Source: an uncultured virus (IMG/VR IMGVR_UViG_3300037418_000253) (lineage: Duplodnaviria; Heunggongvirae; Uroviricota; Caudoviricetes). Taken from it: a stretch of 64,000 nucleotides of DNA. The notes beneath the pieces were generated by a model. The model did no database searches, was not told the origin of the DNA, and was given only the letters and a program-made list of their open reading frames with translations. Position 1 is the first letter of the stretch, and every line of letters begins with the position of its first letter. The stretch lies in the IMG/VR virus record IMGVR_UViG_3300037418_000253, one strand, 5' to 3'. Positions 1 through 64,000 of the stretch are shown in pieces. The position numbers were made by a program, and so were the translations under genes.

Positions 1-276
1 ACCCGCGTCCGTTCATTTCAAGCATACAGTCGATGTACAGCCATGTCCATCATTTTAAAGCGTGTCTTGCGAATTACTCAAACTACCGGCCGTTCTGTTC
101 CTAAGTGGCCAACTCGCGTAACTCAGACAGTTACGAGTGCGTACTCAGCGCAAAGCGCCTCGTACTCTGCATCAATGTTATCAGCATTTATTGTTTTGAA
201 CCTGTTTTAGGTCTCTTGCTCAAAGACCGGCTGCGCTCATATACCATTCATCAACGTCGAAACCAATGACTACCCC
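1..276 (-). ncRNA. ssrA: tmRNA (3' end truncated by window edge); tag ORF at 185..123 encodes ADNIDAEYEALCAEYALVTV*
   Basis: Minus strand starts GGGGTAGTCATTGGTTTCGAC (tmRNA-type 5' end) and leaves the window at GGACGCGGGT (start of T-arm). Resume-codon context AATAAAT-GCT; the tag stop codon lies in a hairpin. Confidence 0.9.
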
Positions 277-288
277 AGGATTCGTGCG

Positions 289-360
289 TGCCCTCAACAG
301 GACTCGAACCTGTAATTGAAACTTAGGAGGTTTCCGTGATATCCATTTCACTATAAGGGC
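289..360 (-). tRNA. tRNA-Arg(CCT)
   Basis: Cloverleaf GCCCTTA...TGAGGGC-A; anticodon arm GAAAC-CT CCT AA-GTTTC; T-loop TTCGAGT. Confidence 0.93.
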
Positions 361-365
361 AAAGA

Positions 366-455
366 TGGTTGCTGGGCGTGACCCCTTTGTCTCTGAATCC
401 CGCCGCGAAGGCGCGTCTACCAGGATATACGGAATTTCGCGACCCGCAGGCAACC
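366..455 (-). ncRNA. Putative ~90-nt structured RNA of unknown class
   Basis: 5' GGTTGC pairs with 3' GCAACC-A; internal hairpin CGCG-CCTT-CGCG; occupies a tRNA-sized slot in the array; no T-loop. Confidence 0.4.
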
Positions 456-468
456 GCTGCGTAAAGCT

Positions 469-603
469 TGTAGGAGGGAAGGACTCGAACCTTCCTAGGC
501 GGGCCGCCGCCCTATTAGTCACCATGATAAACGGGAATCGAACCGGACAACGAAACCATTCGCGAGGCAGGAATCGAACCTGCATACCTTTCCGTTCTCC
601 TAC
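469..603 (-). ncRNA. tRNA-like RNA with acceptor stem and three T-loop motifs
   Basis: 7-bp acceptor GTAGGAG/CTCCTAC-A; GCAGG-TTCGATT-CCTGC, GG-TTCGATT-CC and GAAGG-TTCGAGT-CCTTC; no anticodon loop. Confidence 0.7.
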
Positions 604-607
604 AAAG

Positions 608-679
608 TACCCCTACCAGGAGTCGAACCCGGCTCTACGGTTCCGAAGACCGTCGTGTTATCCGATACACTATAAGGGC
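608..679 (-). tRNA. tRNA-Arg(TCG)
   Basis: Cloverleaf; anticodon arm ACGGT-CT TCG GA-ACCGT. Confidence 0.9.
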
Positions 680-680
680 A

Positions 681-1005
681 TGCCCCAGTTTAACGTGTGC
701 TTGGGGGTACCACGAGTTATTTCTGCGACGGAGGTAACTGCCCTCTGGCCATTCCTGTAGGTTTGCGGGCCTCCCGCCTAACTACAGTTAGTCGCTCGTT
801 AAATTTTGCGGTTTGGAGGTGACTAATCTCGACACCGCTATAAGTTCACCAGACATGCTAGCACATGCTTAGTCTCTGGTGCCAAGGCGTTCACGGGCTA
901 TAACCTTGGATTAATCAGCCTGCTAGAGCTGTCCCGTTCCACATTCACAGGCTGGAATCCAGTTCCATTTACTTTCCACCTTCTGAATTCAAGTGGGGAA
1001 TTCAT
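681..1005 (-). ncRNA. Large ornate structured ncRNA (candidate compact GOLLD-like RNA)
   Basis: About 10 stems plus several loop-loop complementarities, lying between two tRNAs; no credible ORF. Confidence 0.65.
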
Positions 1006-1007
1006 AG

Positions 1008-1084
1008 AGGCACTGGAGGGAATCGAACCCTCTAAGGCGAGAAGTTTTGCAGACTTCCGGTGGAAAACCATCCACAACAGCGCC
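1008..1084 (-). tRNA. tRNA-Cys(GCA)
   Basis: GGCGCTG/CAGTGCC-T (U73 Cys determinant); GAAGT-CT GCA AA-ACTTC. Confidence 0.9.
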
Positions 1085-1086
1085 GG

Positions 1087-1159
1087 GGTGACGTACGGGA
1101 GTCGAACCCGCCAAACCTTGGGCCACAACCAAGTGCCTTAACCGCTCGGCTTACGTCAC
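1087..1159 (-). tRNA. tRNA-His(GTG), no encoded G-1
   Basis: GTGACGT/ACGTCAC-C; CTTGG-TT GTG GC-CCAAG. Confidence 0.92.
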
Positions 1160-1161
1160 AG

Positions 1162-1242
1162 TGGGTCAGGGTGGATTTGAACCAACCGTGCAGCGCGTAC
1201 TGCACCTTTTCCGTGACAGCTCTAGAAACTGTCAGCAGACCC
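1162..1242 (-). ncRNA. Atypical D-armless tRNA-like RNA with a CTA (amber) anticodon-like loop
   Basis: GGGTCTG / TGACAGT-TT CTA GA-GCTGTCA / GTGCAG-TACGCG-CTGCAC / GG-TTCAAAT-CC / CTGACCC-A. Confidence 0.65.
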
Positions 1243-1283
1243 ATGAGCCGCGTTTTATTCACCAGAGCGGTCCTAACTGGTCG

Positions 1284-1358
1284 TGCTCCCCCTCGGACTC
1301 GAACCGAGGACCCGCGACTTAAAAGGACGCTGCTCTAAACCAACTGAGCTAGGGGAGC
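1284..1358 (-). tRNA. tRNA-Lys(TTT)
   Basis: Cloverleaf; loop CT TTT AA; T:T mismatch in the anticodon stem. Confidence 0.92.
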
Positions 1359-1380
1359 ATGGCCCGAAGGCCGAATTTCT

Positions 1381-1479
1381 TTATGGATTTAGCATCTTAC
1401 CGCACCCTGCGCAATACGTCGAACCTGCCGGGTTCGGAGAACCACAGTGGCTACAGTAAACTGGACCTGGAGTTGACAT
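1381..1479 (-). CDS. 32-aa zinc-ribbon microprotein (MSTPGPVYCSHCGSPNPAGSTYCAGCGKMLNP)
   Basis: CxxC-x10-CxxC; SD AGGAAGGGAG upstream of the ATG; the longer ORF-track start lies inside tRNA-Tyr. Confidence 0.7.
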   Translation of the reverse strand: MSTPGPVYCSHCGSPNPAGSTYCAGCGKMLNP

Positions 1480-1497
1480 GTTATCTCCCTTCCTGCG

Positions 1498-1578
1498 TGC
1501 GTAAGGAGGGAATCGAACCCCCAGTGCCGAAGCGTCTGATTTACAGTCAGAGGAGCACACCACCTGCTCAACTTACGC
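1498..1578 (-). tRNA. tRNA-Tyr(GTA)
   Basis: TCTGA-CT GTA AA-TCAGA; long variable arm. Confidence 0.92.
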
Positions 1579-1602
1579 ATTGCCCTCGCGGGCTGATATA
1601 GT

Positions 1603-1803
1603 TTAGTTTACCACAGTTCGTTTGGCGTTTGCAAGTGCCTCTCGTCGCTCCCTGGCAACCTCGCCAGCGTGCTTCATCCAGACATCCATAATCCGGACCA
1701 ATTCTTCCGGGGTGATGCCAAGCTCGGCCGCTGCGCGCCTGTCGGTCTCGGTGGGAAACTCGGGCGTGTCAACCCAGCGACCGTCGATTTGGGTAATTGC
1801 CAT
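1603..1803 (-). CDS. hypothetical protein (66 aa)
   Basis: SD GAGGTG; abuts the upstream ORF stop (TAA-ATG). Confidence 0.7.
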   Translation of the reverse strand: MAITQIDGRWVDTPEFPTETDRRAAAELGITPEELVRIMDVWMKHAGEVARERREALANAKRTVVN

Positions 1804-2091
1804 TTAATGCACCTCGTTATTATGTACGACGATGGTTGTGTTGTCAACCACCTCCAGCCGCCGCCAATTTTCGTCAGCCAGCTCCAGAGCTTTCTCGTAG
1901 ACACCCTCATGAACATTGCGGAACAGCAACGCTCGCAACCGCTCGTGCGTCGTCGTGGTCTTCACGGTCTCCGTGTCAACCGGGTGCTCCCGCTCGGGCT
2001 GCTTCCTGCGCCGCAGTTTCGGGACCTTGATATCTCCGAGCTGCTGGACCGTCTCATCGTGCAGGGACATGTTGTGCTGGACTTTGACCAT
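1804..2091 (-). CDS. hypothetical protein (start 2091 or 2070)
   Basis: ORF-track start overlaps tRNA-Phe; ATG 2091 lies 7 nt downstream of TATAAT. Confidence 0.6.
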   Translation of the reverse strand: MVKVQHNMSLHDETVQQLGDIKVPKLRRRKQPEREHPVDTETVKTTTTHERLRALLFRNVHEGVYEKALELADENWRRLEVVDNTTIVVHNNEVH

Positions 2092-2145
2092 GCCCCTGAT
2101 TATATCACGAAACCCCCGCAGGCTTGTACCTACAGGGGTTTCTCG

Positions 2146-2217
2146 TGGGACCAGAGGGAATCGAACCCCCGCGCTCCGGGCTTCAACCGGACGCTCTACC
2201 ATCTGAGCTATGGCCCC
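2146..2217 (-). tRNA. tRNA-Phe(GAA)
   Basis: TCCGG-TT GAA GC-CCGGA; cloverleaf. Confidence 0.93.
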
Positions 2218-2243
2218 AGGTGAGCAGAAGCTCACTTTTTAAG

Positions 2244-2588
2244 TCAAGGTGTTGGGGGAGTCCATTCCCATTCAGGAATCACGTCTGTTCCATCCTGGAG
2301 CAGAGGTGCCTCAGCCAACTTCTGTGCTCCAATTGAAAATGCGGTGAATGGAACATCAACCTCGCATGTTCGTTGCATCACCTTCCAGATGTGCGAACCG
2401 CCCTCATCCACACCATCTTCAAACTGCTTAGAATCCACATTAATTCTAAGACGAATGAAGCCATTATCGAAATCTACCCCGGAAACCTCTACGAAGTTGC
2501 CATATAGAAAAGGACCGGCAACGTTTGTAATGCTACTGAGACTAATGTCAACATACTCATTCGGCTGAATAGAGTCAATGAACGTCAA
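2244..2588 (-). CDS. hypothetical protein (114 aa)
   Basis: TTG start with SD AAGGAG; fills the gap between tRNAs. Confidence 0.65.
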   Translation of the reverse strand: MTFIDSIQPNEYVDISLSSITNVAGPFLYGNFVEVSGVDFDNGFIRLRINVDSKQFEDGVDEGGSHIWKVMQRTCEVDVPFTAFSIGAQKLAEAPLLQDGTDVIPEWEWTPPTP

Positions 2589-2611
2589 ATTTACAACTCC
2601 TTTTAGAAAAG

Positions 2612-2684
2612 TGGCGCAGACGGGATTCGAACCCGTGTTTCTGGGTTATGAGCCCAGCGTGGAACCGAACTCCACTACCGCGCA
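2612..2684 (-). tRNA. tRNA-Met(CAT), initiator-type
   Basis: Three G:C pairs in the anticodon stem (CTGGG-CT CAT AA-CCCAG) and an unpaired 1:72 position. Confidence 0.88.
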
Positions 2685-2685
2685 G

Positions 2686-2757
2686 TAGCGGCTATTGGAT
2701 TTGAACCAATGACTTCTCCCTTATGAGGGGAGCGTTCTACCCCTGAACTAAGCCGCC
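2686..2757 (-). tRNA. tRNA with CAT anticodon (elongator Met, or Ile2)
   Basis: CTCCC-CT CAT AA-GGGAG; cloverleaf. Confidence 0.88.
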
Positions 2758-2774
2758 ATAAATCAATTTGCGCG

Positions 2775-2848
2775 TACCGAAAGCAGGACTCGAACCTGCG
2801 ACCCTGCGACTATAATTCGCGTGCTCTACCTGTCTGAGCTATTTCGGC
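2775..2848 (-). tRNA. tRNA-Ile(TAT)
   Basis: GCGA-AT TAT AG-TCGC anticodon arm; normal D and T arms; A73. Confidence 0.8.
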
Positions 2849-2864
2849 ATGTCGCCAATTATTG

Positions 2865-2938
2865 TACGCCGAGTGGGACTTGAACCCACGACTCACGGAT
2901 TAAGAGTCCGTTGCTCTGGCCAACTGAGCTACCGGCGC
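2865..2938 (-). tRNA. tRNA-Lys(CTT)
   Basis: ACGGA-CT CTT AA-TCCGT. Confidence 0.95.
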
Positions 2939-2951
2939 TTGTTGTCCTTCT

Positions 2952-2981
2952 ATTTTATACAGCCGAAGGACGGGCTGTCAA
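2952..2981 (-). promoter_or_regulatory. sigma70/HrdB-type promoter upstream of a tRNA block
   Basis: TTGACA-N18-TAAAAT. Confidence 0.65.
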
Positions 2982-2990
2982 GCTTATTTA

Positions 2991-3065
2991 TCAGAAGACC
3001 CACATAAGGACTGCGATAAACAGAACTACTAGGATACCGATGACTAGAGCACGCTCTACTGTCAT
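2991..3065 (-). CDS. 24-aa single-TM microprotein (MTVERALVIGILVVLFIAVLMWVF)
   Basis: Strong SD GGGAGGTG; fully hydrophobic; below the ORF-track cutoff. Confidence 0.65.
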   Translation of the reverse strand: MTVERALVIGILVVLFIAVLMWVF

Positions 3066-3097
3066 GTTACCACCTCCCATTTATTTGGGACATAGGG

Positions 3098-3170
3098 TGG
3101 AGAAGAAGGGACTCGAACCCTCAACCTTGTGCTTGCAAAGCACCTGCGCTTCCAATTGCGCCACATCCCC
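3098..3170 (-). tRNA. tRNA-Ala(TGC)
   Basis: G3:U70 pair; loop TT TGC AA. Confidence 0.93.
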
Positions 3171-3185
3171 AACGGAACTTCCTCT

Positions 3186-3215
3186 ATCATAGCAGTCGGT
3201 TCCAGTGTGTGTCAA
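3186..3215 (-). promoter_or_regulatory. sigma70/HrdB-type promoter
   Basis: TTGACA-N18-TATGAT with TG extension. Confidence 0.65.
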
Positions 3216-3229
3216 ATAAACAATAAATC

Positions 3230-3457
3230 TTACGTATCCAGTTCTTCTACGCTGTACTGGGCCTGCACGGCATGCAAGTGGCCCTCACAGATTGGAATGG
3301 GAACGGTCACACCGTCCTCAAGCTCAGCCAGGATTTCTCCCACTGCCTCGTTGGGACACGTCAGTCCATCCTGAATATCCAGTCCACAGAACTGGCGAAT
3401 GGTGACTCCAGGCTGCCCCATCAGGTCAGCCATTTGCTGAAAATCAGAACTCATCAC
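3230..3457 (-). CDS. hypothetical protein, Cys/His motif
   Basis: ORF track; overlaps the upstream small ORF. Confidence 0.65.
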   Translation of the reverse strand: MMSSDFQQMADLMGQPGVTIRQFCGLDIQDGLTCPNEAVGEILAELEDGVTVPIPICEGHLHAVQAQYSVEELDT

Positions 3458-3599
3458 TATCTACAACCTCAAAGTCTAGGACATTCATTCCGCAATTGCT
3501 ACCCTCACCAAAACAGTCTTCAACTGCCTCATGGGCATCAGCTTCACTGAATGCTTCGACCTCTACTTGCAGAAGCACCGAATAAACGTATCTCTTCAT
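3444..3599 (-). CDS. 51-aa acidic hypothetical protein (MKRYVYSVLLQVEVEAFSE...)
   Basis: Translated by hand; ATG 6 nt downstream of TGcTATACT. Confidence 0.6.
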   Translation of the reverse strand: MKRYVYSVLLQVEVEAFSEADAHEAVEDCFGEGSNCGMNVLDFEVVDSDEF

Positions 3600-3614
3600 G
3601 ACCTTAGTATAGCA

Positions 3615-4133
3615 TCAAAGGGTTTCAAGTTCCCAGTCACGCTCAATGAGATAATTGGCAAGGTCTCCAGGAGTTACGTCCTGGGGAAGCCTATCGTCAT
3701 TGAACATGTGGATACCCGCCCGTCGATACACCTCGTCCACCAACTGGGAGCAAATCATATGCCCCTTGTTCTGAACGTATCGACGCAGCTTTATTGGCTT
3801 GAGACCAAAGTGTGCCAGAGCGAGTGCTAGGTAGTCAAGGAAGGAATATGGAGTGCCCCTAAGCGCTCGACCTTCCCGCACGACCGCCTCGCGCTGCTCA
3901 TCCGTCAACTCCAGATTGGAGAATACCGCCTTGCCGGGGAAATACTCCGACAGTGGTGTGATGATTGCTCCACCTGGCATTGCTTCTATTACTGTTTCGT
4001 CGTCTAGGACGATAAAGGCGTGTGTGTATCGGGAGGCGTCTCCCGTGAGTAGCTGGCCCATGGCAATCCACCACCCCACAAACCCGCCGATTCTTGATAG
4101 CCCGAAGTCACCGGGCCTAGGCGTCTTAGTCAT
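3615..4133 (-). CDS. permuted papain-like (NlpC/P60, YaeF/YiiX-type) amidase/hydrolase
   Basis: PGD...YTHAFIV...Y...ICSQLV: His precedes Cys, as in permuted NlpC/P60. Confidence 0.75.
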   Translation of the reverse strand: MTKTPRPGDFGLSRIGGFVGWWIAMGQLLTGDASRYTHAFIVLDDETVIEAMPGGAIITPLSEYFPGKAVFSNLELTDEQREAVVREGRALRGTPYSFLDYLALALAHFGLKPIKLRRYVQNKGHMICSQLVDEVYRRAGIHMFNDDRLPQDVTPGDLANYLIERDWELETL

Positions 4134-4137
4134 GTCT

Positions 4138-4818
4138 TTATTTTACCACGCTCAGCAATTCAATGCTGGCAACGTGGGCATCGTGGTCGCTATTCAATGC
4201 ATGACGCATTCGCCCAACGAGCCTCACACGGACGCCTCCGGGCGCTTCCAGGACGCCAATCTTGTCGATGCCCTGGTTGACCGCCCATCGCTGGTCATGG
4301 TGGAACCTTGGCACCGCAACCCTATTGAAATCGCCTCCGAAAATCACGGTGACTCCCTGGCTGTGGAAGTATCCCACGATGGACGACATTTTCTTCCAGT
4401 GCTCCTGCCAGCGGTCCCTGCGCCACTGCTTGTTCAGCTTGGCAGCATCGTTCCATGCTCCCGAGACAAAATGCGTGTTCATGACGCAGACGAGCTGCTT
4501 GCTGTTCCTCCGCTCCAACAGGACCCAGGACACATACCGGTCGGGAGAGGTCATCCTCTTCCCCTCGTGCATAAGAACCGAGTCACTGTCGAGAAGGTTC
4601 CAGGAACTCTTCTTGAATGCGATAGGAATTTCAACATTGTCGTGGACATAATTGAAGGCGGTCCCGATAGCCGCCTTCACGTCCGCGTGGTCCTGCTTCT
4701 CTCCAATTTCTTGGAATAGAAGAACCCCGCCTAGCCTGGATACGGTTTCGGCATCAGCTCGAACCTTCTTCCTTAGCATATCAGGGTTATTGCGAATATT
4801 CGCGGTTACTACTCTCAT
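4138..4818 (-). CDS. endonuclease/exonuclease/phosphatase (EEP) family protein
   Basis: TANI, FQE, NTH, GGDFN, IDKI, SDH motifs. Confidence 0.85.
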   Translation of the reverse strand: MRVVTANIRNNPDMLRKKVRADAETVSRLGGVLLFQEIGEKQDHADVKAAIGTAFNYVHDNVEIPIAFKKSSWNLLDSDSVLMHEGKRMTSPDRYVSWVLLERRNSKQLVCVMNTHFVSGAWNDAAKLNKQWRRDRWQEHWKKMSSIVGYFHSQGVTVIFGGDFNRVAVPRFHHDQRWAVNQGIDKIGVLEAPGGVRVRLVGRMRHALNSDHDAHVASIELLSVVK

Positions 4819-4863
4819 TTGTGGCCTCCTAGTTACTCTCCGTAACTAGGATACCACATATTT

Positions 4864-5058
4864 TTAATCGTGCTTGATTCCGTGCTCCTGGTCAAGGACC
4901 TTGTGCTCGGCATTGACTCGCTTATTCACGGCTCGCTTGGCAAGAGGCCACAGCAGACCAAGGAATATCACGTCAACCACCAGAATGAACGTCAGCTCAA
5001 CCAGGGTGTGCGCGGGGTCGGTAATCATTTCAGTGTAGTGGTGCAGAATCTCGCCCAT
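4864..5058 (-). CDS. small membrane protein
   Basis: One hydrophobic segment; SD AGGGAG. Confidence 0.7.
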   Translation of the reverse strand: MGEILHHYTEMITDPAHTLVELTFILVVDVIFLGLLWPLAKRAVNKRVNAEHKVLDQEHGIKHD

Positions 5059-5128
5059 GTCATTCTCTCCCTTGTTGGTGGACGAACGAAACGAGCTTGG
5101 GGGCCTTTACGAAACCCCCGGAAAAATC

Positions 5129-5356
5129 TCAGGAATTTTCCTCGAACCACGCATCATACTGTGCCTCGGTCATGACCTGACCAGACATGGCAAGCATGTT
5201 GCACGGAGCATTGTCATCATAACCCGGCTCGTCTGCGGCACCATGCTTGCAGTCCATTACGTCATCAACAGCCTGGGTAATGGCTTCCATTTTATCCTGG
5301 CCTTCGCTGTTGCTGTCAACATAAAAGGCTAGTTCCATACGAACGATTTTCTTCAT
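5129..5356 (-). CDS. hypothetical protein (75 aa)
   Basis: ORF track; ATG immediately follows the 3' end of tRNA-Arg. Confidence 0.65.
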   Translation of the reverse strand: MKKIVRMELAFYVDSNSEGQDKMEAITQAVDDVMDCKHGAADEPGYDDNAPCNMLAMSGQVMTEAQYDAWFEENS

Positions 5357-5357
5357 G

Positions 5358-5430
5358 CGCCCCTAGCAGGACTCGAACCTGCGGCCAAGTGCTTAGAAGG
5401 CACCCGCTCTGTCCACTGAGCTATAGGGGC
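5358..5430 (-). tRNA. tRNA-Arg(TCT)
   Basis: GTGC-CT TCT AA-GCAC; cloverleaf. Confidence 0.95.
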
Positions 5431-5438
5431 AAACCTAT

Positions 5439-5693
5439 TTAGTCGATGAACTCCTCGCCCATCTCCGTGACGGAAAATACCATCTCAAGGGTGTCTGGGT
5501 CAATATCCCATTCCAGGTAGCCTTGCTCCACCGCGTCAAAAATCGCAGTCTCGCAAGCGTTCCTGTCAGCCCAGTACACCTCGGGAGCAAGCTCCTTGGC
5601 CATCGGCACGTTGAGCGAATAAAGCGGCTCGCCTGCCTCATCGACCCCCGAGACCTCGTAGACACCCATCTCGATGAGGGTTTCTAGGTCCAC
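5439..5693 (-). CDS. acidic hypothetical protein (84 aa)
   Basis: GTG start with SD AAGGAG. Confidence 0.75.
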   Translation of the reverse strand: MDLETLIEMGVYEVSGVDEAGEPLYSLNVPMAKELAPEVYWADRNACETAIFDAVEQGYLEWDIDPDTLEMVFSVTEMGEEFID

Positions 5694-5759
5694 CGTTTTT
5701 CTCCTTGGTCAAGAAGAGACCCGCAGAATTTCTCCACGGGCCTCTTGTTGTACGTAACG

Positions 5760-5832
5760 CGTCCCCGGCAGGATTCGAACCTGCAACCTCCTGATTCGTA
5801 GTCAGACGCTCTATCCGTTGAGCTACGGGGAC
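5760..5832 (-). tRNA. tRNA-Arg(ACG)
   Basis: CTGA-CT ACG AA-TCAG; cloverleaf. Confidence 0.95.
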
Positions 5833-5856
5833 CAGTTGTTTCTTGCTGATGTCAAT

Positions 5857-5885
5857 ATTTTAGCGAATATCTCTACCCATGTCAA
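5857..5885 (-). promoter_or_regulatory. sigma70/HrdB-type promoter
   Basis: TTGACA-N17-TAAAAT. Confidence 0.7.
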
Positions 5886-6010
5886 ACCCCCTCAAACCAT
5901 CCCAGATGGTGGTCTAGGTCACAGTCACAAGGGGGCAAAGGCTTTGCTATTGTGAAGCCGCCATGTTATTGTTCCCCCAAACGCAGTCCCTTACCTAAGG
6001 AGCACGACCG

Positions 6011-6259
6011 ATGGGCATTCAGGTGTCTCTCACGGATGACGACGCGATGCGCTACATGAAGTGGCTTGCAAACATGCGTCAGCCTCAGAAGCAGGCCGAG
6101 CAGCAGCCTGTAGCGACCACCGTCACAAACGAGCCGAACGTAACCCGCCGCGAACAGCTCAAGGACATTCGCAAGTGGGCAGCCAGGCACGGATTCCAGA
6201 TTGCCGCCAAGGGACGCATCCCCCAGCCTGTCATGGAAGCCTATGAGAGGGCTCACTGA
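6011..6259 (+). CDS. lsr2: Lsr2-like DNA-binding protein (C-terminal Lsr2 domain)
   Basis: IRKWAARHGFQIAAKGRIPQPVMEAY matches the Lsr2 IRxWA...RGRI motif; SD AAGGAG. Confidence 0.85.
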   Translation: MGIQVSLTDDDAMRYMKWLANMRQPQKQAEQQPVATTVTNEPNVTRREQLKDIRKWAARHGFQIAAKGRIPQPVMEAYERAH

Positions 6260-6271
6260 CACCTGCGTATG

Positions 6272-6310
6272 AAGGACCCCCGGTGGAAAGCCGGGGGTCC
6301 TTTGTTTTTG
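6272..6310 (+). terminator. intrinsic terminator between convergent genes
   Basis: AAGGACCCCCGG...CCGGGGGTCCTT followed by TGTTTTT. Confidence 0.85.
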
Positions 6311-6312
6311 TC

Positions 6313-6603
6313 CTAGAGCTTCCTGAGCGGGCCTCTGATGTTCTCTCGTAGCTTCGAGTACGTTATCCGCAGGGTCTCAACCGCTACCAGATTCAGAGGG
6401 ACGCTATGGCGCTTGGACCATTCCTGTTCAACGCGGCGTAGCAGCGCATCCCAGTCGTCGTGCATTATCAGCTCGGCGCAGGTATCGCAAGCAAACCAGT
6501 CATCCATGCTCCGACCGCCAATGAAGTCGAACGTCTGTGCTGGCAGGACCCATGACGGCCCAGTCTGGTAACAGAAGTCGCAGTGAAACGAGGTCGGGTC
6601 CAT
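6313..6603 (-). CDS. Zn-binding hypothetical protein (CDFC...CDTC)
   Basis: Two CxxC motifs; start uncertain (6603 or upstream). Confidence 0.65.
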   Translation of the reverse strand: MDPTSFHCDFCYQTGPSWVLPAQTFDFIGGRSMDDWFACDTCAELIMHDDWDALLRRVEQEWSKRHSVPLNLVAVETLRITYSKLRENIRGPLRKL

Positions 6604-6922
6604 GACGCCAATCACCCGCTCACCTCGTGGCTCACCGTGTAGGAGCCTAGAAACAGCCACCAGGGCGGAAGCTCTGGTGGCTCTAGCTTGACTTCCGGAC
6701 GCTCGCCCAGGAGGGCGTCAAATATTGGTGTGGGGGACATGGGTCAACGGTAGCACCCGCGTCTCGGGCTCGTCCGGTGAGGGTTGTCACGCCAACCCGC
6801 CGCGTCCCAGCATGTGGACGGGGTTGACAACCACAGTCTGAGCGGGTTGTCAACCACTGGTCTAGACTAGTCCCAACGGACTACCAGATGCCTATAGACT
6901 AGGCAGGGGACTTCATGATGGT

Positions 6923-7102
6923 ATGTACCACATGATGCGGAACACACGGTGCAATCGGGCTGGGTACCATCTATGGAGAGCTGTGCCGGGTGGCAAGCTC
7001 AAGGTGTGCCCTCGGTGCGGAGAGGCCAAGAGCCTACTCCGACCCCTGGCAGCACGGATACCGCGTCAGAGCGGGCCTGAGGGGATGCGGGGGCGTCCCT
7101 AA
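6923..7102 (+). CDS. 59-aa putative Zn-finger protein (C-x4-YH-x-W...CPRCG)
   Basis: Hand translation MYHMMRNTRCNRAGYHLWRAVPGGKLKVCPRCGE...; followed by a strong hairpin. Confidence 0.5.
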   Translation: MYHMMRNTRCNRAGYHLWRAVPGGKLKVCPRCGEAKSLLRPLAARIPRQSGPEGMRGRP

Positions 7103-7141
7103 GGGGGAACCAGGGGGGCACAGGGGAAAACGGGGGAACAG

Positions 7142-7186
7142 GAGAGGGTGTCTCTAGTCGCCAGCTAGAGACACCCTCTCTCTTTG
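7142..7186 (+). terminator. 16-bp perfect hairpin, probable terminator
   Basis: GAGAGGGTGTCTCTAG-N7-CTAGAGACACCCTCTC-TCTTT. Confidence 0.7.
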
Positions 7187-7257
7187 TAATGAGGACACCA
7201 CCCGCCTGAGGGTCCCCGACTCTCAGGGACGGGGGTTTGGCCTCAAGTCGGGTGGGC

Positions 7258-7494
7258 CTAGAGAGACCCTACCAGGTCCGTGAACGAGCCCCAGTAATCG
7301 TAGGTCTGCGTCTCACCCTGTGAGTCAACGTAGGTAATCTTGCACCGCGTAGACTCATAGTAGCACGTCTCACAGTAGCCGCTCTCGTAAGTGTAGTCCT
7401 CGAACTCCGTGACCTCTACTGCATCCAGATTATACTCTTCCCGCAGCATCTCTGCCAGGGAGTCGTACATCCTCTTCTTCCAACCCTCAGCCAT
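7258..7494 (-). CDS. hypothetical protein (GYCETC motif)
   Basis: ATG 7494 with SD AAGGAG. Confidence 0.75.
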   Translation of the reverse strand: MAEGWKKRMYDSLAEMLREEYNLDAVEVTEFEDYTYESGYCETCYYESTRCKITYVDSQGETQTYDYWGSFTDLVGSL

Positions 7495-7552
7495 GTCTGG
7501 CTCCTTTTGATGGGGACAATAAAGCTTGCCGGGCCGAAACCCGGCCGAGAAA

Positions 7553-7729
7553 TTACATCTCGACGTAGAAAGAGCCGACACGACCCTTGTCGAAACGAGC
7601 CTTCTCGAAGTGGACGTTGCCACGAGCCTTGAGCAGGAACATCTCCTGGTCATCGACAATCCGGTAATACTCTTCGTTCTGCTTCCGAACGAGATTTACA
7701 GCAACCTCAGGCTTACGCTCGCGCTCCAC
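7553..7729 (-). CDS. 58-aa hypothetical protein (MERERKPEVAVNLVRKQN...)
   Basis: Hand translation; GTG start with SD AAAGGGA; followed by a hairpin. Confidence 0.65.
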   Translation of the reverse strand: MERERKPEVAVNLVRKQNEEYYRIVDDQEMFLLKARGNVHFEKARFDKGRVGSFYVEM

Positions 7730-7794
7730 GGTATCCCTTTCACGATTTTGTCATAAGAACAGTCTCTAATATGCAGAGACTTTAGGCTATTATC

Positions 7795-8001
7795 TTATCG
7801 TTTGTTCGGCCACTTGGCCATCAGCCAGTCCTCAAGGGCCTTCTTGCTGGTGAAGTTGATAAGGTCCTTCCTCCCCAGCATCAGCGCATAATTCGACCGG
7901 CCAGACTTCTGAACCAGGCCACGGAACTTACCGTTCACAACCGCCGAAAATACATCCGGCTTATCGAGAGGCTTGAGGTCGAACTTCTTTACTCGGGCCA
8001 C
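7795..8001 (-). CDS. basic hypothetical protein (68 aa)
   Basis: GTG start with SD GAAGGA. Confidence 0.7.
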   Translation of the reverse strand: MARVKKFDLKPLDKPDVFSAVVNGKFRGLVQKSGRSNYALMLGRKDLINFTSKKALEDWLMAKWPNKR

Positions 8002-8016
8002 TGTGGTCCTTCCGAA

Positions 8017-8865
8017 TTAGATTACTTCTAGTAGAATTGCTTTTGCCATTTTTACCGGGATTGCGTTACCTACCTGCAAGAACTGAGCGTTCTTGCCTCC
8101 CTGCCAGGGGAAGTCTGGTGGAAAATCTTGGAGGACCCCGCCCTCCCACGACTCAATAATAACACTGTTTGGTGTGTTCTGTCGAGAGACGTTAGTTCTG
8201 TATCCCGGTGCGGCCACCACTTCCGGCCGGAAGCTACCAACAATAGTTGGGCTCGGCCTGTTGTGTGCCCAGTCTGGCAGGTCTTTTCGATGCGACAAGG
8301 CTTTTGCCATGCTAATCCATGGGAGGACTCCCGCATCTAGCTTCTCTGGCGACCATCGGTGGAACTGTGAGTGTGTTGGCTTCGGCCTATCTACCTGCTT
8401 ATGCAGAGAGGCAATTAGTACCGCGCGCTTTCTGGCCTGTGGAGTTCCGTACTGTTCGGCATTGAGTACACCAGTCCATACATGGAATCCTAGCTCACGC
8501 AGAACCGCAGCAATTTCTTCGAGGTACGGGAGCGCCTTCTTGACGTTCTCCATGACTACCTTCTCATAGCCCAGCTTAATCCAGTCCAACACCTTGATGG
8601 TCAGGGCCATCTTATCAAGGTCTTCTCCCTGCTTGTAGTTCGCCATCGAGAATGGCTGACAAGGTGAGGAGGCAATTAGAATATCTCCATGTAGGAACGG
8701 AGACTCTTTTGAGATGTCAAACAGCCGCGAGTCTTCAAAACCCGCCGCTTCCCTGGTGGCCAGGACCTTCTTGTTGAAGTCCAGCCCCATTTCCATAATT
8801 CCAAGTTCCTTGCACGCAAGCGACCAACCGCCCGCGCCACAGAACAAATCTGTTGCTAGTAGCAT
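8017..8865 (-). CDS. DNA (cytosine-5)-methyltransferase
   Basis: Motifs DLFCGAGG, SPCQPFS, ENV, QARKR, QVGNA. Confidence 0.92.
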   Translation of the reverse strand: MLLATDLFCGAGGWSLACKELGIMEMGLDFNKKVLATREAAGFEDSRLFDISKESPFLHGDILIASSPCQPFSMANYKQGEDLDKMALTIKVLDWIKLGYEKVVMENVKKALPYLEEIAAVLRELGFHVWTGVLNAEQYGTPQARKRAVLIASLHKQVDRPKPTHSQFHRWSPEKLDAGVLPWISMAKALSHRKDLPDWAHNRPSPTIVGSFRPEVVAAPGYRTNVSRQNTPNSVIIESWEGGVLQDFPPDFPWQGGKNAQFLQVGNAIPVKMAKAILLEVI

Positions 8866-9002
8866 TTTCCCATATTCTATTTTTATTTAGTTATGATACC
8901 TGTCCAGCGAGAGACCTTGCCCACCCTTGGGTAAGATTCGAACCTAGAGAAAGGTCTCCGCCCGGTATTCAGTTATTCTTCTGTTATTATTCAGTTGTGG
9001 CA

Positions 9003-9038
9003 ACAAAAAACCCCACACATCCTAGGACATCATGGGGT
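9003..9038 (-). terminator. intrinsic terminator after the tRNA block
   Basis: CCCCAT...GTGGGG followed by TTTTTTG on the minus strand. Confidence 0.7.
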
Positions 9039-9048
9039 AACTTGTCTG

Positions 9049-9121
9049 CGCACACGACGGGACTCGAACCCGCGACTTCTGCCTTGACAGGGCAGTGCTC
9101 TGACCACTGAACTACGTGTGC
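9049..9121 (-). tRNA. tRNA-Asp(GTC)
   Basis: CTGCC-CT GTC AA-GGCAG; G73. Confidence 0.95.
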
Positions 9122-9139
9122 ATGTATTTACTTGTTACG

Positions 9140-9226
9140 CGGAAGGTGGGGGAGTCGAACCCCCAAGGGGTTTCATCCCTCGCTTGTTTTCAAGACAAGT
9201 TCCGTCGCCAATCGGATTGACCTTCC
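9140..9226 (-). tRNA. tRNA-Ser(TGA)
   Basis: CTTGT-CT TGA AA-ACAAG; long variable arm; G73. Confidence 0.93.
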
Positions 9227-9230
9227 AAAG

Positions 9231-9305
9231 TTGGGGAGGTGGGATTTGAACCCACGACCGTTCCGTTATCAGCGGAATGCTCTAACCAGGCCGAGCTACA
9301 CCCCA
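9231..9305 (-). tRNA. tRNA-Ile(GAT)
   Basis: TTCCG-CT GAT AA-CGGAA. Confidence 0.93.
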
Positions 9306-9318
9306 TTGTAATCTTGCG

Positions 9319-9389
9319 CACCCCGACTAGGAGTCGAACCTAGGCTATTGGTTTTGGAGACCAATGTGCTTCCGTAACACTTCCGGGAT
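9319..9389 (-). tRNA. tRNA-Trp(CCA)
   Basis: TTGGT-CT CCA AA-ACCAA. Confidence 0.9.
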
Positions 9390-9402
9390 ATTGTAATACG
9401 AG

Positions 9403-9477
9403 CTGCCCACCCAAGATTCGAACTTGGAACCTCTCCGTCCAGAGCGGAGCGCAACTGCCAAATTGTGCTAGTGGGCA
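9403..9477 (-). tRNA. tRNA-Gln(CTG)
   Basis: CTCCG-CT CTG GA-CGGAG; U1:A72. Confidence 0.92.
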
Positions 9478-9520
9478 ATAGGGCCGAAGCCCGTGTGCTT
9501 ATAAATCTAATATAACCTAC

Positions 9521-9940
9521 TCAGCCTAGCTTGTCAAGCTCGGCCTGCACCTTCTCTAGTGCGGCTTGCAGCTCTGCCTTCCGCTCTGCCCTGGCCTTCT
9601 CCTCAGCACCTTGTCGATAAGGGAACTTGGAGTAATCCGGCTCCTCATAGAGTACCTTGCCAGGAACCTTCTGCGCAACCCCGTTCATCGAATAAACCCG
9701 CCACCTTTCGCCATCCTCACCAAGGCAAGTCAGAACGAACATAACGTTGGGCCAATCCTTTGAAACGCTGTTCAGGTCTTCCTCGTGGTCGTACCACTTG
9801 ACCTCGGAAAGACCATCGGTTATAACCTGCTCCAGAGACCTAGAGTAGCACAGCTCAATGTCGTAAGCCTTCTCCTTGAGCCGGTCGTAAATCGGACCCT
9901 TGCCCTGGAGTTCCAGCTCATAATCCGTGTAGTAGCCCAT
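9521..9940 (-). CDS. hypothetical protein (MGYYTDY...GEDGE.WR type)
   Basis: ORF track, start adjusted to the ATG at 9940. Confidence 0.75.
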   Translation of the reverse strand: MGYYTDYELELQGKGPIYDRLKEKAYDIELCYSRSLEQVITDGLSEVKWYDHEEDLNSVSKDWPNVMFVLTCLGEDGERWRVYSMNGVAQKVPGKVLYEEPDYSKFPYRQGAEEKARAERKAELQAALEKVQAELDKLG

Positions 9941-10004
9941 CTTACCATCCAATCGTTAGGAAGCTTGAGGGGTTTCGCAGACATTACGAAACCCCTCCAA
10001 AATC

Positions 10005-10568
10005 TCAGGAATTATTCCCGGTAATGATAACCTCTAGCGCTGACTTCCTCGGTACGTGACCAATGAAGCACATCCAGCAGTGGTCAATACCTGAGTGGCT
10101 GCATTCCTTGGGCGTCTTTTGGGTTGCCCGTGGAGCTGACCTGGGCTGTGGTCCTGAACCGCAATCCGGGCACAGCTCATCAATTAGAAGCAGCCGCCCG
10201 TTTTCACAGGTGTCACAACTATCTGGCCGAGGCGTCCTAATGACTCTTTGCTTAACCGGCCGCTCGGGAAGGGTTCCGTCCTCGTTTGGAACGATATCAC
10301 CCTTGGCCGAGTTACATGGCTTGTGCGCAAGCCTCAGGTTATCGATGTGGTTGATTTTATCAAAGCTCCAACCACGCTTCTTTCCTTCGGCCTGGGGGAA
10401 CCAGTGCTCGATGGTGATATCTGAATCGCTTGCGAACGGATTTCCGCACAGGAAACAGTCAGGACCCCATATCTCTCTTAGCCGAGCAATTGTCTCTTGC
10501 CGTGGAGGGGACTGACTCCTTCCTTGTTTACCTTCCCGTACAGACACGGGTATCACTCTCCCTGTCAT
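10005..10568 (-). CDS. HNH endonuclease with C-terminal Cys-rich domain
   Basis: CFLCG...TIEHWFP...NLRLAHKPCNSAKG; ORF-track start overlaps tRNA-Pro. Confidence 0.85.
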   Translation of the reverse strand: MTGRVIPVSVREGKQGRSQSPPRQETIARLREIWGPDCFLCGNPFASDSDITIEHWFPQAEGKKRGWSFDKINHIDNLRLAHKPCNSAKGDIVPNEDGTLPERPVKQRVIRTPRPDSCDTCENGRLLLIDELCPDCGSGPQPRSAPRATQKTPKECSHSGIDHCWMCFIGHVPRKSALEVIITGNNS

Positions 10569-10609
10569 GGTATATAAAAATAGGGAGCTACCGAAGTAGC
10601 TCCCTAAAG

Positions 10610-10683
10610 TCGGAGTGACAGGATTCGAACCTGCGACATCTTGCTCCCAAAGCAAGCGCTCTACCAAACTGAACTACACTCCG
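10610..10683 (-). tRNA. tRNA-Pro(TGG)
   Basis: CTTGC-TT TGG GA-GCAAG; C1:G72, A73. Confidence 0.95.
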
Positions 10684-10696
10684 AAGATTATGAAAG

Positions 10697-10769
10697 TCGG
10701 GTACCTGGGAATCGAACCCAGTTTTTCTTGTTCCCAAAACAAGCGGATTAGCCATCTTCCTCGTACCCG
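10697..10769 (-). tRNA. tRNA-Pro(TGG), second divergent copy
   Basis: CTTGT-TT TGG GA-ACAAG; atypical D arm. Confidence 0.88.
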
Positions 10770-10834
10770 AGGGAGCCGTTGTTGAGAGCGGCTCTAACTC
10801 TTTTATGTTAACACATTATTCCAGGCTGTGCAAC

Positions 10835-11096
10835 TCAGAGATACTGACCACCACTGGCAACGCTCAAATCGTTGCTCTGCCGAATCCCAGCCTTGGCGAG
10901 TACGTTCTCACGATACTCCTTAGCCTTCTCGGGGTCAAGGATAGTCATAGCACGAGACAGAGACATAAGCAGCGTAGCCGCCGCCTTGAACTCCTCCTCG
11001 CCATAAATACCAATCGAGTTGAAAGCCTCAGGCCAGGTCAACCATCTTATCGGTGGCGTTGCGAGCCAGCTCGAAACGCTCCTCAGCAGTGGACAT
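10835..11096 (-). pseudogene. hypothetical protein interrupted by a +1 frameshift at GCC-TGA (~11030)
   Basis: SD AAGGA + ATG 11096 gives MSTAEERFELARNATDKMVDLA*; the +1 frame continues EAFNSIGIYGEEEF... to the stop at 10835. Confidence 0.6.
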
Positions 11097-11106
11097 TTCT
11101 TTTTCC

Positions 11107-11814
11107 TTACGTAGTGCGTACAACAGGAATGCAAGCTTCTCCATTATCACGGAGCAATGCGTTTAGCTCCAAAACGGTGATGCGGCAATCGCCACCTAGA
11201 CCCCAGTCCCTACCCCAAGAATTCCTTAGGGTTACATATGACTTCTGAACGTCTACGTTGTCCATAGTAGCAGGTCCGTGACCGTTACGCCATACAATTC
11301 GAACAGCCCGCGCCAAAATAGCATGCCCACCAACGACACTGCCTGTTGGATGGATAAAGCCATCGGCGTCCGGGTGCCACATGCCCTCGTGCCAATTAAT
11401 TCCTAGCACAGCAGGACCCTTATATGCAAGGGAACGCACAAGGTCTTCGATGCCAAAAGCCCAGCGATACTCTCCGATGAGAGGCTTGCCGTGGCTTCCG
11501 ATTAGTTCCTGGCAAGCCTTGGCTCCAGCAAGAACACTGGTTCCATCATAACTTTCACCGGGGAACTCGTCAAGCTGCTTCGCTCGATGGTAAATATTGA
11601 GAGCTACTGTAGCATCCGCTGGATACTCGGCTGGCCTTGCGGACAGCTCATGAGACCAGGCAAACCCTACACAAGCACCTTCCTTGCCTTGGTCATTCCA
11701 AGCGTTACAACGCCAAGAGTACGACCTCAGTGGCTTATCTTCAATACCCTCTACGGCACGATATGCCTTGCTTCGCTCATCGAACTGGACAAGGCGATTT
11801 AGAACTCTAGTCAT
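11107..11814 (-). CDS. papain-like (C1) cysteine peptidase
   Basis: DQGxxGACVGF, GGHAI, RNSWG catalytic motifs. Confidence 0.88.
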   Translation of the reverse strand: MTRVLNRLVQFDERSKAYRAVEGIEDKPLRSYSWRCNAWNDQGKEGACVGFAWSHELSARPAEYPADATVALNIYHRAKQLDEFPGESYDGTSVLAGAKACQELIGSHGKPLIGEYRWAFGIEDLVRSLAYKGPAVLGINWHEGMWHPDADGFIHPTGSVVGGHAILARAVRIVWRNGHGPATMDNVDVQKSYVTLRNSWGRDWGLGGDCRITVLELNALLRDNGEACIPVVRTT

Positions 11815-12072
11815 TTATACCTCCTCCCCCAAGTATAGCAGGGAGTAGACATCGTGAATGAACTCCGAGTAATGCTTTCTCACCTTACCCGGCGGATTTC
11901 CACCATGCAACTGGTGCTGCTCCATCAGGGAGAGGAGATTCATGAGCGCATTCGGGCAGACCTCTACGGTCATGCCACCTTCCTCAACCCTGAACAGCTT
12001 GTGTGGAAGAGGGATGTGCTTGCCTACACACTCACATATTCCTTCATCCTTATTGATTAGGTTAATATTCAT
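11815..12072 (-). CDS. hypothetical protein (85 aa)
   Basis: ORF track; abuts the peptidase gene. Confidence 0.7.
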   Translation of the reverse strand: MNINLINKDEGICECVGKHIPLPHKLFRVEEGGMTVEVCPNALMNLLSLMEQHQLHGGNPPGKVRKHYSEFIHDVYSLLYLGEEV

Positions 12073-12101
12073 TCTTTGTTTATTCTTCTTTCTTAAAGAC
12101 T

Positions 12102-12130
12102 AGTTTAACGAGGAGCCGGGGGCTTGTCAA
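12102..12130 (-). promoter_or_regulatory. sigma70/HrdB-type promoter
   Basis: TTGACA-N17-TAAACT. Confidence 0.65.
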
Positions 12131-12139
12131 CCCCCTTAC

Positions 12140-13951
12140 TCAAAGAACCTTCAACCTGGTTAGGAAGTTCTCCAGCTCCGGAGGCATGCTCCTCTTTGGT
12201 GCCCTGATGACGTGGCTGTCCCTGGTTGGCTCCTCCTCAATCTTGTTGAGACGAATCTCCCTGTTGATTGATTCCAGCGTCTTGACCTCAATAGTTTCAT
12301 CCGTATTCCTTGGCGTATGTGCAATTGCATTATAGATTGCCCCACAAACCGCGTCGGAAAGGTCCTTTGAACCCTTACGAGGGTGGTCAACCCTATCGTT
12401 CTTCATAATGCGAAGCTGCAAAAGCTCCTCAATCAGAAGTTCAATCTGTGGGCCAGTCACTCGCTCCTCGGCAATAACCATTGCGAAGTCCTCGTAGTGC
12501 TTCTTTGCTACGGACAGTCGCTCGGCCTTCATGCCACGCTCGTTGAGGTACTGCATGGTGTCAGCAGACTCCCAGCGGTCAAATGTAACGAGACGAACAT
12601 TGAACCCGCGCCTCTTGAGGCTCAGGATATATTCGCGAATCTCAGTAAAGTCTACGTTCTTCGTCTTGGATGGCGTCCAGTAGCGAACCTGGTCAACCAC
12701 AACCACCGGGGCGGGCTCGGTCAGCTTGCCACCAATATTACGCTGCTCCCACTTTTCAACATGAGCCAGCGCCACGGCTGCATGGTCGTGGACACGAGCA
12801 AGGTCTACGTGGACGTAATAACGCTTCTCCGGGTCTGGTTTAAACGACTCGCGGAAACTGTTGTCCTCATTTAGCGAGGACTGTGCGCAAAAAGCCTTCT
12901 CAATCTTCGCGCGGTCCTTGAAGAAGGCGTCGATGGCGTCGGGAGGCATGCACGCGAAACGGGACAGCGAGTCAATCGGGTCGTCGTAGAACGCAGCCAT
13001 CAGGTCATCAAGCTTGATGAGCGGGTTGATTTCCCAGGTTGGTCGCTTGAGCGCGAAGATTTTAGGAATTCGATACGAGATAATGTGGTCCTCTTCCCAC
13101 TCAATATCGAATTCATTTCCCTCGGTGCCGTCTGGCAGGTCGGGAACAACCTTGAAGGTGTGCTTTCGAATGAGCACTTCCTTCTCAGCAATAACATCAG
13201 CGTAACGCTGCTGAATAAAGTCGTTCTTGAATCGGGGGAAGGACAGCAGAACGACCTTGCCGAATTCTGGGAATCGAGAGGTAACCGACTGCTTATACAT
13301 CTTATAGACGGCAGTAGCTGTCTTGGCCTGCTCATTACCCGAGGTGGACTCAAGAGCGAAACCGGAAATCTCGTCAAGGATTACGAAGATAACGTTGTAA
13401 CCCTCCCAAGCTTCACGCTCGGAGTGTCCCGAGTAAACGAAGACGTTCTTGTCGAACTGGAACTCGCCAGCCTTCTCGGTGTACTTACCCACGAACCACG
13501 GGCTGGAAGTAATACGCTGCTTGAAATACTTGAAGAAGACGTTCTGCGCCTGCGCAGCGTTAATAGCGATGTTCAGAATTGCGATGTGGTCGCCAGGAGG
13601 CTTGCCGTAATACTTGGCTGGGTCCTTTAGGCACAGCAACAGGTACACGATGTACGCACAGGCAATGGACGACGTGTAGCCCTTGCCCGAACCCTTGCCA
13701 AGCTGGAAAATGACCTCGTTCATCGTCTCGGCAAACCTGCGGTCAGCCTCTTCCTCGCCATACAAAGAGACCAGTGTGGACCTCTTGTAAATTTGGCTGG
13801 ACGCCTTGATTAGCGTGTACTGATTGTCGGACAGCGCGGGTAGCCCCATATAGTCTTCCGACTGTACAAACTCCTCAATCGAAACTGGCCTTTCGTCAAA
13901 GTCCTCACCGTCAAGCAGATTGAGAATGTCGTTAAAATCGAAATTGGACAT
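12140..13951 (-). CDS. terL: terminase large subunit
   Basis: Walker A GKGSGK, Walker B ILDE, nuclease motifs HVDLA and KDLSDA. Confidence 0.88.
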   Translation of the reverse strand: MSNFDFNDILNLLDGEDFDERPVSIEEFVQSEDYMGLPALSDNQYTLIKASSQIYKRSTLVSLYGEEEADRRFAETMNEVIFQLGKGSGKGYTSSIACAYIVYLLLCLKDPAKYYGKPPGDHIAILNIAINAAQAQNVFFKYFKQRITSSPWFVGKYTEKAGEFQFDKNVFVYSGHSEREAWEGYNVIFVILDEISGFALESTSGNEQAKTATAVYKMYKQSVTSRFPEFGKVVLLSFPRFKNDFIQQRYADVIAEKEVLIRKHTFKVVPDLPDGTEGNEFDIEWEEDHIISYRIPKIFALKRPTWEINPLIKLDDLMAAFYDDPIDSLSRFACMPPDAIDAFFKDRAKIEKAFCAQSSLNEDNSFRESFKPDPEKRYYVHVDLARVHDHAAVALAHVEKWEQRNIGGKLTEPAPVVVVDQVRYWTPSKTKNVDFTEIREYILSLKRRGFNVRLVTFDRWESADTMQYLNERGMKAERLSVAKKHYEDFAMVIAEERVTGPQIELLIEELLQLRIMKNDRVDHPRKGSKDLSDAVCGAIYNAIAHTPRNTDETIEVKTLESINREIRLNKIEEEPTRDSHVIRAPKRSMPPELENFLTRLKVL

Positions 13952-13983
13952 GACAAATGGCCGTCATCCCGAAGGATGACGGC

Positions 13984-14520
13984 TCAACCCACCTCCCCCG
14001 GAATTACCACGGGTTCGGCCCTATTGGTTACCTTGGACAGACGACGGGCGACCTCTACCTTGCAGTGGTCGCAATCGCTGGTTACTTCCTTGAGGATGTT
14101 AATGAGAATCTGCTGCTTTTCTTCCATCTCGGCAAGCTCATCACCGAGGGCGGCATCGTCGTACAACCCGGCCTTTTGCAGCATGTCTACACGCTTGCCT
14201 TCGATATCGGCAAGGTTCTTCAAAACAGCGGCCTTGGTCTTGATATCCCCGGCATCGTCAGCCTGCTCCACGGTTTCCCAGGAGCGCTCGATAATCAGGG
14301 AGATATGCTTGTCAGCGCTGTGCAAAGCTTCGCGTGCTCGTTCCTTTACCTCGTCATCGTTGCGAGCAATTTCCTTATACTCGTCAATGTAGGTAAGCAC
14401 GTCTGCCCGCTTCATGCCAGTGGCACGAGCGATAGCTGTGGGATTATCTCCCTTGAGGTAGCGTTCCACCACCGCATTCATCTGCTCTATTCTATCGAGC
14501 AATTCGATTTCTTTACTCAT
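13984..14520 (-). CDS. HTH protein, possible terminase small subunit
   Basis: N-terminal HTH (PTAIARATGM); directly upstream of terL. Confidence 0.55.
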   Translation of the reverse strand: MSKEIELLDRIEQMNAVVERYLKGDNPTAIARATGMKRADVLTYIDEYKEIARNDDEVKERAREALHSADKHISLIIERSWETVEQADDAGDIKTKAAVLKNLADIEGKRVDMLQKAGLYDDAALGDELAEMEEKQQILINILKEVTSDCDHCKVEVARRLSKVTNRAEPVVIPGEVG

Positions 14521-14571
14521 AGCTTTCTCTCCGCTTGGGACCGGCCCATTTCTGAGCCGGTCCTTCGCAAT

Positions 14572-14886
14572 TTAACTAGAAGCCTTCTTGCGCCTTGGGC
14601 GCTTCGGCTTAACTACACGCTGAATCTGGTCCAGGCGGAAAGAGCGGAAGGCCGCCTTGTCCTCCATACAGTCAACCCAGACAGCTCCGGTGCGCTTATT
14701 CTTCGCGATACAGCGGAACTTGAACTCACCGCGCAGATACTTGATTCGAAACTTGGTTCCGGGAACAAGCGTGTCATTCCCGAACTGGTACTCGAATTCC
14801 GCCTCGATATCCGGATGCGTCTGGTAAGCCTGCTGCCACCATGCGTCGGGATTCGAGCCCATCTTGTTCTTTTGCCTAGGAGGCAT
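14572..14886 (-). CDS. hypothetical protein (104 aa)
   Basis: ORF track; TAATG coupling with the upstream ORF. Confidence 0.75.
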   Translation of the reverse strand: MPPRQKNKMGSNPDAWWQQAYQTHPDIEAEFEYQFGNDTLVPGTKFRIKYLRGEFKFRCIAKNKRTGAVWVDCMEDKAAFRSFRLDQIQRVVKPKRPRRKKASS

Positions 14887-15056
14887 TAGACCGCCAGTCC
14901 CTTTCCGGAGGTAGGAGCATAAACCCCGCCCGGAGCATCAATAGCTCGGACAAGTCGTTCCCCGCATTCACACCACTGACTATCGCGGTCCTTTATCGGG
15001 GCGTTCTTTTCAATGTCCCTGTCTTCCACCTGGCAGTAATACGAATAAATTGGCAT
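14886..15056 (-). CDS. 56-aa FmdB-like zinc-ribbon protein (MPIYSYYC...CECG)
   Basis: Hand translation; MPxYxYxC signature; SD AAAGGG. Confidence 0.75.
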   Translation of the reverse strand: MPIYSYYCQVEDRDIEKNAPIKDRDSQWCECGERLVRAIDAPGGVYAPTSGKGLAV

Positions 15057-15076
15057 TACGACCCTTTCTAATTACA

Positions 15077-15104
15077 ATTATATCCTAGTTGACTAGAATG
15101 TCAA
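15077..15104 (-). promoter_or_regulatory. sigma70/HrdB-type promoter
   Basis: TTGACA-N16-TATAAT. Confidence 0.55.
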
Positions 15105-15652
15105 ACAAGGAATCGGGAGGCGTACTCACGAACCTTATTCTCGAACTGCTCTTGAGTGCCCCCGTTGACGATGGTATCAAACTCCCAGTCATCCAGGGCA
15201 GTCTCCGACTTGTGACCATTAGCTGGTCCAGTGCCAGGACGAACAATCCGCAGAAGAGACCCGCCGCGACTCAGGATAGCAGACGCCTCGTTGGGGAAGC
15301 GCATGTCAGAGATTACGTAGTTGGAATCAGGGGCCATGCGATTAAACGTGGCGTCTACCCAGATGTTCTGGGAAATAAGCTCACGCCCGCATTCCGTACC
15401 AAGCCGCTGGAGGAGGTCTCGAACGCCTTCCGCCCACTGGGTACGCTTGTAACCGTTCCAGCCGTACTCGTCAATAATCCAGCGCAGTGGAGTGTAGAAT
15501 CCAAACTCGCTCATGATTGTCGGGTTCAGGGTATAGGCAAACTCTCGCAGAACATCAGCAAAAGCGATGCGCTTCCACCCCAGCTCTGCGAGAGCGTTTC
15601 CTGCCGTATCCTTTCCCGACCTGGCGTAGCCTGCCAGGCCCAGGATTTTCAT
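15101..15652 (-). CDS. deoxynucleoside monophosphate kinase
   Basis: GYARSGKDT P-loop; RDLLQRLGTECGR; SDMRFPNE; HKSE. Confidence 0.9.
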   Translation of the reverse strand: MKILGLAGYARSGKDTAGNALAELGWKRIAFADVLREFAYTLNPTIMSEFGFYTPLRWIIDEYGWNGYKRTQWAEGVRDLLQRLGTECGRELISQNIWVDATFNRMAPDSNYVISDMRFPNEASAILSRGGSLLRIVRPGTGPANGHKSETALDDWEFDTIVNGGTQEQFENKVREYASRFLV

Positions 15653-15653
15653 T

Positions 15654-16145
15654 TTACATGTACCTCAGAATGTTAAAGGCTTCACGGAGAGCCTTGGTGT
15701 CGTTGTAGGACGAGTGGTCGGGGGTCGTCAACTTGTAGCCCCGCTCCGTCAGCATGTCAAAGATATTCTTCATGCTCGGCACAAAGTCCAGATTGAACTT
15801 TGCCATTGCGTATGCCTCAATGTCAAGGACTCGGTAGTGACCAGTCCACAGCCCATTCTCCTCAAGGAAAGCCTTGTCGAAGGCCGGATTTGCCGAGACC
15901 ATTGTCTGGTCACGCAGAATTGTCTCGAAAATCATCATGTCCATCTCGCTCGCCTTAGGCTCATTCGCCACCCCGCGCTCGGTGAACTTGGTCAGATTGT
16001 CAATGAACTCTGGTACCTCGGTGACCCCGAAATAGAGCGTAATGAGCGGACCATCGTTACGGGCATATGTAAGTTCTACCAACTTATCAGTCTTTGGGTC
16101 CAGACCCGTAGTCTCACAGTCTACAAATACAAAATCTCTAATCAT
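15654..16145 (-). CDS. DnaQ-like (DEDDh) 3'-5' exonuclease
   Basis: DCETTGL, NPAFD, HSSYND. Confidence 0.85.
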   Translation of the reverse strand: MIRDFVFVDCETTGLDPKTDKLVELTYARNDGPLITLYFGVTEVPEFIDNLTKFTERGVANEPKASEMDMMIFETILRDQTMVSANPAFDKAFLEENGLWTGHYRVLDIEAYAMAKFNLDFVPSMKNIFDMLTERGYKLTTPDHSSYNDTKALREAFNILRYM

Positions 16146-16894
16146 CGCACCACAATCATGTGTAGGTCAGTGGAATTGACAAGCCAGTCCTTGTCAATGC
16201 TTTCTTCGTTTCCGTCGAAGTTTACTAGGCGAACCTCATGGTTAGCGAACAGCTCATCTGCAAACTTCTGAGCATCAAAGCGGGAGGACTCCCACTCAAG
16301 GATAGTAGTTACCCTGTTGTGCGCACGAGTTTCCTCAGAACCCGCCCAAATTAGCGGCTCGGCACCCTCGGCGTCAATCTTCATGAGGATATTCTGACCG
16401 ACCATGGCGTTTGTCTTGTCCAGCGTCGAAGCCTTAATCTCGATGCCCGAGGTCGCCAGGTGTGCTCCACCGGAATGTCCTTCGGGAACCAGCAACTTCT
16501 TCTTCCCCGCCCGATTAGACAAAGCGACACGCTGCAAGTTAATGTCAACCCTATTGTGCTTGGCAGCTCGCTCTAGAAGGTCTGCCACCGTTGGGTTCGG
16601 CTCATAGGCCGTGACATGCAGGCCAGACTTGGCCGCTGCCATCGAATAGTAGCCTACGTTGGCACCCACGTCAATGAAGTGGTCGTTCTCTGGGAACCGG
16701 TTGCTCATCCACACGGTAATCCATGCTTCCCAAAAACCGTCCGTCTTCATCCAGGGGGTGAATGCCTTATCCTCGGGCTCGCAGTAAAGCCAGAACGAGG
16801 ACAGACCCCGCGCAATTACTGCGTCCTCAGATTCGTACCAACAGACACCAGCACGGCCGATGCGCTCGACATCAGCTCTGTCATAATACTCCAT
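16142..16894 (-). CDS. FkbM-family SAM methyltransferase
   Basis: IDVGANVGYYS, YEPNP, MKIDAEGAE. Confidence 0.88.
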   Translation of the reverse strand: MEYYDRADVERIGRAGVCWYESEDAVIARGLSSFWLYCEPEDKAFTPWMKTDGFWEAWITVWMSNRFPENDHFIDVGANVGYYSMAAAKSGLHVTAYEPNPTVADLLERAAKHNRVDINLQRVALSNRAGKKKLLVPEGHSGGAHLATSGIEIKASTLDKTNAMVGQNILMKIDAEGAEPLIWAGSEETRAHNRVTTILEWESSRFDAQKFADELFANHEVRLVNFDGNEESIDKDWLVNSTDLHMIVVR

Positions 16895-16895
16895 G

Positions 16896-17042
16896 CTACC
16901 TCTTCTTGATTAGTCCGTGTTCCTGGAGCTTACGGTAAATGGTCATATGACTAACCCCGCACTCCTTGGCAATTTCTTCTGGCGACTTCTTGTCCACAAG
17001 GAAACGCTTACGCAGCCAAATTTTGGAATTATACAACTTCAT
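16896..17042 (-). CDS. 48-aa HTH DNA-binding protein
   Basis: Hand translation ...KSPEEIAKECGVSHMTIYRKL... Confidence 0.75.
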   Translation of the reverse strand: MKLYNSKIWLRKRFLVDKKSPEEIAKECGVSHMTIYRKLQEHGLIKKR

Positions 17043-17514
17043 CGAGCCCAACGAATCTCAAAACCTTCCTGTCTGGGTCAATTCTCATAACTAGCCGGTC
17101 ATTTTCTACAGCGTATCTAACGCAGTTGAACGTCCCGCCGTAAGGCTTTCCATCCCAGACTGCAATCATGGCGTCTACTTCATCAACAATCCACTCGTTG
17201 CGTTTCTGGTAAACCCAGGCCCCAGGGTACTCCTCGTAGTCGGTCACATTGACAACGTGCAAGGAATGCTTGACGACCTTCTCGTATTCTATTTGGTCCG
17301 CAATCCGGGGCTTGTGTCCTGCCCACGGCTTTACACAGACATAAGAAATTTTGAGTTTCCAAGCCTCCTTGGCAGACCATAGGTCAACCCCGGCAGCCAT
17401 TCCCTGATAAAATCGGGTCGCTCCGAAATGCTGGATGGCTTCGGAGATGAGGTCCTTAATTGGCTCGGGCTCCGAAATTCGCTCGGGCCGGTGGCCAGTG
17501 ATTCCTACTCTCAT
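17029..17514 (-). CDS. SLOG/YspA (DprA-like) nucleotide-binding protein
   Basis: ITGHRP, GMAAGVD, RNEWIVD, WDGKPYGGT. Confidence 0.82.
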   Translation of the reverse strand: MRVGITGHRPERISEPEPIKDLISEAIQHFGATRFYQGMAAGVDLWSAKEAWKLKISYVCVKPWAGHKPRIADQIEYEKVVKHSLHVVNVTDYEEYPGAWVYQKRNEWIVDEVDAMIAVWDGKPYGGTFNCVRYAVENDRLVMRIDPDRKVLRFVGLDEVV

Positions 17515-17576
17515 ACTTCCTCCCTGAAAAGCTTAAGGGGACCAGTTGCCCGGTCCCCTCATACTACCACACGTAC

Positions 17577-18152
17577 CTACCGAGATGTAAGGGTGTGGTA
17601 CGCAAAATAAGCGATACCCGCGCTGTCGCCAACATCATTATCCGTCAGCTCCATGTGCGGCCACTTCTTATTGAAGAAGTCCATCGTGCGCTGCTTACGA
17701 ATCTCTCTGACCTTCGTAGAGTACCACGACACTGACTTCCCCGGAAACTCCACCTTCAAAGCATCCTTCTCAGCCTTCTTGAAGTTTGGATTCCCGATAT
17801 ATGACTGCCATTCCAGAGGCTTGACGGTAACAACCTTGACGTTCTTCCGCATCAGCTCTGCAATACAGGCACCGTAGACCATCGCCAGCTTAATCGTGAC
17901 ATCCGGATTTTTCACCTTAGCCATGATGGCACCTTCAAAGGCAATATAGTCTACGTCAAACTCATCCTTCACAGCCCGCAGCTTATCTGCTGCATCGGCA
18001 AGCCGCTCGAAAACATCAGCGCCCTCGAAGTTTATCTTGCCCCAGTGGATTGGCCTGCGGTTGTAAAAGATGGTAAAAGCCAGCGCGTGTGTTGAACAGT
18101 CAATGCCCATCACCTTGCTGGCTTTAGTTCTTTTTAGAACTGCTAGTCCCAC
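17577..18152 (-). CDS. ruvC: RuvC-like Holliday junction resolvase
   Basis: MGIDCS, IAFE, DVGDSAGIA acidic catalytic pattern. Confidence 0.75.
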   Translation of the reverse strand: MGLAVLKRTKASKVMGIDCSTHALAFTIFYNRRPIHWGKINFEGADVFERLADAADKLRAVKDEFDVDYIAFEGAIMAKVKNPDVTIKLAMVYGACIAELMRKNVKVVTVKPLEWQSYIGNPNFKKAEKDALKVEFPGKSVSWYSTKVREIRKQRTMDFFNKKWPHMELTDNDVGDSAGIAYFAYHTLTSR

Positions 18153-18434
18153 TTATAGACCCACAATATTTAGCAACTGCTGCCTCCGCTCAGTTTCCTG
18201 AGCCGCAGCACACTTCTGGCAAATCTTCCCGTCATTGTATCGCGACAGACGAGTTTCACAGCCGGAAGCGGCGCATACGCGAATGCGACCCTGCCTTCGC
18301 GCCTTCTTCTCATAATACTGCTTCATGAGACGAGCATTAGTGGCACGACGGCAACAATCGTCAGAGCAGTAACGCTGGTTATGCGTCTTGGGCTCAAACT
18401 CAAGACCACATTCAGCGTATGCGCAAATCCTCAC
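18153..18434 (-). CDS. Cys-rich Zn-binding hypothetical protein
   Basis: Multiple CxxxxC/CxxC motifs. Confidence 0.75.
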   Translation of the reverse strand: MRICAYAECGLEFEPKTHNQRYCSDDCCRRATNARLMKQYYEKKARRQGRIRVCAASGCETRLSRYNDGKICQKCAAAQETERRQQLLNIVGL

Positions 18435-19213
18435 AGCGTTGGAACCTCCATGCGAGGAATGTCCTCGACACCCTCCGGAGATTCATCACTCCAGCACCAA
18501 TCCTTTACGGGACAGCCCTGGCAAACCTTAACCTGCTTCTTCCACGGACGAACCGGAGCTGACTCGTCCTCGTATGACTTATAAACAGTGCGCATCCAAT
18601 CGAGCGCATTGTCCAGAATCTCGGCGTTCTTCTCGGTCATCTCGATTGGGATAACCAAGAACTCCTGAGAATTCTTGTTCTCATACAGAAGGAATCCGTA
18701 CTGACGCTCACGGGCTCGCATGTAAATAAGAATCTGGAACAGGTGGTTAGCGCTAGGCTTACCGGATGCCTCACGGACAAGGAACGCTTCCTGGCGAGTA
18801 GTCTTAATCTCACCAATAACCGGCTCGCCCTTCCAATCGATTTCAACGTCAGCATAGCCGCGAATAGGCGGGTCAATCATCGTGATTTCGATTTCGTTGC
18901 CCAGGCGAATACCCGAGTCATCGAACAACTTCTCAATACGCTCGTGCGCCTGAGTACCATTCGCCATATTGGCGATGCCGAGGGCATCTACGGTCTCCAC
19001 GAAGGGAGCACCGGAAAAGGCCAGGAACCAATACCGGGGGCAGGTTCCGTGGCCATATCCGATTGTGCTGGGGGAAAACGTCTTCTTCTGGGTATGCTTA
19101 TCCTGACGCCTTTGCTGCATATAGCTCTCTTCGAGCAATGTTGCCAGCTCGTTCGCGTTGAAGCCATCAGGCTGCTTTCGGAACTTAAGGCCGGAGATTA
19201 TATTTCGTGACAA
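18431..19213 (-). CDS. Cas4-like PD-(D/E)XK exonuclease
   Basis: CPR, GTQAH, GYAD...EIKT, Q..Y, CxxCPxxxxC Fe-S pattern. Confidence 0.85.
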   Translation of the reverse strand: MSRNIISGLKFRKQPDGFNANELATLLEESYMQQRRQDKHTQKKTFSPSTIGYGHGTCPRYWFLAFSGAPFVETVDALGIANMANGTQAHERIEKLFDDSGIRLGNEIEITMIDPPIRGYADVEIDWKGEPVIGEIKTTRQEAFLVREASGKPSANHLFQILIYMRARERQYGFLLYENKNSQEFLVIPIEMTEKNAEILDNALDWMRTVYKSYEDESAPVRPWKKQVKVCQGCPVKDWCWSDESPEGVEDIPRMEVPTL

Positions 19214-19268
19214 GTCTTTAATCCTTTTCGTTTATACCCATTATAGCATTCCCCCACCAACTTTTCTA

Positions 19269-19607
19269 CTACGCCCTGGCAGCGTACTTGAGAGCGTCTA
19301 CGAGACGGTCAAGCGCTTCCTTGGTGGAATAGTAAATATTCTTCTTGTGGTTGTTGTCCGTACCCGCCCGGTCCTTCTTGATGGTTGCGTACTCAACCGC
19401 ATGGACAGCGAACTTGAACGAAATTGCCTGTAGCTCAACAATCAACTTAGGAGCCTTGGTCGCTGCAATATCCGGCTGTGCCAGACATTTGATTGCCAGG
19501 TCGAGGGCACGGTCTAGGTGCTGGTCCTGCATGAACTCAGACAGGTCGTTGAACTCGGTAATCTTGGAGATAGTCTCCAATGGGTGCTCTGCGTTGTACT
19601 CGCTCAC
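19269..19607 (-). CDS. hypothetical protein (112 aa)
   Basis: ORF track; operonic overlap. Confidence 0.75.
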   Translation of the reverse strand: MSEYNAEHPLETISKITEFNDLSEFMQDQHLDRALDLAIKCLAQPDIAATKAPKLIVELQAISFKFAVHAVEYATIKKDRAGTDNNHKKNIYYSTKEALDRLVDALKYAARA

Positions 19608-19849
19608 TTAAACCTCTTATTCTGCTCTGGCTTAGAGAGCCCGCCGCCAATTGTGCTGGTTGTGATAATTCCTACAGGCGTCTCGAGCTCATAGACTTCC
19701 CACTCCTTTTCAGGGTCCACATCGGACAGGTAGCTGTCAAGGAAGTAATCCTCCATGCCATCCGCCTCCGCTGCCTTGAATGCCTCGTAATCCTCATCAT
19801 CCAGGTCAAACTCAAAGACCTGCTCGGGCACTGTAATCCGCAGCCTCAT
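19604..19849 (-). CDS. acidic hypothetical protein
   Basis: ATGA overlap with the upstream gene. Confidence 0.7.
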   Translation of the reverse strand: MRLRITVPEQVFEFDLDDEDYEAFKAAEADGMEDYFLDSYLSDVDPEKEWEVYELETPVGIITTSTIGGGLSKPEQNKRFK

Positions 19850-20175
19850 TCTTCGTACTTCTCCTTCCAAGCCTCCAGCATCTCATGAAACATGGAGTCT
19901 CCAATTACCCACAGCCGGGTCTTTGGTGTCTTGGATTCTGGGTCATCATCGTCTCGAATAACCAACTTGAGAGCTGGCTGCCGACGACCATTATTGATGG
20001 CGTCCGTGGAAATCTTAGCCCAGAATTCCTTGCTGACGCCGAAGGTCTTGTTGTATTCCTTATAATCGACAAGAAACGGTTCTAGAATGGCGTCACCCTT
20101 ATTCGTTCCCTTCGACCGCCCGGAATTCTTCACGGGCGTAGCGCCATCGCGCTTTATCTCTGCTGCTTCGCTCAT
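19846..20175 (-). CDS. putative PD-(D/E)XK nuclease / Hjc-like resolvase
   Basis: NSG...KGD...VDYK pattern; ATGA overlap. Confidence 0.6.
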   Translation of the reverse strand: MSEAAEIKRDGATPVKNSGRSKGTNKGDAILEPFLVDYKEYNKTFGVSKEFWAKISTDAINNGRRQPALKLVIRDDDDPESKTPKTRLWVIGDSMFHEMLEAWKEKYEE

Positions 20176-20366
20176 AGCTGGAAGTCCTCGATGTAACTGA
20201 TGTGCCCCTCGGAGCACTTCCATTTCAGAATCTTCTCGACCTGAAAATATTCAGCCTCATCAATTTGCTCAAAACAGGTTTGGCACCCAAAGGCTCCGTC
20301 AATCGGAATTCCCTTGGGTGCCTCATCCTGCCTAGGCTGCTGAGCGATAAAATCGCTAAACTTCAT
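20172..20366 (-). CDS. small Zn-binding protein (CxxC...CxxxH)
   Basis: ORF track, start adjusted. Confidence 0.7.
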   Translation of the reverse strand: MKFSDFIAQQPRQDEAPKGIPIDGAFGCQTCFEQIDEAEYFQVEKILKWKCSEGHISYIEDFQL

Positions 20367-21381
20367 CAGTTTCCGGAAGCTCACCCGTTAGGACGAGCGT
20401 AATCCTTTCCTTAAGTGTATTCAGCAGCGCCGCATCCTCGCGGAGTGTGGCAATGACCTTTGGACGGCCCTGGTACTGCTTCTCTTCAACAGTGTACCAT
20501 GCGCCCTTCTTTGTCACAATGCCAAACGCTTCGGCGGTATCGACAACCTCACCAACCGCGTCGATTCCAACAAAATCCCCAGCATAATAAAGGTCGTACT
20601 TGCCCTTACGCGACTGCGGACCCAATTTGTTCTTCTCGACGTAGTATTCAACCTTACGCCCAATTGGAGCCTCAATCACAAGGTCTCCGACGTAGGAGTT
20701 ACCCATAATCTGCTGACCCTCGGTGTTAGAACTGGTCAACTTGATAATCTGGGAAGAAGCGAAGGGGACCTTCTGGCCACCATGCGGAACCTGCTTGACG
20801 TAGGTCTGCTCAATCTTGGTGGTCGTCTGGGAAATCAGCACTACCGCCGTACTATCGTTCTCGTAGTGAATGGCGTTGACCATCATCGTACAAGACTTGG
20901 CGTGAGCACCCAGCTGCTTCATCTTATCGAACTCTACTGCCTCTCCGTCCTTGTCAACAAAGACTTCGGGGAGAGCGTCACTGATGGAGTCGATAACGAC
21001 CATATCGATACCCGCCCGAATAAGCGGCATAATCTCATCAGTAATTCCACCGAACGACTTCTTCTGAATCAGAATCAGTTCGTCGTTATCGATACCCAAC
21101 TTGGCACCGAAACTCTTTTCGTACGTACCCTCAACGTCCACCCAGGCACATACCTTGCCCTGCTTCTGGAGCAAACCGATGGTCTGCATCATCAGAACGG
21201 ACTTACCGGAGCTGGTGTTTCCGTACACCAGGGTAATACGTCCGGCACCAATTCCGCCACCGAGGGCGTGAGTCAGGCCGCTAGAAGCCACGGGAAACTT
21301 GACCAGCTCAATCTGCTGAGCCGTCTTGAGTCGCTTCGCGGTCTTCGGGTCCAACTTGGACAGGAAATCTTCAAGAGCCAC
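20356..21381 (-). CDS. recA: RecA/UvsX-like recombinase
   Basis: GNTSSGKS Walker A, VIDS Walker B, GGQKV, KNK, KGAWY. Confidence 0.93.
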   Translation of the reverse strand: MALEDFLSKLDPKTAKRLKTAQQIELVKFPVASSGLTHALGGGIGAGRITLVYGNTSSGKSVLMMQTIGLLQKQGKVCAWVDVEGTYEKSFGAKLGIDNDELILIQKKSFGGITDEIMPLIRAGIDMVVIDSISDALPEVFVDKDGEAVEFDKMKQLGAHAKSCTMMVNAIHYENDSTAVVLISQTTTKIEQTYVKQVPHGGQKVPFASSQIIKLTSSNTEGQQIMGNSYVGDLVIEAPIGRKVEYYVEKNKLGPQSRKGKYDLYYAGDFVGIDAVGEVVDTAEAFGIVTKKGAWYTVEEKQYQGRPKVIATLREDAALLNTLKERITLVLTGELPETDEV

Positions 21382-21558
21382 TTACTTTTTTTCTCCTTCA
21401 TACCAATGTAGTTCTAGTTGTTGGGCAAGCGCCTTCGTTTGTTTATCGCGACTGGCGCACAGCCGCTGAATAATACGCAAAAGTTCCTCCGGGTCGTCAG
21501 AGCGAAAAACCAGGATGTGGTCTTCGTTGACTCCCCGGAGGAAGTAGCCATTTACCAT
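21382..21558 (-). CDS. 58-aa hypothetical protein (MVNGYFLRGVNEDH...)
   Basis: Hand translation; fills the dut-recA gap. Confidence 0.65.
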   Translation of the reverse strand: MVNGYFLRGVNEDHILVFRSDDPEELLRIIQRLCASRDKQTKALAQQLELHWYEGEKK

Positions 21559-21570
21559 AACCTCAGTATA

Positions 21571-22008
21571 CTATACCGAGACCATTCCAGTCGAGCCGAA
21601 GCCGTTGACTCCTCGCTCAGTTTCCTCAAGGGATTCAACTTCAACCCACTGCACATGCTCATAACGCTGAATCACGAGCTGAGCAATTCGGTCGCCCGGT
21701 TGGAAAAATAGGGTGTCGTCACCGTGGTTAATAAGGATTGCCTTAATCTCTCCACGATATCCGGAGTCGATGGTGCCGGGAGCGTTGGTCACGGAGACGC
21801 CATACCGAGCTGCCAGACCCGAGCGAGGATGGACGAACGCTGCGTAGCCGTCCGGAACCGCGATGGCCACTCCAGTGCCCACCACAATCTGCTCCCCAGG
21901 CTTTAGAACAAATGCGTCCGTCGTCGTAATATCCGCACCCGCGTCTCCCAGGCGGGCATAACGCGGAGCCTCTGCATTTTCGCGCAGGCGGGTGAACTCA
22001 ATCTTCAA
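21571..22008 (-). CDS. dut: dUTPase
   Basis: AGAD, PRSGLA, GTIDSGYRGE, RIAQL, RGxxGFGSTG. Confidence 0.97.
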   Translation of the reverse strand: MKIEFTRLRENAEAPRYARLGDAGADITTTDAFVLKPGEQIVVGTGVAIAVPDGYAAFVHPRSGLAARYGVSVTNAPGTIDSGYRGEIKAILINHGDDTLFFQPGDRIAQLVIQRYEHVQWVEVESLEETERGVNGFGSTGMVSV

Positions 22009-22183
22009 CGGGAATCTCCTCGGTGATACTCATGGCGATGGTAGCCCCATCGTCCTCTAGGTCGAACGCGATGGCTCCAGATACATTACGGAAGGCGTCG
22101 TAGGGGATACGAATTACGCCTCCAGCCTCTTCAATTGCAGCCGCCAGGAATGGGGCTAGGTCAATTTGTGTCGGCTCGGTCAT
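21998..22183 (-). CDS. hypothetical protein
   Basis: ATG 22183 with SD GAGGAGG. Confidence 0.7.
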   Translation of the reverse strand: MTEPTQIDLAPFLAAAIEEAGGVIRIPYDAFRNVSGAIAFDLEDDGATIAMSITEEIPVED

Positions 22184-22191
22184 TTTCCTCC

Positions 22192-22596
22192 TCATGTTTG
22201 GTTTGCATTGAACGTTCCAGGTTCTTCTGAAACAGAAGACCATAGTGCAAATGACTCTGGAGTCAAGATACTCGAAAGCTGCCTCTTGACGCCACTTGGC
22301 AGAGCGGTTTCATTTTGCGAGTCAATGGCGGACTTAATTTCTTCACGGTTTGGATAATGGTCGTTCTTGTCGGCAGGAACAAGGTAATCATACGACTGGC
22401 CCCCGTGAAGAATTATCCTAATCACAAAGTGAGTTCTAGTGCCGTTGTACTCGCTCATGTCTACTGGATTCAGCCTGGCTTCGAGAGGATAATCCTCGGC
22501 AACTCCATAAGAGCCACCGTCCGCCAACTCATGTTCGAACCAACTATCGTGCAGATAATCTCGGTGCTTTATAAAAGCACCCCTCCACAATTCCAT
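22192..22596 (-). CDS. hypothetical protein
   Basis: ATG with SD AAGGAGG, downstream of a hairpin. Confidence 0.65.
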   Translation of the reverse strand: MELWRGAFIKHRDYLHDSWFEHELADGGSYGVAEDYPLEARLNPVDMSEYNGTRTHFVIRIILHGGQSYDYLVPADKNDHYPNREEIKSAIDSQNETALPSGVKRQLSSILTPESFALWSSVSEEPGTFNANQT

Positions 22597-22640
22597 GCAT
22601 TTTCCTCCTTTAAAGCTTGCCGCCCCGAAGGGCGGCGGGG

Positions 22641-25600
22641 TCATCGACCGATTACTTCCCGCAAGAACACGGTTCCATCCTCGGTGTGACCAAACTCGGC
22701 CTCTACGGTCGAGCCTTCCTTACAGAACCCATATGCCTTATGGAACATCTGGGGGAATGCAAGGACGCGAGTCAGATTCTTCTCTGCATCGCTCAAGACG
22801 AGATACGCCATATTCTTTCCAGCCTTCGTCTTGTGCGACTGGAAAGCGACCACCCGGTAAAAGCCCTCGGTCAGGTCCCGGTAAGACTTGGTGAACAGAT
22901 GCCTGACGAACGTATTCGTGCTGCCCCTGGTCAGCTCATCCACCGTGACATATCGAGCGACCCGGTTATCGGCTACCAGCATAGCATACATAGCCCCGGC
23001 TTCGATAGGCGTATTCTCCGTGTGGAAAATACCCGCCGTTCCGGTCTCGTCAACAACCTCAATTCGAGACCAGCCCTGACCGCGCTTAATTCCCTTCACC
23101 ATTCCGAGGACCGCAAAGCATCCCGTCTCCTCGAACTCATCCAGCGTGCGGAACTGAGCCTTGACACCCGGAGGAATATCCGGAGTCTCGAACGCGGGAA
23201 TGTTCAGGTACTCGTAGAAGTTATTCCTCTCATCCCCACGCTTCGGGTTGTCCGCGAAGGTCGCCGCGCCTACAGCGTTGAGAGCCGCAAGAACACGGGT
23301 CGAAAGGCCGTTGCCCTTCTCCATGACCTTTTCCTTGAGTGCTTCGTAATTCGCGAACGGACGCGCCTCAATCAGCCTGCCTCCGAGGTTGTCGGAGATG
23401 AACTTGATATTCGACAGACCGAACCGAATAGCGTTGTCCTGAATGGTGAAGTCGAGACCAGACGAATTGACGTGCGGCAACTTCACCGGAACGCCCAGAC
23501 GCTTAGCCTCAATCAGATACTCGGTACGAGCATCCTTGTCGCCCTCGTTCTTGAGCATGGCGTACATGAACTCCAGCGGGTAGTACCGCTTGAGCCAAGC
23601 TGTCCAGTACGACAGCATCGAGTATGCCACGGCGTGTGACTTATTGAACGAATAACCGGCGTGAGCCTCAAAGTCGTGCCACAATTTCTCGGCAATCGAC
23701 GGAGAAACCTTCTTGCTGGCACCCTCAATGAATTCCGCACGGTACTGCTCGAACTCGGTAACGTCCTTCTTCTTACCGATAATCTTACGGACCTTATCGG
23801 CAGTCGCCATCGACATTCCGGCCAGTTCGGTCATGGCAAGCATAACCTGCTCCTGATACAGAATCTCTCCGTACGTCTCCTCGGTGAAGGACCGCATATC
23901 CTCATGGGCAAAGGTAACCGTGGACTCACCGTTCTTACGAGCGATGTACTCGGCACCAATGGTATTCATTGCACCCGGACGAACCAGAGCGTTAGACGCT
24001 GACAGCTCGGCAAATGAATGAACCCCTCCCATTTTGAGAATCAGGTTCGTGTAAGGCACAGCCTCACACTGGAAGACGCCCTTAGTGTAACCCTCGGAAA
24101 GCATCTTGTAGACGTTCTTGTCCTCAAGGTCAATCTCCTGCAACGTGATATCCCGGTTGTGCCGCTCCTTAACCATCTCCAGAGCGTCATCAATAACCGA
24201 GAGACACTTAAGTCCCAGGGCATCCAACTTAATCAGACCAAGGTCAGCCGCCTCATTCATGTCCATAGCGACAAGAGGAAGACGGACACCGCTCGGGTCG
24301 TTCGGGTCCTTCGCGGTCTCGATAGGAGCGTACTTGGCAATAGGCTCCTTGGCAATAACCACACCGGCCGCGTGCATACCCGTATTACGAATCCGGCCGC
24401 GAAGCTGGTCAGCCAACTTCTCAACCTCCGGGTACTTCTCCCGGAACTCCTTGGTGCTTTCCGAAGTCTGGAACTCCTCGAACGTCGTAACGCTCTTGAG
24501 AGCCTTATTCACCTCGGCAATCGGAATTCGGTAAACCCGCGCTGCATCTCGGACAACACCCTTATCCTTGAAGTAACCGAAGGTAGCAATAGAAGCCACA
24601 TGGGTGAACTTCCGGCGAAGATAATCCTTCACCTCGCCACGACGACGGTCCTCAAAGTCGGTGTCAATATCCGGGAAGTCGTTACGCTCGGGGTTGATAA
24701 AGCGGAAGAACAGCAGGCCATACTTAATCGGGTCAACGTCGGTAATTCCCAGCGCGTAGTTCACAAGGGAACCAGCACCAGAACCACGGCCCGGCCCAAC
24801 CAGAATACCCTGGTCCTTGGACCACTTAATCATATTCGCAACGACAAGGAAGTACGTGGAGAACTGCTTGTTCTTGATAATCTCCAGTTCCTCTTCGAGA
24901 CGTGCGACATACTCAGGGTTCTTATCGAATCCGCGAGTACGCAGACCCGCCCGCGCCTTCTTCTCCAGAAGGTCATCAGGGTTACCGTTCTTCGGCTTGG
25001 GCAGCAGGTCGAGACCCTGGTGGAACGGATAATCCTCAATCGACTGAGCGATTAGCTCGGTGTTCTTGACGATATCGTCCCGGTCAAATCCCTGAGCCTT
25101 GAACGCATTCAACTGCTCCTGAGCGGACCTGAGGTAAATCTCAATCTGCTCAAAAGTCATCGTGCGGTCGGGGTACAGGTAGTTAAACCGTTCAAGAATA
25201 TCCATCTTCTGAGACTTCTTGAGGTCGATGTTCTTCTCGAACTTCGGGTTGGTGGAGAGAATAAGCATCGCCTCTTCAATCCACAGGTCTTCCTTGCGAG
25301 CGTAGTGACAGTCAGACGTAACCACCGGCTTGATGTGCAACTTGTCGGCAATCGCCAACAGAGCTGTATTCATCTCCACCGGGTTATGCGCCTGGACCTC
25401 CATAAAGAAGCCGTCACCAAGAATGCTCTGGAATCGCTCGGCAATCCGAATAGCCTCTTCGGCATTACCCGCCTCAATCGCCTTACAAATCATGGAGTTG
25501 AGGCAGCCCGAAAGGACGATAAGTCCATCGTTGTGCTGCTCAAGCGCGTCCATGTCGATACGAGGCTTATTGTAGAAACCCTCGGTCCACGCAATCTCGT

Positions 25601-25928
25601 TAAGCGCGTTAAGCGTCTTGAGACCCGTCTCATTCTGCGCGAGGATAATCAGATGGTTGTAGGTGTTGGTGCCATCGGTGCGCTTGTTCTTCGCTCGCTT
25701 GTCAAAGCGGTCGGTGGGAGAGATATACGCTTCCACACCAAGAATCGGAACAATGCCCGCTTCCTTGGCAGCCTTCTGGAATTCACGGTGGCCACCCAGA
25801 GTACCGTGGTTCGTCTGAGCAAGGTGAGTCATGCCAAGCTCCTTGGCACGCTTCATATATTCGCTCGGGGAATTCAGACCATCAAGGGTCGAATAATAGT
25901 CATGCAGGTGCAACTCTGTGTACGGCAA
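22641..25928 (-). CDS. dnaE: DNA polymerase III alpha subunit (DnaE-like)
   Basis: PHP domain (HLH...SxLDG), GRGSGAGSLV, PDIDTD, HAAG, YSFNKSH. Confidence 0.97.
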   Translation of the reverse strand: MPYTELHLHDYYSTLDGLNSPSEYMKRAKELGMTHLAQTNHGTLGGHREFQKAAKEAGIVPILGVEAYISPTDRFDKRAKNKRTDGTNTYNHLIILAQNETGLKTLNALNEIAWTEGFYNKPRIDMDALEQHNDGLIVLSGCLNSMICKAIEAGNAEEAIRIAERFQSILGDGFFMEVQAHNPVEMNTALLAIADKLHIKPVVTSDCHYARKEDLWIEEAMLILSTNPKFEKNIDLKKSQKMDILERFNYLYPDRTMTFEQIEIYLRSAQEQLNAFKAQGFDRDDIVKNTELIAQSIEDYPFHQGLDLLPKPKNGNPDDLLEKKARAGLRTRGFDKNPEYVARLEEELEIIKNKQFSTYFLVVANMIKWSKDQGILVGPGRGSGAGSLVNYALGITDVDPIKYGLLFFRFINPERNDFPDIDTDFEDRRRGEVKDYLRRKFTHVASIATFGYFKDKGVVRDAARVYRIPIAEVNKALKSVTTFEEFQTSESTKEFREKYPEVEKLADQLRGRIRNTGMHAAGVVIAKEPIAKYAPIETAKDPNDPSGVRLPLVAMDMNEAADLGLIKLDALGLKCLSVIDDALEMVKERHNRDITLQEIDLEDKNVYKMLSEGYTKGVFQCEAVPYTNLILKMGGVHSFAELSASNALVRPGAMNTIGAEYIARKNGESTVTFAHEDMRSFTEETYGEILYQEQVMLAMTELAGMSMATADKVRKIIGKKKDVTEFEQYRAEFIEGASKKVSPSIAEKLWHDFEAHAGYSFNKSHAVAYSMLSYWTAWLKRYYPLEFMYAMLKNEGDKDARTEYLIEAKRLGVPVKLPHVNSSGLDFTIQDNAIRFGLSNIKFISDNLGGRLIEARPFANYEALKEKVMEKGNGLSTRVLAALNAVGAATFADNPKRGDERNNFYEYLNIPAFETPDIPPGVKAQFRTLDEFEETGCFAVLGMVKGIKRGQGWSRIEVVDETGTAGIFHTENTPIEAGAMYAMLVADNRVARYVTVDELTRGSTNTFVRHLFTKSYRDLTEGFYRVVAFQSHKTKAGKNMAYLVLSDAEKNLTRVLAFPQMFHKAYGFCKEGSTVEAEFGHTEDGTVFLREVIGR

Positions 25929-25982
25929 GCCTTTTCTCCTTAAAAGTAGGAAGCCCCCGGTTATAGGCTCGTCGGGGGGCTT

Positions 25983-26282
25983 CTAGTTCTTATTCATTCT
26001 CTTAGCGACAACGTATCGCTCGGTGACCAGACGCAAAGAAACCCGGCGATTCGCTCGGTGCGTCTGGTGGACTATCCGATGGCAAGTTTGGCACAGACCG
26101 GTGAGGTCTGTCAAAAGCTCCCTGCGGAAGCGCTCATAGGTTTTGTGGTGGACCTGCAAATTCTTCCTGGACCCACACGCCTGGCACTTTTTACCGTACG
26201 TCGTCCAATAACGCTTACACACGAGCTTCCACTTGGGGCTCCGTATGTAGCTGGTGTACTCTTCCGTAAATTCGAAGGACAT
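25983..26282 (-). CDS. HNH endonuclease
   Basis: CQACG...QVHHKTY...LCQTCH. Confidence 0.85.
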   Translation of the reverse strand: MSFEFTEEYTSYIRSPKWKLVCKRYWTTYGKKCQACGSRKNLQVHHKTYERFRRELLTDLTGLCQTCHRIVHQTHRANRRVSLRLVTERYVVAKRMNKN

Positions 26283-26345
26283 AATAAGCTTATGATAGCA
26301 GAAAGGGCCACCCGGTGTCCAGGTGGCCCTCGCCGCTAAATCATC

Positions 26346-27086
26346 TTACCACTCGTCGTTGTCGTCAGCCGCAGCCGAACGGGCGGGAGCAGAGTCGGAA
26401 GAACTCTCACGCGCGGTGAATCCACCGTGAGCCTTGCCGTAAAATTCAGCCTGGTCCTCGAAAGGAATGTCCTTAAGAACCTCGTTCTCCAGGTCCCACA
26501 GCTCAGCAGAGCTGTCGTCCAGCGGCTCACCCTTGAGGCGCTTAAGAAGCCACTGAGTAGTAGTGCCGTCACCAGTCTTGGTGATTCGGTAGTTCGCATC
26601 GGTGATGGAGCCCTCGTCAACAGCCTCCTGAATAAGGGACTGGACGAAAGAGGAGTTAGCGTTCTTGGAGAGAACAAAGACCTTCTTCTCGCCATCGACC
26701 TCAACCAGAACGTTAATGTAAAGGTTCTGCTTCGGCCTCCAGCCGCCCTTGTAGTTCTCCTTGTGCTTGGCACAGGCGTAGCACTCACCGTCGTCAGCCG
26801 CAGTGCAGAGGGCCTTGTACATAAAGCCCTTCTTAGGAGCCTCGGTCTCCTTCGACTCCGCACCTGCCTCGTGCTCTACGGCGATAAGGCCAATGCCTCG
26901 GTCCTCGCGGTAGTTATCCATGTCGGGGTCAAGCTCCTGGAGGAACCGAACCACAACCTCATTCCCGACAACCTTCGGGAACACCCGGTAAAGAAACTCC
27001 GGGAACTTCTTTCCACCAGCCGCAGCCTTTTCCTGCTGCTCAGCCTGGTGCTTCTTGATGGACGCGAGTCCCTTAACAACTGCCAT
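26346..27086 (-). CDS. single-stranded DNA-binding protein (gp32-like)
   Basis: VRFL, Cys cluster, YINVLV, acidic C-terminal tail DDNDEW; position in the replication module. Confidence 0.7.
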   Translation of the reverse strand: MAVVKGLASIKKHQAEQQEKAAAGGKKFPEFLYRVFPKVVGNEVVVRFLQELDPDMDNYREDRGIGLIAVEHEAGAESKETEAPKKGFMYKALCTAADDGECYACAKHKENYKGGWRPKQNLYINVLVEVDGEKKVFVLSKNANSSFVQSLIQEAVDEGSITDANYRITKTGDGTTTQWLLKRLKGEPLDDSSAELWDLENEVLKDIPFEDQAEFYGKAHGGFTARESSSDSAPARSAAADDNDEW

Positions 27087-27204
27087 TTTTTATAATCTCC
27101 TAGTAAGTTATTCGAGGCTTCTTTAGTCGAGCCTGCTTATACTACCATTGTACCACTGACTGTTGGAGTCAGCAAGCTTGGGGAGGATTATTTCCTCCCC
27201 CTTC

Positions 27205-28287
27205 TCAGTAGAGCTGCCAACCTTCGTAGGTGAAGTTACTGACCGCGTTCCTGAGGCACTGACGGATTTCTTCGTCCGTCATGTCTCCAGCGTCCTTCGC
27301 ATTGTGAGGGTAGATTACCTTCTCGTCATACGATGCCCAGAGGATTTTCTTTCGGTGCAAACCCGCCGCAATTGTAGCACCAAGGTCTCGACCAGGATTA
27401 TGGCCAGCACACAGGTTCAGCCCGCGCTTCTTGCACTTCCGACAACCAGTGTACATGTGCTTTTCCTTCTTGTCGAAGTCCGTCATGATGACGATAGTCG
27501 AGAAATACTTATCAAGAAGGTCGAAGTGGTACGGGCTAAAGTTACCGCCTAGACAGGCTACCACATTCTCGTACCCGGCCTGGTGAATCCGCATCGCATC
27601 GAACGACGCTTCGCAGATAATCACTGTATCACCTGTCCGCTTAGCTCGGTGCAGGTTCCACAGCGTCTTGCTGGTAGGCAGACCCTTGGAGTTCTTGAAG
27701 AACTTGTTGTCAGGGTCGGCAGGGCGACCAATTACACCGACTGGCATTCCCTTGGGGTCGTGCATCGGCACGGCGATAATCTCTCGCTTGAGAGAAAAAC
27801 CTACCTTGAAGTACCGCAGGGTCTCCTCGGTAAACCCGCGCTTTTCCAGCATATAGTCTACGGGCTCGTTGTACTTCCAAAAATCCTCGTACATGCGGTC
27901 GAGCGTGCTTTGAGGAAATTCTACAAAATCGACAACCGGCGACAGAGCCGCCTTCAACTTGTCTTCGAATGCTTGCTGAGTTTCGCTTGCCTTTTTGAGG
28001 ACAAGACGACGAGCCTCAAACTCGTTGCGGCTCGTCTTCCTCTTCACCAGCTCAATCAGTGTACCAGTTGCGCCACACGAGTGATTGAAACAAATATAGG
28101 CACCGTTGGTCTTTGAAACGCTGAACGACGGACTGTGCCTATTTCCGTGGAAAGGACAGAAACACAGGAAGTCGTTTGTCGTCTCGCCCTCAACCTCTAC
28201 TCCGCAGGCTCCGAGGGTGGCTTCGACTTGGTTCGGGGTGTAAGTCTCTTTATCTCTCGACCCGCCGAAATCCCCTCTACCTCCCAT
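27205..28287 (-). CDS. dnaG: DNA primase
   Basis: CPFH...C zinc finger; TOPRIM EASFD and DFD. Confidence 0.9.
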   Translation of the reverse strand: MGGRGDFGGSRDKETYTPNQVEATLGACGVEVEGETTNDFLCFCPFHGNRHSPSFSVSKTNGAYICFNHSCGATGTLIELVKRKTSRNEFEARRLVLKKASETQQAFEDKLKAALSPVVDFVEFPQSTLDRMYEDFWKYNEPVDYMLEKRGFTEETLRYFKVGFSLKREIIAVPMHDPKGMPVGVIGRPADPDNKFFKNSKGLPTSKTLWNLHRAKRTGDTVIICEASFDAMRIHQAGYENVVACLGGNFSPYHFDLLDKYFSTIVIMTDFDKKEKHMYTGCRKCKKRGLNLCAGHNPGRDLGATIAAGLHRKKILWASYDEKVIYPHNAKDAGDMTDEEIRQCLRNAVSNFTYEGWQLY

Positions 28288-28517
28288 GAACGCCTCCTCC
28301 CAAGATAAACTCCATAAACGGAGAGAACGAAATCGTATTCGCCCTCTTCCTTGCGATAGCTGGTAGACCAATAGGGACCAAGGTCTAGTACAGGTACGTA
28401 GCCTTGGTCTCTCATGTTGGTGATGATTAGTGTTTCGTAATGAGAACGGAGGCGGGCAAAGTCGGCATCGTCGCCAACCCTGCCCTCCATCGCAAATCTC
28501 TTAATCGTCTTGTGCAT
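28197..28517 (-). CDS. hypothetical protein (106 aa)
   Basis: ORF track; lies between helicase and primase. Confidence 0.7.
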   Translation of the reverse strand: MHKTIKRFAMEGRVGDDADFARLRSHYETLIITNMRDQGYVPVLDLGPYWSTSYRKEEGEYDFVLSVYGVYLGRRRSWEVEGISAGREIKRLTPRTKSKPPSEPAE

Positions 28518-28520
28518 GTC

Positions 28521-29741
28521 TCAAAGGTCGAACTTCTCCTTGATGATACCACGGTCGATATCCCAGTCTAGGAAGAAGTCGAACATGCCGCCGTGCCGGT
28601 TCTTCCGGCAGACAATCTCAACGAGGCCGGAATCGTCGTTCTTATGCACAGCAAAGGCCATGTCGCTATCGTACTCGATAGCCTTGGACCAGGCAACCTG
28701 ACTCATCATCGGAGGTGAATCCCGGTCGGAAACATCGCTCTGGGTCGCAGCCGTAATATCGATAAGCGGGATATTGTTGGTCACCGCGAGCATCTTGAAC
28801 TCACGGGAAACCGCCATTCCTCGCTCGGTCGGGCTATTCGACTTACCGTTGTTTTGGAACAACTGGTGATAGTCACAGATGACCAAATCAGGCTTGTGCT
28901 GGTCAATCTTGGCCTGAACCGTGTTCGGAGTCACATCAGCAACTCCCTCATTAGATACTACCACGAAGCCGCCCTTATTGTCGAACCGACGCTTACCCCA
29001 AGCATGGAAGTCGTCAATGTTCACATCACCACGGGCGAAGTCGGAAGCTCGGAACAGACCCGAGCCCATCATCGTGTAAATACGGTCGCGCATATTCTCC
29101 GGACTCATTTCCAGAGAGACAATCATCGGCTTGAAGCCCTGCTCCCACGCCTTGCACGCAAGGAGGGAGGTGAACCACGTCTTAGCCTTACCGGGCCAAC
29201 CAATGACCGTAATCATGTGGCCCGGAGCCATACCGGTCGGATAAACCGAGTCGATAGACTTAAACGTAGTCGGAATACCCGGCGAACCGTTGGCAGCGCT
29301 ACGCTCCTTGACCGCTCGAATATGCTGCTCGGCATTCTCGAAGTCGGTAATGTCAACGTCACGAACGTTGTTGGTGAACCGCCCCAGCTTAGCCAGGGCC
29401 GTGTTCATCTTCTCCAGGACTCGTCCGGGAGCCTCACCGTCACGCTGAGCCTCAGCCGCCTTGAGCATAATCTGCTCCATGCGGGACTTGAGGAATTCAT
29501 TCTTGAGTTCGTCCACGTAATAGGCAGTCTCGGCCTTTACGTCAATCTTGTCCAGGTCACCGTACTTATCCTGGAGAACTCCAAAATCCGGAACCGCGTG
29601 GAACTTGTCGTAGTAGTTCTTAAGCCCCTTCCACACGTCAGCGTAAGCCGAGAAGAGGTCGTCCACGTTATCCGCGTACAGGACCGAAATGTCCTTGTTG
29701 GCACAAACCGCGTTGATAACCTTGAGTTCAGTATTAGCCAT
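28521..29741 (-). CDS. dnaB: DnaB-like replicative helicase
   Basis: GWPGKAKT Walker A, SLEM, DYHQL, IEYDSD, KNRHG. Confidence 0.92.
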   Translation of the reverse strand: MANTELKVINAVCANKDISVLYADNVDDLFSAYADVWKGLKNYYDKFHAVPDFGVLQDKYGDLDKIDVKAETAYYVDELKNEFLKSRMEQIMLKAAEAQRDGEAPGRVLEKMNTALAKLGRFTNNVRDVDITDFENAEQHIRAVKERSAANGSPGIPTTFKSIDSVYPTGMAPGHMITVIGWPGKAKTWFTSLLACKAWEQGFKPMIVSLEMSPENMRDRIYTMMGSGLFRASDFARGDVNIDDFHAWGKRRFDNKGGFVVVSNEGVADVTPNTVQAKIDQHKPDLVICDYHQLFQNNGKSNSPTERGMAVSREFKMLAVTNNIPLIDITAATQSDVSDRDSPPMMSQVAWSKAIEYDSDMAFAVHKNDDSGLVEIVCRKNRHGGMFDFFLDWDIDRGIIKEKFDL

Positions 29742-30075
29742 TCTTCTCTTCCATCTCCCTTACCCGCTGTGCGGTCTGCGCTCGCAGCTCCGCGCGCTTC
29801 AACTCATCCTGCTTCTTTTCTTCCATGAACTGGTGAATCTTGTCGTAGTTCTGGAGAAGGAAATTAACCGGGTGTCCTTGCTTCCCGGTCTTGAAGTAAT
29901 ACTCAACCGTATCCCGTGCCTCACTGTATGTGAGGTCAGCGACCATATCCATGAAGCCCCACTTCTCGCGAAAGCGATTAACCTGAGGCTTACGGTTGTA
30001 CTTCTTGGTAAAACACTGCTCATAAAGACTAATGAGTGCGTACGCCTGCTTCGCTTCTGCGTTCTGTGAGGCCAT
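29734..30075 (-). CDS. hypothetical protein (possible helicase-associated)
   Basis: ORF track; overlaps the dnaB start. Confidence 0.7.
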   Translation of the reverse strand: MASQNAEAKQAYALISLYEQCFTKKYNRKPQVNRFREKWGFMDMVADLTYSEARDTVEYYFKTGKQGHPVNFLLQNYDKIHQFMEEKKQDELKRAELRAQTAQRVREMEEKNG

Positions 30076-30078
30076 GTC

Positions 30079-30318
30079 TTACTTCCTTACCTTACCCTTC
30101 TTGACCGCGCGGACCTCTTCCTCAACCTCGGAAAGGTGAGCCATTAGACGGTCCTCAACAAACTTGTATGCCTTGTCGAAGGTCGGGTTCGGGTTACCGT
30201 AGCCGTCCAGCTCAAGACCAATGTCCATGCGCAGCGACTCGAAGTCGCCCATGTTTCGAGTATAACCCAGGTTCACCTTGATACGGTGCGGGGTACCCTT
30301 GGGCTCAACAACCTCATG
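30079..30318 (-). CDS. hypothetical protein (VNLGYTRNMGDFES)
   Basis: ATG with SD GAGGAG. Confidence 0.75.
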   Translation of the reverse strand, partial: HEVVEPKGTPHRIKVNLGYTRNMGDFESLRMDIGLELDGYGNPNPTFDKAYKFVEDRLMAHLSEVEEEVRAVKKGKVRK

Positions 30319-30652
30319 CATCTTCGTTCTCCTCTTCATTAGTGTCTGCCTCCACGATAATATCCGGCGTTATCTCAACCGGTACCGGGGCAGGTCTGCA
30401 AAATCCAAAAGGCGGCTTGTCTGTATTAGGTGCAGGCTCGTTCTCGTCATCGGAATCAAAGCCTGTCGCAAGCCGCTCAGCCATGCCAATCCACATAGCC
30501 GCGCCATCGAGCAACTTCTCGATGCTTCCTGATTGTACGGCAAGATAAACGGCCATGTCAATGGCCCCTGCCGCCTGGAGAAGCGCAACCTCTGCATTCA
30601 GTTCGTTACCAAAGGTCTCGAACTGGGGTGCCTTCTTAATCCTAATCGTCAC
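30314..30652 (-). CDS. hypothetical protein (112 aa)
   Basis: ORF track; operonic overlaps. Confidence 0.7.
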   Translation of the reverse strand: MTIRIKKAPQFETFGNELNAEVALLQAAGAIDMAVYLAVQSGSIEKLLDGAAMWIGMAERLATGFDSDDENEPAPNTDKPPFGFCRPAPVPVEITPDIIVEADTNEEENEDA

Positions 30653-31179
30653 CAGTTAATTTCTTTCCATACGGGGGTATACGTGCCATCAGCAGACCTG
30701 ATATACACGGTTGTGTCATGCTGCATCATCGCTCTTAGCTCCGCACGGGAGGGCATACGCCCAGGCGTAATCTTGCCATCCTTGCGGGGCCGACCAATAT
30801 GAACAGTCAGCAGATAATCGTGAAGTTCGAATACATCCTTCTCGGAGAACATATACTTACCCGGTGTTTTCTTGCCGTCGAGCGTATAGATTCTCTCAGG
30901 GGCTCGAATCTTGCCCTCCAGAATGTATTTCTCGATGTTAACACGATGGCGGTTAATCATCTGACCAACCTGCCGCATCGTAAACGCCTTTTCCAGACGC
31001 CTCCGCGCATCAGACCAAACGTAGGCTCGTCGCTTACCGTCCTTGAAATGCCAGGTAACCACAAGGTCCTGAGCACGATTAATGCTCAGGACCCTGTGCA
31101 AATCACCGTTAAGGTAGAAATACCTTAGGCGACGATTACGCTTGCGAGCGCGTGTTCCTTCTCCCTCTTTAGAACCCAT
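30649..31179 (-). CDS. putative HTH DNA-binding protein
   Basis: FTMRQVGQMINRH MerR-like HTH pattern. Confidence 0.6.
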   Translation of the reverse strand: MGSKEGEGTRARKRNRRLRYFYLNGDLHRVLSINRAQDLVVTWHFKDGKRRAYVWSDARRRLEKAFTMRQVGQMINRHRVNIEKYILEGKIRAPERIYTLDGKKTPGKYMFSEKDVFELHDYLLTVHIGRPRKDGKITPGRMPSRAELRAMMQHDTTVYIRSADGTYTPVWKEINW

Positions 31180-31310
31180 GCTGCAAACTTACTCTTCCTT
31201 GAATCTAGCATCCAGCGCACTCCGCACTTGACGCAAAAAAGCTCGACCCTCGATGAATCAGAGTAAACCCTGTCCACAAAGACCCGGCCGGAACACTTCT
31301 TACAGTACAC
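31125..31310 (-). CDS. small Zn-ribbon protein (CKKC...CVKC)
   Basis: GTG start with SD GGAG; two CxxC motifs. Confidence 0.65.
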   Translation of the reverse strand: MYCKKCSGRVFVDRVYSDSSRVELFCVKCGVRWMLDSRKSKFAAWVLKREKEHALASVIVA

Positions 31311-31557
31311 GGCTGTCTCCGGTGTACGTAACATTCTTGACCGCAGAAGCGGTACCAGTGACGCCTGCCTTGTATGATACCAAGGATAGCAGAACAGAAG
31401 CTACCGCAGCTCCACCACCAACGCCGAGGGCATCGGACCAATTGACGTTGAATAGATTAAACGCCTTGTCGCCTACGACCCAGACGGATAGTAGCGCAGA
31501 CGCAAAAGCCTTCACGGCACGCTCAGCAGCATCCTTAGCGAATACCTTTGAGAACAA
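31300..31557 (-). CDS. holin (r1t-like)
   Basis: ERAVKAFA motif and two TM segments; SD AGGAGG. Confidence 0.75.
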   Translation of the reverse strand: MFSKVFAKDAAERAVKAFASALLSVWVVGDKAFNLFNVNWSDALGVGGGAAVASVLLSLVSYKAGVTGTASAVKNVTYTGDSRVL

Positions 31558-31614
31558 TTTTAACCTCCTTACAAGCTAAACTACTCTAATTATAGCAGAG
31601 TAGTTAGTCAAGGG

Positions 31615-32439
31615 CTAACCCTTGAAAATCCGCCCATCAACCACACACACGTAGTCTGGCGAAACAGGAACGAACTGGAGGGAGGCCACCCCATCGACCA
31701 CATGGCCGATTCCGAAGCCCAGCTCCCAGGACGGATTGATAGTGTATCTCAGCCCATAAGCGCTCGGGTCACAGAGGTGACCGGTACCCAGACCCACCAG
31801 GGTGGTGTTGGTCATGGGATAAGACTTATAGACGATACCACCACGGTGGTCATGGCCACGAGCAAGAGAGATATTGTAATTCTCTATGTCTGCCTTTACT
31901 GCAAGACCTGTAGTTGTTGTCGTCGCTCCGTGGTGAACGTAAATCCCGCCGAATCGCTCCAGCGGCGGGAGGTCGTAATGCCGCCAGGTGATGCCGAGGT
32001 CATCCAGACCCCACAGCATATTTGGCGTCAGCTCCTCAACATAGTCCGGAGCCTTCTTGTCCATGTACTTAAAAATTCGAATGTCGTGGTTTCCCAGACT
32101 CGAATGAATGTCGGCAGACCCATGGTTGGTTCGCAGCTCGGTGTAGAACTCACGAGCACCCAGAGCATTTTCCCTCACGAACGGAAGCGGAGAAAGCCTA
32201 CGGCGAAACTCATCGTCCGACTCGCCCTCTTCCTGCTTACTCTTCTTGAGGCGACTAAAGAACTCGTCCGTGGTTCCATCGGAGAAACTGCTGTATTCCA
32301 ACTGGTCGTCAATGTCACCAACAATATCGATGGCATTGGGCTTCCAGGACTTCATCACCTTGAAAAAGAGTGCCACTGCACGCTTATCGTGATATGGAAT
32401 CTGTAGGTCTCCAACAAAGGCCCACTTCATGTCGCTCAA
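31615..32439 (-). CDS. calcineurin-like metallophosphoesterase
   Basis: GDLQ, GDIDD, GNHD, HG, GHDH motifs. Confidence 0.88.
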   Translation of the reverse strand: MSDMKWAFVGDLQIPYHDKRAVALFFKVMKSWKPNAIDIVGDIDDQLEYSSFSDGTTDEFFSRLKKSKQEEGESDDEFRRRLSPLPFVRENALGAREFYTELRTNHGSADIHSSLGNHDIRIFKYMDKKAPDYVEELTPNMLWGLDDLGITWRHYDLPPLERFGGIYVHHGATTTTTGLAVKADIENYNISLARGHDHRGGIVYKSYPMTNTTLVGLGTGHLCDPSAYGLRYTINPSWELGFGIGHVVDGVASLQFVPVSPDYVCVVDGRIFKG

Positions 32440-33116
32440 TGCTTTCCCTTCTTACCGAATAGGTCGTCGCTGAACTGCCTCCACTTCTTGGCCTCTGACT
32501 GTTCCGAATTCTTATACCCGACAGTGTATGCGCTATACAACGCTAGAAGACCTAGAAGTAGGCCCAGCAACAAAAAGCCAACGGAGAGTCCGATGGCTTG
32601 TGGAATAGTGATGGTTCTTATTTTATCAGGTTCATCAACCACTGCCTTCGGGGACGGTGTAACAGTTACGGTCGCCGTTGGATTAGAACCCGGCGTAATT
32701 TCGTCCGCCGAAGGAGTGGTTGATGGCTCAATCATACCACGAGCCACGTCCCTCTGTCCAGAAGGGCGCAAGGTTACGGTAGCTGTGGCAGTCGATGTGC
32801 TGCCGGGAACGGGAATCGTTACCGTCTTAGTTGGTCCTGGTACCGGAATGTTCACTGTTGGCCCTGGAATATGGACAATATCAGTTGGGCCTGGAACAGG
32901 AACCTCAACCCGGACCTCTCGAACCGGCGCGGTAATCCTCGCAATCTCTTGCCCAAGAAGGGTCACCACAACATCCTGACCTACCAACGAAACACAAACA
33001 GTGCCCAGCGTGGTAGATTCACAATCTTGGGCGTAAGCTTTGCTCGGAGAAACGAAAAGGGCTAGCACCATAATCGGCACTAGCCCCATCGCGATAAGCG
33101 CCTTTTTCATACTCAC
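32436..33116 (-). CDS. membrane-anchored Pro/Thr-rich protein
   Basis: Signal peptide, VPGPT repeats, C-terminal TM. Confidence 0.75.
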   Translation of the reverse strand: MSMKKALIAMGLVPIMVLALFVSPSKAYAQDCESTTLGTVCVSLVGQDVVVTLLGQEIARITAPVREVRVEVPVPGPTDIVHIPGPTVNIPVPGPTKTVTIPVPGSTSTATATVTLRPSGQRDVARGMIEPSTTPSADEITPGSNPTATVTVTPSPKAVVDEPDKIRTITIPQAIGLSVGFLLLGLLLGLLALYSAYTVGYKNSEQSEAKKWRQFSDDLFGKKGKH

Positions 33117-33136
33117 TCAAGTATATCGTAGAACGT

Positions 33137-33409
33137 TTATACGGTCAATCGCTCGGCTCGGTCATGCTCTCTGCGTGTACAGATGAACAGGTTGAGCCAT
33201 CTGTTGTCTGCCTTGTCTCCTGAGATGTGATGCACGGTCTCCCAGGATTTAAGCACCCGGCCGATTTTTCTCTCGGCCACCAGCCGGTGCTCATAATACC
33301 AACCACCACTGAAACTCTTCGGATGCTCTGGGGCAAAGACCAGCACGTACCCGTTGGGGTTCAGGCGAGTCTCTCGCCTGCTCCACTTCTGTAGTGGGAA
33401 GTACCTCAT
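33137..33409 (-). CDS. HNH endonuclease
   Basis: YEHRLV...VHHISGDKADNRWLNL. Confidence 0.85.
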   Translation of the reverse strand: MRYFPLQKWSRRETRLNPNGYVLVFAPEHPKSFSGGWYYEHRLVAERKIGRVLKSWETVHHISGDKADNRWLNLFICTRREHDRAERLTV

Positions 33410-33852
33410 CAGTATCCCATTGCAATCCAGTTCACATACATTGTCTTAGACAAGTAGTGTGACTTCTCCAGCGTAGCTGTTGCAAGAGCCGCAACAAAGC
33501 CACGGTGGTCTGGAACATAGCCAACGCCCTGAATACCCCATTGGGTTAGAATCATTCGTCGGTTACCACCAGTCGTGGTAGAGGTTACCACGACTGGCTT
33601 ACAACCGGCCGTAAAAAACGCACCGAAGTTAACCGTCTTCGCGTAGTAATGCTGCCCCTTCTTAGGCGGAACTGTAGTCGTTCCACACGCAATTCTAACA
33701 CCCATGTCTTTCTTGACACCATACGAGTTGTAGTACAGCTTCGGAGCCCTCTCAAACAGGTACCGGCTGTTAGCGCACATCGTGTTCAACTTGTCGGTAG
33801 CAAGGTACTCGTTATCCGACCAATTGACATCCTTAAAACTTGAAACTGCCAA
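33409..33852 (-). CDS. minor tail-related protein
   Basis: LATDKLN N-terminal and WIAMG C-terminal motifs typical of tail-fibre accessory proteins. Confidence 0.5.
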   Translation of the reverse strand: MAVSSFKDVNWSDNEYLATDKLNTMCANSRYLFERAPKLYYNSYGVKKDMGVRIACGTTTVPPKKGQHYYAKTVNFGAFFTAGCKPVVVTSTTTGGNRRMILTQWGIQGVGYVPDHRGFVAALATATLEKSHYLSKTMYVNWIAMGY

Positions 33853-33853
33853 T

Positions 33854-34273
33854 TTACTTTAGCACCTCCCCATCAACATGTAGATTTGCCTCTTCCTCTG
33901 AAACGAGGATTACATTACCCCAGTCGAGACTGAACCTCTCCCAAACATCCGGGTCAACAATGTGACGCCTTTTGTTCTGCGAGATTAGGTAATGCTTACC
34001 ATCGGCCATGTTGTGGATGATGGTACCGTCACGAAAACCAACCTTACCGCCCACCTTGATATGCCTCACAGCGGCTTCCGATGACTGAATAACGTCGAAG
34101 CGCCATGACTCCAGGACTCGCTCTGTTGGAATGCGGAAGCGGAACTTTTCCCTCATCAAGAAATACCCGGCCTCTGTTTGAATGCAAAGGCCGTATGGGT
34201 AATTCGTGGGAGTCGTTGGAATGGCGGGGTTGGCAGCAACCTCTCGCTTACTCCGACGAAGCGTCCTGAACAT
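33854..34273 (-). CDS. hypothetical protein (139 aa)
   Basis: ORF track. Confidence 0.7.
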   Translation of the reverse strand: MFRTLRRSKREVAANPAIPTTPTNYPYGLCIQTEAGYFLMREKFRFRIPTERVLESWRFDVIQSSEAAVRHIKVGGKVGFRDGTIIHNMADGKHYLISQNKRRHIVDPDVWERFSLDWGNVILVSEEEANLHVDGEVLK

Positions 34274-34448
34274 TCTGGCTGTTCAGCTCCTTCTGCAAGT
34301 CCTGAACCTGCTTGTTCAACTGCTCGAACATGATGGTTGCATCGGCACGGATATCCGCGATTTCATCCTCGTAATCCGCAACCTTGCGAGCGAACCTCTC
34401 CTTAAGACTCTGAATCTTATATTCGAGTTTGGTAGTATTATCAGTCAT
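34248..34448 (-). CDS. coiled-coil hypothetical protein
   Basis: ORF track; downstream of a promoter. Confidence 0.7.
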   Translation of the reverse strand: MTDNTTKLEYKIQSLKERFARKVADYEDEIADIRADATIMFEQLNKQVQDLQKELNSQNVQDASSE

Positions 34449-34478
34449 TATTTATTCAACCTTTTCTCTTCTAAGAAC

Positions 34479-34508
34479 ATTATATGCAGACGCAAAGGCG
34501 TCTGTCAA
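34479..34508 (-). promoter_or_regulatory. sigma70/HrdB-type promoter
   Basis: TTGACA-N18-TATAAT; spacer is an inverted repeat. Confidence 0.7.
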
Positions 34509-37500
34509 CCCTTGTGATAAATCGTGACCTTGCCGTTAGAGGAACTGTTGCTTCGTCCATACATGATGGCGTAGTCCGAGGTTGTGCTACCGTAGACACC
34601 AATACCTTCGATTCGGTTAGCGGCCGTGGAGTCCACAAAGTTATTATACCATGACGCCGGAATCGTAATGGTTGCGCCTTCATTCGGGCTCAAGTAAACA
34701 ATGTCGTCACCATCAGAACCCTCGTTGGTCATACCTCCAATCGGGTCACCTGCTGGCTTTGTCTGGTAAAGGTGCCCGCGCAGGTTAATTCCCACACCAG
34801 TGTAGTTACCACCAGAACCGGTACGCTTCATGTAAACTGTCATCTTGGTTGGAGTACGTACAACTCCACCCTTGTTGACGGCATCGTAAATTTTGGTTCC
34901 GTAGAAGAACAGACCACGATGGTTGTCGTTTCCGGTCCAGTCACCCTGGTAAACGTCGTCACCATCGTTACGCCACATGCCGCCATAACCGAGACGGTAC
35001 GAGTCTGAGCTGTCGGCGTAGACCGTAACCGGACTTGCAAGAAGGTAACGAGAGGTGCTAACGTAACCCGAGTGGTTACCAGACTTATCGTAAGCCACTA
35101 CGCGGTAGTAAATGGTCTTGTTAACTGGCAAACCAGAGTGGTCGTAGGTCTTCGCAGCACCAGATGCACCAGTAATGGTGATAATCGAGCCATCTGTGGT
35201 CAGCGTCTTGGTACCAGAAGTTGCCACCGTAACCGTTGGGTAACGGTCAGAACGCCAGATAATCTTGACACCCGCCAGGTCGGTAGCTACCGGGTTGGTC
35301 CAGGATAGCCGGTAGCTACCGGTGGACGCACCAGACGACAGCGCGGCAATCTTGAATCCGGATGGAGCTGCTGGAGCCGTGGTGTCAGTTCCAGTGGATG
35401 GCGCGGTAATTTCTGGAGAAGTTGAGAACCAAAGCCCGTCGAAGGACAACTGGGACAGCGTGCTTGCGCTGGACGACACCTGTACCGTACCATTGGTGTT
35501 AATCTGTACCAGGGCCTGGCCAAGGGACAATGCGCTGGTCCACTGAACTGCATTGAGATATACGGTTTGTGCTGGACGGTAACCAGTTGGCAAGGTGAAT
35601 AGCGTTACCGCTTTGGTGTAATTCTGAACACAACCACGCAGATAAACATTACCGTTGTTCTTGTAGTACGCTACCGTATAGGCAGAAGCATACTGGGTGG
35701 CGTTGGATAGTGTTGGCGCAACCCATGGTGGGTCACCAGCAACGTCCAGGTGTCCAAAGACGCGGACGTTCTTTCCGGTGGTCATGTCCTCGCCGTCATT
35801 TGGGTAGGTGGATAGGGCAAATTGACCGGTGGCATTTGTAATAACAACGCGACCAGGGAATGAGGCATCGTTTAGTGCATGGGCACGAACAGACGCCTCT
35901 TCTACACCGGAAGGTGAGAATACCGTAACCTGCGCAGACGCACGGTTACCGCTAGAGTCGGTGTAGTTAACGAACCTGAATGCACCAGTTCCACCCTCAC
36001 TCTGGAGAACAACCGTTGGATACATTGGAACATCCCGCTTTCCATTTACGGTTGCACCCCAGACACTATCTGGGAGGTCCAGTTCAGAGTCAGATACAAT
36101 CAGACCGCGAGGAGTACGAACAGCCTCAGCATTTAGAGCAATCTGGGAAGCCTGCGCCGAGCGGAAGGCAGTGAAGCCACCCGCCTCTAGCTGAACGTCA
36201 TCGACATAAACAATGTCGCCAGTCGCACCATTGAACCATGAGAAACTGAATTCGACAGAGTAGCAGGTGTCCGGGATTACCGCTGGCGTGTAGAAAGAGT
36301 ACGAGGTCCATGCCGTATTGGTAATAGCCTTTTCAATGTACCAGCCGGAAATCATCGCCCCAGCCTCGTCCATGAACTTAACAACAAGCCTTACGTTTCG
36401 GCCTGTGGCCGTTCCCATCTTGGCCTTGCCGGAAACCGTAACCGTCTGGCCAATAAGCTCCTGGTTGACAAGCGTCGATACGTTATACTTTCCAAGAAGT
36501 TCCGTGGTAGAAGGGGATGAAATAGTGCCCGTGGCAGTAATGGTGAGCGAGTTGGTGTCGGAATAACCGTCCAGCTCATTCCAAGAAAGAGCGGTATTTG
36601 CCATTCCCGACCATCCAGTAATGCCATTCTCAAATGTGGCATTGTAGATGTAGTTCGGATTGCGCTCCCAAAGTCCGATAAATGCGCTGGAGAGGTCGTC
36701 CGCATCAGACACCAGACGAGGGGCCATAATCCTAATGTGGCCCGCGTCATTCATTTCGTTGTCGATGCTGTGACCAAGAAGGGCTGGCCTGCGTTCGTCG
36801 GAGTGACCGGTGAAGAATCGAATGGCGTGGTCAAAAGTCTCGCCGTCCTTCTTTTCAATGGTTACCGACTTCTCGGTTGCATTTGTTCCGGTTGCTACCT
36901 TTCCAGGAGCACCACCCTCGAACGCCTCAATGGAGAACTGGTCGAGCTGGGCCTTGGTGCCACCAGCAACGTCAAATTCGACGTAAGGAATGAGGTAGGA
37001 CACCTTGGCGTTTAGCGAAGCTGGCTGGTAAGGGTCTGGTGCCTTTGCCGGATTACCGAATGAACCATCGGTACCAGAGCCACCACGACCACGGATATAT
37101 CCGGTAAGGGTTACCCAGTCGGCAGTAGTGTCAGACGAAGCAACAGCCGTCGCGATTTCGTCATTGTTGGCAACACACATATACTGGCTAGCGGTGAATG
37201 TGGAAAGAGTTCCATACGAACCCGGCGATGGGAATGTGTGCTTCTTGGTAGGCGTGGTCGCATCATTGACGTAATCATAGTCAATTATGTTGCTGTCAAT
37301 GTCGGTTCCGAATACACCAAGCTTAATGCGTGGGGGTGTGGTAATCTGAACATCGTCAACCCAACCGATGGTCGTACCCGCTGCCACATTGTCGTAGCGA
37401 GCCAGTCGGATAATGAAGTTGGCACTGACTGCGCCAGCCGGGGGCGTAAAGGTGGCGTTTATTGGGAACCACGCAGTTGGCGCAGTCAGCATGTTACCGC

Positions 37501-40500
37501 TGGCGTCTACGGGTGGCGCAATGAGGTATAGTTCCTCAGAAATGAATCCGCTCTGTCCGGCACCGCTAAAGTAGGTGACGCGAAGCTCAATATTTCCCTG
37601 GTTTGCTGCATTGTAGTAGGCTGCCTGGATATTCGCCTTGATACGAGCGCTCAGGGTGTAGGTGTATCCAGCCTTTAGATTGTCAAGGCCAGTCCATGCG
37701 CGATAGACACCATTCGTCGCAGAAGACGAAGCAATCTGGAGAGACTTGGTACCGGCGTACTTTTCCACAGTGCTTAGAGAAAGCGTTGTGGTTGAGCCGG
37801 TGGTGTCGGTGCTCCAGTTAGTAAGAGTAGCCGCCTCGAAATCACCGTTGGTATTTAGCGGAGTAACAGAGTAAGCTCGAACACGCGCAGATACACGGTA
37901 GAGAATTGTTGGGTCAAACGCGATAGGCTGAACACCAGTACCGTTACGGATAATCAGACCGGGACCAGTAAACTCGAACAGGGAGTTAGCGGAGAAAGCT
38001 CCGGGGTCGGTCTTCTGAACTACCGCACCGTTGGTAAGCCAAAGCGCACCATCCTGCATGTAGTCGTACAGCTTTGCATAAGCCGAGTTCTGGAATGGCG
38101 AGTCAAAGGCGGTTACCTTTACCGAGTTAACGGCAAGGTTACGGAATTCGGCATAGCCGTCCGAACGGATAATCCATCCAGTCGTACCCGGTACATAGTT
38201 GGACGAGTGGATGCGGCTATTTACACCATCGGCAGACGGGTTGTTTGGGTCACCGACCACAAGGCGTCCTCGGACATTGGCGTCACCGAACTGGGCATTG
38301 CCCTGCATGTTAATTGACCATGCTGGCTGACCAGAAAGACCATTGGCCGTGGCGGTAGACTGGATAGAACCCGTCTTGATAATACCGCCATCAATGTTGG
38401 TAAGACTCGGTGGCTTCCATGGGGACGGGTTGGTTTCAGCAGTCTGCTTTAGCTCAATCTGAATACCATCAACATAAAGGTCGCCAGCGGTCTGCAACTG
38501 AACAAAAACTAGTCCGGACGTGTTAGCACCAGGGCTCCATGAAGCAAAGTACCTACGCCACACTCCGTCACCTGGGACGGTCTGGAGACCACCGATTGCA
38601 GAGGAGAAGTTTCCGTCATTCGTCTGTACGTGAAGATTCGCACTCTTGCTTGCGCCCACTGGTGCCATGAGGTACACAGAGATAATGTAGGTTGTGTTGG
38701 CATCAAGGGGAATGTTATATCCGGTTGAGGTTGGCGCAAGGTAAACCCGGCCGTAAGTGCCCACGCCATTCCAGGAAACCTTGAGGCACGAGGTGTTGAA
38801 TCGGGCGGTAACCTCTGGTGCCGTGGCAACGGCTGGGGTTGCTGTTCCACCATCGCTCCAGGTGGCAAACTTACCTGTGTACCATGTTGGGTTCCACTCG
38901 AAGTCCGCATACGCTGGGTGCATCAGGTTGGTGCCGTTCTGGAGCTTCAACGCCTTGGCCAGGATTACACCGTCTACGATTTCGAGGGTGTTATTGGAAA
39001 GCTTCCATCCAGCAGTACCCGCCACATAATTAGAAGACTGCATAGTACCAGTCGAATTCATGGTGAACTTCGACTGGATAAGCAGGTCGTTAACGAATGC
39101 TGTATTGGCCTTTAGCGAAGCCGCATCAAGGGTGTTAGCGATAACACGGTCACCAGCAAGTGTTGCAGCGGTAACCCTGTCACCAGAAATAGACCCGGCC
39201 TGAATATCGGCGTTGGCTACAAAGCGAGGCGTACCCGAAACAATGCTGGAGTAAGCTCCTGCGTTTCCGGCACCATCGACCGCGCGCACGCGCGTGTAGT
39301 AGGTCGTGTTCGAGGTCAGATTGGAGAACGATACGACGGTACCACTGACCTGCTTGGTCTGGAGAGCGCCTGTGTTAAATGTATTCGCCGTATCAATCTG
39401 GACCTCGTAGTAGCCCTGTCCACCCTTTACATCGCCCTCGGTATTTTCGTTCCAGACGATGGTAGCTGTTGTAACACCCGCCGCGACCGTGACGCCTGTA
39501 GGTGCAGCCGGGGCAACTGTGTCCTTAGCAGTAGTAATTGGGTAGGTGGCAGCCTGGGTCCAGGCACTCTGATTTCCAGCATAGTCAACCGCGCACACCT
39601 TGATGTAAAAGTCTGTGTTTGTCTTGAGGTTGTGAATACGCGCTTCGGTGGTGCCCTCGGGAACCTCAATATACTGGAAGGTGGTGGTAGTAGAGCTAGA
39701 GGCATAACGAATTAGGTAGTTCTGCAAGTCGGTGTCAGCAACGCCGGTCCAGGTTACATCGATAAAAGCGGAACTCTGAGTTGGGTCTGTGCTGTGCAAA
39801 GACGTGGTAACCTGAACATTCGTGGGTGCAGACGGAGGCGTAACATCAACCGAAAGGGTAGACCTTGCGGTAGCATTGGCCTTCGCTGGAGTGACAGAAG
39901 GAGTACCGAATACGTCCACCGCAACAACCGCAAAATACTGTGGTACTGTTGCGGTTGTGTCGAATACAAACGAGGTTCCGCGACCGGTGTAGACTAGGTT
40001 ATTCTCAGAGCCCAGCGCTGTTCCCTGACGCACCTCGTAGTGCTTGAGGTCGGTATCAGCAATAGGAGCCCAACGCAAAGCCACCGCGTCAGAAATTCCG
40101 ACAGCGGTTAGCCCAGTAACGTTGGCTGGAGCTGGGTTAGTAGCAGTGGCAGTAACCACCGCAGAAAGGTTACCGGTATTGTCGCGGGCGCTGACTTCGA
40201 CGGTAACCTGAGCACGAGGAGTGCCGAATGAGTTGATATTCGCCTCGAAGGGGAAATCAAATCGGGCGGCGGTCGTGTAATATGTAGCTACTGTGCTTGG
40301 GGCCGCTGGGGAATAGACCTTGACCTGGAAATCCTTGAAGTCCATCAGCGGAGTGCCATCGGAGTTCGTGGTCGGTCCCGACCAGACAGCCTTAAAAGCG
40401 GTACCCTCAACAGTCCAGGTTAGTCCAGTACACGGGGCTGGAGCGAGGGTATCGCTAATGGTGGTAAAGTCATGTAGGCTCGACCACGGAGAAACATCCG

Positions 40501-40573
40501 CTCCGTCCTTGACACGGGCCTGAATGTAGTGGGTACGACCTGGCTCTAGGTCCTTTACGAGAATTCTTGTCAT
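34505..40573 (-). CDS. large minor tail / tail-fibre protein with FN3 and carbohydrate-binding-like domains
   Basis: Repeated DTxAPAAP...W...Y.VRAVD.AGN FN3 motifs; NGDFE/NATFE CBM-like starts; 2022 aa. Confidence 0.85.
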   Translation of the reverse strand: MTRILVKDLEPGRTHYIQARVKDGADVSPWSSLHDFTTISDTLAPAPCTGLTWTVEGTAFKAVWSGPTTNSDGTPLMDFKDFQVKVYSPAAPSTVATYYTTAARFDFPFEANINSFGTPRAQVTVEVSARDNTGNLSAVVTATATNPAPANVTGLTAVGISDAVALRWAPIADTDLKHYEVRQGTALGSENNLVYTGRGTSFVFDTTATVPQYFAVVAVDVFGTPSVTPAKANATARSTLSVDVTPPSAPTNVQVTTSLHSTDPTQSSAFIDVTWTGVADTDLQNYLIRYASSSTTTTFQYIEVPEGTTEARIHNLKTNTDFYIKVCAVDYAGNQSAWTQAATYPITTAKDTVAPAAPTGVTVAAGVTTATIVWNENTEGDVKGGQGYYEVQIDTANTFNTGALQTKQVSGTVVSFSNLTSNTTYYTRVRAVDGAGNAGAYSSIVSGTPRFVANADIQAGSISGDRVTAATLAGDRVIANTLDAASLKANTAFVNDLLIQSKFTMNSTGTMQSSNYVAGTAGWKLSNNTLEIVDGVILAKALKLQNGTNLMHPAYADFEWNPTWYTGKFATWSDGGTATPAVATAPEVTARFNTSCLKVSWNGVGTYGRVYLAPTSTGYNIPLDANTTYIISVYLMAPVGASKSANLHVQTNDGNFSSAIGGLQTVPGDGVWRRYFASWSPGANTSGLVFVQLQTAGDLYVDGIQIELKQTAETNPSPWKPPSLTNIDGGIIKTGSIQSTATANGLSGQPAWSINMQGNAQFGDANVRGRLVVGDPNNPSADGVNSRIHSSNYVPGTTGWIIRSDGYAEFRNLAVNSVKVTAFDSPFQNSAYAKLYDYMQDGALWLTNGAVVQKTDPGAFSANSLFEFTGPGLIIRNGTGVQPIAFDPTILYRVSARVRAYSVTPLNTNGDFEAATLTNWSTDTTGSTTTLSLSTVEKYAGTKSLQIASSSATNGVYRAWTGLDNLKAGYTYTLSARIKANIQAAYYNAANQGNIELRVTYFSGAGQSGFISEELYLIAPPVDASGNMLTAPTAWFPINATFTPPAGAVSANFIIRLARYDNVAAGTTIGWVDDVQITTPPRIKLGVFGTDIDSNIIDYDYVNDATTPTKKHTFPSPGSYGTLSTFTASQYMCVANNDEIATAVASSDTTADWVTLTGYIRGRGGSGTDGSFGNPAKAPDPYQPASLNAKVSYLIPYVEFDVAGGTKAQLDQFSIEAFEGGAPGKVATGTNATEKSVTIEKKDGETFDHAIRFFTGHSDERRPALLGHSIDNEMNDAGHIRIMAPRLVSDADDLSSAFIGLWERNPNYIYNATFENGITGWSGMANTALSWNELDGYSDTNSLTITATGTISSPSTTELLGKYNVSTLVNQELIGQTVTVSGKAKMGTATGRNVRLVVKFMDEAGAMISGWYIEKAITNTAWTSYSFYTPAVIPDTCYSVEFSFSWFNGATGDIVYVDDVQLEAGGFTAFRSAQASQIALNAEAVRTPRGLIVSDSELDLPDSVWGATVNGKRDVPMYPTVVLQSEGGTGAFRFVNYTDSSGNRASAQVTVFSPSGVEEASVRAHALNDASFPGRVVITNATGQFALSTYPNDGEDMTTGKNVRVFGHLDVAGDPPWVAPTLSNATQYASAYTVAYYKNNGNVYLRGCVQNYTKAVTLFTLPTGYRPAQTVYLNAVQWTSALSLGQALVQINTNGTVQVSSSASTLSQLSFDGLWFSTSPEITAPSTGTDTTAPAAPSGFKIAALSSGASTGSYRLSWTNPVATDLAGVKIIWRSDRYPTVTVATSGTKTLTTDGSIITITGASGAAKTYDHSGLPVNKTIYYRVVAYDKSGNHSGYVSTSRYLLASPVTVYADSSDSYRLGYGGMWRNDGDDVYQGDWTGNDNHRGLFFYGTKIYDAVNKGGVVRTPTKMTVYMKRTGSGGNYTGVGINLRGHLYQTKPAGDPIGGMTNEGSDGDDIVYLSPNEGATITIPASWYNNFVDSTAANRIEGIGVYGSTTSDYAIMYGRSNSSSNGKVTIYHKG

Positions 40574-41466
40574 GATACGCTAAACTCCAAGCTGTACTCT
40601 ACATCCATTGGTGCCGTATTGGACTTTACCAGTGGAGTGGTCATTACTGTACGGGACACAAGAACGTGGTCCTGGTCTGTGGTGTCGGTGTCCTCAATTC
40701 GGATACCGTCTAGAATCACATAACCCGCCGTGGCTCCAGCAGTCACGTCAACGCCGAGGATGTCGATAGCATTCCAAGCCATGGTTCCAGTAACAGCAAA
40801 ATCTCCCTTGCGGAACTGGAGTACGTTATATCCCACGGGCAACGTGGAGACCGTCTTGACCAGCTTGAAGTTGCCCCCAGAGAGGCTGTTTCCAAAGTAG
40901 AGGGCGATAGACGCAATGTTATTGTTAGCCTTGTAGAAGGCGAGAGAGAAGATGTCATCGGTAGAGTACCCGGACAAATCCATGTCCACTGTCGCGCGGG
41001 AAGATGTGGTGGCGCTAGCTGTGGCATCTACACGAACGGAATCAACCGAGGTGCGAGACTGTGTGGCATCTACCGTGGTATTGGTCCAGTCTTCAACCGT
41101 AGTGTCAAAGGTGGTTAGCATTGATGAATCGGTAGCGCCAAGGGAGTTGACCTCGGTGCTCCATAGACCAGCTTCGTAAAGCGTGAATTCAGCATTCTGC
41201 TCGATAGACCCCTTAAATAGAACTATATTCGCGTCATAGTCAATGGAGCGAACGTCAACGGTTGCTCGGTAAACCTCGAAGCCTAGGCGAACGTCGTTAA
41301 CTGTTGCGGGGGTTCCCAGAACACCCAGGCCGATAGCCGCACCCAGGCTGGGGGCGTTGCCGGACAGGAAGCGCAAAATAAGCCTTTCTCCCTCGGTGGT
41401 GATGAGGTTCTTCTGCGCCGCTAGAAGTCTGCCATGCTGGTAAAAACGGTAGGTTCCCTTAATCAT
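40570..41466 (-). CDS. minor tail protein
   Basis: NLITTEG, EAGL motifs; position in the tail module. Confidence 0.7.
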   Translation of the reverse strand: MIKGTYRFYQHGRLLAAQKNLITTEGERLILRFLSGNAPSLGAAIGLGVLGTPATVNDVRLGFEVYRATVDVRSIDYDANIVLFKGSIEQNAEFTLYEAGLWSTEVNSLGATDSSMLTTFDTTVEDWTNTTVDATQSRTSVDSVRVDATASATTSSRATVDMDLSGYSTDDIFSLAFYKANNNIASIALYFGNSLSGGNFKLVKTVSTLPVGYNVLQFRKGDFAVTGTMAWNAIDILGVDVTAGATAGYVILDGIRIEDTDTTDQDHVLVSRTVMTTPLVKSNTAPMDVEYSLEFSVS

Positions 41467-41834
41467 GTGGCTTTCGTTACCCTAATATCGTATTCATTGT
41501 GGCCATCATCCTCAAATTCAATGATAACGTCAACTACCGCATTGCCATCCGGCCCGATTCGAACAACCTGCTCCACGACGGTGAAATTCTCCGGAGCCTC
41601 TAGGTCATTGCCTTCCCTGGCATCGTCGTCAATGGGGGCATCAGCATCATAAACTTCATCAACAGATACATTGTCTTCCTCAATGGTGTCTGTGTATCCG
41701 GAGCGCATGTCGATAACACCCGGCGGCATAAAGAACAGCGGATTGATTACGACTTCTGGTGTCTTAATGACATTGGTATCTTTGATTTGCTGAGCCATAT
41801 TCCTAATTATATCTTCTGGTCGAACGGAAGTCAA
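41463..41834 (-). CDS. minor tail / hypothetical protein
   Basis: ORF track; tail module. Confidence 0.6.
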   Translation of the reverse strand: MTSVRPEDIIRNMAQQIKDTNVIKTPEVVINPLFFMPPGVIDMRSGYTDTIEEDNVSVDEVYDADAPIDDDAREGNDLEAPENFTVVEQVVRIGPDGNAVVDVIIEFEDDGHNEYDIRVTKAT

Positions 41835-41837
41835 ATA

Positions 41838-44800
41838 TCAGGAAATTCGAGCCCGGCGCAAAGACACCGAAGTAGCTGGACCATCGTCCCACTGCTGCTC
41901 GACGGCAAGTACCCAATACTTATGGGTCGATGCCGACAGATTCTTAGGTGGATAATTCACCGCAACAATATCTCCGACCTGGAGAAGCGGATTGCCGTGA
42001 ACGGTAATCTCCACCTCGTCACAGGGCTGGGACCAGTTTTCAACAATCCAGTCTCCCAGAGCCTTGGCTGCCGACTCCGACTGAATCCAGTCCGACTGGA
42101 AATCAAGGGAAATCTCACCACGAGCCCGAATAGCCTGCTCGTTCTTCACTGTGTAGTCCTTGGGCTCAGCACGCTGAACCGTGCGACCAGTAATTACCAT
42201 CTTCTGGTCAACCGGGTTATCGGCACCGTATGTCGTGGTGTCTTCACCGTTGACAATGGCATTGCCCAGGTCAGCATTGGCCAGGATAAACTTGGCCTTG
42301 AAGGGGTCGTTGAAGTATTCGTCACAGACAACCTGGTCGGAATTGCTGAGGTACAAGCTGGAATACAGAACCGGCGACTTTTCGAAGGTGACCTCGTAAG
42401 GACGAACCTCGTGAACCGTCTGACCGAACTCGTCAAAGTAGCGCTGGTCGTACCACTCCTTCTCGTAGTAGACCCTCTTGCCACGACGCTTCTTGTGCCA
42501 ACGAGTCTTGTATACACAATCCTTCCAATACTGGCTTGAGAAATACCCGCCGCGAATGATATCCAGGAACGACGAATTGTCCAGGTCGGTATCCTGAATT
42601 CCACCATCGGCCAAGCTGTAGAAGTATTCGAAGTCCACGGTGGTGTATCCTCGGGTGTACAGTCCACAACGGCCGGTCTGTGGCAGTAGCGTTGACTTGT
42701 CATCAAACGTGATTGCTAGGACGCCGTTGACCAATACCGTCCAATCACCGTTTACCATAGACACGTCCAGGTCGAACCACTGGTTCTCGCTCACCGCGAA
42801 AGCTGCCCCCTTGGTTAGGTGCTTGAACTCCCCATTGCCCTTTCGCCTAACGATGCTGATTTCGTTTTTGGTGCTGCGAAGCTTGCTCGCCTCCTTGGTT
42901 GTGGTAATCTCGACACCGTACATATCGTTGGAGCCACCGTCGCCCCACAGCCAAATTCCGGCAATGTAGTGCTTGTTGCCCTGTCCGGATGGGAACTTGA
43001 GGCGGGTACCGATATAGCGGGGTGGCTCATTGTCAACCATTCCGCGACGTGCTGTGTACCACCACGAAGAGTCCAACCCCTTCTTACCGGCCGTAGACAA
43101 GCGCATAACAGAGTCGGAAGGAATGTGCTTGATTCCACCATTCCACAACTTCTGGGTTCCGCCGTGCCTTCCGATATAGGCACCATTGTGCTTCCAAATG
43201 TCTGGAACTACATCGTGAGCCTGTGGAATGGTTACGTCGTAGCCGCGCTCCTCCACTTGCATGAAGCCGGTGAAGTAATTCTTCCAGCCGTGAAATTCGC
43301 TCGAAAGCTCGCGGTCAATCTGGTTCTTCTCGTCCTGAGAGTAGATGATTTTGAAGACGGTATCGTTCTCAAAGTTGCCCGTGTAGGAGCCTTCCTTGGG
43401 GTAGTAGCGGTATCCCTTGCCCTTGTACTTAATAAGCTCACCACGGATGTTCACCATACCCTCGTATGGCCAGACCGCAACATCCTTAGTGTCAATCCAG
43501 AAACGCATATCTGTAGAAGTCATATCGGCGGCCAGGGAGGTTGAGCGCAGCACAACATCACCCTCTGGCTGCCAGACGATTTCAGAGATTGGTCGTCCCT
43601 GGCTATCCTCTGCTAGCTTTGTGGTGGTGTACTTCACGTTAACCTTGTTGGCCTCGAATGAGTCCGAAACGGTAACGTCAATGATATCCGGCTGCTTCGT
43701 GCCGTTCTGGGCATAGTCAAATGTCCAGGCGACTGGCTTTGACTTATCGAAGGCTGAGTCCCTGGTCTTAATCTGGAGAATTCCGTATTCATCGAACCAG
43801 GCGGCGCTCTGGGTGGTCCTGCAAAGGTCCTGAATCTGGTCCCATACGGTCTGTTCACCATTGGTCCAGTAATAGGCAATTCGGTTGGTGGCAGATTCCG
43901 CAGCAATGCTGTAAGAATAATCAATAAACCCGACCGAATCCAGGATTCGCCAGATTGCCATGCCGATGGATACGTCTTCCATCAGCTCTGGTAGAGGTGT
44001 AATCTCCTGGAGGAATTTCGTGGCGTCCTTGAGACCAATCTGCACGGTCTCCTCTCCACCACCCCAAGCCTCGGAGAACATCGTGGCCTGACGGATGTAT
44101 TCGTAGCCGATGCCACCAAAGGTGGAAACGTCAATGCCGATATCCAGCATAAACTTCACGTTGGCGTCGATTAGGCCGTGGTACGGGGAAGCGACATTAT
44201 CGTAATTGAAAATCCCATCGATATTTGATAGGGTGATGCTACCCGTGTTCGACGAAGCCACGCCGATGGGCGTAACAAGGTCACTGTCGCCCATCTCGTG
44301 CTTTACGCTGTAGTCGATAAGTCGGTCGCTAAGGTCCTGCTCCAGACGGGCACCAAGCTCAATTAGATTGAACCAGGAATGTAGGCGAGCCATAGACTTC
44401 ACTACCAGGCGAATGCCTCGAATATAAACGGCAGTGCCACGGTTCACGGTGGTCGTCCAGGTACCGTTTTCCTGGCGATAAAGGACTACCTGTCCGCTCG
44501 AATTGGGGACTGGGTTAGATGAAACGGTGGTCCAGTTAGTACCATCCGTTGTAATCTGAATGTCCCAAATCTTGGGGTCGGCCCATGAATTCTCAAGGCA
44601 GATGTACAGCTTGTTGGTTAGGGCAGGCTGTGAGTACAGGACATAAGGCTGAACGGTCTCAGGCAATACAAAACCGCCGCCAGAATATGGCTGGTCGGTT
44701 GCCTGGGCGGGACTGGTCCAATACTTGTACTTGGCACCAGGAGAAGCTGTGTAGGTTCGGTATCCGCGAATGGAGTCACCATGTCCCTGAACGACACCGC

Positions 44801-45035
44801 CCTCATTTGCACGGGCCTTGAGAAGACCTGCGGTGGGGCGAAGCGGCTCAGTGATAGACTCAATAGGAAAGACCTCTAGGTCGTAGCCATACGTTTCCTC
44901 ATCGTGCCCGTAATTATCCACAGTCTGAATGGGTGTGTACCTATTATGGTTCCACTCAGCAATTACTCGTGGCTTCGAGCGCAGGACAGAAGCCTGCTGG
45001 AGGGCGTTCTGGAACTGGGTGCTTGAATTAAGCAT
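41838..45035 (-). CDS. minor tail (hub/baseplate-like) protein
   Basis: 1065 aa, two genes after the tape measure; GNPLLQVGDIV C-terminal motif. Confidence 0.75.
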   Translation of the reverse strand: MLNSSTQFQNALQQASVLRSKPRVIAEWNHNRYTPIQTVDNYGHDEETYGYDLEVFPIESITEPLRPTAGLLKARANEGGVVQGHGDSIRGYRTYTASPGAKYKYWTSPAQATDQPYSGGGFVLPETVQPYVLYSQPALTNKLYICLENSWADPKIWDIQITTDGTNWTTVSSNPVPNSSGQVVLYRQENGTWTTTVNRGTAVYIRGIRLVVKSMARLHSWFNLIELGARLEQDLSDRLIDYSVKHEMGDSDLVTPIGVASSNTGSITLSNIDGIFNYDNVASPYHGLIDANVKFMLDIGIDVSTFGGIGYEYIRQATMFSEAWGGGEETVQIGLKDATKFLQEITPLPELMEDVSIGMAIWRILDSVGFIDYSYSIAAESATNRIAYYWTNGEQTVWDQIQDLCRTTQSAAWFDEYGILQIKTRDSAFDKSKPVAWTFDYAQNGTKQPDIIDVTVSDSFEANKVNVKYTTTKLAEDSQGRPISEIVWQPEGDVVLRSTSLAADMTSTDMRFWIDTKDVAVWPYEGMVNIRGELIKYKGKGYRYYPKEGSYTGNFENDTVFKIIYSQDEKNQIDRELSSEFHGWKNYFTGFMQVEERGYDVTIPQAHDVVPDIWKHNGAYIGRHGGTQKLWNGGIKHIPSDSVMRLSTAGKKGLDSSWWYTARRGMVDNEPPRYIGTRLKFPSGQGNKHYIAGIWLWGDGGSNDMYGVEITTTKEASKLRSTKNEISIVRRKGNGEFKHLTKGAAFAVSENQWFDLDVSMVNGDWTVLVNGVLAITFDDKSTLLPQTGRCGLYTRGYTTVDFEYFYSLADGGIQDTDLDNSSFLDIIRGGYFSSQYWKDCVYKTRWHKKRRGKRVYYEKEWYDQRYFDEFGQTVHEVRPYEVTFEKSPVLYSSLYLSNSDQVVCDEYFNDPFKAKFILANADLGNAIVNGEDTTTYGADNPVDQKMVITGRTVQRAEPKDYTVKNEQAIRARGEISLDFQSDWIQSESAAKALGDWIVENWSQPCDEVEITVHGNPLLQVGDIVAVNYPPKNLSASTHKYWVLAVEQQWDDGPATSVSLRRARIS

Positions 45036-45436
45036 CAGACCTCTTCCAGGGAAATGGAAATCTCCCAGAAGTCAACGGACCCACGCTTCATGACATTCTT
45101 GGAGAAGTCAGCAAACATGACGGTGTAGGTGTAAACCTCGCCGTCACCATCTGTGATTTCAAGAGAGAACGGGCCAGGAACGGTGTTATAGAAGCTCTCA
45201 ATATCCTCGCCGCCCCAAAAACCATCGACGGTCTGGGACGTCAGCTTGGGCAGCATGTTCCACTGCACGCCAAAGGTGCGCTTATCCGCGACGATGTACT
45301 TGCGCATGGTTCCATTTGCCATGCGCTGCTTCTTTTCGATACGCTCAACGTCCACGTTAAGCTGTCCGCGATTGTGGTCGGTGATGGCGTTACCGTTCCA
45401 ACGCATCAATCGCGGACGTGGAAATGACATGCTCAA
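45035..45436 (-). CDS. minor (distal) tail protein
   Basis: Directly follows the tape measure; RMANGT motif. Confidence 0.7.
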   Translation of the reverse strand: MSMSFPRPRLMRWNGNAITDHNRGQLNVDVERIEKKQRMANGTMRKYIVADKRTFGVQWNMLPKLTSQTVDGFWGGEDIESFYNTVPGPFSLEITDGDGEVYTYTVMFADFSKNVMKRGSVDFWEISISLEEV

Positions 45437-48400
45437 TTGCTAATGCTCCTCTTTCGCCCGAGCCTGCTCTCACGCTTCTGAATGGCGCGAGTAACAGCCT
45501 TCTCTACATCAATTTCAGAATTGACTGGTCCTGTAAATGTCACATTTACATTATACTCATTGGTAGAGCCCTGGTCAATTTTCTGAATGCCGGACTTAAG
45601 CTGCTCGGTAAGTGGAGCGGTTAGAACAGCCTCGTTCTTGTGGAGCATTGCTAGACCATCGTTCATCGTGAATCCCCCGGTATTAAGACCTGGAATTCCG
45701 AACTTACCAGGTGGAATGTCTACTCCACCACGCCACGTTTCAAAGTGGAGGTGCGGACCAGTTGAGTTACCGGTGTTACCCGAGTATCCGATTAGCTGCC
45801 CCGGACGAACGTTAGAGCCAGCCGCGATGTTTCGCGAAGAAAGGTGAGCGTACAGAGTCCTGTCGGCTCCATTCTGAATAACGATGTACCTACCGTAAGA
45901 ACGATATCCACCATTGCCAGGACCGCCGTGAAGGTCGGTAGAGGTAACAACCTGTCCACCTGTAGCTGCGTGAACGGGGGTTCCTACTGGAACTCCGAAG
46001 TCAGTAGCCCTTGGCAGGTTGGAGTGGTGGTACCAGTCACGCGAAACCGGGCCGGAAACTGGTCGTGCCTTTCCGCCAGTCGCAGCAACATTTCCGCCAC
46101 CCTGGAATACGGTGCCAGTAACAATTGCACGAGCCATGTCCTCCCACTTAGCGTAGGCGTATGGGAATCCCGAACGCTGTACAGCCTGGGCGACAAGGGT
46201 CGGGGCCATCTTTTCACGACCCTTGACCTTTAGCTCCTGCTGGAAGAACTTCTTGGCCGCATACGATGGAGTCCTAATCTGCTCTGGAGTACCCCAGCCC
46301 ATTGATGGACGCTGCTGGAATAGACCCAGCGAGTCGCGGTCACCGTAGTCTAGGTTGCGAAGTCCAGACTCCTGCATAGCGGTCATGATACCGATGATAA
46401 GGTCTCTGGTAGTACCACCCATTGACTTACCAACGCTCATAATCGTCGCAGCGTTTGCAAGCTGTTCTCCGGAAAGCATAATCTTTCCGTACATACCCGC
46501 CGCGCCTGGAATTGCCATCATGTCGGCAGCCATTGCAGATGCCTGAGCACCCTTGGTGTCAATCGCAGTCTGAATAGCCTTGCTGGACATTCCAGAGAGA
46601 GCCGCCGCAAAGGCACCCACAAATCCTAGACCGCGACCACCAATACCTCCGGTACCCTTTCCAGGCAGTGAGCCAGTCTTGTTTAGCGAGTCGAGAGCGT
46701 CGGTACCGAGAGCCTTGTGAGCCTTGCCATTAACGACGAATTCGTCATTCTTAAGAAGCATCATGGACTCGTCTCGACGCAGACCAGCACCCCAGTGACG
46801 ACCACCACGGTTGTCGTACTTTGAGTTACCGGACACCGGACCACCAGTGTGGCGGGTCTTTGGCTTGCTTGGGGCCTTGTAGTTCTTTGGCAGGTCGCCG
46901 GTCGTTACCCACTTCATAAACTCGGCGGTGGTCATATTGAATCCACCATCAACCATATCCTGGGTTACGGCACTACCAATAGACTTCCACTTGATATCGT
47001 TCTGGAGAGAAATCGCAGACGCCTTAACATTGGCAGACAGGTTGTCACCAATATACTTGGTCCAGTCCTGACCGTATCCCTCAAGGCGCACGCCGTACTT
47101 CTTGTAAGCATCCTCGATATCCCTAATCTGCTTATCGTACTCCTTCTTGTTGCGAGGAGTAGATGCACGGATAGCCGCCAATTCCATATCAAGCGTCCTC
47201 TTCTGACGCTCTAGGTCACGACGCTTTGCGTCAGCATCCGCCTGAGTCTGCTTGCGGATGGCTTCCTTCTGGGCCTCAATTCCCTTACGGTAACGCTCAC
47301 GCTCGGCTGCAAGGGCCTTCATGTAGCGGTCCTTCTCGGCCGCTAGAGCCTCCTTCTCGCGCTCCTTCTTGTCCTCAAGAGCCTTCTTCTCGGCCTCTTC
47401 TACCTTCTGGAGAGCTTCGATACGCTTATCGCGGGCACCCTCCAACGTGGTAATATTGCCATTCATCGTATCGATGCGCTGCTGAGAAGCGTCCTGAGAC
47501 TCACCCGCAGCATCATCAAGCGTCCAGGAATCCTGGGTTGACTGAATGTCATTGAATACCTTCGCAGCCTCATCAAGATTACCTGTATTCAGGGCCATAT
47601 TGAAGTCGATACGCTTGTTGGCGATATCGGCCATGCGCTCTAGACGGGTCTTCTCAGCCTCGAAAATCTTCTGGCGAGTAGCCTCCGCGTCCTCCTCAGC
47701 CTTGATGGCCTTCTTGATGTTGTCAATCTTCTTGTCGTAGGCAGCCTTTTCCTTCTCGATGCGCCTGTCCCAGCGAGCATCGAAACGGTCCATAATGCCG
47801 TCCCACTTCTTGTCCAGGTTCTTTTCACGCTTATCGAATCTGTTGTCGGCAGCTTCCTGGCGATTATCGAAGCTCTTGTCCATTCGCTCGGAACGCTTGT
47901 CCAGGGCATCGCTCAAACGCTCGCCACGGTCCTCAATTGCCTTGACCTCCGAATCTGCCTGCCTATTCCAAAGCTCATCGGCCTGCGAGAATGCGGCACT
48001 GCTGGCATTCGACATGGCGTCCTTGCGGGCGTTGTTGAATGTGTCCGCAGACATGGCGTTCTCGTCCAGGGCGTTGGCGTTATCCTTTAGCTTTCCGGTG
48101 TTCTTGTCAATAACATCACCGAAGCCCTGCTCTACAGAGGTCGCGTCCGCCAAACCGGCCTTGGCACGGTAAATATTTAGGAGCTTTAGCTGCTGGGCTG
48201 CTGCCGACTTCGGCGAAATCTTCTGCCACTGTAGTTCTCGCTGAGCCACAGCCTGACCGTATGCATTCTGAGCGTCCTTAGCGCTCATCAGGGCCATGTC
48301 GAGCTGAGGCATAAGGTCGTTAAGGGTATAGATATTCTTAAGTTCCTCCTTTGTGGCACCGTTTTTGACAGCAATCGCCTGGGCAAGCTCATACTCAGCA

Positions 48401-51400
48401 CCTGCCTGCTTTCCGACCATCATGGAAGTGTCTCCACCAAGGTCGTTGAGCTGCATCTTGAGCTGGTTAGACTTACCCATGTCGCCTGAGAAATACTTCT
48501 TATGGAAGTCTTCCTCGCTTAGGTTCTTATTGTCGAGGTAAGCCTTCTGTAGTTCTTCGGCAGTGGTGATTCCATACTTAGCCAGGTTCTTCTTATTCTC
48601 CTCGCCAAGTGAGTCCCACATTTCCTTCTGCTGCTTCTGGACGGCACCCTGGAGTCCCAGGAAGATGTTCCGCTTCTGCTGCTGGTTGGTGGTGGCATCG
48701 AATGTGTCCCAGAACTGCTTAGCCATACCCTTTGCAGCCTCGGCAGACTTGTTGTTAATCTCGTCTCGACCGGAGAATAGGCGCACAGCGCCTTCCCACT
48801 TACCCTGACCAAGCTGGTTGGTTGCAATCTTGTGGAACTTATCTGTAAATGCCTTGGCCTGCTCCTTAAGTGTTTCGTCATCGGTGTCGAACTTAATTCT
48901 TCCCTTGATGTCGATAAGGATTTCATTAATCTCGTTGGTCTTGAATCCGGCGGCTCGAAGCGCGGTGGCAACGGCATTCTTGGCCTCTGACGCCGTACCA
49001 CCGTGAGTCTTAACCTTGACACCCTCGTAAATGGACGCATTGATTGCCTCCTGCCTGTGACCGGCATCCTTTAGGCTACGTAGGTAGTCAGCAGTATCCT
49101 TGTTTGCCTCACGGAACTTTGAGGCCATGGCGTCATAATTGTTAACGGTCTTGCCGGAAACCGTCTCGATATTCGATGCCTCTTCGTAAACGAATCCAAG
49201 GACATCCGCCCAGCTCTTAGCCGAGTTCTCGATGTTCTTCTGGGCCTCGGTCATGCGGTTCATTTCGCCAACCATCTTGGAAATTACAATACCAACGGTT
49301 GCGATTACACCAACAATACCAGCGAATCGAAGGAAGGTGGCTAGAAGCGCTCGGGCCGGGCCAATGGCCGCAGAAAGTCCAGAGGCAATCTGACCAACGC
49401 CTCCACGACCGGCGATACTACCCGCACGACGACCTGTAGCGAATGCGGAAGTAACATCGGCTAGAGCACCGGCCGCCGCTGCCTTCTTAAATCCGGCAAC
49501 CAGCATAGGGCCAATGGTGGCAGCAATAAGCGCCATATTTGTCATGGTCATAAGCATTCCGGAAGCATGACCAGAAGCCGTTGCCATCATTCCACCCATA
49601 AGCGCAATACCACCAACGGCGGAAGCAATTCCGGTAAAGCTACGACGAGTAGCCGCCGCGTTCTGTGCCTGCTGCTGGGTAGAGCGAGCGGCTGCGGCCT
49701 GCGCGGCTGCATAAGCCTGTGCCTCGGCTGCGCTTACAAAACGGCCAGTCGCGACATTCTGATAGCGCCCGTTTGCAGTCTGACGATATCCCGGCCCTGT
49801 CGGAACGGCAGGACCAATACCACCAATATTCGTACCGTAGTTGGGGGTCGTATTCCTGTATCCGCTAATTCCGGTTCCGTTGGCCTGTGCCTGCGCAACA
49901 GCCATACGCTCAAGATTTGTGGTAAGCACCTGGAGCTGTCCAGAAAGAGCCTGCGCCGCGTGAGCCTGGTTTGTCCAGGCGAGAGAGCTACGCTCGCTCA
50001 TCATCTGCTGGGCCCGCTGCTCTGCGGTCATAATTCGGGTACGAGACAGTAGCCCACCCATGGCCACGCCCACCTTCATCAGGTGACCGAACATGTTGGC
50101 GATAAGACCGCCAATCATAATGAGTGGACCAGCAATAGCACCGAATAGCATAATGGCAGCAATGGTCCTCTTGGCCCCACCGCCCAGGCTATTGAACGCG
50201 CTAACGACCTTACTAATCCAGCCGAGAACGGTTGAACCAATCTCAAGGAACGGCTTACCGGCTTCTGCGAGGCTGGCCTTGATGGTCTCTAGGGCACGCT
50301 TGAACTTACCGGAAGCGGACGCCTGAATACGGGCCATCTCGGATGTGGCTGTTGCGCCCCACTGCTCGGCGTTCTGGTGAGCTACCTTGTATGCACGACC
50401 AACCTGGGTGGTCTCCTTGTGAATGTCCTCTAGACCAGAAAGAACCTTACCGATACGGTCCATCTGCATGGTGCCGAAGAGAGAGCCGATAAGCTGCATT
50501 CTCTTGGTCGGGTCGTCATCAAACTTCCTTAGGGCGTCAGAGATTGCGTATAGCATCTTCATGAAATCGCCGCCGGAATTCTTAACAATCTTAGTGATGC
50601 TAATGCCAGCATCCGCCCACTTCTGGACGACGTTATCGCCAGGGTTCAGAACTCGGTTGACAGCAGACTTTAGGGCGTTAGCTCCCTGCGCCGCGTCAAC
50701 ACCACGCTCCTTCATGGCTGCCATAAGAACACCAGTATCCTGCAAGCTTACGTTCAGGGTGGCAAGAGAACCGGAGGCACGAGGAATCGTGTCAACCATA
50801 TCCTGCATAGATAGGTTGGTGGCGTTTTCGAGGGAGTTCATGAAGTTAAACGCATCGCCAAGCTGTTCAGTGTTGTACTTGTAGATAGACTGGAGAGCGA
50901 TAGATGCCTTTACAGTCTGCTGATAATCAAGCTCACCAAGGGTGGAAGCACGCATAACTTCCGCCGTACCAGTGGTTAGGTCACGACCCTGCTTACCGGC
51001 TGCGGCTAGCTCGGCCTCAACGCTCAGGGTGTCCTTCATGGCGACACCGTAACGCTTGGCTGCCTGTGCGGCCATATCCATTGATTCGGCACGGAGCCTA
51101 TCTAGCTCTGACTGCTTACCCGCCGCGTCCTTAGCGGTGGTGTCATAAACCTTAGTGATACGAGTAAGCTGCTTGTCTACCTGATAGGCAGCGGCACCAG
51201 CCGCGACACCAAAGGCCATGAATGGCACGGTGAAACCAACCATAAGCTGACGACCGGCCCACTGTACATTCTTACCCCAGTTAATCATCATGTGGGAGCT
51301 GGATGCGAGCGTGGCGGTTGTTAGGGCAATACGAGTAGACATAACCCGCGCCGCTTCACCAAATTCGGCGGTTCGGAACTTGAGCGGGTTAAGCGCCCTT

Positions 51401-51840
51401 AGGTTGGTGCTAAAAGACCTCGTGAGAGCGTCCACATTACTAGTTACGCCACGAGGTACAATCATATCCGCGCGGGTCTGACCCATCGCGTTCTGAGACC
51501 ACTGCACGGTGGTCGCCTTCTGCAAGGCAAGCTGCTCCCGCAAGATATCGTTAAACATCTTGCGGGACTTATAGGCACGAACAATAGAAACTTCATTCTT
51601 GGTCAGTGCTTCGGTCATTGCCGCAGTTGCGGACACGTTCTTAACGGCCTCAACGTGGTAATCGTTAAGACCTTGTACCGCCGTACGGAAAGCTGTACGA
51701 GTATCGTTCAACTTACCTGGCGTTAGACCCTGTGCCAACTGTCGCTGCATAAGCGCGAGCTGCTGGTTGAGGCGAGTTACTTCGGCAGAAACAGGTGCGA
51801 AGTTTGCCGAAGCACTAAACCGAATTTGAATGTTATCTAT
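45433..51840 (-). CDS. tape measure protein with lytic transglycosylase-like and M23 peptidase domains; probable ATA start at 51840 (first ATG at 51750)
   Basis: Over 2100 aa, Ala-rich, follows the chaperones; TAMQES..DSLGLFQQ; YAHL..STGPHLHFE. Confidence 0.92.
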   Translation of the reverse strand: MDNIQIRFSASANFAPVSAEVTRLNQQLALMQRQLAQGLTPGKLNDTRTAFRTAVQGLNDYHVEAVKNVSATAAMTEALTKNEVSIVRAYKSRKMFNDILREQLALQKATTVQWSQNAMGQTRADMIVPRGVTSNVDALTRSFSTNLRALNPLKFRTAEFGEAARVMSTRIALTTATLASSSHMMINWGKNVQWAGRQLMVGFTVPFMAFGVAAGAAAYQVDKQLTRITKVYDTTAKDAAGKQSELDRLRAESMDMAAQAAKRYGVAMKDTLSVEAELAAAGKQGRDLTTGTAEVMRASTLGELDYQQTVKASIALQSIYKYNTEQLGDAFNFMNSLENATNLSMQDMVDTIPRASGSLATLNVSLQDTGVLMAAMKERGVDAAQGANALKSAVNRVLNPGDNVVQKWADAGISITKIVKNSGGDFMKMLYAISDALRKFDDDPTKRMQLIGSLFGTMQMDRIGKVLSGLEDIHKETTQVGRAYKVAHQNAEQWGATATSEMARIQASASGKFKRALETIKASLAEAGKPFLEIGSTVLGWISKVVSAFNSLGGGAKRTIAAIMLFGAIAGPLIMIGGLIANMFGHLMKVGVAMGGLLSRTRIMTAEQRAQQMMSERSSLAWTNQAHAAQALSGQLQVLTTNLERMAVAQAQANGTGISGYRNTTPNYGTNIGGIGPAVPTGPGYRQTANGRYQNVATGRFVSAAEAQAYAAAQAAAARSTQQQAQNAAATRRSFTGIASAVGGIALMGGMMATASGHASGMLMTMTNMALIAATIGPMLVAGFKKAAAAGALADVTSAFATGRRAGSIAGRGGVGQIASGLSAAIGPARALLATFLRFAGIVGVIATVGIVISKMVGEMNRMTEAQKNIENSAKSWADVLGFVYEEASNIETVSGKTVNNYDAMASKFREANKDTADYLRSLKDAGHRQEAINASIYEGVKVKTHGGTASEAKNAVATALRAAGFKTNEINEILIDIKGRIKFDTDDETLKEQAKAFTDKFHKIATNQLGQGKWEGAVRLFSGRDEINNKSAEAAKGMAKQFWDTFDATTNQQQKRNIFLGLQGAVQKQQKEMWDSLGEENKKNLAKYGITTAEELQKAYLDNKNLSEEDFHKKYFSGDMGKSNQLKMQLNDLGGDTSMMVGKQAGAEYELAQAIAVKNGATKEELKNIYTLNDLMPQLDMALMSAKDAQNAYGQAVAQRELQWQKISPKSAAAQQLKLLNIYRAKAGLADATSVEQGFGDVIDKNTGKLKDNANALDENAMSADTFNNARKDAMSNASSAAFSQADELWNRQADSEVKAIEDRGERLSDALDKRSERMDKSFDNRQEAADNRFDKREKNLDKKWDGIMDRFDARWDRRIEKEKAAYDKKIDNIKKAIKAEEDAEATRQKIFEAEKTRLERMADIANKRIDFNMALNTGNLDEAAKVFNDIQSTQDSWTLDDAAGESQDASQQRIDTMNGNITTLEGARDKRIEALQKVEEAEKKALEDKKEREKEALAAEKDRYMKALAAERERYRKGIEAQKEAIRKQTQADADAKRRDLERQKRTLDMELAAIRASTPRNKKEYDKQIRDIEDAYKKYGVRLEGYGQDWTKYIGDNLSANVKASAISLQNDIKWKSIGSAVTQDMVDGGFNMTTAEFMKWVTTGDLPKNYKAPSKPKTRHTGGPVSGNSKYDNRGGRHWGAGLRRDESMMLLKNDEFVVNGKAHKALGTDALDSLNKTGSLPGKGTGGIGGRGLGFVGAFAAALSGMSSKAIQTAIDTKGAQASAMAADMMAIPGAAGMYGKIMLSGEQLANAATIMSVGKSMGGTTRDLIIGIMTAMQESGLRNLDYGDRDSLGLFQQRPSMGWGTPEQIRTPSYAAKKFFQQELKVKGREKMAPTLVAQAVQRSGFPYAYAKWEDMARAIVTGTVFQGGGNVAATGGKARPVSGPVSRDWYHHSNLPRATDFGVPVGTPVHAATGGQVVTSTDLHGGPGNGGYRSYGRYIVIQNGADRTLYAHLSSRNIAAGSNVRPGQLIGYSGNTGNSTGPHLHFETWRGGVDIPPGKFGIPGLNTGGFTMNDGLAMLHKNEAVLTAPLTEQLKSGIQKIDQGSTNEYNVNVTFTGPVNSEIDVEKAVTRAIQKRESRLGRKRSISN

Positions 51841-51858
51841 TTTAGTCAGTCCCTATAT

Positions 51859-52212
51859 TTATTCTTCAATCACAGCGATTCCAATGTCCGCGAATGCAAG
51901 CTGGTCTTCTGAAATCCCGCGAGCCTTTGCTTCGGCCCTGCGCTTGATATCCTCGAACGATGGTGTATCGTCGGTTCCACTCTTTCCGGACTTGTCGTCC
52001 AGGTCAATGCCCTTCAGCGCGGCAGCGAATTTCTGCCTCTCGTATTCCTGGGCTCTAGATGCATCGAGAAGAACTTCGATTTCCTGAATACTTAGATTCT
52101 CTTCCAGTTCATCGAAATTCTTCCACATACCTAGGAGAAAAACCTCTGCCTCAAGTTTGGCGAGGTCTAGTTCTTCCCAAGTGCTTCCGCCGCCATCGCT
52201 AGAAGATTTGGG
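51859..52212 (-). CDS. tail assembly chaperone, -1 frameshift extension
   Basis: -1 frame is open from the CCCAAAT heptamer (52212-52206) to the stop at 51859. Confidence 0.75.
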   Translation of the reverse strand, partial: PKSSSDGGGSTWEELDLAKLEAEVFLLGMWKNFDELEENLSIQEIEVLLDASRAQEYERQKFAAALKGIDLDDKSGKSGTDDTPSFEDIKRRAEAKARGISEDQLAFADIGIAVIEE

Positions 52213-52517
52213 TCGTTCAGCTTAACGCCTCCACACACATCCAAAATCTTGTAGATGGTTGGCATATCTGCGGCATCCTCAAACGCCTCGGTAGCCGTTC
52301 CCTTTTCCGCGTCATAGAACTCGGGTCGCTGCTTAGCAAGACACAGAGCCGCCGCCGTTAGAAGAATCTCGAAGCCCTCCTCGTCATTCTCAGACTTGCC
52401 GAAGTTCTCCATAACCGTCATGAACTTACGCAGACCCTTGATGTTAAGTGGCCTCAGAGTTACCTTGGTGTCGTCCTGTAGCTGGACTTCCTCGGTAGTG
52501 TAAACCGTTGTTGCCAT
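52167..52517 (-). CDS. tail assembly chaperone
   Basis: Between major tail and tape measure; slippery site near the 3' end. Confidence 0.8.
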   Translation of the reverse strand: MATTVYTTEEVQLQDDTKVTLRPLNIKGLRKFMTVMENFGKSENDEEGFEILLTAAALCLAKQRPEFYDAEKGTATEAFEDAADMPTIYKILDVCGGVKLNDPNLLAMAAEALGKN

Positions 52518-52579
52518 TAAATTAAACCTTTCCTTCCAGTTGATTATATCTTACCATGAAAATGGGCAATCGCAAAATG

Positions 52580-52608
52580 AAAGACCCCAGCATTTCTGCT
52601 GGGGCTCT
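52580..52608 (-). terminator. intrinsic terminator after the major tail gene
   Basis: CCCCAGCAG-AAA-TGCTGGGG followed by TCTTT. Confidence 0.75.
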
Positions 52609-52629
52609 CATCAAGACTTTTTAGTTCGC

Positions 52630-53313
52630 TCAGACGTTACGGTCGCGAATTACGCCGTACTCTGCACCTGCGAACGCAGCGTTTGGGTCTGGTAGCAGAC
52701 GGAATGCTACTGGGAATACCGTGGCCTCGTTACGCTTTACGCTGTGGGCCGAAGCCTCAACGGAAAGAACACGACGGGCGTGGTAAATACGCTCGCGCTT
52801 TGCGCCATCTACAGCTCGTGGTCCAGGACCAACGGCTACCAACGCACGCTCAGTAGGCTCGTCTCCAAGCGCACCTGCGGCAATACCAAGAGTGTTATCC
52901 GAACCGCTAGACGTTAGGGTCGAGCCCTGCTGTCCCCACGCTACAAGAAGGTTCTCTAGGGAAGCCTCTGCAAGGGTCGTGTTGACGGTTACCTTCATCG
53001 ACTGCTTGAAAAGCTTAGCCGAGTCAAGGAGCTGGTCAACCTCGACCTCACCGTAGTCAGGCTCGTAAGAAACCTCAAGGCCCTCGGTAGTGAATCCCGC
53101 GTGACGGAAATCGGAGTCAGCGTCAAGCGCTGCTGATAGGCTACCGCTGGCTGCCTTGGCTAGCGAAGGACCAGACTGTCCAAGCACAACAGCTTCCTTA
53201 GTTGCCGTGGCTGGCGCTGATGCTGCCGCGAACCAACCCGCGTCGGTGCTGTCCTTCTCGGAAATGTAAAGTGCTGCCGCACCGACGATGATGTTACGTG
53301 TACTGTATGCCAT
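52630..53313 (-). CDS. major tail protein
   Basis: Strong SD GGAGGTGA, own promoter and terminator; GFTTEG..EVDQ motif. Confidence 0.8.
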   Translation of the reverse strand: MAYSTRNIIVGAAALYISEKDSTDAGWFAAASAPATATKEAVVLGQSGPSLAKAASGSLSAALDADSDFRHAGFTTEGLEVSYEPDYGEVEVDQLLDSAKLFKQSMKVTVNTTLAEASLENLLVAWGQQGSTLTSSGSDNTLGIAAGALGDEPTERALVAVGPGPRAVDGAKRERIYHARRVLSVEASAHSVKRNEATVFPVAFRLLPDPNAAFAGAEYGVIRDRNV

Positions 53314-53380
53314 TTTAATGTCACCTCCATTTAAGTTGAAAAGATATTGTGTGCTGGCTAGGCACTTCCTCTATATGAGT

Positions 53381-53409
53381 ATAATACCGTCGCCTAAATT
53401 CTAAAGCAA
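53381..53409 (-). promoter_or_regulatory. promoter for the major tail gene
   Basis: TTGCTT-N17-TATTAT. Confidence 0.55.
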
Positions 53410-53412
53410 ACT

Positions 53413-53940
53413 CTAAACCCTTAGGCCAGAGCTATCTGTCTTCATATCCATGGTATATTCGTAATTCACGACCACCATGGCTCCTGTACGGCCACCCTCG
53501 GTACTGAATTCATTAGGTCCAGAAGCGCTGGTAAGCTGTACGTACTTAAAATCGAATCGCTTGTCCGTGGTCTCTGATGCATTCACATCGCGGGCTGTCC
53601 AATCCATTCGCCTTAGCAGGTCAACCATGTATCCATGAATAGCCCGCAGTCTTTCCTCGTCATTGTCGTAAATGACATAGGCACACTGCTCACGGCATAG
53701 CCACCATTCAGAGGCGTATGACGAGACAATGTAGTTGTACACGAGAAAGGGAGCACCACCGGCAATATCAAGGAACTGGGGCTGCTGCTGGGTAGGGATG
53801 ATTGGGGTCAGGTTCTTCTGACCCGCTCCCGTACCGTAAGCTCCGAAAGCGATAACCCCGTCCTTGTGTTCGAAGTCATTTAGCTTTGACCATAGCCACT
53901 TGTTAATCTGGTGCGCACCCACTGTGCGATAATCAGTCAC
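53413..53940 (-). CDS. putative tail terminator/completion protein
   Basis: Directly upstream of the major tail gene. Confidence 0.55.
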   Translation of the reverse strand: MTDYRTVGAHQINKWLWSKLNDFEHKDGVIAFGAYGTGAGQKNLTPIIPTQQQPQFLDIAGGAPFLVYNYIVSSYASEWWLCREQCAYVIYDNDEERLRAIHGYMVDLLRRMDWTARDVNASETTDKRFDFKYVQLTSASGPNEFSTEGGRTGAMVVVNYEYTMDMKTDSSGLRV

Positions 53941-54778
53941 CGTAAATCAACCTTTCTCTTGCCCTCGCCTGGTTGATATAATTAGCCGAACGAGCCTGCA
54001 AGTATTTTCTAGCCGCCAACCTTCCGGCCTCAAAAGCCCTATCGGCATCGGCTGCTGACTGCATTCCGAATGTCTTGTTACGGGCACGTCGGAACTTCGC
54101 TGTTGTTTCTTCAATAGGCATCTTTCCCAGGTCGTTCTCTAGGACATGGCGAATACGCCTATCAAATGTTGCCTGTCCTCCAGGTCCACCCCACCAAGCT
54201 ACGTATTCTGCGGTGAATGCTCCACGAGTAGCACCGCCCGGATTCTGCACTGTAATTGGGTGGTCGGTAATTGTCGGTTCCTCGTCCTCTGGTCCCGGAT
54301 ACTTGCCCTCTGGCGTCGTAGGTCCGGTGAAGTAGGCGATAAACTTTCCACGCTTAGGAGCGATGGTTACCGAGTCTCCGTACTCCATTACCGGAGCCTT
54401 CCAGACGAATACGTGAATCTGCTTAACTCCCACCGCCGCGAAATCCTCACGGACAGGAACGGTCTTCTTTGAAGCACGCCACGTAAAGGTAGCAATTCGA
54501 TTATTGCCACCACCAACAAGCTTGTCATTCCACAGCTTTGCCTGTGGAACTCCGACCATCCCCCATTCGTATACGTGGTGGAATCGGGAAGCCTGGGTAG
54601 GAGCCATCGTGGCCATGTGCTCGGTGAACTCCTCGCTCATAATGGCGTGAGTCATTTTGAGAACCGGACCAATATGCCTGGCGGTCTTAATCTCCATGGA
54701 AAGCGTGGAGAGAAACCCGGCCAAAGCAGAAGCCTCAGCCGTGTCCACTCCGATAGCCAGAAATGGCTTTCCTGCCAT
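53933..54778 (-). CDS. virion morphogenesis hypothetical protein
   Basis: ORF track; head-tail region. Confidence 0.65.
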   Translation of the reverse strand: MAGKPFLAIGVDTAEASALAGFLSTLSMEIKTARHIGPVLKMTHAIMSEEFTEHMATMAPTQASRFHHVYEWGMVGVPQAKLWNDKLVGGGNNRIATFTWRASKKTVPVREDFAAVGVKQIHVFVWKAPVMEYGDSVTIAPKRGKFIAYFTGPTTPEGKYPGPEDEEPTITDHPITVQNPGGATRGAFTAEYVAWWGGPGGQATFDRRIRHVLENDLGKMPIEETTAKFRRARNKTFGMQSAADADRAFEAGRLAARKYLQARSANYINQARARERLIYGD

Positions 54779-55248
54779 TACTGCACCTCAGCCCTCTTTG
54801 CGAGGACCGACTTTTCTACTACGTTTCCAAAGCCATCGATAACCGGCGAAACCCTGAATACATCAAATGTGGTGGCAGGATTACCGTCAGACTCTTCCTC
54901 GGTCCAGATAGGCTGGCCGTTGAACGTCCTGATGTTGGTAAGCTTGTCCCGCAAGGTGATGTTGGCATTCGCGGCCACGGTGAGCTTCACCCATTCCTCA
55001 TTCAGGTATTCTTCGTTCCATACTTCTGGACGCATTCCGGTAGCCCGTGCCAGACAGCGCACGCCCTTGATGACGTGCCCCTCAATTTCCGGGGTGTTTG
55101 GATTATCGACCCATACCTGAATCATCGCGCCTGACTCCGGGTCCTGCTTCCATTCCCAGTGGCCCGTCTCATCGCCTTCGGCGGGAGCGCTTGATGGCTT
55201 GATAACATCCACCAACATACTCAGCTTTGCACTCGATAGACAACGCAT
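54778..55248 (-). CDS. putative head-tail joining (stopper) protein
   Basis: TGATG coupling at 55248; position. Confidence 0.6.
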   Translation of the reverse strand: MRCLSSAKLSMLVDVIKPSSAPAEGDETGHWEWKQDPESGAMIQVWVDNPNTPEIEGHVIKGVRCLARATGMRPEVWNEEYLNEEWVKLTVAANANITLRDKLTNIRTFNGQPIWTEEESDGNPATTFDVFRVSPVIDGFGNVVEKSVLAKRAEVQ

Positions 55249-56156
55249 CAAATCACCGTAATCGCTGTACGCCTGTACTCTTCTAGAAGCTGGTCGGCAA
55301 TTACATTCCCTGTACCTGAGTAGGCGGCTCCCACAAACTCGTAGCGCCAACCATCACCACTGATGGCCTTGAGATAGCGCTCACGGTATACAGCCTGTGG
55401 ACAAAGAGCCTCTTCAATTAGGATGAGTGCTGCTTCCTTTACGTTGGTAGGCACCTCGTCATATCCCCATACACCGTCTACTGTATATACGACGTTATCC
55501 CTAAACCCGCCGCGATTCCACATGGAATCTGGGTCACGAATGACATTCTCGAATACGTAATCGCCCTCTGGAGTTGGATTCGACACTCCCAGGTAGTAGC
55601 CGTCTCCACGGATGGAATATGCTCCCGGAACCGCATGTCCGGTACTGTCGAATAGAACATTCGACCCGGAAATGTCTGTGAGGTTTACCAGTCGTTCAGG
55701 CAACTTGAGCTGAATGTCGCCAGCCCCAATCACCTGACGCTTACCGACAAACCGGCCAAACTTCTGTCCAGTGTAGTTCTCGATGACCCCACGAATTCGC
55801 CGCTCAACGCGAACGATTTCTGCCGGGGTTGCGTAAGAAGAGATATCTGGAATCGCCTCAGTAATCTCCTCAGACGTTACGTATGGAGTCACGACTCGAA
55901 CCGAAGTGTCGTGCATGTACGACTTGGACACCCCGTCTTCGTTGTAATTAAGCTTCCACCTAACAACGAATTCAGAATCCCTATCGACAAGGCTAAAAGG
56001 CAAGGTTACGCTATAGCCTCCCGAGATGGCGTCAACAGTGGAAAATGTATGCAGGAGGGTAGAACCATCGTATGCTTCCACATCAATGGTTCCTGTGCTT
56101 GAGGTCACGGGGACCTTCAAGCTCACATCAGCTAGTTCATTCCTGTAAATTTCCAT
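55248..56156 (-). CDS. head-to-tail adaptor
   Basis: YVT..E, IENYTG, WGY..VP..VKEAA motifs. Confidence 0.75.
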   Translation of the reverse strand: MEIYRNELADVSLKVPVTSSTGTIDVEAYDGSTLLHTFSTVDAISGGYSVTLPFSLVDRDSEFVVRWKLNYNEDGVSKSYMHDTSVRVVTPYVTSEEITEAIPDISSYATPAEIVRVERRIRGVIENYTGQKFGRFVGKRQVIGAGDIQLKLPERLVNLTDISGSNVLFDSTGHAVPGAYSIRGDGYYLGVSNPTPEGDYVFENVIRDPDSMWNRGGFRDNVVYTVDGVWGYDEVPTNVKEAALILIEEALCPQAVYRERYLKAISGDGWRYEFVGAAYSGTGNVIADQLLEEYRRTAITVI

Positions 56157-56198
56157 ATCTGAATTATACCCTCTCCTGGCTTATTTTCCCAATCAACA

Positions 56199-57002
56199 TT
56201 AACGTGCGTAAAGTCGGAATGTTGAACCAGCGACTATATTGCCGGTACCCACGCTGAGTCTTAGACAGTCAATCGGTCCCGTCTTATTCCTCCAGTGTCC
56301 AGAAAGAATATCGCGGAAAATGGTTCCCGCTGACACATGCGCAGACAGGGTGGCCTCGACCGGACGAAATGAAGTTATGTCAGCGTAATCATAAATCACA
56401 ATACGCATAGTTCCCCAACAGTCCGCGTCCGCTGACGCAGCGGGACAAGCGCTCTCTGCGAGCTTGAACCATGTGGTTGCCCCGAGAGCTGTGTCCAAAC
56501 CACTGGCTCCATTGTTCTGCGCCACGAGAGATACGCGATAGGTGTCTGGGGCGGTGTCGATGACTCCACCGGTACCCACACGGAGGAATGCGTTATCCTT
56601 GACCTGTCCTGGTCTGGTGGAACGAAACTTGCCCTCAATAATAAGGTCGCGGAAGGTGCCTGGTATTCCCGTAAAGTCCACGGTAGCCTGGGCGCTGGAA
56701 AGCTTAATCTGAGAGATGGTTGTCAGGGCACCACCTGGGCTCGCCTTCCACTTAGAAGAAGCTGCGTCATAAACAAGCGCCTGGCCATTTGTTGGTGCCA
56801 CCGACAAATTTACGTCAGATAGGGCCGACAGAGACCCTGGGCCGGGAGGTCCGGTCAGACCTGTAGCTCCAGTATCTCCCTTAGGACCCTGTGGACCAAT
56901 CAGGCTAAAACTAAAGCCCTCTGGCGGGGTCTGGGAAATCTCAACCAGACCCGGCTCAGTGGTGGTAATCTCAACTGATACTGGCTCGGATGGAGTGCTC
57001 AC
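56199..57002 (-). CDS. collagen-repeat-containing virion protein
   Basis: GPQGPKGDTGATGLTGPPGPG; LSALSDV..NGQALVY..SKW. Confidence 0.7.
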   Translation of the reverse strand: MSTPSEPVSVEITTTEPGLVEISQTPPEGFSFSLIGPQGPKGDTGATGLTGPPGPGSLSALSDVNLSVAPTNGQALVYDAASSKWKASPGGALTTISQIKLSSAQATVDFTGIPGTFRDLIIEGKFRSTRPGQVKDNAFLRVGTGGVIDTAPDTYRVSLVAQNNGASGLDTALGATTWFKLAESACPAASADADCWGTMRIVIYDYADITSFRPVEATLSAHVSAGTIFRDILSGHWRNKTGPIDCLRLSVGTGNIVAGSTFRLYAR

Positions 57003-57382
57003 TTGGCTACCTCCCCGAACACCTTAACGTCACCGGCGAAATATGTGCGATTGTTTCCCCCGATGGTTGTCTGAAAGTCCCAGATGTAATCACCAGCCAC
57101 TATGGTGGTGGTTACAGAGCTGGGAAACTCAATCAGAATCTTACCGTTGGCCGCGTCAACGGTGCAGATGGCATCGTACGAAGTCGCATTAGAGTAATCC
57201 GCTCGAATACTGCACTTCGCGGTATACCCCGTTAGATTTAGGGGGACACCAAGACTATCCTTTAGCGTAACGCTCATGCTAATGTAATCCCCCTTGTATA
57301 GCACGAGGTCGTAATTCTTAGGCAGGTACTCGGCCCCGATAGGGCCTCCTGCTACGACGCCAGGATAGACAATATCAGCCAT
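56999..57382 (-). CDS. BppU-like/Ig-fold virion protein
   Basis: LYKGD...LNLTGY...YIWD pattern; SD GGAG. Confidence 0.6.
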   Translation of the reverse strand: MADIVYPGVVAGGPIGAEYLPKNYDLVLYKGDYISMSVTLKDSLGVPLNLTGYTAKCSIRADYSNATSYDAICTVDAANGKILIEFPSSVTTTIVAGDYIWDFQTTIGGNNRTYFAGDVKVFGEVAK

Positions 57383-57773
57383 AGAACTCCTGGGCCTCCC
57401 TAGGGGTGGCATAGCGGAAACCTTCAACGTTATCCACAATCCACTCAGCATCGGAGGCGGCCACTACACCAATTGGGTGGGCCTTAGTAAACCTATAGCC
57501 ACGTACCTCGAAGGTGCCATTTTCGCGCATCATCCTCAAAAGCGCCTGCTCCTCTTCGGCCTTGGCCTTGGCGTCGGCTGCATTCTTTTCCTCGCGCAGC
57601 TCGGCGTCCTTCTCAGCGACCTGCTGGTCAATCTGAGCCGCCTGCTCCCAAGTAACGCCATCCTCATTGAGGGCAGCAATAATGACTGCCTTGGTGTCGC
57701 TGGGCTTCGCGTCGGTGCCGAACTCCTCGGCAATCTTAAGAAGGTCTTCCTTCTTCAAAGTCTCAAAACTCAT
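57375..57773 (-). CDS. hypothetical protein with N-terminal HeH/Rho-N-like motif
   Basis: LKKEDLLKIAEEFG...KAVIIAAL. Confidence 0.65.
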   Translation of the reverse strand: MSFETLKKEDLLKIAEEFGTDAKPSDTKAVIIAALNEDGVTWEQAAQIDQQVAEKDAELREEKNAADAKAKAEEEQALLRMMRENGTFEVRGYRFTKAHPIGVVAASDAEWIVDNVEGFRYATPREAQEFYG

Positions 57774-57807
57774 AGTGGGTGTTACCTATCCTTCCCTATT
57801 TATTCTC

Positions 57808-57836
57808 ATTATAGCGAGAAAGCTTACTATTGGCAA
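57808..57836 (-). promoter_or_regulatory. promoter downstream of the capsid terminator
   Basis: TTGCCA-N17-TATAAT. Confidence 0.7.
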
Positions 57837-57841
57837 ACACG

Positions 57842-57871
57842 AAAGAACCCCGCCGATTTCTCGACGGGGTT
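57842..57871 (-). terminator. intrinsic terminator after the major capsid gene
   Basis: AACCCCGTCGA-GAAA-TCGGCGGGGTT followed by CTTT. Confidence 0.75.
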
Positions 57872-57890
57872 AACTTTCACTGGGGAAAGA

Positions 57891-58898
57891 TTACGGAGCA
57901 ACCTTGACGTTCTTTACAACGACGAAAGCGTCTGCGTTCTCAATCTGTGTACCAACGCGGCAGTACATGGTGTACTCGATGGTGTCCTTCTTTGGCTTGA
58001 ACTCGCGGTAGACCTGAATCTCACGCTTTACGCCCCATAGAAGGTTCTGTGGGAAGGTCAGCCATAGGTCACCGTGCTGTCCTGTTGGGGACGCGTAGTC
58101 ACCAACCATGGTCTCGTCAAAGAGTGGAACCTCCTGTAGAGCAACACCGAAGATGCTTGGACCGTTGAATCCCGCATTACCCTCGGTGCGAACACCGTTC
58201 TGGGTGATGCCCTGGGCAACCTGCTCTAGGCTAATGATTCCAGATGCGGACTGGGTTAGTCCGTACATGTAATCCTGGATTAGGTTAGAGCCCGCGAAGA
58301 ACTTAAGTCCGTTACGACGCTGCATGTACTTTCGAGGCATAGCCTTGAGAGCCCTGTTCGCAACGCCACGGGTAAGTCCACCGGTGCTTGCACCAGACTG
58401 GTTGTCAACGACGTGTCCACCAGCGAGGGCCAGCTTGCGCCAACCGTCGAATGCCTTTAGGAGAGGGTCAGTCGTCTTAGCAGTGTCACCATTGATTGCA
58501 ACGTCCTCAAGGTCGTTACCAGCCTGCGTTGCCATAAGGCGCGCAATGTGGTCCTCAAGAGCCTCACCCTCAAGGTTGTCCTCTAGGGACTCCGTTGAAA
58601 GCTCGAAGTCAAGACGCAACTTCTTGGTCGTTAGCGAAATCTTCGTGAATACTGCACCAGCGTTGACGCCATCATCGACAGCCTCGGTAGCCACACGCAT
58701 TAGGCGCTGACCAACACCAATCTTGTCAATATCCTGCTGCGTCGAACGCATACGGATGGTACGGACCTGGGAACCAAGTACGGTCGCATCCCACATGTAG
58801 TCGATGAAGCGGTTTGCCTGCTCGGGGTTGAGAAGACCACCACCACCGGAACCAACCTCGGTGGTACGGATTACCTTCTCTAGTAGTTCATTACTCAT
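57891..58898 (-). CDS. major capsid protein (HK97 fold)
   Basis: GGLLNPEQ..FI, S.E.LEDN, INGD motifs; strong SD GGAGGTGA. Confidence 0.9.
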   Translation of the reverse strand: MSNELLEKVIRTTEVGSGGGGLLNPEQANRFIDYMWDATVLGSQVRTIRMRSTQQDIDKIGVGQRLMRVATEAVDDGVNAGAVFTKISLTTKKLRLDFELSTESLEDNLEGEALEDHIARLMATQAGNDLEDVAINGDTAKTTDPLLKAFDGWRKLALAGGHVVDNQSGASTGGLTRGVANRALKAMPRKYMQRRNGLKFFAGSNLIQDYMYGLTQSASGIISLEQVAQGITQNGVRTEGNAGFNGPSIFGVALQEVPLFDETMVGDYASPTGQHGDLWLTFPQNLLWGVKREIQVYREFKPKKDTIEYTMYCRVGTQIENADAFVVVKNVKVAP

Positions 58899-58932
58899 AT
58901 TGTTGTGTCACCTCCAAATTTCTAAAAGTTAT

Positions 58933-60279
58933 TTACTGTAGGTCGGAAAGGCCGAGGAAGCGCCCGCCCCACTTAGAACCCTTACTCTTCTGTAGGGTAT
59001 CCTCCGTTGACCCGCCGAGGTCTCCGGACTTCTTAATTGCAGTCTCTCCTTCAACACCCTCAAGACGCTTCTCAACGCCTCCAAGGTCCTTCTTAAGAGA
59101 CTCAAACTTATCGGTAAGCTCAGTGTGCTTTGCCACTAGCTCATTTACCTTGTTCTCGAATAGCTCTGTCGCCTTTGTAATGGCTTCGTCAGCCTGCTGA
59201 GCATTCTTCTCAAGGCCAGACTCGATAGCGCTCTGTAGGTCACCGAACATCTTCGCGAAATCAGGCTCGTCCACCTGAACCTCGTCATTGTCAGTAGCCT
59301 TCTCAGTCTCAGCAGCCTGCTCCTCAACAGTCTCATCAACCTCGGCGTTTTCTACCACAGTCTCATTACTTGACTCGACCTCGGACTCAGCCTTACCCTG
59401 CTCGGCTACCTCGTCGGTAGCTGGAGCGGTAGAACCGGCGTCAACCTCAGCCTCATTAGTCTTGTTCTCTTCTGCCACGATAACACCTCCTTCGTTGTTT
59501 GCAGGTTCAGCCTGCTTTGCGATTGGCTCCTGTGAACCACTCGTGCTAGAAGTAGAGTTACGATTAGCGACGATAGCCGCAACCTTCTCAGTCGTGTCAC
59601 CGCCATCGTACTCAAACCATCCAATGTTCTGCATTGCGGAACCACAGTTGCCACAAGAAACAGCCTCATCGGAGGAAGTCTTTGCAATTCCATCGTCCTC
59701 GCACCAGAAAACATTCTCTGAGCGGGTCTCAGCTACCATTCCCTTCATTACCTGGCTTCCATCGGAAGACTTGGTAATGGAGAATACGTTAGCCAACTGG
59801 TTAGCTGGGGAATCTACCAGGCTAAGCTCGATAAGCTCATAATCCTTAACAAAGCGGATGGTCGCGTTAGCGTCCTTCACCCACTGGGTCTCAGAATCAA
59901 GAATCGAACCGCCGATGCTGAATCCCTGGAGGGTTCCATCTAGGACCTTCTCCCATGTGTCCTGCGCACCCTTCGAGACGTAGACGGTAACGAAAATACC
60001 GTTATAGAACTTCTGGGTCTCGGGGTCGAAGTAGGAGTCTTCCCGGAAATCAACCATGCGACCCACAGCAATTGGCTGGTGCATCTCACGGATGTTTCCA
60101 CGGAAACGGCTGAACGCCTTCTGATTAGCTTCCTTGAGAACTACGTCTCCCTGGCTATCGGCGTTGTCCAAAGAGGCCCAACCTGAAACCAGGCGGTTCT
60201 CCTCGTCAACCTTAGACAGGGGCATGGAAAGACGTACGTTGTCGCCATCCGTTGCCCACTGAGCCTTCTTAATCTCCAT
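58933..60279 (-). CDS. capsid maturation protease with scaffold-like acidic C-terminus
   Basis: VSGWAS..D.QGD, REMH, GFSIGG, ELSLVD.PAN. Confidence 0.88.
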   Translation of the reverse strand: MEIKKAQWATDGDNVRLSMPLSKVDEENRLVSGWASLDNADSQGDVVLKEANQKAFSRFRGNIREMHQPIAVGRMVDFREDSYFDPETQKFYNGIFVTVYVSKGAQDTWEKVLDGTLQGFSIGGSILDSETQWVKDANATIRFVKDYELIELSLVDSPANQLANVFSITKSSDGSQVMKGMVAETRSENVFWCEDDGIAKTSSDEAVSCGNCGSAMQNIGWFEYDGGDTTEKVAAIVANRNSTSSTSGSQEPIAKQAEPANNEGGVIVAEENKTNEAEVDAGSTAPATDEVAEQGKAESEVESSNETVVENAEVDETVEEQAAETEKATDNDEVQVDEPDFAKMFGDLQSAIESGLEKNAQQADEAITKATELFENKVNELVAKHTELTDKFESLKKDLGGVEKRLEGVEGETAIKKSGDLGGSTEDTLQKSKGSKWGGRFLGLSDLQ

Positions 60280-60281
60280 GT

Positions 60282-60731
60282 TTAGATAATATCAGAGTCC
60301 TTTTCAAAAGCCAAATTATGGTTGACCACGCGCAGGTTTAGATAGATAACACCACAGTATGTGGCCATGAATATTGAAGTAATACCCCCGGTGTTCTGCC
60401 AACTACCCGCGAAATAACCAACCGCAATTAGAAGCCAATGAATGAATCCGACAAACGCTCCAATCGTTAGTGATTTCTTTGATGACCTAATAACTCCGTA
60501 GAGCATGATTACGCCTACGGACACAGCTCCCAGGCCCCAGACCGTTTCGCTGGCAACATCTGCCATCCAGCGATACAGCGGGGACTGGTTAAAGACCTGC
60601 CAGAAGGGGTTGGAGAGCCAGACCCCCCACAGCATCGTATAGGTCGATAGTGCTGCTGCGGTAAACCGGTTAATTGGTCGGCTTACCAGGAGTTCTAGTT
60701 CTCTCCAAGCCCTTCTCAGCATGTTTAGCAT
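60282..60731 (-). CDS. multi-pass membrane protein
   Basis: About four hydrophobic segments. Confidence 0.7.
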   Translation of the reverse strand: MLNMLRRAWRELELLVSRPINRFTAAALSTYTMLWGVWLSNPFWQVFNQSPLYRWMADVASETVWGLGAVSVGVIMLYGVIRSSKKSLTIGAFVGFIHWLLIAVGYFAGSWQNTGGITSIFMATYCGVIYLNLRVVNHNLAFEKDSDII

Positions 60732-60738
60732 TTACGTG

Positions 60739-62310
60739 CTAGGCGGCCTGTCGCCCATCCCCCTTCGCGTTGCGGGCTTCACCTGATGAATCCGGCGAAT
60801 TTGCATCACGATTCTGGTCTCGGGTACGGGTATTGCCTGCCTGAGACCTCTGTTCAGCCTGTTGCTGCGGCTTTAGCTCCACGGGCTTGTCACCGCCCTT
60901 AATTCCAGGCATACCCTTACGCGCACGAACCTCGTTAGGCAGGTAGGTGCCAAGGCGTAGGTAACGCTCGTCAATCTTCGACTGAGTGTCCTCGTCGGTA
61001 AGAGAAAGCTCGTTCAGGTGAAGAGTGAATACGTCGGTAAGTTCCTTAATAATCTTGTTCAACTTCTTTTCCACAATGCGCTGGGCTGGTCGGCAGACCT
61101 GCTCCTTGAACGTCTTGTCGGCATCACGGGCAGCCGCGAGAGAAACGCCCTCGCCCAAGCTAACCTTGGAGATTGGTACGCCGTGCGCCATCAGGATTTC
61201 GTTCAGGTTGCCCTTGCGGTAATTGTTGAATGAAGAATCCTGCGTGCCAGTTTCGACCGGCTTCATTTCGAAGCTGACCTTCTTGCCGTCCTCCTCCGCT
61301 GGTAGCGGAACATAAAGGGTGCGGTGGTTCTTGCCCTTAAGACTGGACTGGAAGAATTCAAGAATCTGCTGCTCGGAACGAGGGGACAGATTTCCACCCT
61401 TAATGACGATGACGTAACGAGGCACAGCCTTGTTCTCGAAGTAGTCAAGGTTGAAGCGAGCGGAGAACTCGTTGCCAGTGACAGCGGTCATTGCCGAGAT
61501 AATGTCGGGAACGCCGTAGTAGCCATTGGTCGGGGTGTAGTTCTTGAGGTGGATAATCTCGTTGGGGCGCGGGTCATTGCCAATGGGGTCCTTGGTCTCG
61601 GTGTCACCGAGGTTACGGAAGAAAACCGCCCGGTTGGAGATAATCTGGATAAAGCCGTCGCGCTTCTTGCGGACACGAATAGTCGTCGCTGGAATGTGGC
61701 CGATATAGCCAATCTCTCCAGTGTTCTTGCGACCAACCTCAATGTAGCCATTTCCGGTGGTCTCGTAATCCGTCCAAGCCTTGGCAAGAGTCTCGGAAAA
61801 CTCGTCCTCTTCGTTGCAAGAGTCGAGCCATTCAGTCAGGTCACGCTTACCACGAGCCAGCTTCCTGCGGAAATTCGACAACTTCTTTTCGTCGCCCTCG
61901 ATGCGGTCCAAGGCTTCCTTGGTGGCATCAGACTCAACGAATTCATATCCTAGACCTACGATATTGCGCACCTTAGCCTTGACAGCCGCCGCGTGTGGAG
62001 AAGACTTCTCGTACAGGGCAGCCAGGTAGTCAAGGTTGTAAGGGGGTAGAACGACCTCGAATAGGTTGTATCCGGTTAGCTCGTCGCGCTCCTCGCGCTT
62101 GGTGCCAGCTCCACCGGTTCCGCGCTGAAACTTCTGCATTTCTCGGGTCGCGTTGCGCTTTGTCGCAGGGGTCAATCCGTCCATCTTCCGAATATCGGAA
62201 GCAGACTTGGCAAACACATCAGTTTCATCAGCAGATGGACGCCAATCCACCGCTGAGCCTAGACGGACTTCAATTTCCTGTCCGTCCTCCACGGATACAG
62301 CCCTACTCAT
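60739..62310 (-). CDS. portal protein
   Basis: TGNGYIE, EIIH, YYGVP, YFENKAVP, PNEVR motifs. Confidence 0.9.
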   Translation of the reverse strand: MSRAVSVEDGQEIEVRLGSAVDWRPSADETDVFAKSASDIRKMDGLTPATKRNATREMQKFQRGTGGAGTKREERDELTGYNLFEVVLPPYNLDYLAALYEKSSPHAAAVKAKVRNIVGLGYEFVESDATKEALDRIEGDEKKLSNFRRKLARGKRDLTEWLDSCNEEDEFSETLAKAWTDYETTGNGYIEVGRKNTGEIGYIGHIPATTIRVRKKRDGFIQIISNRAVFFRNLGDTETKDPIGNDPRPNEIIHLKNYTPTNGYYGVPDIISAMTAVTGNEFSARFNLDYFENKAVPRYVIVIKGGNLSPRSEQQILEFFQSSLKGKNHRTLYVPLPAEEDGKKVSFEMKPVETGTQDSSFNNYRKGNLNEILMAHGVPISKVSLGEGVSLAAARDADKTFKEQVCRPAQRIVEKKLNKIIKELTDVFTLHLNELSLTDEDTQSKIDERYLRLGTYLPNEVRARKGMPGIKGGDKPVELKPQQQAEQRSQAGNTRTRDQNRDANSPDSSGEARNAKGDGRQAA

Positions 62311-62633
62311 TACTTAGACAATTCCTCTCTGAATGCAGGAACGTCATACTCATCCGGGACCAGGCCGAACGCCATTCGCTGCTTCTGGTATTCAAATTCC
62401 TCGTCAGTTACCTGACGATGGCCAGATAGGTAGAAAGGCTTGCCCTCGGTGATTCCATAAGAGGCAACGGTATCCTTGAGTTGCTGGATACGCTTCTTGT
62501 CACCCTTCATAGCTGCAATGTTCAAGAAGTTGCCGTCTTCGTCGCCAATCCACTGGCCGTTAGGCATCTCCCAAACATAAACACCGTATGGAACCTCTTC
62601 CACAATCTGCTTGCGGGTAGTGTTTAGTTTCAT
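62310..62633 (-). CDS. hypothetical protein (107 aa)
   Basis: ORF track; TAATG coupling to portal. Confidence 0.75.
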   Translation of the reverse strand: MKLNTTRKQIVEEVPYGVYVWEMPNGQWIGDEDGNFLNIAAMKGDKKRIQQLKDTVASYGITEGKPFYLSGHRQVTDEEFEYQKQRMAFGLVPDEYDVPAFREELSK

Positions 62634-62639
62634 AGGAAA

Positions 62640-62668
62640 ATTGTACCGCTAATAAACCCCAATGGCAA
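62640..62668 (-). promoter_or_regulatory. promoter of the head operon (leaderless-type)
   Basis: TTGCCA-N17-TACAAT, 6 nt before the ATG. Confidence 0.7.
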
Positions 62669-62718
62669 ATAGGTGTACAGAATTGCGTCAAAATCGCGTT
62701 CTAACACGCTTATCCGGT

Positions 62719-64000
62719 TCAGCCTCCGCTGACAATCGCCCAGATTCCAGAATACCCTCGGAAACTCGGCAGGTTACCGGGGGAGAAGTTAATATCCACA
62801 AACGTTCGACCTGGGTCAACCCCACCATCGTCAAGAGCATGGATAGCGATATCAAATGTTCCTGTCTTTAGCCTGATGATAGTCGTGTATGTACCAAACG
62901 CAGTCTTGGGAATGTTGATGAGACTTCCGTTCCAATAAACCTTGGCAGAATTGTCCACACGAAGCGTGACTGTGGCTGACTTAATGCCAGGTGTAACCGT
63001 CACCTTGCGTCGAAGCCACAATCCTGTGCCTGCGCTCCAGTTGGTCTGGGAAGGAGGGAATCCGGAATAAGCTCCTCCATTACCGAACGGAGCGGTTCCT
63101 GTTGCCCACGAGGAGTCGTTAAATCCTGGCGCCGAGCGGTCCACAGTATCGCCTAGGGGGACCTGTAGGTACTTCCATCCAGACATTCCATAGTCCAGAA
63201 CGATTGATTCGCCGCCAGTGGTTCTCAGAGCCATGCTCACCGGACGCGTATCTCCATCATAAAGCGTGGTCAAGGAGCCATCGGTAATGGCAACAGATGG
63301 TGCCCCTACCCATGCCTTGTAAATAGTCTGTGCATCAGTCGGGCTAACCGCGTCAGAATAGGTGGCAAGGTGACCGATTCGCATTGGATACCCCGCGCTT
63401 CCTGTCTTGTTGTTTCCAACGTAGATTCCCGCCAGCGACTCAGAAAAGACCGCAATAACATGGTGCCACTCGCCCGTGGTGATGGTGGTACCTGAGCTAA
63501 TTGAGACGCCATCAACATATAGAGCGGTCAGGTTGGCGAAGGTCCATTTTCCCGTGCTGTCTGTAGTAACCTTAGGCTGTGCGGAGGCGGTATCCACATA
63601 TAGAATCGTGGCGTTGTTGGCTCCGGTATCCACTCGGACGGTCATCTCAACAGCAAAATACCCGCCGAAAACATCGTCCTCGGGAATAGAGAGTCCGCAG
63701 GTTCCGTCCGCAAAGACCACGCCAGCATTGTCATTGAAACTTGCGGCTGGACGATGCAGCTCTGCAATCGTGGTGGCAGCAGGATTTAGAATCGTTGCAG
63801 GAAGGTCTTCGTCGCTTCCCTTGATATTCAGAGACGAATAGAAAGCGATAGACAAGTATTCGACTGAAATCTGTTCGACCGAGGATGGAATGGTAACTCG
63901 AATACTTACCGTATATCCGGAGGTGAGAGCCCTGAACGACACGATTTGTCCACCGTTTGTTAGAGGAATCCAGGTCGCACCGCCATCATCCGACTTCTCG
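62719..64000 (-). CDS. LamG/carbohydrate-binding-domain virion protein (5' end outside the window)
   Basis: Frame is open to the window edge; LYVDG..WHHV LamG motif; VDN.A.VY.NG beta-galactosidase jelly-roll-like motif. Confidence 0.7.
   Translation of the reverse strand, partial: EKSDDGGATWIPLTNGGQIVSFRALTSGYTVSIRVTIPSSVEQISVEYLSIAFYSSLNIKGSDEDLPATILNPAATTIAELHRPAASFNDNAGVVFADGTCGLSIPEDDVFGGYFAVEMTVRVDTGANNATILYVDTASAQPKVTTDSTGKWTFANLTALYVDGVSISSGTTITTGEWHHVIAVFSESLAGIYVGNNKTGSAGYPMRIGHLATYSDAVSPTDAQTIYKAWVGAPSVAITDGSLTTLYDGDTRPVSMALRTTGGESIVLDYGMSGWKYLQVPLGDTVDRSAPGFNDSSWATGTAPFGNGGAYSGFPPSQTNWSAGTGLWLRRKVTVTPGIKSATVTLRVDNSAKVYWNGSLINIPKTAFGTYTTIIRLKTGTFDIAIHALDDGGVDPGRTFVDINFSPGNLPSFRGYSGIWAIVSGG

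Follow-up and report, generated by a model that had tools for sequence, protein, structure and literature searches.

What are the RNA genes at the beginning of this stretch of phage DNA, and do they work as one system or as several? The window (the whole 64-kb stretch analysed) is, to judge from its sequence, from a Streptomyces phage, kin of BillNye, Byblos and Ankus (Stanwilliamsviridae). Every RNA gene within positions 1-1242 is encoded by the minus strand, in an order that mixes four ordinary tRNAs with a phage tmRNA and four folded RNAs (Table 1). This segment would represent the downstream end of a minus-strand tRNA operon in a soil phage of the Stanwilliamsviridae kind. The sequence-only reading had placed five unusual elements and four tRNAs here, and they are found at those places on the minus strand (by ARAGORN in the case of the tRNAs); it had gone on to take the unusual elements as co-processed, functional RNAs of a candidate RNA-only system.

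The spacers are as short as had been claimed, 0-11 nt across the stretch, with the exception of 40 nt before the 81-nt element with the anticodon-like triplet CUA (CUA element). The T-loop motif GGTTCRANTCC occurs 24 times in the window, always on the minus strand, versus 0.34 occurrences expected; 20 of the 24 are inside called tRNAs, and each of the 4 orphans falls within 1-1242. For tRNA-Cys (1007-1084) there is nothing at Rfam gathering scores, and the top match in an Rfam E-value scan is tRNA-Sec (34.4 bits), under the tRNA-Sec gathering score. The promoter-like site at 1847-1819 is the closest such site upstream of the stretch, and a pattern scan finds no terminator-like site on the minus strand within 1-3300. 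Within this phage group tRNA arrays are mosaic, with blocks replaced and deleted between close relatives.

Table 1. RNA genes and the upstream promoter-like site, by position in the window
Feature	Positions	Strand	Evidence
Phage tmRNA, 5' 276 nt	1-276	-	Rfam RF00023, E 1e-13; tag shared with BillNye
tRNA-Arg (CCU)	288-360	-	ARAGORN; Rfam tRNA, 63.8 bits
95-nt structured RNA	367-461	-	7-phage alignment, RNAalifold, shuffles
135-nt tRNA-shaped RNA with three T-arm hairpins	469-603	-	T-loop motifs, homologues, covariation
tRNA-Arg (UCG)	607-679	-	ARAGORN; Rfam tRNA, 56.2 bits
327-nt RNA, 3' domain: three-way junction and terminal hairpin, conserved loop ACACGUUAAAC	680-806	-	RNAalifold
327-nt RNA, 125-nt core	813-937	-	Alignments, stem finding, model R1
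327-nt RNA, 5' domain: hairpin (loop CCCACUU, potentially pairing with AAGGUGG downstream) followed by another hairpin	938-1006	-	Read from alignment by eye
tRNA-Cys (GCA)	1007-1084	-	ARAGORN
tRNA-His (GUG)	1085-1159	-	ARAGORN; Rfam tRNA, 51.7 bits
81-nt tRNA-like RNA without D arm (CUA element)	1162-1242	-	Alignment with Byblos and Ankus
Promoter-like site (TTGACA, 17 nt, CATAAT)	1819-1847	-	Consensus scan, 11/12 matches; pattern match only

The tmRNA can be set apart at once. Rfam RF00023 matches 1-276 (E 1e-13, 39.8 bits, model positions 1-352 of 374). Because the window edge cuts the 3' end, the match does not reach the gathering score of 47; the last ~20 nt fall beyond the window start. 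The complete tmRNA of BillNye is 296 nt (ARAGORN), complete copies in three relatives are 293-296 nt, and identity to the BillNye, Byblos and Ankus copies is 78.8-91.4%. The tag frame (123-185, minus strand) encodes ADNIDAEYEALCAEYALVTV and then a stop, identical to the BillNye tag (ARAGORN and GenBank); tags end in LVTV in the BillNye type and in ALAA in the Belfort type. Genome announcements of cluster BE Streptomyces phages give one tmRNA per genome (PMC5764925, PMC13191466). The RNA at 1-276 is this same RNA, the sole difference being that it is cut by the window; what had been read as a new variant of tmRNA is already annotated in relatives.

The ~325-nt pseudoknotted RNA of the earlier reading corresponds to a covarying, multi-domain RNA of 327 nt at 680-1006. 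Its 125-nt core contains, from 5' to 3', strand a (CGGG), H1 (loop CUAGCA), b, a' (CCCG), b', c, d (GACUA), H2 (loop UGCUAG), c', and H3, whose loop carries d' (UAGUC). These parts make up two pseudoknots plus two perfectly complementary hexaloops (CUAGCA and UGCUAG). A model of the core (R1) gives 106.4 bits for the window core, which is present in a single copy in the window. Matches are found in 79 phage records, every one of the 79 a Streptomyces phage, and among the 60 of these 79 matches listed, 55 have no annotation underneath. The core also occurs in 23 IMG/VR contigs, where all 23 pattern-found loci score 66-118 bits. Among relatives, it is present in all 23 loci examined and always lies between two tRNA genes. 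The first pattern used required 25-55 nt between two anchors, a distance that is ~22 nt in Loccivirinae-type cores, so that these could not be found by it; 8 of its 25 IMG/VR loci are real as judged by the model. In bacterial and archaeal genomes, with exact anchors and the 25-55 nt spacing, none of 11 pattern loci is real by the model.

Alignment of all 23 cores with MAFFT put several stems out of register; thus, per-sequence stem finding, sub-family alignments and a model-fitted alignment were used instead, the last of which included one noise row (window 58280-58306, 9 bits, mostly gaps). Helices H1, b, c, d and H2 are kept in 23/23 loci, in 10, 12, 14, 7 and 7 distinct complementary versions, respectively. 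Pairing reaches 97.6% (9 sequences), 89.2% (14) and 89.5% (23), with 25-42% in slid controls, percentages that are favoured by the choice of the structure strings as the best stems from the same sequences. The corresponding covariation scores are 0.244, 0.296 and 0.372 versus 0.100, 0.133 and 0.136 for shuffles (0/500 reach the observed scores), the sequences being those of related phages and the shuffle control one that ignores relatedness. Five core helices covary, including the pseudoknot pairing d/d', in which UA changes to CG in 4 sequences and GC to UA in 2. The first pseudoknot (CGGG:CCCG) and the hexaloop pairing are invariant, so it is complementarity that speaks for them; the invariant, complementary hexaloops are a hint of possible RNA-RNA contacts. 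G.U pairs are frequent (one H1 pair is UG in 18/22), and because of them the strand fits minus only. For the 3' domain, RNAalifold (10 phages) predicts 25 pairs; compensatory change is seen in 19 of them.

The element that had been described as a 90-nt, end-paired RNA is real and paired, but its size is 95 nt (367-461). It contains a first hairpin, looped by CGGUUGC, then a long bulged stem under a CGCG hairpin, and a 3' hairpin. Loop residues GGUUGC are complementary to a 3' GCAACC and can form with it a pseudoknot whose strands co-change in Belfort and Gilson (GGUUGA:UCAACC). Across 7 phages, 97.1% of the cells are paired (30.8-49.4% when slid), RNAalifold finds compensatory change in 10 of about 25-26 pairs, and the covariation score is reached by 0/500 shuffles. 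The RNA is present in 7 of the 9 stretches that span tmRNA to tRNA-Tyr.

The triple-T-loop RNA is likewise confirmed, with GGTTCRANTCC motifs at 481, 534 and 570. In this 135-nt RNA a 7-bp closing stem (GUAGGAG/CUCCUAC) surrounds a G+C hairpin, a small UGG hairpin and three hairpins that resemble T arms, with T loops at 570-580, 534-544 and 481-491, and both the D-arm and the anticodon-arm places are occupied by T-arm copies. On its predicted fold it is an unusually explicit tRNA mimic. It has no match to Rfam RF00005 at E≤10 over 461-606 and no default ARAGORN call; for this RNA and the CUA element, in both of which the acceptor stem stacks on a T arm of loop GGUUCRANUCC, ARAGORN makes calls, and conflicting ones, only when its thresholds are lowered or mitochondrial mode is chosen. 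A blastn search with 461-606 yields no match in the phage collection. The first homologue was found through a Belfort tRNA-Ser call that holds T-loop motifs, and the others by searching with the Belfort copy, which matches 26 phage records (5 of the 26 labelled tRNA-Ser). Belfort, Moab, TunaTartare, NootNoot and Faust carry homologues. Pairing in the T stems amounts to 95.6%, with a covariation score that 0/500 shuffles reach, and the closing stems differ in sequence while complementarity is kept in 6/6. Among relatives the position of the element varies, or the element is absent.

The D-armless, tRNA-like RNA with CUA at the anticodon position also holds up. A 7-bp acceptor stem (one U.U) is followed after 2 nt, with no D arm between, by a 6-bp anticodon-like stem that bears UUCUAGA as its loop; a T arm (one U.C) and a long extra arm complete the fold. 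With three sequences available, 91.7% of positions pair (29.2-47.2% when slid) and 2 pairs are compensatory, a level equalled by 63/500 shuffles. There is no match to RF00005 at E≤10 over 1160-1282 and no default ARAGORN call. The element is found in 3 other phage records only, and pattern scans of IMG/VR and of metagenome contigs give no further example; a looser pattern yields 7 candidates, none of them homologous by reading, which resemble other tRNA or tmRNA ends. The 9/3 or 8/4 "allo-tRNA" fold (PMC5389517) was checked by hand and rejected, since the 5' strand does not pair. A near-identical strain is without the CUA element, and for this reason the element appears dispensable.

Single-sequence folding energies are no better than those of shuffles (z +0.25, -1.68, -1.34 and -0.84), and support for these folds is comparative. 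The sequence-only reading had proposed an Infernal/Rfam scan and a search for compensatory changes. In the scan (Rfam 15, 1-3300), 1-276 is the tmRNA, and the 95-nt, 135-nt, 327-nt and 81-nt RNAs have no match at E≤10. The alignments show conservation and compensatory changes on the minus strand for the first three of these RNAs, and lend weak compensatory support to the CUA element. A literature search, with few subscription journals covered, gives no description of the four RNAs, and papers naming Stanwilliamsviridae include none on non-coding RNAs by title or abstract. Thus, the four conserved, folded RNAs are uncatalogued, and the tmRNA is already known.

Comparison of the relatives shows a constant placement of the four RNAs between tRNA genes. 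Their distribution is another matter: the core is present in 23/23 loci, the 95-nt RNA in 7/9 stretches, the three-T-arm RNA variably, and the CUA element in 3 other records. Because the elements occur independently, they look like separate modules and not like one system. What survives of the earlier reading is therefore that these RNAs are conserved, constrained in structure, neither junk spacers nor protein genes, and sited where tRNA processing would release them; the single RNA-only system does not. Our overall reading, to which we give a probability of roughly 0.7, is that they represent four separate non-coding RNA genes interspersed with the tRNAs and tmRNA of a phage operon. The four would be transcribed together with the tRNAs from a promoter upstream and released by RNase P and 3' tRNA-processing enzymes, after which knots and closed ends would keep them stable as small RNAs. 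Among the listed sequencing runs that contain 300-1300, none is recorded as RNA, and the four examined are DNA contigs. A decoy or scaffold role is a guess. The T-arm RNAs may pass as tRNA with factors of the host or the phage that recognize the acceptor/T arm or the elbow, and the knotted core may serve as a scaffold that binds protein, or may pair with itself through its complementary hexaloops; that both ideas hold, mimicry and scaffold being the work of independent modules, is a guess at odds well short of even.

The elements might instead act only in cis, as structured spacers that govern in which order, or how efficiently, tRNA precursors are processed, or that shield the polycistronic transcript from exonucleases, and do nothing after cleavage. 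They are flush with tRNAs, modules are swapped or lost between close relatives, and pseudoknots and closed ends do resist exonucleases. However, the invariant loops (CUAGCA, UGCUAG and AUCCUGGUA) and the multi-domain architecture are kept in two subfamilies, which exceeds the needs of a spacer, and many tRNA pairs of the same array abut at 0-1 nt with no spacer between them. We consider a purely cis-acting role rather unlikely.

A bolder version of the preferred reading would see at least four uncatalogued RNA families as a toolkit, in which the hexaloops of the core pair between molecules and build an RNA-only assembly akin, on a small scale, to the ROOL/GOLLD cages and the three-T-arm RNA is a decoy for a host factor or defence nuclease that recognizes the T arm or elbow; we regard this as unlikely. 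ROOL RNAs are ~580 nt. GOLLD and ROOL RNAs are described (PMC12286853) as RNAs of phages and prophages that often lie near tRNA islands, and as being pseudoknot-rich, with kissing loops and a function that is unknown; many GOLLD RNAs exceed 800 nt. The 327-nt RNA is also phage-encoded, pseudoknotted and situated between tRNA genes (23/23 loci), but it is far smaller (a 125-nt core in an element that is 172-431 nt long across relatives), and its fold is unrelated. The GOLLD (RF02032) and ROOL models give no match at gathering score over the 64 kb, and none at E≤10 over 1-3300.

Other small RNAs offer looser parallels. YrlA RNAs (bacterial Y RNA-like RNAs with a tRNA-like module) imitate the T arm of tRNA but do not decode, a trait they would share with the T-arm-bearing RNAs of the window. 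In the Rfam scan of 1-3300, YrlA appears only at 2800-2914, over two ordinary tRNAs (28 bits versus a gathering score of 69), and has no match to the 95-nt, 135-nt, 327-nt or 81-nt RNAs. RNAC and RNAD of T4 ("species 1 and 2", small stable RNAs) sit in the T4 tRNA gene cluster. They are expressed small phage RNAs, detectable by Northern blot and with unknown function (PMC9697503). The RNAs of the window occupy the same genomic niche in another phage group and host.

The three-T-arm RNA and the CUA element could also be decaying tRNA genes, functionless debris of recombination in mosaic arrays with replaced and deleted blocks. The likeness of the three-T-arm RNA to real tRNAs is confined to its T arms, and the second T stem of the window copy has one C.C mismatch; the CUA element has its two stem mismatches, lacks the D arm, and is absent from the near-identical strain. 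Yet the three-T-arm architecture is common to the window and the five further phages, from both subfamilies, with conserved linkers and with the compensatory changes in closing stem and T stems noted above, and in a soil-metagenome contig (X4) 533 G>C restores the pair in the second T stem. The CUA element, in the alignment with Byblos and Ankus, is much better kept than the adjoining 40-nt spacer. Decay is thus distinctly unlikely as an account of either RNA.

Phages are known to carry suppressor tRNAs, and the CUA element might be a working amber suppressor that reads through UAG. Its 7-nt loop carries U33 and, at 34-36, CUA; its acceptor stem has A73, and its T arm is accompanied by a long extra arm of the class II type. 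In keeping the acceptor, anticodon-like and T arms while lacking a D arm, and in having CUA at the anticodon position, it recalls D-armless mitochondrial tRNAs and phage suppressor tRNAs. Against this, it lacks a D arm and is unrecognized by default ARAGORN or the Rfam tRNA model, and no use of D-armless tRNAs in bacterial translation is known. In addition, position 37 is a G, which is unusual in tRNAs reading U-starting codons. The CUA itself may be incidental, since the loop sequence UCUAGA is palindromic and CUAG is common to both core hexaloops. Finally, unlike what a suppressor would lead one to expect, nothing in this phage points to recoding of UAG, which serves as an ordinary stop (13/57 long ORFs end in TAG): ORF coverage is 57,584 versus 53,722 with TAG read through, in effect no more than for TGA (57,322) or TAA (57,398). 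A suppressor function is very unlikely.

HDV-like theta ribozymes of gut phages, which trim tRNA 3' ends, suggest a further comparison, in which the 327-nt RNA would be a self-cleaving ribozyme that trims the upstream tRNA. It has nested pseudoknots and begins directly after tRNA-Cys (after tRNA-Ala in the other subfamily). However, a match to any Rfam ribozyme family at E≤10 is lacking, 37-87 nt separate the tRNA from the start of the conserved core, and the junction sequence differs between the subfamilies. A ribozyme is highly improbable. That the stretches encode small proteins, as when the records of Wakanda and Muntaha place a hypothetical protein within the 327-nt element and that of Gilson a CDS at the place of the Belfort three-T-arm RNA, is scarcely credible: indels do not come in threes, covarying stems are interleaved with conserved blocks, the CDS of Wakanda runs on the other strand, and in the window five ORFs of 76-131 aa, chosen from the listed frames, all overlap tRNA genes and match no Pfam family, which agrees with the earlier claim of no credible protein gene.

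Folded RNAs of unknown function recur inside phage tRNA arrays, as with T4 RNAC/RNAD, GOLLD and ROOL, most of the newer cases coming from phages that are not in culture. Here, dozens of Streptomyces phages that have been isolated and sequenced, and that form plaques on laboratory strains, carry the families in question; since related RNAs are present in so many cultured phages, their role is open to bench testing at once, and the three-T-arm RNA could reveal which tRNA-recognizing factor matters in infection. As a matter of annotation, these RNAs underlie some of the calls made in this phage group as "tRNA-Ser" or as a small "hypothetical protein", which can be corrected.

A blastn search with window positions 1-1300 matches 100 GenBank phage records, 95 of which are Streptomyces phages. 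The best matches are Byblos, DekoNeimoidia, BillNye, Circinus, and Ankus (coverage 51-62%, identity 77-85%), all Stanwilliamsviridae (actinobacteriophage cluster BE) with genomes of 120-135 kb, and the stretch is also present in soil and rhizosphere metagenome runs. Published accounts of this family and cluster describe ~32-48 tRNA genes plus one tmRNA (PMC5764925; PMC13191466; preprint 10.1101/2024.02.16.580700). Within the 64-kb window ARAGORN identifies 21 tRNA genes, all on the minus strand, and at the downstream end of this array the RNAs run 5' to 3' as Tyr, Lys-UUU, element 5, His, Cys, element 4, Arg-UCG, element 3, element 2, Arg-CCU, and tmRNA. Gaps of 138 (1359-1496), 156 (2939-3094), and 328 nt (5431-5758) lie between further tRNA genes of the same array.

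RNA features at the downstream end of the tRNA array
Feature	Position	Strand	Basis or content
Element 1, tmRNA	1-276	-	Rfam tmRNA model, E 1e-13; 3' end beyond window edge
tmRNA tag frame	123-185	-	reads ADNIDAEYEALCAEYALVTV*
Element 2, 95-nt RNA	367-461	-	homologues, covariation
Element 3, three-T-arm RNA	469-603	-	T-loop motifs, fold, homologues
Element 4, 327-nt RNA	680-1006	-	homologues, covariation
Element 4 shared core, ~120 nt	813-937	-	alignments
Element 5, CUA tRNA look-alike	1162-1242	-	alignment with relatives

The sequence-only reading saw RNA elements set within this array, which is confirmed, and took them for functional RNAs; by conservation, covariation (weak for element 5), and, for element 4, a fixed position between tRNA genes, they do look functional. 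The decoy or scaffold roles it proposed are speculative. Element 4 matches 79 records, every one a Streptomyces phage; among the 60 matches listed, 55 overlap no annotated feature, 3 are annotated as "hypothetical protein," and the other 2 are in records that carry no annotation. In each of the 22 relatives compared it occupies the space from one tRNA gene to the next, following tRNA-Cys in Loccivirinae (231-431 nt) and, in Boydwoodruffvirinae (171-249 nt), tRNA-Ala-GGC, with tRNA-Lys-CUU on its other side. It has no Rfam 15 match at E<=10. Read from alignments, the shared core is ordered a (CGGG), H1 (loop CUAGCA), b, a' (CCCG), b', c, d (GACUA), H2 (loop UGCUAG), c', and H3, a hairpin whose 7-nt loop contains d' (UAGUC). 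Since a/a' is interleaved with b/b' and d/d' crosses c/c', the core is predicted to form two pseudoknots; in addition, the two hexaloops are exact complements of each other. When a script picked the best stem per place in each of 23 sequences, all five variable helices were present in 23/23, with 10 distinct complementary versions of H1, 12 of b, 14 of c, 7 of d, and 7 of H2.

Pairing and covariation in the element 4 core (structure strings were derived from the same sequences, the model-fitted alignment is biased to its model, and the phages are related)
Alignment	n	Cells paired	Covariation	Shuffled	Shuffles reaching	Slid controls
Boydwoodruffvirinae	9	97.6%	0.244	0.100	0/500	24.9-40.2%
Loccivirinae	14	89.2%	0.296	0.133	0/500	30.1-41.8%
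Model-fitted, all	23	89.5%	0.372	0.136	0/500	31.7-41.8%

With the same reservations, changes on both sides occur in 18 pairs of the Loccivirinae alignment (11.0 when shuffled) and in 122 cells of the model-fitted one (37.0 when shuffled). The d/d' pairing covaries in the Boydwoodruffvirinae alignment (n=9). The a/a' pairing and the hexaloops are invariant in all alignments, and complementarity is thus what argues for these contacts. Outside the core, the 3' domain (680-806) consists of a three-way junction and a terminal hairpin, and across 10 phages 19 of its 25 pairs show compensatory change; the fold of the 5' domain was read by eye. R1, a model of the core, finds a single copy in the 64 kb. 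A correctly spaced pattern locates 23 loci in IMG/VR, on contigs of 18.7-135.6 kb, all of which score 66-118 bits. An earlier, wrongly spaced pattern gave 8 true loci out of 25 in IMG/VR and 0 out of 11 in bacterial and archaeal genomes, the latter being a weak negative because of that spacing. The region of the 327-nt RNA contains "hypothetical protein" features in Wakanda (sequence L004, 2199-2330, plus strand, opposite to the RNA) and Muntaha; these features probably cover RNAs.

Element 2 is conserved in BillNye, Byblos, Ankus, Wakanda, Belfort, and Gilson; a motif test finds it missing from Annadreamy and Blueeyedbeauty. A tRNA-Arg follows closely in the window and in all of these relatives but Wakanda, where ~110 nt intervene. 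The RNAalifold structure has 26 pairs, of which 10 are compensatory; 97.1% of cells pair, versus 30.8-49.4% in slid controls, and 10 pairs change on both sides, versus 4.0 after shuffling (0/500 shuffles). GGUUGC, in the 7-nt loop of the first hairpin, has its complement, GCAACC, at the 3' end. The Belfort and Gilson copies have loop and partner altered jointly (GGUUGA with UCAACC), one event that favours a pseudoknot.

Element 3 is marked by its T loops. The window has 24 copies of the motif GGTTCRANTCC where 0.34 would be expected, every one of them on the minus strand; 20 copies are inside tRNAs and 3 of the 4 orphans are inside element 3, where a 7-bp closing stem adjoins the third T arm in a tRNA-like placement. 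The window copy finds no relative by blastn. A "tRNA-Ser(cga)" of Belfort is part of a 135-nt RNA of the same plan, and this copy as query matches 26 records, of which 5 bear a tRNA-Ser annotation at the match and 21 bear none. Copies from Moab, TunaTartare, NootNoot, Faust, and Belfort can be aligned with that of the window. Pairing in the three T stems reaches 95.6%, and their covariation is 0.364 versus 0.073 shuffled (0/500); 35 of 500 shuffles reach the count of pairs changed on both sides. The closing stems differ in every copy and are complementary in every copy. One metagenome contig, 99% similar to the window, has a single base change that makes the mismatched second T stem pair perfectly. 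The slot of element 3 varies from phage to phage, and Blueeyedbeauty has a two-T-arm version. The tRNA-Ser(cga) features of Belfort (L006, 1437-1518), Comrade, SparkleGoddess, and Karp, each a piece of such an RNA, probably cover the three-T-arm RNA. Boydwoodruffvirinae phages carry a further ~120-nt RNA between two tRNA-Lys genes (sequences L012, 505-622; L013, 434-556; L014, 208-331); as read from folds, it has a T-loop hairpin within a long stem and flanking hairpins that vary compensatorily.

Relatives of element 5 are found only in Byblos, DekoNeimoidia, and Ankus, and scans of IMG/VR and metagenome contigs added none. The loop UUCUAGA is invariant; there is one compensatory change in the anticodon-like stem and one in the long extra arm, and one acceptor-stem and one T-stem mismatch are present in 3/3 sequences. 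Pairing reaches 91.7% (slid controls, 29.2-47.2%), but 63 of 500 shuffles do as well (n=3), so the shuffle control is not passed. Element 5 is dispensable, since a near-identical metagenome strain joins tRNA-His directly to tRNA-Lys, as do BillNye and Wakanda. UAG is an ordinary stop in the window. Because CUAG is common to the element 5 loop and both core hexaloops, the "anticodon" may be a pairing rather than a decoding motif. Annadreamy has, in the slot of element 5, an 87-nt tRNA-shaped RNA between tRNA-His and tRNA-Tyr (L005, 2475-2561), whose acceptor stem has 8 bp and which also has a T arm and a 4-bp stem; the loop of the latter, CUGUAAA, puts GUA at the anticodon position. This RNA is not among the ARAGORN calls.

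Element 1 had been taken for a variant tmRNA, which is wrong: ARAGORN reads an identical tag in the complete, GenBank-annotated 296-nt tmRNA of BillNye, and the element is a known gene of this phage group. The tag ends in ...ALVTV in the window, BillNye, Byblos, and Ankus, and in ...YALAA, the usual protease-tag ending, in Belfort-type phages (Belfort tmRNA, L006 1011-1288). Judged from these endings, rescued proteins may fare differently depending on which of the two tag types they receive. Directly upstream of the tmRNA, a ~90-nt conserved element (…ACAAGACACGGGGGCUUGGCCCGUCC…GUUAACGGGCCUGCCA) is present in Belfort (L006, 1289-1380), Gilson (L007, ~930-1019), and Ankus (L003, ~1776-1865); the window has merely 11 nt at this site. 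The Gilson record places a "hypothetical protein" CDS immediately upstream of this element, at the opposite end of the gap.

Elements 2-5 match no Rfam family, and no description of them was found in the literature. They share their genomic niche with ROOL and GOLLD, phage/prophage RNAs of unknown function, often near tRNA islands, that form cages via kissing loops (PMC12286853), and likewise with T4 RNAC and RNAD, expressed RNAs of unknown function (PMC9697503).

All elements and tRNAs of the stretch have a common strand, with 0-40 nt between neighbours. Upstream, at 1847-1819, there is a strong promoter-like site, and the minus strand of 1-3300 has no terminator-like site. Co-transcription and the release of RNAs by tRNA processing are established for tRNA operons; on this basis, the elements would be transcribed together with the tRNAs and freed by tRNA processing. 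The proposal that they make up one RNA-only system is not supported. Modules come and go independently among relatives, and we therefore read the elements as distinct RNA genes in a common niche.

The tRNA array is a mosaic, reshuffled among close relatives. In contigs of the metagenome run X3, 470-711 and 1010-1240 are swapped for 240 and 504 unrelated letters. The tRNA-His and tRNA-Cys genes abut in the window (0 nt apart), and a gene is inserted there in Patelgo (HNH endonuclease; L009, 963-1382) and Kenrey (small CDS; L022, 947-1111). The tRNA names of Sham (L011, ON645339.1) treat the anticodon as a codon, giving tRNA-Ala(gca), tRNA-Val(gtg), and tRNA-Ser(tcg) where relatives have Cys, His, and Arg, which is probably an annotation slip.

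Follow-up and report, generated by a model that had tools for sequence, protein, structure and literature searches.

An uncatalogued, covarying RNA family with multiple pseudoknots between tRNA genes of large Streptomyces phages

Precedents and genomic setting

Phage T4 makes two RNAs, rnaC and rnaD (the species 1 and 2 RNAs), that are processed from a tRNA precursor. In the T4 record they are annotated as 'small, stable RNA' beside tRNA-Arg and on the tRNA strand. The passages of 10.1101/2024.12.08.627333 that deal with GOLLD and ROOL describe them as phage or prophage RNAs, often near tRNA islands, whose function is unknown and whose folds abound in pseudoknots and kissing loops, GOLLD commonly exceeding 800 nt and being conserved in its 3' region. 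The element described here is a new RNA family in a niche of this known kind.

The window, the whole stretch of 64,000 nucleotides analysed here, is derived from a large Streptomyces phage, and its nearest relatives are Stanwilliamsviridae phages of ~125-135 kb. Structural and replication genes are followed by a long tRNA array, all on the minus strand. A preliminary description of the window had placed an RNA between tRNA-Cys and tRNA-Arg at 681-1005; by ARAGORN tRNA calling in the window the element fills the whole inter-tRNA gap, 680-1006 (-) or ~327 nt, with 2-3 nt separating it from tRNA-Cys and 3 nt from tRNA-Arg(tcg). Most other tRNA neighbours in this array abut, and no comparable element lies between them. 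The RNA strand of the element is the minus strand, since G.U cells outnumber A.C cells by 107 to 14 when pair cells are read as minus-strand RNA, and all 21 tRNAs of the window are encoded on this same strand. Eight of nine promoter-like sites are also on the minus strand and none is found within the element. Pfam searches on 17, and then on 38, window ORFs identified a C5 DNA methylase, HNH, replication genes and structural genes and no RNA-related partner gene, and the neighbouring genes thus provide no functional clue.

The phage encodes its own tmRNA as a separate gene at window 1-276 (-), beyond tRNA-Arg(cct), and it corresponds to the tmRNA annotated near the element in relatives. The tmRNAs that ARAGORN calls in phages Byblos and Ankus align to this stretch as far as the T-arm, and ARAGORN and Rfam miss the window's gene because it is truncated at the window edge, where its 3' end is cut.

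Several side observations concern other parts of the array. The tRNA-Cys(gca) at 1007-1084 (-) is atypical, being 78 nt by ARAGORN and annotated as 72-73 nt in relatives; it is under the Rfam tRNA threshold, and among Rfam models tRNA-Sec fits it best, with a sub-threshold 34 bits. The 246-nt gap at 361-606, flanked by tRNA-Arg(cct) and tRNA-Arg(tcg), contains no called tRNA. The T-arm-like motif GGAnUCGAACC occurs three times on its minus strand (near 481-491, 533-544 and 570-580), and these sites may be decayed tRNA genes; relatives have a CDS or other tRNAs at this position. The tRNA-Ser(tga) called by ARAGORN at 9139-9226 (-) scores 54 bits on the Rfam tRNA-Sec model, above the gathering threshold, and is probably merely a tRNA with a long variable arm. 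In phage Beuffert (L005, 1195-1266 (-)) an Rfam tRNA match of 35 bits in the tRNA-His/tRNA-Tyr interval is unannotated in the record.

Comparison with known RNAs identified no relative of the element. Rfam 15 at gathering scores gave 19 hits in the whole window, all of tRNA type; at E<=10 on 350-1650 nothing was found inside 680-1006, and at E<=5 on 12 homologous loci nothing in the element exceeded chance noise (e.g. sR53 with E=2 in L017). No covariance-model match was obtained to RNase P, SRP, 6S, Y RNA, riboswitches, self-cleaving ribozymes or any other Rfam 15 family. GOLLD, which we take to be among the 4227 Rfam families scanned, and ROOL gave no match either. The preliminary description had left the choice between a minimal GOLLD-like 3' domain and a new class, and without any Rfam match membership of GOLLD or ROOL fails and the new class stands. 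The element is a new, covarying, pseudoknotted RNA family.

The likeness to GOLLD and ROOL is confined to context and style, that is, a phage origin, adjacency to tRNAs, pseudoknots and kissing-type loops. In contrast to these RNAs, the element is far shorter (core ~130 nt; 327 nt here; 167-444 nt in relatives), is found in cultured lytic actinophages and matches no Rfam model. With T4 rnaC and rnaD it shares a location within a tRNA cluster, on the tRNA strand and directly beside a tRNA, but host phylum, size and fold all differ. The covariance models R1 and R2 (the latter describing the 3' domain) reached <=3.9 and <=6.4 bits, respectively, on the T4 region with filters off, indicating no homology. 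The T4 RNAs are the closest precedent in context and are not homologous. Like tmRNA, the element strings several H-type pseudoknots together and shares its array with tRNAs, but neither a tRNA-like domain nor a tag frame is present in 680-1006 (ARAGORN, Rfam), and with the phage's own tmRNA being a separate gene this identity was rejected. An intron-bearing tRNA or tRNA remnants were likewise rejected, given that the gap holds no ARAGORN or Rfam signal.

No description of the element was found in the literature, in a search that ran outside the sequence files of PMC10690425 (supplementary files 1, 2 and 4). Three of the DNA-virus candidates in the text portion of this catalogue of phage structured RNAs, 42, 50 and 76 nt long, have a Streptomyces host, and a fragment of the element could be among them. 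A term search of preprint 10.64898/2026.09.22.753630 returned no mention of Streptomyces. One genome announcement (PMC5764925) annotates the region with only tRNAs and a tmRNA, and the section of a second that concerns such genes (PMC12509530) lists only tRNAs and a tmRNA.

Core and lineage-specific modules

The element is modular. Its core consists of five or six helices locked by the pseudoknot PKa, the covarying pseudoknot PKc and a candidate pair of complementary loops, and attached to this core are lineage-specific modules, namely pseudoknots in the leader and at the terminus and a 3' domain that contains a further one (Table 1).

Table 1. Features of the element and its flanking tRNA genes; coordinates are plus-strand numbers of the window, the RNA being the minus strand.
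Feature	Position	Strand	Evidence or remarks
Whole inter-tRNA RNA element	680..1006	(-)	tRNA calls; homologous gaps in 18 phage loci; BLAST
tRNA-Cys(gca), upstream of element	1007..1084	(-)	ARAGORN; no CCA encoded at 3' end
5' leader, probable H-type pseudoknot	976..1004	(-)	L1 998-1004/984-990; L2 991-996/976-981
Hairpin P1	963-967/953-957 (953..967)	(-)	followed by conserved joining strand 938-952
Conserved core, ~130 nt	808..937	(-)	R1 134.2 bits; pair counts; 32 invariant columns
PKa	933-937/893-897	(-)	partner strand within Hb loop
Ha	927-931/916-920	(-)	closes 6-nt loop 921-926
Ha loop, CUAGCA on RNA	921..926	(-)	invariant in 36/36 unique cores
Hb	904-909/882-887	(-)	loop contains PKa partner
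Hc	875-881/847-853	(-)	core helix
PKc	869-874/821-826	(-)	covaries; partner strand within He loop
Hc2	864-867/854-857	(-)	closes 6-nt loop 858-863
Hc2 loop, UGCUAG on RNA	858..863	(-)	invariant in 36/36 unique cores; candidate kissing partner of 921-926
Hd	834-838/808-812	(-)	core helix
He	827-830/816-819	(-)	loop contains PKc partner
Accessory 3' domain, three-way junction	715..795	(-)	covariation; R2 91.1 bits at 671-798 (-)
S1	791-795/725-729	(-)	3' domain helix
S2	782-787/755-760	(-)	3' domain helix
S3	773-777/765-769	(-)	3' domain helix
Conserved segment GAAUGGCC	747-754	(-)	within 3' domain
S4	742-745/731-734	(-)	3' domain helix; loop engaged in PK3
PK3, S4 loop with 3' tail	735-739/715-719	(-)	many compensatory variants
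Terminal H-type pseudoknot	683..714	(-)	T1 711-714/694-697; T2 702-706/683-687; ends 3 nt before tRNA-Arg
tRNA-Arg(tcg), downstream of element	607..679	(-)	ARAGORN and Rfam

Covariation in the core was assessed on an Infernal alignment of 32 distinct sequences, with 500 shuffles and slid-partner controls. Paired cells amounted to 85.9% versus 72.3% in the shuffles, and the covariation score was 0.352 versus 0.133 shuffled, with none of the 500 shuffles as high, and 0.045-0.125 for slid partners. As the sequences come from related phages the shuffle controls overstate the significance, and the slid controls are the fairer comparison. Helix Ha is paired in 100% of its cells with double changes at four of its five pairs. 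An anchor-based parse recovers Hb, Hc and Hd in every one of 53 loci (36 unique cores), each helix complete although its sequence differs between loci. This 100% pairing arises by construction, because each was picked as the best helix; the anchor-based count of 98.1% paired is inflated for the same reason. The stem of He covaries freely, and the idea that He mimics an anti-Shine-Dalgarno sequence was rejected on this ground.

The pseudoknots differ in how their pairing is evidenced. PKc changes in a compensatory manner (U-A 22 / C-G 8; also G-C to U-A and C-G to U-A) and is found as GACUA/UAGUC, GACCA/UGGUC, GAUUA/UAAUC and UACCA/UGGUA and in a register-shifted 4-bp form. PKa is compatible across all sequences, with a one-base bulge in some, and is nearly invariant. 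The Ha loop and the Hc2 loop are fully complementary to each other and neither ever varies, so that their pairing is plausible from sequence complementarity and may take place within one molecule or between molecules. For PKa and for this loop-loop pairing the near-invariance of the sequences leaves no covariation proof. It should be noted that 24 of the 32 invariant columns of the core were fixed by the search pattern in those sequences that were derived by pattern.

Covariation is seen also in the leader stem, the three-way-junction domain and the terminal pseudoknot. In the 3' part, 89.2% of the cells are paired compared to 73.1% when shuffled, and the covariation score of 0.452 exceeds both the shuffled value of 0.202 (0/500) and the slid controls (0.041-0.117). 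Double changes are seen at two of the four pairs of T1, and the variants of T2 include CCCCA/UGGGG and GCGUGAG/CUCACGC. Every cell of leader stem L1 is paired, and five of its seven pairs show double changes, while L2 has four conserved pairs and no covariation. At the place of P1 the relatives have a hairpin of other sequence, as judged by inspection without a formal count.

Model R2 matches in 18 of 43 sources, each time adjoining a core, and in two of five whole phage genomes. Its absence from the three other core-bearing phages, known from whole genomes, identifies the 3' domain as an optional accessory. A further variation was observed in L013, L010 and similar relatives, in which an extra linker module of ~40 nt is inserted between core and 3' domain. 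This module resembles an H-type pseudoknot, occurs in relatives of the tRNA-Asn type and is absent from the window.

The ornate, multi-pseudoknot RNA of the preliminary description is borne out by covariation across related phages, which is strong in the core and evident also in the 3' domain and leader. Fifteen pairings had been listed, and all 15 complementary segment pairs are present in the sequence, but only ten are supported. Among the ten stems, eight are upheld by covariation in relatives: 683-688/701-706 corresponds to T2, with five pairs on the RNA strand, and the others are S1, S4, S2, S3, Hd, Hc and Hb with the boundaries given in Table 1. The stem 916-922/948-954 competes with the fully paired Ha, and 712-716/795-799 is not conserved. 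Two of the five long-range matches were also retained, gacta 821-825 with tagtc 870-874 as PKc and acggg 893-897 with cccgt 933-937 as PKa. The remaining three were abandoned: taactg 735-740 had been matched with 785-790 but the S4 loop covaries with 715-719 instead, tgtgct 696-701 had been matched with 860-865 but this loop is complementary to 921-926 instead, and tttaacg 689-695 with 797-803 is confined to the window's own sequence. Features beyond that list are Ha, Hc2, He, PK3, T1, P1, the leader pseudoknot, the loop match 921-926/858-863 and the minus RNA strand.

The preliminary description had named three outcomes that would count against it. One of these, a lack of covariation, is clearly contradicted by the results above, but another was obtained: on the RNA strand the folding energy is no better than that of shuffled sequence. 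Minimum-free-energy folding of the whole gap gave z = -0.84 with 20 of 100 shuffles equally good, in a nested test to which pseudoknots are invisible. The values by part were -0.52 for the core, -0.72 for the 3' domain and -0.26 for the leader, and the opposite strand folded better than the RNA strand (z = -2.84).

Distribution among Streptomyces phages

The phages that carry the element are large, lytic and infect Streptomyces; by record taxonomy they belong to the Stanwilliamsviridae, subfamilies Loccivirinae and Boydwoodruffvirinae, and the element is specific to them. All 83 records matched by blastn with the gap were Streptomyces phages, and the three invariant motifs were present in all 20 BLAST-derived sources (19 loci and the window). 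A motif-pattern search identified 22 IMG/VR contigs and 11 metagenome contigs, and all 11 of the latter were confirmed by R1 with 115-153 bits. When the loop-A anchor was left out, the pattern recovered the identical 22 IMG/VR contigs and no loop variant. The strict pattern had no match in 185,579 prokaryote species represented by one genome each. The relaxed pattern yielded seven matches in prokaryote genomes, in five cyanobacterial MAGs, one Actinomycetota MAG and one archaeon, and these are regarded as chance matches since all fail R1 (<=7 bits).

Each of five whole phage records contains a single full-length R1 match, and in the 64-kb window the sole match is at 790-976 (-) with 134.2 bits. 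The record nearest to the window (G001), a 30-kb fragment with an estimated completeness of 24%, gave no R1 match, an outcome that carries no weight.

The placement of the copies is uniform, always flush between two tRNA genes of the same strand, while the tRNA context differs between lineages. In phages of the Loccivirinae type the gap measures 237-444 nt and extends from tRNA-Cys to tRNA-Asn(gtt) or tRNA-Arg(tcg). In phages of the Boydwoodruffvirinae type a shorter form is located between tRNA-Ala(ggc) and tRNA-Lys(ctt), and the minimal form of 167-170 nt is this complete gap. The distance from the closing helix to the next tRNA is 4-6 nt. Host strains given in the phage records are S. griseus ATCC 10137, S. 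lividans and S. viridochromogenes.

Proposed mode of action and alternative explanations

Maturation of tRNAs involves RNase P at the 5' ends and endonucleolytic 3' trimming where CCA is not encoded. We consider it likely that the locus is an uncatalogued modular gene for a multi-pseudoknot ncRNA that would be co-transcribed with the tRNAs, excised by the tRNA enzymes and active in trans as a stable RNA. Transcription would take place within a polycistronic tRNA precursor. The 5' end would be made by an RNase Z-type cut at the 3' end of the CCA-less tRNA-Cys upstream and the 3' end by RNase P acting on the downstream tRNA, and the structured termini may then protect the ends against exonucleases. 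The released RNA would act in trans, probably within the phage takeover of translation and tRNA metabolism. The many invariant bases in loops and junctions suggest a specific partner or activity, and candidate partners are a protein, an RNA, a ligand or a second copy of the RNA itself.

A more specific proposal is that the core is an active machine, either a putative small self-assembling particle of a new kind or an RNA that, as a new ribozyme or by binding a ligand or factor, might reprogramme the tRNA and translation biology of the host or defeat tRNA-targeting defences. We put this forward only tentatively.

One form of such activity would be an RNA-only particle, in which putative intermolecular pairing of the two invariant loops generates dimers, rings or cages. 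None of the 36 unique cores departs from CUAGCA and UGCUAG in these loops, whereas the adjoining stems vary freely, a pattern consistent with this explanation. The portions of 10.1101/2024.12.08.627333 that concern assembly describe the cages of GOLLD and ROOL as held by kissing loops, some of which had earlier been read as intramolecular, and cages, trimers and filaments are reported as possible for RNAs of <200 nt in the relevant part of 10.64898/2026.07.01.735769. However, an intramolecular two-stack fold closed by the loops is equally conceivable, the invariance of the loops also fits protein recognition or catalysis, and the element has no homology to GOLLD, ROOL or manA. Self-assembly is on balance rather unlikely.

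That the element is a purely cis-acting processing spacer, which insulates the tRNAs, guides RNase P/Z or blocks exonucleases and of which the excised piece is discarded, appears improbable. A spacer would be expected to lie flush between tRNAs with structured ends, as the element does, and the gain and loss of modules between lineages (R2 in 18/43 sources and 2/5 genomes) could also be accommodated. The 32 invariant columns and three tertiary contacts maintained over two subfamilies and two tRNA contexts are nevertheless far beyond the needs of a spacer, and elsewhere in the array most tRNA neighbours adjoin directly, with no such element between them.

HDV-like ribozymes have been reported beside phage tRNAs, and a self-cleaving ribozyme or other catalytic RNA could assist in cutting the tRNA precursor. 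The compact, interlocked pseudoknot fold and the many invariant unpaired bases would be typical of a ribozyme. The order of the strands, however, with a 5' strand, a hairpin and a second stem with a back-pairing loop, differs in our reading from the nested double pseudoknot of the HDV-like topology. Moreover, no Rfam ribozyme family matches and the cuts are already explained by host RNase P/Z, leaving catalysis a very improbable explanation.

The plus-strand gene for a small protein that the records of phages Muntaha and Wakanda annotate deserves hardly any credence. A 'hypothetical protein' CDS of 43 aa is placed in the gap in these two records (L002 1544-1675 (+) and L007 643-774 (+)), and the antisense reading of an invariant motif gives ATG. 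Yet the antisense ORFs range from 5 to ~45 aa with frames that diverge within a few residues, and the window's copy has only 5 codons (855-872 (+)). The substitutions keep base pairs and not codons, and the excess of G.U over A.C cells noted above points to an RNA on the other strand. The annotation can accordingly be corrected: the 43-aa CDS is probably spurious, and apart from it current annotations show only tRNAs and a tmRNA at this location.

A decayed remnant of a tRNA or tmRNA could be suspected from the location in a tRNA array with a tmRNA gene nearby, as could a site acting at the DNA level, for example an origin or one that binds a protein. Both can practically be dismissed since ARAGORN and Rfam detect no tRNA or tmRNA signal inside the element, the real tmRNA is found at window 1-276, and the strand-specific tolerance of G.U indicates an RNA and not a DNA site.

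Structured RNAs adjacent to phage tRNAs recur, as in T4 rnaC/rnaD, GOLLD and ROOL, and their role is a long-standing question. The element described here is small, with a core of ~130 nt, and unusually interlocked, and unlike most such RNAs it is present in dozens of isolated phages. Since the host strains named above are commonly used and harmless laboratory Streptomyces, genetic and structural work is directly feasible. If the core is an active machine, its presence in >80 cultured Streptomyces phages would give the ornate RNAs found in phage tRNA islands their first model system open to genetics.
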